Position numbers and translations under genes: made by a program. The notes under the pieces are model-generated. The model was not told where the DNA came from. It worked only from the letters and a program-made list of their open reading frames with translations, and made no database searches. A DNA stretch of 24,000 nt, from assembly GCF_000263735.1 (NCBI RefSeq), contig NC_017946.1:141348-165347 (forward strand), in the 5' to 3' direction. Positions 1-24,000 of the stretch are shown here, one piece after another. Positions within the stretch are counted from its first letter, which is position 1; each line of letters opens with the position of its first letter. The stretch comes from Pyrococcus sp. ST04 (GTDB taxonomy: Archaea > Methanobacteriota_B > Thermococci > Thermococcales > Thermococcaceae).

Positions 1-3
1 AAA

Positions 4-627
4 ATGGATTTTTGGCAAGCAATAAGATCTGTAATGCTCACCCTAGCATCATTCCTTCTCCTACTCTCTGTCATGATGTTCTACATCCCCTTCGGAAGAG
101 GAAGGTATATGGTTCTGAAAGTAGCAACAGAGCCAACTTTAGAGTCCTGGGGCGGATACTACTGCGAAAGGGAAGAATGCTATGCAGCATTCAAAGAACT
201 CTTAAATCTGAGATTACCTGGCATAGCCATAAGTAGAGACCCGCCAGAAATCTTCAGAGAAAAACTTAACCTAAAACTCACTCCCGTTATCTGGATATCA
301 AAAGTCAAACACGAAGAGGCCGTTTCACCAACGAAGTTGGAATACCTCACCCAGAGGCTCGCAGACTTTATGAGAGGAGTTGAAATTGATAAAGTGATAC
401 TCATAGACTGCATAGATTACCTTATTTTGGAGAATGGAGAAAGAGCTGTTTTCAAATTCATAACAACTCTCAAAGATATGGCAACACTATACAGAGGAAT
501 TTTGATAGTGGCGGTAGAGAAAGAAACACTTTCAGAAAAAGCCTATAACTTTCTTACAAGCGAGCTAGATTCATTAGAAAAATTGAAGATAGATTTTTAT
601 GGTAGAAAGGAAAAAGAAAGTGCATGA
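4..627 (+). CDS. DUF835-family protein with an N-terminal TM helix; possibly 5'-truncated by the window edge
   Basis: 207-aa ORF. It has a hydrophobic N-terminus (AIRSVMLTLASFLLLLSVMMFYI). The C-terminal region matches my recollection of the DUF835 pattern (GIAISRDPP...WISK...SPTKLE...VILIDCIDYLILENG...FKFITTLKD). The frame is open to base 1, so the true start may lie upstream. It overlaps the next gene by 4 nt (ATGA), suggesting translational coupling. Confidence 0.6.
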   Translation: MDFWQAIRSVMLTLASFLLLLSVMMFYIPFGRGRYMVLKVATEPTLESWGGYYCEREECYAAFKELLNLRLPGIAISRDPPEIFREKLNLKLTPVIWISKVKHEEAVSPTKLEYLTQRLADFMRGVEIDKVILIDCIDYLILENGERAVFKFITTLKDMATLYRGILIVAVEKETLSEKAYNFLTSELDSLEKLKIDFYGRKEKESA

Positions 628-1706
628 AAGCTCCCGAGCTGGGGATAGAAATAGGAACATTTGAAAGAGGAAAAAGGAACAGCATAACTGACGTTAAAGG
701 CGTCAAAGTTGGGCATGTAACACTTATAAAAGGAAAAGGAAAGTTAATCCCTGGGAAAGGGCCAGTAAGGACAGGAGTCACAGCAATTCTGCCCCACGAA
801 GGGAACATATACAAGAAAAAGGTTCTCGGAGGAGCCTTTGTAATGAACGGCTACTCAAAGCCAGTAGGCTTAATCCAGCTCTGGGAGCTAGGAACTATAG
901 AGACACCAATTATACTCACAAACACGCTAAGCATAGGAACAGCAATTGAAGGGCTGCTAGACTACATTCTGGAAGAAAATGAAGACATAGGGATTAAAAC
1001 AGGCTCAGTCAATCCAATAGTCTTAGAATGCAATGACTCATACCTAAACGACATAAGAGGAAGGCACGTAAAGAGAGAACACGTTGTTGAGGCTATAAAA
1101 AACGCATCAGAGAACTTCGAAGAGGGGGCAGTCGGAGCTGGAACGGGAATGAGCGCCTTTGAGTTCAAGGGAGGAATAGGATCATCATCAAGGATAGTCG
1201 AAATTGAAGGGAAGAAGTACACGGTGGGTGCCCTCGTTCTTTCGAACTTCGGAAGGAGAGAAGACTTAACGATAGCAGGAGTTCCAGTTGGAATAGAGCT
1301 AAAAGACTGGCCAGGAAGAGGAGGAGAAGGAAAAGGGAGCATAATAATGATAATCGCAACGGACGCTCCATTAACCCACAGACAGCTTAACAGACTCGCC
1401 AAAAGGGCCATTGTAGGACTCGCCCGAACAGGAGGATATGCGTACAACGGAAGTGGAGACATAAGCCTAGCCTTTTCAACGGCCAACATAATAGAGCACT
1501 ACGAGAAGGAAGAAATTGCAATAAAATCCCTTCCAGACCCAGTACTCTCCCCATTATTCAAAGCAACAGCAGAAGCAGTTGAAGAAGCCATAGTGAACTC
1601 CCTTTTAGAGGCCAGAACCCTAGATGGAAGAGACAACCACATTAGGTACAAACTTCCTGAGGATAAACTTATTGAAATAATGGAAAAGTATGGGAGGCTT
1701 AGATAG
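624..1706 (+). CDS. DmpA/peptidase S58 (P1) family aminopeptidase (L-aminopeptidase/D-esterase-like)
   Basis: 360-aa ORF with family-typical segments: GPVRTGVTAILPHEG, GAVGAGTGMSAFEFKGGIGSSS (autoprocessing/nucleophile region) and IIATDAPL. The length is typical of archaeal DmpA homologues. Confidence 0.8.
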   Translation: MKAPELGIEIGTFERGKRNSITDVKGVKVGHVTLIKGKGKLIPGKGPVRTGVTAILPHEGNIYKKKVLGGAFVMNGYSKPVGLIQLWELGTIETPIILTNTLSIGTAIEGLLDYILEENEDIGIKTGSVNPIVLECNDSYLNDIRGRHVKREHVVEAIKNASENFEEGAVGAGTGMSAFEFKGGIGSSSRIVEIEGKKYTVGALVLSNFGRREDLTIAGVPVGIELKDWPGRGGEGKGSIIMIIATDAPLTHRQLNRLAKRAIVGLARTGGYAYNGSGDISLAFSTANIIEHYEKEEIAIKSLPDPVLSPLFKATAEAVEEAIVNSLLEARTLDGRDNHIRYKLPEDKLIEIMEKYGRLR

Positions 1707-1716
1707 AGACCAATAC

Positions 1717-1738
1717 ATTGTTTTTATCTCTATTTTAT
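1717..1738 (+). terminator. Oligo-T tract downstream of the S58 peptidase gene (putative archaeal terminator)
   Basis: TTGTTTTTATCTCTATTTTA lies directly after the stop at 1706. Archaeal RNA polymerase terminates at T-runs. There is no experimental support. Confidence 0.3.
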
Positions 1739-1856
1739 GAGCTCGCACTTCCATTTCCTAGGAAGCGAGTTTCACAGCGAACCGCTGGATTTTCCATAGC
1801 TATTGATTAGGAAATAGTGATAAAAGTTTGGTATGGATTATCCCATTGGTGATATC

Positions 1857-2504
1857 ATGACAAGGAAGCTCTACTATGAGGACGCCTACCTAAAAGAGGC
1901 CAAGGCAAAGGTTATTGAAATCCGAGAAAATGCTCTCCTACTCGATCAGACCATATTCTATCCAACAGGAGGAGGTCAGCCTCACGATAGAGGGTGGATA
2001 AATGGTGTTGAAGTGCTAGACGTTTACAAGGAAGGGGATAACGTTTGGCACGTGGTGAAGGAGCCAGAGAAGTTCAAAGTTGGAGATGAAGTAGAGCTCA
2101 AGATAGACTGGGATTACCGCTATAAACTTATGAGAATCCACTCAGCCCTCCATCTGCTCGAGCACGTTCTCAACGAAGTACTTGGCTATGGGAAGTGGGA
2201 GCTAGTAGGCAGTGGTATGAGCGTTGAGAAAGGAAGGTACGACATAGCTTATCCTGAAAACATCAATAAGTATAAGCAACAGATAATAGACCTATTCAAC
2301 AAATACGTCGATGAAGGAGGAGAAATGAAGATCTGGTGGGAGGGGGAAACAAGATACACACAGATAAGAGACTTCGAGGTTATTCCCTGTGGTGGAACCC
2401 ACGTTAGAGATATCAGCGAGATCGGCCACATAAAGAAGCTCAAGCGCTCCAGCATTGGAAAAGGAAAACAGAGGATAGAGATATGGCTCGAAGACAAGGC
2501 CTAG
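1857..2504 (+). CDS. alaX: Alanyl-tRNA editing protein AlaX (AlaX-M type, free-standing AlaRS editing domain)
   Basis: The ORF is open from 1833, but the ATG at 1857 is preceded by GGTGAT (1848-1853, SD-like) and gives MTRKLYYEDAYL. It carries the zinc/editing motifs HxxxH (HSALHLLEH) and CxxxH (CGGTHV), typical of the Thr/Ala-tRNA synthetase second additional domain. The size of about 215 aa fits Pyrococcus AlaX-M. Confidence 0.85.
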   Translation: MTRKLYYEDAYLKEAKAKVIEIRENALLLDQTIFYPTGGGQPHDRGWINGVEVLDVYKEGDNVWHVVKEPEKFKVGDEVELKIDWDYRYKLMRIHSALHLLEHVLNEVLGYGKWELVGSGMSVEKGRYDIAYPENINKYKQQIIDLFNKYVDEGGEMKIWWEGETRYTQIRDFEVIPCGGTHVRDISEIGHIKKLKRSSIGKGKQRIEIWLEDKA

Positions 2505-2579
2505 CTTTCTTTACAAAGTTTAATGCCTTCTAAAATCAAGAAGTAACACTTTTATTTCTTTTCTAAATTAGTACTCCTC

Positions 2580-5500
2580 ATGATTGAGCTACATCCAAGC
2601 GAAATTGCAAGGTTCTTTGAACTCCAAGGGTGCCCAAGATTCATGAATCTTCTTCGAAAAAGGAAGGAAGGAGAACTGAAAGATGTTGAGTGGATTGTAA
2701 ACAGAAAAGAAGCTGAGGGTAGAGAGCTAGCTAGATGGGGAAAGAACTTCGAGCTTGAAATCCTGCAAGAGCTAAAGAGAAAATTCGACTTTCAGTTTTA
2801 CGCTTTCTTTAAAAGTAGTGACGATGATGTAACCCTCAGGTTCTTTCAGAGGTATTATCCAGATGGTATTGTGAGGTACCAAAAGGAAGAAGAAGCCCTC
2901 GACAAAGTAAAAGACCTCTTAAAACAGAAGGAAAACTTCCTGCTATATCAAGCTCCCCTTATTGGAAGCATTGGAAAGTTTAAGATTAAAGGCATTGCCG
3001 ACTTTATTGTGAAAGTTAATGGAAAATACTACCTGCTCGAAGCCAAATTCACGAGGGAAGAGAAGCTACCCCACAGGATACAGGCCGTAATATACGGGAT
3101 GTTGCTGAAGAATATAATTGATGGTGACTTAGAAATCTCCGTTGTTACAAAGGAAAACTTCCCGTGGCCAAAGAAGTTCTTGAAGTTTCCGGAGGATGTA
3201 ACAGAAGTCATCCTGACTATCGAGGAAGAGCTGGACAAGGACATAAAAGACACTACTCCCTGGATCACGGCCAGATGCACAACTTGTCAATTTGAACCAC
3301 TCTGTCTTTCAGAGGTCTTAAAGAAGGGAGATTTAGGCCTTCTTGGGATATCGCCTGGAGATAAAAGGATACTCGAGGAGGCAGGTATAAAAACAATTGA
3401 AGACCTCGCAAAGCTAGTAGAATTCTCATCAAATTCTCCCGTAGACTTTACTCCTCCAAAAGTTAAGGAACCGGAGAAGGTAAAGAATATAGTGGCCAAA
3501 ACCGGTCTTAACATTATAAAACTATCGAGGATAGCACAGGCAGTAATACTTGAAAGGAAGGGAGATGCAAAAAGACTTTACATACCCGGGAGCGGGTACA
3601 ACCTACCTAAGATAAGCGGATACGAGTACTCTCACTTAACCAAGGTCTTTCTCTACGTTCAAAAGAGCCCGATAACAGAAACTCTCCTCGCAATCTCCGC
3701 CCTTATCAAAGGAAAAGCCGGCAAAAAATATGTTGTAAGTATTGTTAAAGAGCCTCCAATCGATATTGAAACAGGCCTTGAGGAAGAGAAAAGAATGCTA
3801 AGCAAATTCTTTGAAGAACTGATAGACGCCATAAAGGATGTAACGCCTGGAAATGAAATATATCTCCATCTATACTTCTACACAAGGGGTCAAAGAGAAG
3901 ACCTAGTTGATGCCCTAAGAAGGCATGAAACTCTCTGGTGGAGCGCTCCTATAAGGGCAATACTAAGCCTTAGAAAGGTCATCGACTGGGAAGGGTTCTC
4001 CATACTCAAAGACGAGCTCATAGACAGACATGCAATGCCCTTCGCCCAGGGACTGGGAATAGTTCCAGTTTCAATACAATTCGGCTACAGGTGGAACGAC
4101 AATGAATCATTCAGAGATATGCTAATGATCCTAGCCAAAAAATCATCTGACGGTTCGATATCCCTAAAGAGACTCTACAGTGTGGCAGAGATTGATTCGA
4201 TAAAGGAGTACTATCCAGTATTAAACAGAGATGATGACGAAATACCGTTCGCACTCTTCTGGAAAGCCCTAAAGGATGGTCATCGTGAGGATATAGAGGA
4301 CATCCTAATGCAAATTGTCTCGGCTATGGAAAAGATAGAGGAAGAGATAGAGGAGGAGTATAAGGATTACTACGCCAGAAAAAGACCAATAAGAAAAGAG
4401 GAATTTGACAGATTTAATTTGCCAGAGAAAGACCTAGTTGGCGTTCTTATGGAGTACCTAGCGCTTGAGTTCGGGACAAGAAAAGGCCAATTAGAGAGAT
4501 ACTACCGATTGCCATTGGAAATAAGGGGATATTCGGAGGACTCTGCAATCTTGAAAGTCGAAAGAATTGAGAGAAAGGTTAAAGGAGAGTGCATAATCTA
4601 CGGCAAGATAATGCTACCCGTTGAAGGGGGATTCAAAGATTATTCACCAGATGAAGTCCTGATAAACATCGATGAAGATTCTTGGGTGTCCGTCACTCCC
4701 ATAGAGGCATTTGGACGGGAAGATCCTGCAAAGACCGTTAGAACTTCCCCACTGGGAGTCGTCGAGGGTATAAACTACAAAACCGGAGAGTTGATCTTGA
4801 AGATGATTAAAATAGGTGGGAAAAAGTTTGTTCTAAAGAAAAAAGAATTCAAGTGCTGGAACGGGAAGCTAGAGATTAGCGGAATAAAGATATCAGCTGG
4901 AAGTTATCTAGTACTCGACCCAGCTATAGACGAAGTTGGCATGTCAAAAGCTTATGAAGAACTTGAAAAAATCCAGAGAGAGGGTAAACACGCCATTTAT
5001 ATCTTCTTGAATAGCCTGTATAACGGGAACATCCAAGCGGATTACAGAATAAACATCTGGAGAAAAGAGGACATAGAAGAGATTCTAGGCAACCTCAACT
5101 ATCTTAATGAAGAACAAAGAAAATTTGTAATGGACATTGAACATAGGCTCGTAACCCTTCAGGGACCACCTGGTACAGGAAAGACCTCAGGAGCGCTTGC
5201 ACCGGCAATCCTTGCTAGGGCATACTCAAGCCTGAAACAGGGAAAGAATGCCCTCTTCATCGTTACCGGACTCTCACATAGAGCAGTTAATGAAGCCCTA
5301 ATAAAGACGCACAAACTCCTCGAAAAACTAAAAGGAACGTTTAAGGAACTGAAACACGTTGAACTCGTCAGAGGAGTTGCGGGTGAGGAAGCTGTTGAGG
5401 CAATAAAGAAGGAGCTACCAATGAAGAACATCAAGTTTAAGTATCAAAAGCTTGATATTGATGTAAACTCTAGGTCGTTCCTTCCAAAGGTCACAATTCT

Positions 5501-6518
5501 CTTCGCAACCCCTCAAACTGCTTACAGACTCGCTGGAGATACACCCAGAGACTTAGTAGTTATTGATGAAGCCAGTATGATTGATCTTCCAATGTTCTTC
5601 CTGGCAACCTCAAAAGCTAGAGGCCAAGTTCTACTCGTTGGAGACCATAGACAAATGCAACCAATTCAGGTTCACGAATGGGAGCTGGAAGATAGAAAAA
5701 CCATTGAAGAACATCTCCCGTTTCTATCGGCGTTGAACTTCATAAGGTTCCTAAGAGGAGAGCTCGAAGAGAGGGAACTTAAGAGGTTCAAGAGAATTTT
5801 AGGAAGAGATCCCCCAGAATGGAGGGAGAAGAGCAAGGATGAAGTACTCCCACTGCACAGACTCAAGGAAACTTACAGACTTCCACAGGCCCTCGCCAAG
5901 TTACATTCCGAACTCTTCTATTCATTTGACGGGATAGAGCTTAGAAGTAATAAAAAACTCAATGAAAACGTCATTAAGGCCCTAAGAAGTGCCGGGAGTA
6001 CTGAATTCCTAAAGTTCATCCTCGATCCAGACTATCCAGTAATTCTCGTTGTCCATGGAGAATCATCCTCAACCAAGGTAAACGAGTTTGAGGCTTCACT
6101 CGTTGAGGAAATAGTAAGGGCAATAAAAGAGGTCGACGTGGGAGTTGTTGTTCCATACAGAGCCCAGAAGAGGATTATAAGGGAAAAAGTTAACGTCCAG
6201 GTTGACACCGTCGAAAGGTTCCAGGGTGGAGAGAAGGACGTCATAATAGTTTCAATGACATCAAGCGACCCCGCATATCTCATGAAGGTCATGGACTTCA
6301 TATACAACCCAAACAGACTCAACGTTGCAGGTAGTAGGGCCAAAGAAAAGCTAATCCTAATAGCCTCAAGAACACTCTTCACTCTCTCCCCAAGGGATTT
6401 GGAGAGCTTTGAACTGATGAGACCATGGAAGAGGTTTTATGTGAAGATGAGAGAAAACGGTGAAAAGATCAAAACAAGCATACGGGAAATACCAGTAGAG
6501 GTATACAGATGGCATTAG
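2580..6518 (+). CDS. Dna2-like nuclease-helicase: N-terminal Cas4/RecB-type PD-(D/E)xK nuclease with a 4-Cys cluster, an HhH motif, a large middle region, and a C-terminal SF1B (Dna2/Upf1-like) helicase
   Basis: 1312-aa ORF. Nuclease motifs: GIADF...LLEAKFT (D...ExK) and QAVIYGML (QxxxY). Cysteines: C17 (LQGCPRF) plus CTTCQFEPLC (CX2CX5C), the Cas4/AddB/Dna2 iron-sulfur arrangement. HhH-like segment: LLGISPGDKRILEEAGIKTIEDLAKL. Helicase motifs: GPPGTGKT (Walker A), VVIDEASM (motif II), LVGDHRQMQP, TVERFQGGEKDVIIVS and NVAGSRAKEKLILI (AAA_11/AAA_12-type). Confidence 0.8.
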   Translation: MIELHPSEIARFFELQGCPRFMNLLRKRKEGELKDVEWIVNRKEAEGRELARWGKNFELEILQELKRKFDFQFYAFFKSSDDDVTLRFFQRYYPDGIVRYQKEEEALDKVKDLLKQKENFLLYQAPLIGSIGKFKIKGIADFIVKVNGKYYLLEAKFTREEKLPHRIQAVIYGMLLKNIIDGDLEISVVTKENFPWPKKFLKFPEDVTEVILTIEEELDKDIKDTTPWITARCTTCQFEPLCLSEVLKKGDLGLLGISPGDKRILEEAGIKTIEDLAKLVEFSSNSPVDFTPPKVKEPEKVKNIVAKTGLNIIKLSRIAQAVILERKGDAKRLYIPGSGYNLPKISGYEYSHLTKVFLYVQKSPITETLLAISALIKGKAGKKYVVSIVKEPPIDIETGLEEEKRMLSKFFEELIDAIKDVTPGNEIYLHLYFYTRGQREDLVDALRRHETLWWSAPIRAILSLRKVIDWEGFSILKDELIDRHAMPFAQGLGIVPVSIQFGYRWNDNESFRDMLMILAKKSSDGSISLKRLYSVAEIDSIKEYYPVLNRDDDEIPFALFWKALKDGHREDIEDILMQIVSAMEKIEEEIEEEYKDYYARKRPIRKEEFDRFNLPEKDLVGVLMEYLALEFGTRKGQLERYYRLPLEIRGYSEDSAILKVERIERKVKGECIIYGKIMLPVEGGFKDYSPDEVLINIDEDSWVSVTPIEAFGREDPAKTVRTSPLGVVEGINYKTGELILKMIKIGGKKFVLKKKEFKCWNGKLEISGIKISAGSYLVLDPAIDEVGMSKAYEELEKIQREGKHAIYIFLNSLYNGNIQADYRINIWRKEDIEEILGNLNYLNEEQRKFVMDIEHRLVTLQGPPGTGKTSGALAPAILARAYSSLKQGKNALFIVTGLSHRAVNEALIKTHKLLEKLKGTFKELKHVELVRGVAGEEAVEAIKKELPMKNIKFKYQKLDIDVNSRSFLPKVTILFATPQTAYRLAGDTPRDLVVIDEASMIDLPMFFLATSKARGQVLLVGDHRQMQPIQVHEWELEDRKTIEEHLPFLSALNFIRFLRGELEERELKRFKRILGRDPPEWREKSKDEVLPLHRLKETYRLPQALAKLHSELFYSFDGIELRSNKKLNENVIKALRSAGSTEFLKFILDPDYPVILVVHGESSSTKVNEFEASLVEEIVRAIKEVDVGVVVPYRAQKRIIREKVNVQVDTVERFQGGEKDVIIVSMTSSDPAYLMKVMDFIYNPNRLNVAGSRAKEKLILIASRTLFTLSPRDLESFELMRPWKRFYVKMRENGEKIKTSIREIPVEVYRWH

Positions 6519-6527
6519 GCCAGAATT

Positions 6528-7562
6528 TTAGAATATATGTATCGAAGAGGCCTTAAACGTTATGTACACTTCTTTCCCCTCACTTATCCCCATTTCTATC
6601 ATTGAGGATCTCGTTATAAAAGCCTTAAAAGGAATCCCCTCTACCTCAACAGTAACCCTAACGAGGGCACCCAAGTCCTCAATAGAGACTACCTTCCCCC
6701 TAAATTCGTTTCTTGCTGAAGTTCTAATTCTTTCAGTGGAGAGAACTATATCCTCAGGTCGTATGCCAATCCTAACCTTTCCCTTAACCTCCCGAGGTAG
6801 TTCTATTTTTATGCCCCCAACTTTTAACACCCTCCCCTCCGCCTGTCCTTCCAATATGTTCTCAAACCCTAAGAACTTACCAACTTCCTCAGTCTTCGGC
6901 CTCGAGAATACTTCGGTAACTTTTCCAACCTGAACAAGTTTTCCATTCAGCATTACTCCAACTCTATCACCAAGTGAAATTGCCTCTTCAAAAGAGTGTG
7001 TTACATGAATTGCCGTAAAGTTCAGCTCCTTCCTCCACCTTTTCATCTCTTTAATAAGTCTTGATCTTGTTTGAACGTCAAGGTTCGCAAAGGGTTCGTC
7101 CATAAGGATTAAGGGAGGCTCTATTACAAGGGCTCTCGCAATGGCAACCCTCTGTTGCTCACCACCACTAAGTGTCGTCGGTTTCCTGTGAAGCAGGTTC
7201 GCTATTCCAAGTATCTCGGCAATTTCTTCAACCCTTTTCTTAATCTCCTCCCTGGGAACCTTTCTAATCTTCAGCCCAAAGGCTATGTTGTCAAAAACTG
7301 TCATGTGGGGGAAGAGAGCATAATTCTGAGGGATGTACGCCAGCCCCCTCTTTTCTGGGGGAAGATTAGTAACATCCCTCCCGTTCAGTAAAATTTTACC
7401 CTCATCGGGCTCTATTATTCCAGCTATTATCTCAAGCAACACAGTCTTACCAGCACCGCTAGGCCCTAGGATTATGAAATACTCCCCCCTCTTAACACTG
7501 AATGTTATCCCCCTCAGCCTGAATTCTTTCCAATCCTTCGAAACGTTTTCCACGCTCAGCAT
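6528..7562 (-). CDS. wtpC: Tungstate/molybdate ABC transporter ATP-binding protein (WtpC-like) with a C-terminal TOBE/Mop-type domain
   Basis: Motifs seen: Walker [10 protein letters not shown]-loop IPQNYALF, signature [15 protein letters not shown], Walker B LILMDEP and H-loop HVTHS. The C-terminal ~100 aa form a beta-rich TOBE-like tail. It is the last gene of a three-gene binding protein/permease/ATPase operon. Confidence 0.8.
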
Positions 7563-7566
7563 AGTA

Positions 7567-8310
7567 TCACCTTGAGGCCTTACCTACCAGCCATCTAAGG
7601 AGTATGAATATCGTGAGGCTCATCGCTATTAGAATCACAGATATCGGCCTGGAAGCTCTAAGCCCATAGTTGTTGAAGTACTCCATAACAAGAATTTGTG
7701 CCGTTTTTGGATAGTAAGCAACTATTAAGACAGCCCCGACTTCACTTATCGCTCTGGCCCAAGCCATGATCCCACCACTTGCAATCGAGGGGAGAGCCAT
7801 TGGGAGGGCTACTGAAAAGAAGGCCCTAAGCCTAGAAGCTCCAAGTGTTCTTGCAACGTACTCAAGCTTTTCATCTACCGCAAGAAATCCATCTCTAGCA
7901 GCATTGACCGCAAACGGGGCAGATACAAAAAGCATTGCAGCAACTATTCCCTTATAACTGTCTAATATTGCCGTTGAGAAAGTTACCAAGAGCATTATTC
8001 CAACAACCGAGTGAGGAATGACCACTGGAACATCAATTAAAGCCTGCACTATGCTCTTCCCCCTAAATTCCTTCCTTGCAAGCACGTAACCCAGGGGCAC
8101 TCCAAAGAAAACTGACAGGATTGCAGTTGCAGTTGCGGTGATTACAGAGTTTCGAAGGGCCTCCCTCACAAGAGGGTCATGAATTGTCTTCACAAGCATT
8201 TCAAAGTCATAAGCCTGCTTAATGAAAATCACCACTAATGGAAGGGCTATGAACACCACAAGGAAGCTCCCCATCCCTGCAAAGAAATATAGTGTGTATT
8301 CCTTCCTCAT
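7567..8310 (-). CDS. wtpB: Tungstate/molybdate ABC transporter permease (WtpB-like)
   Basis: 247-aa polytopic membrane protein with the ABC permease EAA-type loop ([28 protein letters not shown]). It sits 4 nt upstream of the ATPase gene. Confidence 0.75.
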
Positions 8311-8388
8311 CGCTCGCTAATGCGCTAAAAAATTTTTAAACCTTGCTTGATGTTAAACACAATTGTTAAATATAAAAATAGAGGGAGA

Positions 8389-9520
<1,132 letters not shown>

Positions 9521-9578
9521 TAAAAATTTTCGGAGGAAACGTTTTAATCCCTCCAGCAAAGTTTAATGGGGGATTCTC

Positions 9579-10868
9579 ATGAGGCTAGCCCTCATAGATG
9601 GCGAGCACTATCCTGATGTTAACAGGTGGGCCCTGGATAAAATAAAGCCCTGCTGTGCAGTCTTCGTCGGAGGAATCGAGAAGATTGGAGGGATAGAGGA
9701 CGTTGAAAGGGCTCTTGGAGTCAAGCTCTATCATGATACCGATGTGTTTAAAGCCCTGGAGAAGGCATTGAAAGAAAATAGAATTAAAGAAGTTATAGAC
9801 CTAAGCGACGAGCCCGTTTTAACCCCTGAACTGAGATTCAAGATAGCATCATTTCTCCTAAGAAGGGGAGTATCGTACAGAGGAGCAGACTTTGAGTTCA
9901 AACCAAAGGAATGGATCAAAGTTGATGTACCTTCAATCAACATAATAGGAACGGGTAAGAGAGTAGGCAAAACATCCGTAGGAGCCTTCGTTGGCAGAAC
10001 CCTGAAGGAACTCTACAATGTCGTCATAGTGACCATGGGCAGAGGAGGGCCTGAAAAGCCAGAGGTCATCAGAGGAGACCTCATAGAGATAACCCCAGAA
10101 TACCTTCTTAGAGTAGCTGAAGAAGGAAAGCACGCTGCATCAGACCACTTCGAAGATGCCCTAATGGCAGGAGTCGCGACAGTTGGTTGCAGAAGGTGTG
10201 GAGGAGGGCTTGCGGGATTTTCATTCTTTGACATAATAAAGGAAGGAATAGAAGTAGCAAAGTCCCTGAACCCTGAGATAATAATCCTCGAAGGTTCTGG
10301 CCCAACATTTGCAAACGTTCTAGCGGATGGATTCATAACAGTTGTAAGCGCCGTTCAAGGCATTGAAAAGGTTAAGAGCTACTTCGGCCCTCTAAGAATC
10401 GCCCTTGCAGACATAGTAGTAGTGACAATGGCCGATTCCTCGCCCGAGAATGCAGAAAAGATAGTCAAGGCTGTGAGAGAGATAAACCCAGACGCTGACA
10501 TCCACGTTACAAGGTTTGCCCCAAGACTCATAGGAAGCGTAGAAGGAAAAGCATTCGTGGCAACAACATCATGGGAATCAGCAAGAAAGATTTCTGAGGA
10601 ATTAAACAGGCTAGGCTTGGAGATAGTAGCATTCTCAGGAAATCTGGCAAACAGAAGAAAGCTTATGGAGGAGCTGAAGAAGGCCAGCTATGACACGATG
10701 ATAGTAGAGCTAAAGGCCGGAGCCGTTGACGTCGCGGTAAGGGATGCACTTTCCAAAGGAAAGAAGGTCGTATTCCTAGACAACGAGCCAAGAAACATCG
10801 ATGGCAAAAGCCTTGCAACTGCAGTAAAAGATTTAGCCAGGAGGGTAGTCAATGATAAGGGTCGTTGA
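9579..10868 (+). CDS. cpgS: Cyclic 2,3-diphosphoglycerate synthetase-like protein
   Basis: 429 aa. The N-terminus [11 protein letters not shown] and the P-loop-like [13 protein letters not shown] match my recollection of the cDPG synthetase family. It is coupled (17-nt overlap) to a 2-phosphoglycerate kinase-like gene, the other enzyme of the cDPG pathway. Confidence 0.65.
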
Positions 10869-11757
10869 AAAGGACGGCAAAATAGCATTGCCCTTCTCGA
10901 GAGGCATCCTCACCAGGTCAATAACATCCGTGGGAATAGACGTTGATCTCGCATACGCAATAGCAATAGAGGTTCAGGAAGAACTAAAGAAGGGAGGCAA
11001 AACCATTGTAACGAAAGACGAGATAAGAAGGCTGACTTATCAAAAATTAATAGAGAAGGGGTTCAAGGAAGAAGCAAGAAGGTATCTATTCTGGAGAAGA
11101 TTCAGAAAGATGAAAATCCCATTAATAATTCTCCTCGGCGGCCCGACTGGAGTTGGAAAGTCAACAATAGCCACAGAGCTAGCCTTCAGACTTGGAATAA
11201 GAAGCGTGATAGGAACGGATACAATAAGAGAGGTCATGAGAAAAATAATAACACCAGAACTCCTTCCAACAATTCACACATCAACATTCCTCGCATGGAA
11301 AGAGCTCAAAGGAACAGTCGAAGGTTCCCCAATAATAGCGGGATTTGAAAGCCAGGTAAGTGCAGTAACAGTTGGAATAAACGCCGTGATCCAAAGGGCA
11401 AGAAGAGAAGGGCTTAACGCCATAATAGAGGGGATCCACGTTGTCCCTGGCTTCGTCGACATGAAGCACGAGATGACGTTCATGTATATGATAGTTGCAA
11501 AAAGTAGAGAAGACCTGGAAGCTAGGTTCTACGAAAGAACGAGATACAGCAAAAGATCCGCAGAGTACTACATCTCACACTTAGATTCCATAATGGAAAT
11601 CCAAGAGTACCTAATAGGAAAGGCCAGAGAGCATAACGTACCAATAATAGAGAACATCGAACTTGAAAGCACGATAGCAAAAATAATGCAGGACATAATG
11701 GAAAAAACACTCGAAATTATGAAGAAAAAAGGCCTCGACATGTTAGAGGAACCTTAG
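10852..11757 (+). CDS. 2-phosphoglycerate kinase-like protein (N-terminal ATP-cone-like segment plus P-loop kinase)
   Basis: 301 aa. It has the Walker A motif [11 protein letters not shown]. The N-terminal ~90 aa are ATP-cone-like ([11 protein letters not shown]...DEIRRL). It is paired with the cpgS-like gene. Confidence 0.65.
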
Positions 11758-12450
11758 GGACACGTCACCATAAATCACGGCCTTCTTACTGCCATCCTCA
11801 AGTCTAACAATGAGCCTCCCATAATCATCAACATCCTCAGCAACTCCAACTACTTCACCATCCCCCACAACCTTCACCGGAACACCCAGTATCATTAACT
11901 CCCTAGCCAGCTCAAGGATCGTTCTTGGAGATTCCATGAAAACCTTATACAGCTCATCAAGGTTCTCTATCAACGATTTGAATACATTGGTCAAAGCAAG
12001 CTCAGACCCAAGATAAAGTTTCATCGAAGTTCCATTCTCAGGAGCATCGTTGTTAACATTGAGACCTATCCCTAAGATAACTCTTTTTCCCTTTTTTTCG
12101 ACAAGTATCCCGGCTATTTTCTTAAAATCAACAAGAACATCGTTTGGCCACTTTATCCTTGCTGGTACTGAAAATTCCTCAAGGGTCCTAACAACGGCCA
12201 CCGCGCCCAGGAAAGTTATCTTGGGTAGGTCTTCCATGGAAACATTAGGTTGCAAGATAACACTAAGCCACAAGCCTCCCCTAGGAGATTCCCATTTCCT
12301 GTTTAATCTTCCATGTCCACTGATCTGGACATCGGCCACTATCACAGTCCCCTCTTCAAACTTCTCGGACTTAGCTACATCGTTTGTTGAAGAAATTTCC
12401 TGAAAGTAAACAACTTTTTTCCCAATGAGAGAGGTTTTTAGTCCGAGCAT
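11743..12450 (-). CDS. birA: Biotin--[acetyl-CoA-carboxylase] ligase (biotin protein ligase, no N-terminal repressor domain)
   Basis: 235 aa, the same length and close in sequence to the crystallised P. horikoshii biotin protein ligase (MLGLKTS...). The [17 protein letters not shown] biotin/ATP-binding loop is present. Its 3' end overlaps the convergent 2PGK-like gene by 15 nt. Confidence 0.9.
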
Positions 12451-12470
12451 ATATTAAAATGACCGCAAGG

Positions 12471-12480
12471 TTTATAAAAA
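12471..12480. promoter_or_regulatory. TATA box (TTTATAAAAA) placed to serve both the tRNA operon (+) and birA (-)
   Basis: The TATA lies about 28-37 nt upstream of tRNA-Phe nucleotide 1 (12508). On the other strand (TTTTTATAAA) it lies about 21-30 nt upstream of the birA ATG (12450), which would make birA leaderless. Confidence 0.5.
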
Positions 12481-12507
12481 TCCTCCTTCACCATAACTTT
12501 CGAGGGT

Positions 12508-12584
12508 GGGGCGGTAGCTCAGCCTGGGAGAGCACCGGACTGAAGATCCGGGTGTCGGGGGTTCAAATCCCCCCCGCCCCACCA
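12508..12584 (+). tRNA. tRNA-Phe (anticodon GAA), genomically encoded CCA
   Basis: I folded the cloverleaf by hand. The acceptor stem is GGGGCGG/CCGCCCC. The anticodon arm is CCGGA-CTGAAGA-TCCGG. The T arm is GGGGG-TTCAAAT-CCCCC. The discriminator is A, followed by CCA. Confidence 0.95.
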
Positions 12585-12590
12585 GCAAGT

Positions 12591-12668
12591 GCGGTGGTAG
12601 TCTAGCCTGGTCTAGGACGCCGGCCTTCCGAGCCGGCGACCCGGGTTCAAATCCCGGCCACCGCACCA
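12591..12668 (+). tRNA. tRNA-Gly (anticodon UCC), genomically encoded CCA
   Basis: The acceptor stem is GCGGTGG/CCACCGC. The anticodon arm is CCGGC-CTTCCGA-GCCGG. The T arm is CCGGG-TTCAAAT-CCCGG. The discriminator is A, followed by CCA. It starts 6 nt after tRNA-Phe, so the two are probably co-transcribed. Confidence 0.95.
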
Positions 12669-12670
12669 CA

Positions 12671-12698
12671 ATTTTCAAAACAACATCATTTTCTTCCA
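12671..12698 (+). terminator. T-tracts after the tRNA pair (putative terminator)
   Basis: ATTTTC and CATTTTCTTCC follow directly after tRNA-Gly. Confidence 0.3.
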
Positions 12699-13240
12699 GA
12701 ATTGCACTCTTTTAGGGATTCTATTGTTAAAAGTAAACTGAACAGGAGTGTACATGTCCTCGAATTTTTTCGGTTTTTGGTGTTTTGGGTTGTTTTTAGT
12801 TTTACTCTTCTCTAAGCCCTTTACTTCAAAATTAACTCCTCGAGAGTGGATTGGAGGGCTTTAGTAATCAATCGTTAGAATATTACAATCCGTAATAATT
12901 AATCCAAAAAACCATCACGAAATTTTTTCAAAATTTTTAGTAGAACCACTAGAACCCTCCAAAAACCCTAAACATTATGGAAACCTAGAGTTTTAGAGAA
13001 CACTCTACCCTCACGCCCGGATTTTGAGTTTACTCTTATGATTGACCATTGGAGTTTAACACTATTCAAAACTTACTTGAGGGTAGAGGATTCACAAGGC
13101 GTTGTTTTGGATGATAGAACGGTTTAGAGTTCTCTTCTCTAGGCATTCATCCAACTCTAAAAAGCCCCCCTCACAAAAACCTTATAAAAAATCAAGGCAG
13201 GAAAATACTACAAAAACAAAAAACACCAAAAAAGCCCCCT
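12699..13240 (+). promoter_or_regulatory. CRISPR leader (non-coding, AT-rich, about 540 bp)
   Basis: There is no credible ORF here. The region lies immediately upstream of repeat 1, in the orientation that yields crRNAs with the ATTGAAAG 5' tag. It contains a TATA-like element about 50 nt before repeat 1 and several internal repeats (see findings). Confidence 0.8.
13181..13192 (+). promoter_or_regulatory. Putative leader promoter TATA box (CTTATAAAAAAT) preceded by an A-rich BRE-like CACAAAAAC
   Basis: This is the best TATA-like match in the leader, 49-60 nt upstream of the first repeat (13241). The predicted transcription start is near 13210-13215. Confidence 0.45.
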
Positions 13241-14633
13241 GTTCCAATAAGACTATAAGAGAATTGAAAGCAAGAGGATCCAGAAGCCAGCTGATGAGCG
13301 TCTCTGGGTTCCAGTTCCAATAAGACTATAAGAGAATTGAAAGGGGGCTGTTAAAAGGGCTGAAAAAGAGGCTATGGGGGTTCCAATAAGACTATAAGAG
13401 AATTGAAAGATTCGCCAGAAAAGCCGAAGAAGAACTCAAAACCTTCGTTCCAATAAGACTATAAGAGAATTGAAAGCTCTTAAACTGACTTATTATCTCA
13501 GATTTGGCTCCAGGTTCCAATAAGACTATAAGAGAATTGAAAGTATTTTCAACAAATAAGACATAGAAAGCAAGAGCTTTATGTTCCAATAAGACTATAA
13601 GAGAATTGAAAGGAACTGTGCTGGCTCGGAGAGCTTCTTGCGGCCGGCGGTTCCAATAAGACTATAAGAGAATTGAAAGTGGGCTCGATTTCATCCCATG
13701 GGGGCTACTGATAATCGTTCCAATAAGACTATAAGAGAATTGAAAGAGGGCTGTTCGTAGACTACTGGACGGGCCGCCTTTGCGTTCCAATAAGACTATA
13801 AGAGAATTGAAAGAACTTCTTACACATTTCATCAAATTCAGCAAATTTTGAGTTCCAATAAGACTAAAAAAGAATTGAAAGGTGGAATCCTATCAATTTT
13901 CGTTCGCGGAGGCTCTAGTTCCAATAAGACTAAAAAAGAATTGAAAGTCATAGATAAGGGATTCTCCCTCATGGTATCTTGTCATGTTCCAATAAGACTA
14001 AAAAAGAATTGAAAGCTCTTCCTTACCAGTCTGTCTGTCCTTGTAGACCGCCCGTTCCAATAAGACTAAAAAAAGAATTGAAAGCCAGGTGTTGGAGGAG
14101 ATGGGGAGGGCTTCTTTAGGGGTTCCAATAAGACTAAAAAAGAATTGAAAGTCAAGTTGCTACCCAAGTCTTGTATCACTCCAAGACCGTTCCAATAAGA
14201 CTAAAAAAGAATTGAAAGGAGTTACTCTCAGTGTCCTGGACATCCACTGCAATCAGTTCCAATAAGACTATAAGAGAATTGAAAGTCCCACTTGGGTGGA
14301 CACTTGGAGGCAAAACGGTAAAGTTCCAATAAGACTATAAGAGAATTGAAAGTTGGAACGAACACAGCAACGCTAATCTCAGTGCCCTTACTGACATCAC
14401 TGTTCCAATAAGACTATAAGAGAATTGAAAGAGGCCCTGAGCCTTACGAACTGCTTGCCATTAACCTCGTTCCAATAAGGCTAAAAAAGAATTGAAAGAT
14501 ACAGACTAATAGCCGACGTGGGCGACGGGCTGTTGTTCCAATAAGACTAAAAAAGAATTGAAAGAACATCGTTCACTCTCACCTTCTTGTTAAACTCCTC
14601 GTCGTTCCAATAAGACTATAAGAGAATTGAAAG
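13241..14633 (+). CRISPR. CRISPR array: 21 repeats of 30 nt (one of 31) and 20 spacers, Pyrococcus-type repeat
   Basis: Repeat starts: 13241, 13314, 13380, 13447, 13514, 13583, 13650, 13717, 13784 (variant A, GTTCCAATAAGACTATAAGAGAATTGAAAG). Then 13852, 13918, 13986, 14054 (31 nt, extra A), 14122, 14189 (variant B, GTTCCAATAAGACTAAAAAAGAATTGAAAG). Then 14256, 14323, 14402 (A); 14469 (B with A12G), 14535 (B); 14604 (A). Spacers are 36-39 nt, except spacer 1 (43 nt) and spacer 17 (49 nt). The leader lies on the 5' side. Confidence 0.98.
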
Positions 14634-15140
14634 TTGAATGTGGTGGGGATCGTGAAAGTCAAATTGTTGATATACGGTGACAAGGACAAGATTAAAATTC
14701 TACGTGAAAAACTGAAGGGCATCAGTTCAATAACGTCAGTGAATATTGGTGTTGACATTACTAAACTCGTCGTTGACGTCTATGAGATGATAAACTCGCA
14801 TGTTAATTTGGACGAAATTCTTGAAAGTGTTTTTGGTGAGTTGTGTGAGAACAACGTATTGTGCAACGTTTGTGATTTTAGTGGTGTTTTGGAATTTGTA
14901 AAAGTCAGTGTTGAGAAATGGAATGGGGAGAGGGTCGTTGTCGTCAGGCCCGTTGTTGATGGTGTTCTTGGTGAGTGCATCCTGTATGACCTTGCGTGTG
15001 AATTAATGTTAGAGGATTATATTATTGAGGATTATAACGGTGGTTCTGATGCAATTGTTATTTTTGAAGACGACGTGTTCCCTTCCTCTCTTAATGAGGT
15101 CGCCGAAGATATTATCAAGATGTTGAAAAGTTTTGGTTGA
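14634..15140 (+). CDS. Hypothetical acidic protein encoded inside the CRISPR array (no family recognised)
   Basis: This 168-codon ORF is the only long ORF in the 515-bp segment between repeat 21 and the degenerate repeat 22. It opens at the first base after the repeat (TTG), with in-frame GTG at 14640, 14643 and 14652. The first in-frame ATG is codon 52. I count about 30 D/E against 15 K/R. The coding strand is G+T-rich and C-poor (6 C in 14821-14940). A stop-free run of this length in ~40% GC DNA is unlikely by chance. Start site and expression are unknown. Confidence 0.5.
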   Translation: MNVVGIVKVKLLIYGDKDKIKILREKLKGISSITSVNIGVDITKLVVDVYEMINSHVNLDEILESVFGELCENNVLCNVCDFSGVLEFVKVSVEKWNGERVVVVRPVVDGVLGECILYDLACELMLEDYIIEDYNGGSDAIVIFEDDVFPSSLNEVAEDIIKMLKSFG

Positions 15141-15148
15141 CATGTGTT

Positions 15149-15180
15149 GTTCTAATAAGACTATAACAGAATTGTGAAAG
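15149..15180 (+). repeat. Degenerate terminal CRISPR repeat (32 nt)
   Basis: GTTCTAATAAGACTATAACAGAATTGTGAAAG differs from variant A by C5T, G19C and a 2-nt insertion (TG) in the ATTGAAAG tag. It is in the same orientation as the array, 515 bp after repeat 21. Confidence 0.85.
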
Positions 15181-15245
15181 CCAAGAAAATTTAGAAAGAG
15201 GAACAGTAAAGAAAAATAAGTTGAAAAGTATAGTTAGATTTTAGG

Positions 15246-15665
15246 GTGAACGAGATGGACATGCGGGCTCCAATTAAGGTTTACATGACAAAGAAGCTTC
15301 TGGGCGTTAAGCCAAATACAACAGTTCAGGAAGCCTCAAGAATTATGATGGAGTTCGAGGTCGGGTCGCTAGTTGTTGTGGATGACCATGGCAACGTAAT
15401 AGGCTTCTTCACCAAAAGTGACGTTCTAAGGAGGGTCATAGTCCCGGGGCTACCCTATGATACTCCAGTAAGGGAGATAATGACAAAAAATCTGATAACG
15501 GTGGATTCAAATACGCCACTTGGTGAAGTTCTAAAGAAGATGGCTGAGCACAGAATCAAGCACATTCTTGTAGAGGAGGAAGGGAAGATTGTGGGGATAT
15601 TCACACTGAGTGACCTTCTTGAGGCCAGCAGAAGAAGGCTTGAAACAGCAATTTCAACGGAGTGA
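15246..15665 (+). CDS. CBS domain-pair protein
   Basis: 139 aa with two CBS-type motifs (VKVYMTKKLLGVKP...VVDDHGNVIGFFTKSDVLRRV and VREIMTKNLITVDSNTPL...ILVEEEGKIVGIFTLSDLL). The GTG start at 15246 is uncertain; in-frame ATGs at 15255 and 15261 are alternatives. It sits 6 nt upstream of the phosphoesterase gene. Confidence 0.85.
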   Translation: MNEMDMRAPIKVYMTKKLLGVKPNTTVQEASRIMMEFEVGSLVVVDDHGNVIGFFTKSDVLRRVIVPGLPYDTPVREIMTKNLITVDSNTPLGEVLKKMAEHRIKHILVEEEGKIVGIFTLSDLLEASRRRLETAISTE

Positions 15666-15671
15666 TGACTT

Positions 15672-17180
15672 ATGCTCATAGCCCACATAAGCGACACCCA
15701 CATAACAAATGAAGTTGCATTCAAGTCATATGCTTTTGATTTGATAGCAAACGAGATAAACACTGGCCCATTTGACCTTGTAATTCATACGGGGGACGTC
15801 ACAAACAATGGCCTTAGGGAGGAGTACGAGCATGCAAGCTACTTAATAAGGAAGATAGAGAAACCGCTAATAGTTGTGCCAGGGAACCATGACGCAAGGA
15901 ACGTTGGCTATGAGCTATTTGAGAAGTACATAGGGCCGCTGTTTGGGGCTTATGAGTTCGATAATGGCGTAGTAATATGGGTCGACTCAACGATTCCCGA
16001 CCTAAGCGACGGAAGAATAGGGGGATATAAGTTCAGATGGCTCAAGGCAAAGCTTGAGGAGTACAGCCATAAGAAAATCAAGATCGTCGCGGCCCACCAC
16101 CATCTAGTCCCTCTACCTGACACTGGTAGGGAGAGAAACGTTCTTTTTAATGCAGGTGACGTTTTAGATCTTCTGCTAAGCCACGAGGTCACGCTCTACA
16201 TGTGCGGCCACAAGCACGTCCCCAATGTTTACAAGGTGGAGGACTTAGTGGTGGATAATGCCGGATGCACTTCATGCAGGAAAACCAGAAAGGGGGATGT
16301 AAACAGTTACAACATCGTGAAGATAACCGAGAGGGGCGTCAAGGTTAAGATAAGGCGGGTAACTGGAGAAGAAAGGGAGAAGGAGCACAGACCTATAAGG
16401 CCAAAAATATTCATACCGAAAGGAAAGAGAATTCTAAGAATAGTCCAAGTTAGTGAAAGCAATGTCTCGGATAGGAGATACTTCAGGAGGAAAGTTCTTG
16501 AAAACGCAATAAACGCAATAAATGAAAAGTACAAGCCAGATATAGTAATACACTGTGGTGACGTTGTGGAGAAAGGGATAGAGAGGCATTACGAGATGGC
16601 ACTGGAGTTCTATGAGAAGGTCAAGGCCGAGAAGTTGATAGTTCCCGGGCATAATGATATTACATACCTTGGATATGACCTCTTCAGAGAGTACTTTGGG
16701 GAGCCTGAGGTCATAGAAAAGGGGGACTTCGTGTTTATTCCAATCCTCTCGGCCCAGTACGAGACTCCGATAGGGGTTGTGGGGAGAATAGGGCAAAAGG
16801 TATTGAAGGGACTGCTGGAGGAGTTTAGAGAGAAGTTTAGGATAGTGGTTATGCACCACAACCTTGTTCCGGTGCCAAGGGCAAGGGAGATTGGATACTT
16901 GGAAGATGCCGGAAACGTTCTGAAGATAATCACCGATGAAGAGACGGAGTTGACCCTAACTGGACATGGAGGAAATTCTCATGCAGTAAAGGTCGAAAAA
17001 ACTCCCATAATAAATGCTGGTAGCATAAGCTGGGAGCTTCATAGGAATCCCTTTGGAAACAGCTTCAACTTAATTGACATATACGAAGATATGGTAATGG
17101 CCTTTGAGGTTCAGGCAACATGGGGAAGCAGGAAGTTGCTGGGGATGTGGAAGATAAAGGGGGAGGTTCCTTGGTTATAG
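15672..17180 (+). CDS. Tandem-domain metallophosphoesterase (calcineurin-like), with degenerate metal motifs in the second domain
   Basis: Domain 1 has the full motif set: ISDTH (DxH), GDVTNNG (GDxxxxG), GNHD, AAHHH and CGHKH. Domain 2 (from about aa 255) has VSESN in place of DxH, then HCGDVVEKG, PGHND, MHHN and TGHGGNSH. Confidence 0.85.
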   Translation: MLIAHISDTHITNEVAFKSYAFDLIANEINTGPFDLVIHTGDVTNNGLREEYEHASYLIRKIEKPLIVVPGNHDARNVGYELFEKYIGPLFGAYEFDNGVVIWVDSTIPDLSDGRIGGYKFRWLKAKLEEYSHKKIKIVAAHHHLVPLPDTGRERNVLFNAGDVLDLLLSHEVTLYMCGHKHVPNVYKVEDLVVDNAGCTSCRKTRKGDVNSYNIVKITERGVKVKIRRVTGEEREKEHRPIRPKIFIPKGKRILRIVQVSESNVSDRRYFRRKVLENAINAINEKYKPDIVIHCGDVVEKGIERHYEMALEFYEKVKAEKLIVPGHNDITYLGYDLFREYFGEPEVIEKGDFVFIPILSAQYETPIGVVGRIGQKVLKGLLEEFREKFRIVVMHHNLVPVPRAREIGYLEDAGNVLKIITDEETELTLTGHGGNSHAVKVEKTPIINAGSISWELHRNPFGNSFNLIDIYEDMVMAFEVQATWGSRKLLGMWKIKGEVPWL

Positions 17181-18044
17181 TGCTATCCTTATTTCAATCC
17201 CCTTTTCCTCCTCAATACCCTTAATTAGGGCGATTATCTTCTCATGCTTGAGCTCCATAACCTTAAGGTTTGAGATCGCAATCTCTATTGCCTTTCTTTC
17301 ATCCCCACTCACCTTGTCCCTGTAGTATGAGAGTATTGCAATTAGGGCATCCTTCACGCTACCCCCTGGAACCGGAAGAAACTTCCATTTGTCTTCGAAG
17401 AGGTAAACTCCCCTTATTCTCTCCGAAGGCCCCACTTCCTCGATACTGACAACGTTACCAGTCATGGAGAGGGAGTAAAGGTAGCTCGACAAATCTCTCT
17501 CGGATAGGCCAATCTTGAGCAATTTTCTTGATGATTCCTCAAATTTAGAGAGACTGTCATAAAACTCAAGTGCATTCTCTATCAAGTCTTTTCTTATTCC
17601 CGAAAACTTAACGAGAACTCTCTCGGGGGGTTCGTTTATTATATCAATGGAAGCTATAATCCTATCGTCGATTTCCTCCCCTGGGGAAAATGCCCTCAAT
17701 ATGAGCCATATTCTCCCATTTGTTACTATTCCAATCTCAACACCCTTATCAAAACAGTACTTGGCAAGCTGAAGTATAACCTCACGCTTATCTATGCTGA
17801 CGCTGAGGTTCTTAGCTTCAAGGAATGCAACTATCCTGTTATCCTTTATTAGTGCATAGTCCGCTCTACCTTCAATTGTTTTTTCTTCAGGCCTCACTTC
17901 CGTTGGATCCTCAGTGTTCCAGCCCAAGGCCTTTAGTATTGGGAGTATCAAGTGCTGCTTAACTGCCTCTTCGTTTCTCATGTATATTGGGGCAAACTTT
18001 CTGATTTTGCTATTAACTTCACGTATTACTTCCCTCATCTTCAC
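17175..18044 (-). CDS. Hypothetical protein with an N-terminal HSDR_N-type (type I restriction R-subunit N-terminal-like) PD-(D/E)xK nuclease fold; C-terminal half unknown
   Basis: 289 aa. NEEAVKQHLILPILKALGW...GRADYALIKDNRIVAFLEAKNLS...LQLAKY...IGIVTNGRIWLI matches the HSDR_N pattern (D...ExK, Q..Y, TNG..W). I recognise no methylase, specificity or helicase partner nearby. Confidence 0.55.
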   Translation of the reverse strand: MKMREVIREVNSKIRKFAPIYMRNEEAVKQHLILPILKALGWNTEDPTEVRPEEKTIEGRADYALIKDNRIVAFLEAKNLSVSIDKREVILQLAKYCFDKGVEIGIVTNGRIWLILRAFSPGEEIDDRIIASIDIINEPPERVLVKFSGIRKDLIENALEFYDSLSKFEESSRKLLKIGLSERDLSSYLYSLSMTGNVVSIEEVGPSERIRGVYLFEDKWKFLPVPGGSVKDALIAILSYYRDKVSGDERKAIEIAISNLKVMELKHEKIIALIKGIEEEKGIEIRIAL

Positions 18045-18094
18045 TCCAACAAATATATACGGAGTTCTAAATATTTTCCTAAGGGGGAGCTAAA

Positions 18095-18916
18095 TTGTGT
18101 AGGATTCTTACCGCTGTTGGTGAAGGATTCAGGATGAGGCCGTTGGTCGAGGCCTTGATAAAAGCATCTCAGAATGACCCATACAAGGCTGCAAGGGGAA
18201 GGGGGAACCAGCATAAAGATGGATGGGGATATGTTCTTGTAACAAAGGAACACTTAGAATATTATAGGTCGCCAAAGCCAATCTTCGAGGATGAAATGGC
18301 CACCAAATTGATGGAAAAGCTCAAAGGGTTCAGCGTGCTACTGCTCCATTCAAGGGCTGCAAGTCAGGGTGGAGTGAATGTATTCAATACCCAGCCCTTC
18401 TCCTATTGTAGCCCGCATGGATACCAGCTGTATTTTATTCACAATGGAGATCTTATCAAGGATTTGCTTCTTGAAGGGTTAAAGCTTCCAAAGGAGAGAT
18501 TTGAGGAAGTATCTGACTCATATCTCGCCGGAATGTATACTTCACTATTCCTCACTGAAATCGACGATAAGGAAATCGTCAGAAGATTCGCCCTGTTAAA
18601 ACCTGTTGTGAGGACTTCATTGAACACTGGAGGAATAATAATGACTCCAAAAAAGATAAAGGTGTTCGCAACGGCGTATACGAAAGAGGATCTGTGGGAG
18701 GATGAAAATCACAGAAGATACACCCAACTCCTCACGTTCTATGGGGCCGATTTGTTTGCGGTAATGTCGTCAACTCTGGAGTTATATACATTCCTTCCAC
18801 TGGACAAGGTAGATAATGGAACTGGGTTTGTCATATCCGTAGATTTTGATAAGGAAAACTTTACTCCAAGATCTTATTCCCTCGATACTGAGCCTGAAGA
18901 ACTTCCAGGGCTGTAG
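18095..18916 (+). CDS. Class II (Ntn-type) glutamine amidotransferase-like protein
   Basis: The TTG start is preceded by AAGGGGGAG. The N-terminal M-C (MCRIL) provides an Ntn nucleophile Cys. HKDGWG, LLHSRAAS...N.QPF and FIHNGDL are typical of GATase_4/6-type domains. The C-terminal ~110 aa are unassigned. Confidence 0.7.
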   Translation: MCRILTAVGEGFRMRPLVEALIKASQNDPYKAARGRGNQHKDGWGYVLVTKEHLEYYRSPKPIFEDEMATKLMEKLKGFSVLLLHSRAASQGGVNVFNTQPFSYCSPHGYQLYFIHNGDLIKDLLLEGLKLPKERFEEVSDSYLAGMYTSLFLTEIDDKEIVRRFALLKPVVRTSLNTGGIIMTPKKIKVFATAYTKEDLWEDENHRRYTQLLTFYGADLFAVMSSTLELYTFLPLDKVDNGTGFVISVDFDKENFTPRSYSLDTEPEELPGL

Positions 18917-19505
18917 TTCCTAGGGTTATATCCTCGATTGATGGATTTGCCGATTTAACAATATGGAATATAAGTCGCTTTCCAACTCTCTTCCACTCGA
19001 CTATTGAGGTTGCTATTTCATTCCAGAGCTCTACGCCCCCTCCCCGTCTATTCATAAAATCCTCGTTCACGAAGTAGAAGGTGACACCCTTCTTTTCCCC
19101 AATCAAGGATGAAATGCTACCAACTAGATTAAGAACCTCTTCTCCTGTAAGAATACTAGTGAGCTTATGCAGACCCAAAACAACATTAATTACCTCCTTT
19201 CCAATGAGATCAGAGTAAGCCTCAACGTCTAGCGTATACTTATCTATTTCCATTTTCTCATAAACCTCTCCAACCTTCCTGAAGCCCCCTACTTTTACAA
19301 CCCTGAGTTTTTCACAGATGTCTGCACCGACTACCTTCAACCTCTTGCAGTACTCACTTAGGGTGTCCATGATATCTGTAACGACGATGTCTTTTCCTAG
19401 CCTAGTTAATATGTAGAACAGTAATTCTGGGGAAGAATCCGGCTTGTACTTAATGAGCACATTCTCACCTGGGTAAAATGACTTCAAGACATCCTCTATC
19501 CTCAT
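18861..19505 (-). CDS. DUF257-like archaeal protein (degenerate KaiC/RecA-like fold suspected)
   Basis: The ORF is open to 19619, but that extension overlaps the cca gene by 92 nt. The ATG at 19505 (MRIEDVLKSFYPGENVLIKYKPDSSPELLFY...) leaves a 22-nt gap after the cca stop. The GE.VLIKY..S.PELLFY pattern resembles the Pyrococcus DUF257 paralogue family, from memory only. There is no Walker A motif. Confidence 0.4.
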   Translation of the reverse strand: MRIEDVLKSFYPGENVLIKYKPDSSPELLFYILTRLGKDIVVTDIMDTLSEYCKRLKVVGADICEKLRVVKVGGFRKVGEVYEKMEIDKYTLDVEAYSDLIGKEVINVVLGLHKLTSILTGEEVLNLVGSISSLIGEKKGVTFYFVNEDFMNRRGGGVELWNEIATSIVEWKRVGKRLIFHIVKSANPSIEDITLGTTALEVLQAQYRGNKILE

Positions 19506-19527
19506 GTCTATTCCCAATTTACAACAA

Positions 19528-20895
19528 TTATCCATTTGACTTATAACATTTAATGATAAACTTCTGCCTTGCCAAAAATATGTAGGCATCTTCATGTAAG
19601 CTTCTTGGAACAAAATCAACTAAGATATCCGACTCCTTCACAACTTTTTTAACGTTCTTTCCTGCCGAGAACCCTCCACTTTGGAGTATTTTCTCGAGCA
19701 CATCAACTATGTGATCTTCTCTCTCCCTTTCAGAGTACAGATCCTTCCCCTCTATCCACACCCTTTCGTTCTTCTCATAGAACCTCATTCCATGGGTAGA
19801 AAAGTATAGGGGGCCCCTCTTTATCTCAACTCTTGGAAGCTCTGTCCTGTCAACTTCGATGAATATGAAATTCTTACCGTAATCATAACCTAGAACTTTA
19901 AATCCCTCGAGCTCGAGTTGTCTTGTGATTCCTTTTGCTGTTCTCTCGAGTTGGGGCAGGAGGATGTCATCAACTAAGTTGGGAGGTTGGAATATGAGGG
20001 TAACCAGGTGAGTTCCTCTCCTCTTCAATTCCTCCCTGTAGCTCCCAATCCTCTTTTTAGGGAAGAAAAAGTCTTCAGAAGGACTCTTTAAGAACTGGGC
20101 TGACCTGAAGTAGAACAGGCCATACCTCTCCCAGCTGAGATTTGCGGCAACGTTTCTCCGGGGATCAACTGGATCTATTACCACTATGGGTTTATCCTCC
20201 TCGATTTCCCTTTTCACGGTTTTCATTGCAAGTTCTGGCTCTTTCTTGAGCCAGCCCGCTGGATCTATGACCTTCTGCTTGAGCATGAAGTCGGCCTTTT
20301 CAAGAACCTTAAGAAAGGAGCCGAACTTTATGACCAATATCTCGGCCAGGTAACCAGAAAAGCCCCTTATATAAATTTCACTCCCATAGGCATTTATTCC
20401 CTTGAGAAACCTTTTCAGCAGTCTCACTTCGTCATTTTTTCCATCTATGTTCTCTAGAACCCATTTCGTATGAAGTATCGACCTGTCAACGGCTGTCTTA
20501 ACTTCCCTCCAATCCTTTACATTGTAACAAGGGACTAGATCGACCTGATATCCCTTATAATAACCCCTCACATAGGGATGCTCGGCATATCCAATTTCAT
20601 ACCTCTCAAGTCTCCTTCCAATCTCTTTTGCTAACTTAAGGCCCTCTTCTTTGAGCTCGTTTAGGGATAGATCTAGGGGAAATGCCAGGAATAAATCGAT
20701 ATCATGATCTCCAGACAGGAAAGTATCCTTAGCTATTGAACCAACGGGAACGGGAGTAACATCTAGGCCAGATTCTTCAATCACTTCTCTACTCAACTCA
20801 ATAAGGTCACGTGTTATAGAATTTACTACCTTTTTCTCTTCCTCGCTCGGCCTTATCTTTACCAGTACTCTCTCAATTACCTCGGTGACGCTCAT
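19528..20895 (-). CDS. cca: CCA-adding enzyme (archaeal class I tRNA nucleotidyltransferase)
   Basis: The catalytic segment GSIAKDTFLSGDHDIDLFLAF and the ~450-aa length fit. The ATG at 20895 is preceded by GAGGAAGG (SD-like) and gives MSVTEVIERV. The longer ORF to 20943 would overlap the thpR 3' end. Confidence 0.9.
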   Translation of the reverse strand: MSVTEVIERVLVKIRPSEEEKKVVNSITRDLIELSREVIEESGLDVTPVPVGSIAKDTFLSGDHDIDLFLAFPLDLSLNELKEEGLKLAKEIGRRLERYEIGYAEHPYVRGYYKGYQVDLVPCYNVKDWREVKTAVDRSILHTKWVLENIDGKNDEVRLLKRFLKGINAYGSEIYIRGFSGYLAEILVIKFGSFLKVLEKADFMLKQKVIDPAGWLKKEPELAMKTVKREIEEDKPIVVIDPVDPRRNVAANLSWERYGLFYFRSAQFLKSPSEDFFFPKKRIGSYREELKRRGTHLVTLIFQPPNLVDDILLPQLERTAKGITRQLELEGFKVLGYDYGKNFIFIEVDRTELPRVEIKRGPLYFSTHGMRFYEKNERVWIEGKDLYSEREREDHIVDVLEKILQSGGFSAGKNVKKVVKESDILVDFVPRSLHEDAYIFLARQKFIIKCYKSNG

Positions 20896-20926
20896 GAGAC
20901 CTTCCTCTTTTGGTATTTGAAGTAAG

Positions 20927-21484
20927 TTAATCTGCAAGCTCAAATCTTGCTAGTGTTTCATAGATAGGACCCTTTGGGGTGAGGGTGCTTTTCTTTAGCT
21001 CTATTGCCTCAACCTTAAAACTCCCGAACTCCTCATTTGCTAGTTCCTTTAATTTCATTGCCAAGCCCAGCTTATCCCTCACGAACTTGACCCTTCCTAG
21101 AGTGACATGAGCAACGAAGTCTTTTTCCCTCTTAAAGCCAAGCTTTGCAAGTGCTTCGTCTATTTCTTTGGCCATTGCCTTTATTGTTTCATCGTTTTCT
21201 ACACCTGCCCATATGACCCTGACGTAGTTCGGATTAGGAAAGACGCCTATTCCTTTAACTCGAACCTCATGCTTTCTGTATTTTCTGGCTATCTTTTCAA
21301 GAATTTTCTTTATTTCCTCGATCTGCTCTTGACTTATCTCTCCCAGGAATTTCAGTGTTATATGCAAGTTTTCTCTCTCAACGAATTTTATCCTCGCTTC
21401 TTTTGTTCCTATGAAATCCTGAGCTCTAACTATTGCGTCTCTGACTTCTTCACTAACATCTATAGCTATAAACGCCCTAACCAT
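20927..21484 (-). CDS. thpR: RNA 2',3'-cyclic phosphodiesterase ThpR (LigT / 2'-5' RNA ligase family, 2H phosphoesterase)
   Basis: 185 aa with two HxTx motifs (LHITLKF and AHVTLGR) at the canonical spacing. Confidence 0.9.
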
Positions 21485-21486
21485 CT

Positions 21487-22074
21487 TTATCCCCCTAATC
21501 TTTTGACAAGTTCTTTTACTCTCTCCTTTGCTTTTCCAATAACTGGATTACCGTGAGCTGGGTAAAGATTTTCGAAGTCTATATTTAACAACTCTTTTAT
21601 CCTCTGCCTATTCATCTCAGGATCAAGAGAGTACTGCCTAGGTATTTCCTCAAGTTTCCCACCTTTTTCCATAAGTAAGTCACCAACAAAGAGGCTCTTT
21701 GAATCTTCATCTAGAATACATATGCTTCCCCTAGTATGGCCCGGCATGTGGAATATTCTAACGCCTTCAATGACCTCCCCACCCTTCACTTTCACGTCCA
21801 CTTTCACCCCTGTATTCGCTTCAATGCTTGGCGAATCTTCTTCGTGGGCAACTACTTTGGCTTCTGGGAATTTTTCTTTTAGACATCTAAGAGAACCCGT
21901 GTGATCAAAGTGATAGTGGGTCAGAATTATTAGCTTTAGTGGTTTTCCTATTTCTTTAACTTTCTCAACTATCTTATCGCACGTGCTTTCTATCCCCGCA
22001 TCCACACAGATCAGAAACTCTGGCCTCTCAATGAGATATACGTTGACGAACTCGTCAAAAATTCTGTGGATCAT
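21487..22074 (-). CDS. MBL-fold metallo-hydrolase
   Basis: 195 aa with THYHFDHTG (HxHxDH), HMPGHTRG, a later D (FVGDLL) and PAHG. It sits 2 nt upstream of thpR, so the two are probably in one operon. Confidence 0.85.
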
Positions 22075-22122
22075 CTCTTACCACCAAATTACCTTTTTTC
22101 AAAAATTGGAATAAAAATGTGC

Positions 22123-22584
22123 TCACTCCCTCGTGACTACTGGAAATTCCTCCCATGGGAATACTATCCACTTGTCTGTTCTGAAGACGTAGTAATCTGG
22201 AACCACGCTTGTCCACGGCTTCATTGCGAGGCAGGCTACTTTTATTTCCTTCGCACCAAGCTTCTTAACCTCCTCGATTACAACTTCAAGGGTCTTTCCT
22301 GTATCGCTAACGTCATCAACTATTACAACCTTCTTATCTTTTAGATCTCCATGAATTGGTATTGTTATGACGGGCTTTTCGGCCCTCTCGTCTATGCCTT
22401 TGTAGAACTTAACGTCTATCACTTTAAGGGGGATATCTCCCAGAATGTGGCTCAATCTTACGGCCGGTATCAGGCCTCCCCTTGCAACGCCAATAATAAC
22501 ATCTGGCTTGTAATCCCTAAGCTTGTCTGCGAGGGCGAATATTGCCCTATCAACCTGCCACCATGTGAGGTATACTTTGTCCAC
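22123..22584 (-). CDS. hpt: Purine (hypoxanthine/guanine/xanthine-type) phosphoribosyltransferase
   Basis: 153 aa with the PRPP-binding motif VVIVDDVSDTGKTL. The GTG start is preceded by a perfect SD, GGAGGTGA. Size and sequence resemble the small Pyrococcus 6-oxopurine PRTase. Confidence 0.8.
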   Translation of the reverse strand: MDKVYLTWWQVDRAIFALADKLRDYKPDVIIGVARGGLIPAVRLSHILGDIPLKVIDVKFYKGIDERAEKPVITIPIHGDLKDKKVVIVDDVSDTGKTLEVVIEEVKKLGAKEIKVACLAMKPWTSVVPDYYVFRTDKWIVFPWEEFPVVTRE

Positions 22585-22669
22585 ACTCTCACCTCCCGCC
22601 TAAACGTTTGAATGTTCAGTTTAAAACGTTGAACCTTCATAAGTCTAACTTTTAACACGAAAATGACTA

Positions 22670-24000
22670 TCAATCAGTCGTGATCTTACCCCTATACAAC
22701 TCTCTCACGTTGTCTGGCAACAGGTTTAAGAATTCCTCTTCGGTTTTAAACGGTCTTTTGGCTAATATCTTGGCTGCCGTTTTCTTACCAATTCCCGGAA
22801 GCCATTTGAGAACTTTTGAACTTTCTTTGTTCACATTTATTGGGACTGGAATTCCAGTAACGCTCCTTAGACCGTGATCCACTATCATCACGTCATAGTA
22901 CCTATCAAGTTCAAGCCTCTTTGGAACTCCAACTATCAAGGGATAACTACCAAACTGTCTCCCAAATGTTAGGTTTCCATCGTAAACCTCCATTCTGACA
23001 TCTCTTAAAATAGTCCCCACTGGAACCACCCTTCTAAGCATTGGTAGATCTATCTCATGCCGTATCTTGTGCCTGTAGTGTTCTATCAGCTTCTTATGCT
23101 TCTCAGTCTTCACCTTGTCCCTCATATTCCAAAGTGGTGTGCCAGGAAAAACGACTACTTGCCTTATGTTTATCCTTCTGACCATCAAGCCATCGTCAAG
23201 CAGTTTTTTAAGAAATTCAAATGTCAGCTCGTATGTCTTCTTCGTTTCCCCTGGCAGTCCAAAGATTATGTTTATACCCGGAAGAAGCCAGGGTAAACCA
23301 TTGTATCCTCTCCTTCCTCCAACCTCGTTGATTATTTTAACTGCTTCATATGTTTCCTCAGGTGTGGCATTGAGGTTATTTAGCTTCGCAACTTTCGGAT
23401 CAGCTGTTTCTAAGCCGAAAGCCACGACGTTGCCTGGAGTTCCATATTTAACAATTGCCTTTGCGATTCTTCTTGCCTCTTCAGGGTAGTTAGCTATCAC
23501 TGCAGGATTTGCATTGTCAACGTGTAAAGTTTTCACGTTTGGAGCAGCTTCCCTGACTGCTCTGAACAGTTTTTCAACTTCTTCGGGGCTCGGAATGGGT
23601 ACCCTTCCATTGGGCTTTGCCTTATAGGAGAATATACAACTCTGTCTGCCAATCCTAAAATGCCTTATTCCCAGATCGTAGAAGGTCTTAACTTCTTGGG
23701 CCACGTATTCTTGGGGCCTATCCTCGACAACCGGATACCTCACTGGTTCAGTACAGAATGAGCATCCCCCAATCCCCATAGCCTTTGGACATCCACGCTG
23801 AGTTTCTATTTCAACGAGAACGAATTCTGGATAGCCGGGATATTGCTTAACTACCTCGGCTCCTAGAATAGCATAGGGCTGAAGCTCCTCATAATCCCTA
23901 AACCTAAAAGGATCAACTTCCCCTCCGCTGAAGTAGTCATAGAGAAAAGCCTCAAGATCTCCGTAGACCACATAATCAAAGACTTCCTCAGCAAACTTAA
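22670..24000 (-). CDS. Radical SAM (Elp3-like core) protein with a C-terminal helix-hairpin-helix; N-terminus beyond the window
   Basis: The Cys triad is RGCPKAMGIGGCSFC (CX8CX2C). Radical-SAM-core-like segments are VAFGLETAD and NIIFGLPGET. The C-terminal HhH is LPGIGKKTAAKILAKRP. The frame remains open past the GTG at 23971 to base 24000, so the gene is probably 5'-partial here. Confidence 0.65.
   Translation of the reverse strand, partial: KFAEEVFDYVVYGDLEAFLYDYFSGGEVDPFRFRDYEELQPYAILGAEVVKQYPGYPEFVLVEIETQRGCPKAMGIGGCSFCTEPVRYPVVEDRPQEYVAQEVKTFYDLGIRHFRIGRQSCIFSYKAKPNGRVPIPSPEEVEKLFRAVREAAPNVKTLHVDNANPAVIANYPEEARRIAKAIVKYGTPGNVVAFGLETADPKVAKLNNLNATPEETYEAVKIINEVGGRRGYNGLPWLLPGINIIFGLPGETKKTYELTFEFLKKLLDDGLMVRRINIRQVVVFPGTPLWNMRDKVKTEKHKKLIEHYRHKIRHEIDLPMLRRVVPVGTILRDVRMEVYDGNLTFGRQFGSYPLIVGVPKRLELDRYYDVMIVDHGLRSVTGIPVPINVNKESSKVLKWLPGIGKKTAAKILAKRPFKTEEEFLNLLPDNVRELYRGKITTD

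What the first reader, a model, noticed from the sequence alone, without database searches (positions are those of the whole stretch)
14604..15180. Acidic 168-codon ORF sits inside the CRISPR array, bracketed by the last intact repeat and a degenerate repeat
In place of a ~37-nt spacer, repeat 21 (14604-14633) and the degenerate repeat 22 (15149-15180) enclose 515 bp. This segment holds a single ORF (14634-15140) that opens at the first base after the repeat.

Read-through from the leader plus Cas6 cleavage at the known Pyrococcus position, 8 nt before the repeat end, would release an RNA starting AUUGAAAG (14626-14633) fused directly to the ORF. In effect this would be a crRNA-shaped mRNA.

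The product is strongly acidic (about 30 D/E against 15 K/R) and Val-rich, and has a Cys pair (CENNVLCNVC). I recognise no family for it.

Its coding strand is unusually C-poor and G+T-rich (6 C in 120 nt at 14821-14940). It uses TTG Leu and CGT Arg codons, which look atypical beside the flanking genes and suggest a foreign origin.

The two junctions look related. TTGAAAG-TTGAATGTG (14627-14642) resembles TTGAAAAG-ttttgg-TTGACATGTG (15123-15146). This could be a footprint of insertion or recombination into the last spacer.

Hypotheses, all inference: (1) a gene from a mobile element or virus captured in, or inserted into, the array, such as a small acidic anti-CRISPR-like or DNA-mimic protein; (2) a cargo gene whose expression is tied to array transcription and Cas6 processing; (3) a neutral insertion that separated the old terminal repeat from the array.
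Basis: partly seen in the sequence, partly recalled or inferred. Interest (0 to 1): 0.8.

Follow-up and report, generated by a model that had tools for sequence, protein, structure and literature searches.

The report
Orphan gene inside a CRISPR array's tail
In Pyrococcus sp. ST04, a 515-bp piece of foreign-looking DNA with one gene found nowhere else sits where the last spacer of a CRISPR array should be; it is most likely a strain-specific insertion, and nothing yet shows it does anything for or against CRISPR immunity.

Summary
The window is Pyrococcus sp. ST04. A 21-repeat array (13241-14633) is followed by 515 bp and then a degenerate 22nd repeat (15149-15180; two substitutions plus a 2-nt insertion). 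The 20 normal spacers are 36-49 nt.

One frame is open across the whole 515 bp. This is unlikely by chance and scores as coding in that frame only. NCBI annotates a 162-aa product starting at GTG 14652, which follows a Shine-Dalgarno-like GGTGGGGATC.

The product is acidic (pI 4.3), Val- and Cys-rich, and uses non-host codons. It has no homologue other than itself in 5.8 billion clustered proteins, 1.84 billion HMMER representatives, Pfam, NCBIfam, PHROGs, PADLOC, PDB, phage and plasmid records, IMG/VR or JGI metagenomes.

The orthologous arrays in P. chitonophagus and P. abyssi end with ordinary spacers.

There are no decayed repeats, terminal inverted repeats or mobile-element genes.

The array tail also lies at the junction of an ST04-specific ~13.5-kb inversion.

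Best reading: a lineage-specific foreign orphan gene that entered at the repeats. The "crRNA-shaped mRNA" and anti-CRISPR ideas remain untested.

The parts
12508..12668 (+). tRNA-Phe(GAA) and tRNA-Gly(UCC), the conserved anchor upstream of the array leader
   Evidence: ARAGORN and Rfam. The same tRNA pair flanks the orthologous arrays in P. chitonophagus, P. abyssi and P. kukulkanii.
12669..13240 (+). CRISPR leader, with a BRE/TATA-like AAAAACCTTATAAAAAA at about 13174-13191, roughly 50 nt before repeat 1
   Evidence: Sequence. The promoter assignment is inferred by analogy with T. kodakarensis and P. abyssi leaders (PMC3737340, PMC3124441).
13241..14633 (+). CRISPR array of 21 repeats (30 nt, Rfam CRISPR-DR6 type) and 20 spacers of 36-49 nt. 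It is a mosaic of two repeat variants: ..CTATAAGAG.. in repeats 1-9, 16-18 and 21, and ..CTAAAAAAG.. in repeats 10-15 and 19-20.
14604..14633 (+). Repeat 21, the last intact repeat. The expected Cas6 cut is between 14625 and 14626, leaving the tag AUUGAAAG.
   Evidence: Sequence identical to the other variant-A repeats. The cleavage position is inferred from P. furiosus and T. kodakarensis work (PMC3737340) and was not shown here.
14634..15148 (+). 515-bp non-spacer insert in the position of spacer 21. It is G+T-rich, C-poor and 38.8% GC.
   Evidence: No residual repeats inside it, no terminal inverted repeats, no Rfam family. No Pfam match at E<=0.1 in the other five frames. Frame 0 gives only a sub-threshold DraIII match (16.8 bits against a cut-off of 27).
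14642..14651 (+). Shine-Dalgarno-like GGTGGGGATC, matching 8 of 10 positions of GGAGGTGATC. Its GGTG lies 6 nt before GTG 14652.
   Evidence: Sequence. The spacing resembles the GGTG-N5-ATG seen upstream of the CBS orthologues. The anti-SD sequence is from general knowledge.
14652..15140 (+). Orphan gene of 162 aa plus stop, with a GTG start, equal to the NCBI hypothetical protein of Pyrococcus sp. ST04. The frame is open from TTG 14634, which gives 168 codons.
   Evidence: P0001, 162 aa. One search gave 100% identity over residues 1-162 and one search gave 99% because its query began at TTG 14634. Coding statistics are; protein properties.
15149..15180 (+). Degenerate terminal repeat, derived from variant A, with C5>T, G19>C and a TG insertion before GAAAG
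15181..15239 (.). Right junction of the ST04-specific inversion. This stretch does not align with any relative. Alignable CBS upstream sequence and the CBS gene (ATG 15255) start after it.
1707..1840 (.). Left junction of the same inversion, between the Peptidase_S58 gene (624-1706) and the inverted AlaX gene (ATG 1857). It holds no repeat remnant.

Best explanation
The 515 bp is a strain-specific piece of foreign DNA, most likely a remnant of an unknown Thermococcales mobile element. It carries one real, or recently real, protein-coding orphan gene, and it occupies the last spacer position of an otherwise ordinary CRISPR array.

I think it entered through the repeats and not by insertion into the middle of a spacer. 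One route is homologous recombination between an element-borne repeat (a solitary repeat or mini-array) and the terminal repeat of the array. Another is an aberrant integrase-type event. Either route leaves a repeat on each side. On the first route the downstream copy could owe some of its changes to the element's own repeat; on either route it could simply have decayed as terminal repeats do.

The gene has its own ribosome-binding site and a GTG start 18 nt after the repeat. Any transcription probably comes from read-through of the leader-driven pre-crRNA. In that case Cas6 cutting in repeat 21 would give the mRNA an AUUGAAAG 5' end. This would be a by-product of location, not an evolved arrangement.

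No role in CRISPR immunity is indicated.

**Shown:** the anatomy, coding-like statistics, non-host codon usage, absence of any homologue, absence from the orthologous arrays, and the neighbouring inversion.

**Inferred:** foreign origin, repeat-mediated entry and the route of expression.
For: **Coding**
- The open frame spans the whole insert. It was matched in 10 of 20000 mononucleotide shuffles (p=5e-4) and in 180 of 20000 Markov simulations (0.9%).
- The host-codon log-likelihood per codon is -4.00 in frame. Host genes score -3.86 +/- 0.06 in frame and -4.66 out of frame. The other five frames of the insert score -4.26 to -5.18.
- G is 0.42, 0.16 and 0.21 at codon positions 1, 2 and 3.
- A Shine-Dalgarno-like motif precedes the GTG, and NCBI's 162-aa call uses that start.

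**Foreign**
- Third-position T is 0.42 against a host mean of 0.22 (z=3.4). G+T has z=3.4 and C has z=-3.2. GGT is 82% of Gly against 17% in the host, and TTG is 41% of Leu against 10%.

**Orphan**
- Only self-hits were found.
- Nothing was found in Pfam, NCBIfam, PHROGs or PADLOC, PDB, phage and plasmid tblastn, IMG/VR or JGI metagenomes.

**Lineage-specific**
- The orthologous arrays beside tRNA-Gly, tRNA-Phe and the biotin ligase gene in P. chitonophagus and P. abyssi end with normal spacers and degenerate terminal repeats.

**Entry at the repeats**
- Only 18 nt (which include the SD) and 8 nt lie between the gene and the flanking repeats. A normal ~37-nt spacer is therefore not preserved around it.
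- There are no TIRs and no significant direct repeat at the ends.
- The array is a mosaic of two repeat variants, which fits earlier recombination between arrays.
- Integration through element-borne solitary repeats has been proposed in the literature (PMC8616872).
Against: - No mobile-element hallmark gene, att site or second foreign gene is present, so the source is unknown.
- The comparison genomes are distant (biotin ligase 69-70% identical, no shared spacers). Absence from their arrays says little about when or how the insert arrived.
- With no homologue, purifying selection cannot be tested. The AlphaFold single-sequence model is poor (pLDDT 46). The ORF could therefore be decaying or never translated.
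- The Markov-model probability of the open frame is only about 1%.
- Everything rests on a single genome assembly.
Confidence: 0.55

Rival explanations
1. The insert is non-functional filler. The open frame is a decaying or never-translated relic, for example a fragment of a once larger foreign gene or element. The degenerate repeat is simply the old terminal repeat pushed away from the array.
For: - It is a singleton with no homologue anywhere.
- The structure prediction has low confidence.
- The amino-acid composition is odd: Val 15%, Cys 3.1% against 0.5% in the host, Arg 1.9% against 6.2%.
- Two T5 runs lie inside the ORF (14830-14834 and 15061-15065), whereas the 1.4-kb array has none.
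- In P. abyssi no stable RNA was detected from the last spacers next to degenerate repeats (PMC3124441).
Against: - The frame is intact over all 168 codons (p between 5e-4 and 9e-3).
- The in-frame codon likelihood lies within the host gene range and far from the out-of-frame values.
- A Shine-Dalgarno-like motif sits at the right distance from a GTG.
Confidence: 0.27
2. The gene is an anti-defence or otherwise CRISPR-related cargo, such as an acidic anti-CRISPR or DNA mimic, left by a mobile element. Its expression is tied to array transcription: leader-driven read-through plus Cas6 cleavage in repeat 21 releases an mRNA that carries the crRNA 5' tag. These are the reader's hypotheses 1 and 2.
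For: - The protein is small and acidic: pI 4.33, net charge about -15.
- Its composition looks foreign.
- It sits directly after an intact repeat whose sequence is identical to processed repeats.
- A leader promoter-like BRE/TATA is present and the array has no T5 terminator.
- Thermococcales arrays are transcribed from the leader and cut 8 nt before the repeat end (PMC3737340).
Against: - No similarity to any defence or anti-defence family was found.
- There is no aca-like HTH gene and no mobile-element context.
- It is unique to one strain, so there is no sign of selection or recurrence.
- crRNA abundance falls toward the trailer in relatives, and the last units gave no signal in P. abyssi (PMC3737340, PMC3124441).
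- Acidity alone is weak evidence.
- A gene kept in the host chromosome that inhibits the host's own CRISPR system would be counter-selected unless the system is inactive.
Confidence: 0.07
3. The structure is an assembly artefact. Reads from different arrays that share the 30-nt repeat were joined wrongly, so the ORF is not really contiguous with this 21-repeat array.
For: - The array alternates between two repeat variants in blocks, which can result from collapsed or chimeric repeat assemblies.
- Only one assembly carries the protein (1 member, 1 contig).
- The number of spacers in one P. furiosus array differed between assemblies (PMC6640164).
Against: - Even if the left joint were wrong, the ORF would still be preceded by an intact repeat and followed by the unique degenerate repeat and the unique CBS gene. 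The repeat-ORF-degenerate-repeat unit would therefore stand.
- Blocks of repeat variants are also a normal product of recombination between arrays.
Confidence: 0.05

Closest known systems
Degenerate terminal repeats of Thermococcales CRISPR arrays (e.g. P. abyssi CRISPR1 and CRISPR4; PMC3124441)
   Same: The copy at 15149-15180 lies at the leader-distal end, in the same orientation, and carries a few changes. The orthologous arrays of P. abyssi and P. chitonophagus have terminal repeats of the same kind.
   Different: In those arrays the degenerate repeat follows an ordinary spacer. Here it follows 515 bp that contain a gene.
Integration of mobile elements into CRISPR arrays through element-borne solitary repeat units or mini-arrays (a proposal of Faure et al. 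2019, summarised in PMC8616872; mini-arrays in PMC6858448)
   Same: Foreign-looking DNA is bounded on both sides by direct copies of the host repeat. No intact old spacer and no transposon-type ends are present.
   Different: No virus or plasmid genes are present, the insert is only 515 bp, and no donor element carrying this repeat or ORF is known. The mechanism itself is a proposal and not a documented pathway.
Insertion-sequence or transposon interruptions of CRISPR arrays (general knowledge)
   Same: A non-spacer insert separates repeats of one array.
   Different: There is no transposase, no terminal inverted repeats and no target-site duplication above chance.
Anti-CRISPR proteins (small, often acidic DNA mimics encoded by viruses and plasmids)
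   Same: Small size, strong acidity, foreign codon usage, and a lack of detectable homologues, which is typical of many Acr proteins.
   Different: It has no mobile-element context, no aca partner and no family match, it sits inside the host's own array, and no activity has been tested.
CreTA-type crRNA-like modules (degenerate repeats flanking a pseudo-spacer next to a toxin; from my own knowledge of Li et al. 2021, not checked here)
   Same: A degenerate repeat is paired with a normal-looking repeat, with a non-spacer sequence between them.
   Different: CreA pseudo-spacers have spacer length and lie within cas operons. Here the interval is 515 bp, it encodes a 162-aa protein, and no cas gene lies in the 24-kb window.

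Membership tests
CRISPR repeat, Rfam CRISPR-DR6 type (for the element at 15149-15180) | Sequence match to the repeat model | tested here: inconclusive
   34.6 bits, below the gathering score of 39, but E=1.8e-5. It matches 28 of 30 positions of variant A, with a 2-nt insertion. It is clearly derived from the repeat but is degenerate.
CRISPR repeat, Rfam CRISPR-DR6 type (for the element at 15149-15180) | Same orientation as the array and location at its leader-distal end | tested here: met
CRISPR repeat, Rfam CRISPR-DR6 type (for the element at 15149-15180) | Separated from the previous repeat by a spacer-length interval | tested here: not met
   515 bp, against 36-49 nt for the 20 spacers.
Cas6-processed crRNA unit (for repeat 21 plus the downstream RNA) | Intact repeat with the Cas6 recognition region and a cleavage site 8 nt from its 3' end | tested here: met
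   Repeat 21 is identical to 12 other repeats of the array. The position of the site is taken from PMC3737340.
Cas6-processed crRNA unit (for repeat 21 plus the downstream RNA) | Transcript present and actually cleaved at 14625/14626 | not testable with these tools
   No transcriptome data for ST04 are available. No cas gene lies in the window.
Anti-CRISPR protein | Homology to a described anti-CRISPR or anti-defence family | tested here: not met
   Nothing passes threshold in Pfam, NCBIfam, PHROGs, PADLOC or PDB.
Anti-CRISPR protein | Encoded on a virus, plasmid or prophage, usually next to an HTH (aca) gene | tested here: not met
   The neighbours are CRISPR repeats and a conserved CBS-domain housekeeping gene. 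No match in phage, plasmid or IMG/VR collections.
Anti-CRISPR protein | Inhibits CRISPR interference | not testable with these tools
   Needs a plasmid-challenge assay.
Insertion sequence or transposon | Transposase gene, terminal inverted repeats, target-site duplication | tested here: not met
   No transposase domain. No TIR at the ends. The direct-repeat similarity at the junctions has p=0.33.
Mobile element integrated by recombination at a repeat (solitary-repeat route) | Insert bounded by two direct repeat copies with no intact old spacer | tested here: met
   Only 18 nt and 8 nt of non-gene sequence lie between the gene and the repeats.
Mobile element integrated by recombination at a repeat (solitary-repeat route) | Recognisable virus or plasmid genes in the insert, or a known donor carrying the repeat | tested here: not met
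   The single gene is an orphan and no donor was found.
Real protein-coding gene | Open frame longer than chance, in-frame codon statistics, and a start codon with a ribosome-binding site | tested here: met
Real protein-coding gene | Conservation under purifying selection, or a confident fold | tested here: not met
   No homologue exists to compare. AlphaFold pLDDT is 46. No fold match at E<=0.001.

The most novel reading that the evidence does not exclude
The repeat-ORF-degenerate-repeat unit is a functional array-embedded gene. Leader-driven pre-crRNA transcription plus Cas6 cleavage in repeat 21 yields a translatable mRNA that carries the crRNA 5' tag. Its acidic product modulates CRISPR-Cas, for example as a captured anti-CRISPR or a regulator. 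This would be the first protein gene whose mRNA is made by the crRNA-processing pathway.
Probability: 0.04. Interest if true: 0.85.

Novelty: new member of a known kind. Interest (0 to 1): 0.3.

Why it matters
If the best reading is right, this is a tidy natural example of non-spacer DNA entering a CRISPR array at the repeats. It gives one data point for the proposed, still undocumented, route by which repeat-bearing mobile elements recombine with host arrays. It also shows how orphan genes reach archaeal chromosomes.

The case matters more only if the gene is expressed from the array transcript and acts on CRISPR-Cas. That would link crRNA processing to mRNA production. Nothing found here points that way, and the feature occurs in a single strain, so its general importance is limited.

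The ST04-specific inversion that ends at the array tail adds to the known picture of chromosome shuffling in Pyrococcus.

Tried and rejected
- **Decayed array.** The 515 bp could have been about 8 eroded repeat-spacer units. The best repeat match inside it is no better than in shuffles (p=0.18). Rejected.
- **Junction footprint.** Other short two-copy matches (14649-14662 with 15171-15184; 15117-15140 with 15215-15238) are of chance size. Rejected.
- **Transposon ends.** No terminal inverted repeats.
- **Fragment of a known gene in another frame or strand.** No Pfam hit at E<=0.1 in the other five frames.
- **Internal duplication.** The two GE-x7-C motifs suggested one, but self-alignment gives p=0.49.
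- **Homology searches, all empty apart from the self-hit:**
  - word-indexed search of 5.8 billion clustered proteins;
  - full HMMER scan of 1.84 billion representatives;
  - Pfam, where only DraIII appears at 16.8 bits against a cut-off of 27, which I regard as noise;
  - NCBIfam, PHROGs and PADLOC;
  - PDB by sequence, best E=0.069 to fatty-acid-binding proteins, which I regard as noise;
  - phage and plasmid tblastn;
  - IMG/VR and JGI metagenome scans.
- **Structure.** The single-sequence AlphaFold model has pLDDT 46. Foldseek against PDB gives nothing at E<=0.001, so the gyrase-like top hits mean nothing.
- **Weak tblastn hits to the solute-binding protein gene.** These have E of 0.4-0.8 and recur in several loci only because those loci are orthologues of each other. 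Rejected.
- **Inversion created the insert by recombination with a second repeat.** No repeat remnant lies at the other junction, 1707-1856 (p=0.76). The insert lies inside the degenerate repeat, so it travelled with the array. Not supported.
- **Spacer matches.** No spacer matches the insert or any fetched locus.
- **Look-ups that failed.** ST04 and NA2 proteins were not on record in the contig index. The rest of the ST04 genome, including its other arrays and cas genes, could not be examined.
Full report
**Source and anatomy**

The only database match to the ORF is the 162-aa hypothetical protein of Pyrococcus sp. ST04, 99-100% identical. The neighbouring CBS-domain protein and biotin ligase match ST04 proteins at 100%. 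The window is therefore from ST04.

The region is laid out as follows.
- tRNA-Phe and tRNA-Gly lie at 12508-12668.
- An A/T-rich leader of about 570 bp follows. It has a BRE/TATA-like AAAAACCTTATAAAAAA about 50 nt before the first repeat.
- 21 repeats of 30 nt follow at 13241-14633, with 20 spacers of 36-49 nt.
- All 21 repeats score above the gathering threshold of Rfam CRISPR-DR6 on the + strand. This is the repeat family of P. furiosus and T. kodakarensis. In those species arrays are transcribed from the leader, and Cas6 cuts 8 nt before the repeat end to leave an AUUGAAAG-type tag (PMC3737340).
- After repeat 21 (14604-14633) come 515 bp.
- A degenerate repeat lies at 15149-15180. It has two substitutions and a TG insertion, and scores 34.6 bits with E=1.8e-5.

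**Is the ORF real?**

One frame is open across the entire insert, 168 codons from 14634 to the TGA at 15138-15140. The other five frames each carry several stops.

Stop codons are already rare in this A-poor, G+T-rich sequence. Even so, an open stretch this long appeared in only 10 of 20000 mononucleotide shuffles. It appeared in 180 of 20000 Markov-1 simulations trained on the segment itself.

I built a codon table from 19 genes of the window. Under it:

| Sequence | Log-likelihood per codon |
|---|---|
| ORF frame | -4.00 |
| Host genes, in frame | -3.86 +/- 0.06 (minimum -4.01) |
| Host genes, out of frame | -4.66 |
| Other five frames of the insert | -4.26 to -5.18 |

G is strongly enriched at codon position 1 (0.42, against 0.16 and 0.21 at positions 2 and 3).

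GGTGGGGATC at 14642-14651 resembles the archaeal Shine-Dalgarno sequence, and its GGTG sits 6 nt before GTG 14652. This is the start NCBI uses for its 162-aa product. I conclude that this is, or recently was, a protein-coding gene that starts 18 nt after the repeat and not at the first base after it.

**The protein and its origin**

- The product is acidic (pI 4.33, 30 D/E against 15 K/R).
- It is Val-rich (15%) and has 5 Cys (3.1%, against 0.5% in host genes).
- Codon choice is not host-like. Third-position T is 0.42 against 0.22 (z=3.4). GGT is 82% of Gly against 17%. TTG is 41% of Leu against 10%.
- The following searches found nothing beyond the self-hit:
  - 5.8 billion clustered proteins;
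  - a full HMMER scan of 1.84 billion representatives;
  - Pfam, NCBIfam, PHROGs and PADLOC;
  - PDB sequences;
  - tblastn of phage and plasmid collections;
  - IMG/VR and JGI metagenome scans.
- The other five frames have no Pfam match either.
- The single-sequence AlphaFold model is unreliable (pLDDT 46), and Foldseek found nothing at E<=0.001.

The gene is a true orphan with foreign-looking composition. Its function cannot be read from sequence.

**What the insert is not**

- It is not a run of eroded repeat-spacer units. The best repeat match inside it has p=0.18.
- It has no terminal inverted repeats.
- It has no transposase or other mobile-element gene.
- The protein has no significant internal duplication.
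- No spacer of the array matches the insert.

**Comparison with relatives**

Loci recovered through the biotin ligase gene show the orthologous array next to the same tRNA-Gly/tRNA-Phe pair in three species:
- P. chitonophagus, 12 repeats;
- P. abyssi, 23 repeats, which is CRISPR1 of PMC3124441;
- P. kukulkanii, where the array is displaced by an integrated element.

In P. chitonophagus and P. abyssi the array ends with ordinary spacers followed by degenerate terminal repeats, with no long insert. These genomes are distant from ST04, however. The ligase is 69-70% identical and no spacer is shared. This shows the insert is not a conserved feature of the locus, but it does not date the insertion.

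**A rearrangement at the same spot**

In seven other Pyrococcus genomes the CBS gene is preceded by divergently oriented AlaX and a 1300-aa helicase. These are P. kukulkanii (two strains), P. chitonophagus, NA2, P. yayanosii, P. furiosus, P. abyssi and P. horikoshii.

In P. chitonophagus the gene order is DUF835, Peptidase_S58, array (-), tRNAs (-), biotin ligase and so on to helicase (-), AlaX (-) and CBS (+). The terminal repeat lies only 9 nt from the S58 stop codon.

ST04 has the same block in reverse between S58 (624-1706) and CBS (15255). A single ST04-specific inversion explains this. Its junctions fall within 1707-1840 and 15181-15239.

The array tail therefore abuts an inversion junction. 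The insert lies inside the degenerate repeat, and no repeat remnant lies at the other junction. The inversion moved the unit and did not create it. The association may mean only that the trailer is a recombination-prone site.

The array is also a mosaic of two repeat variants, in the order A x9, B x6, A x3, B x2, A x1, insert, degenerate A. This points to earlier recombination between arrays.

**Most likely mechanism (inference)**

Only 18 nt (including the SD) and 8 nt separate the gene from the flanking repeats. A normal ~37-nt spacer has therefore been replaced, not split.

This pattern is expected if the DNA entered through the repeats themselves. One route is recombination between a repeat carried by a mobile element and the terminal repeat of the array. 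That route has been proposed for solitary repeat units of viruses (PMC8616872). Another route is an aberrant integrase event.

Most of the element would then have been lost, leaving one gene.

**Expression (inference)**

Expression, if any, would most simply come from read-through of the pre-crRNA. The array has no T5 run, while the ORF has two. Cas6 would then give the RNA an AUUGAAAG 5' end. I regard that as a consequence of position.

In relatives, crRNA levels fall toward the trailer (PMC3737340). The last units next to degenerate repeats gave no Northern signal in P. abyssi (PMC3124441). Both argue against strong expression.

P. furiosus dRNA-seq did call internal start sites associated with the CRISPR repeat sequence (PMC6640164). 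These may be Cas6 5'-OH ends and not promoters.

**Verdict**

- The foreign-origin reading is supported by composition and orphan status.
- The footprint is rejected.
- The anti-CRISPR and 'crRNA-shaped mRNA' ideas have no supporting evidence, but the tools here cannot exclude them.

This is a strain-specific oddity of a known general kind: non-spacer DNA in an array, and an orphan gene in a variable region. Interest is modest.

Noticed in passing
window 1707-15239, compared with L008-L015 and L017: ST04 carries a ~13.5-kb inversion of the whole block from AlaX and the helicase through to the biotin ligase, the tRNAs and the CRISPR array. The AlaX(-)|CBS(+) adjacency is conserved in seven other Pyrococcus genomes, and the order S58-array(-) is seen in P. 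chitonophagus. The junctions lie within 1707-1840 and 15181-15239. No repeat or IS element is visible at either junction.
   Followed up: partly
window 13241-14633: The array is a block mosaic of two repeat variants: ..CTATAAGAG.. in repeats 1-9, 16-18 and 21, and ..CTAAAAAAG.. in repeats 10-15 and 19-20. This suggests past recombination between arrays, or possibly assembly chimerism. Repeat 13 (14054-14084) has an extra A, and repeat 19 (14469-14498) has A>G (AAGGCT).
   Followed up: partly
window 13271-13313 and 14353-14401: Two spacers are over-long. Spacer 1 is 43 nt and ends in GTTCCA, a duplicate of the repeat start. Spacer 17 is 49 nt and begins TTGGAAC, the reverse complement of the repeat start.
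   Followed up: no
L016 (P. kukulkanii CP010835) about 1250-9780: About 8 kb of genes lies between tRNA-Gly and the orthologous CRISPR array. It includes an SSV-type integrase (PF16795), a UvrD-like helicase and several genes with no Pfam hit. It looks like an integrated element at the tRNA, next to the array leader.
   Followed up: no
L009 and L010, 3676-5937: Two genes without any Pfam hit (402 aa on + and 356 aa on -) sit between AlaX and CBS in P. kukulkanii NCB100 and P. chitonophagus. They are absent from another P. kukulkanii assembly (L008) and from the other species. The intergenic site that became the ST04 inversion junction is therefore variable elsewhere too.
   Followed up: no
window 13241-15260: No run of 5 or more T occurs on the + strand anywhere in the 1.4-kb array. 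Two T5 runs lie inside the ORF (14830-14834 and 15061-15065). These could act as weak archaeal terminators for read-through transcripts.
   Followed up: no
L002 302-1726; L003 and L006: In some Thermococcus MAGs the ATP-cone/AAA gene (orthologue of window 10852-11757) lies directly next to the CBS-metallophosphoesterase pair. The neighbourhood has therefore been reshuffled repeatedly in Thermococcales.
   Followed up: no
window 9579-10868: This 429-aa gene had no Pfam hit at E<=0.001 in my scan. Its positional counterparts in P. chitonophagus and P. abyssi carry precomputed PF27272 (CpgS_N) hits.
   Followed up: no
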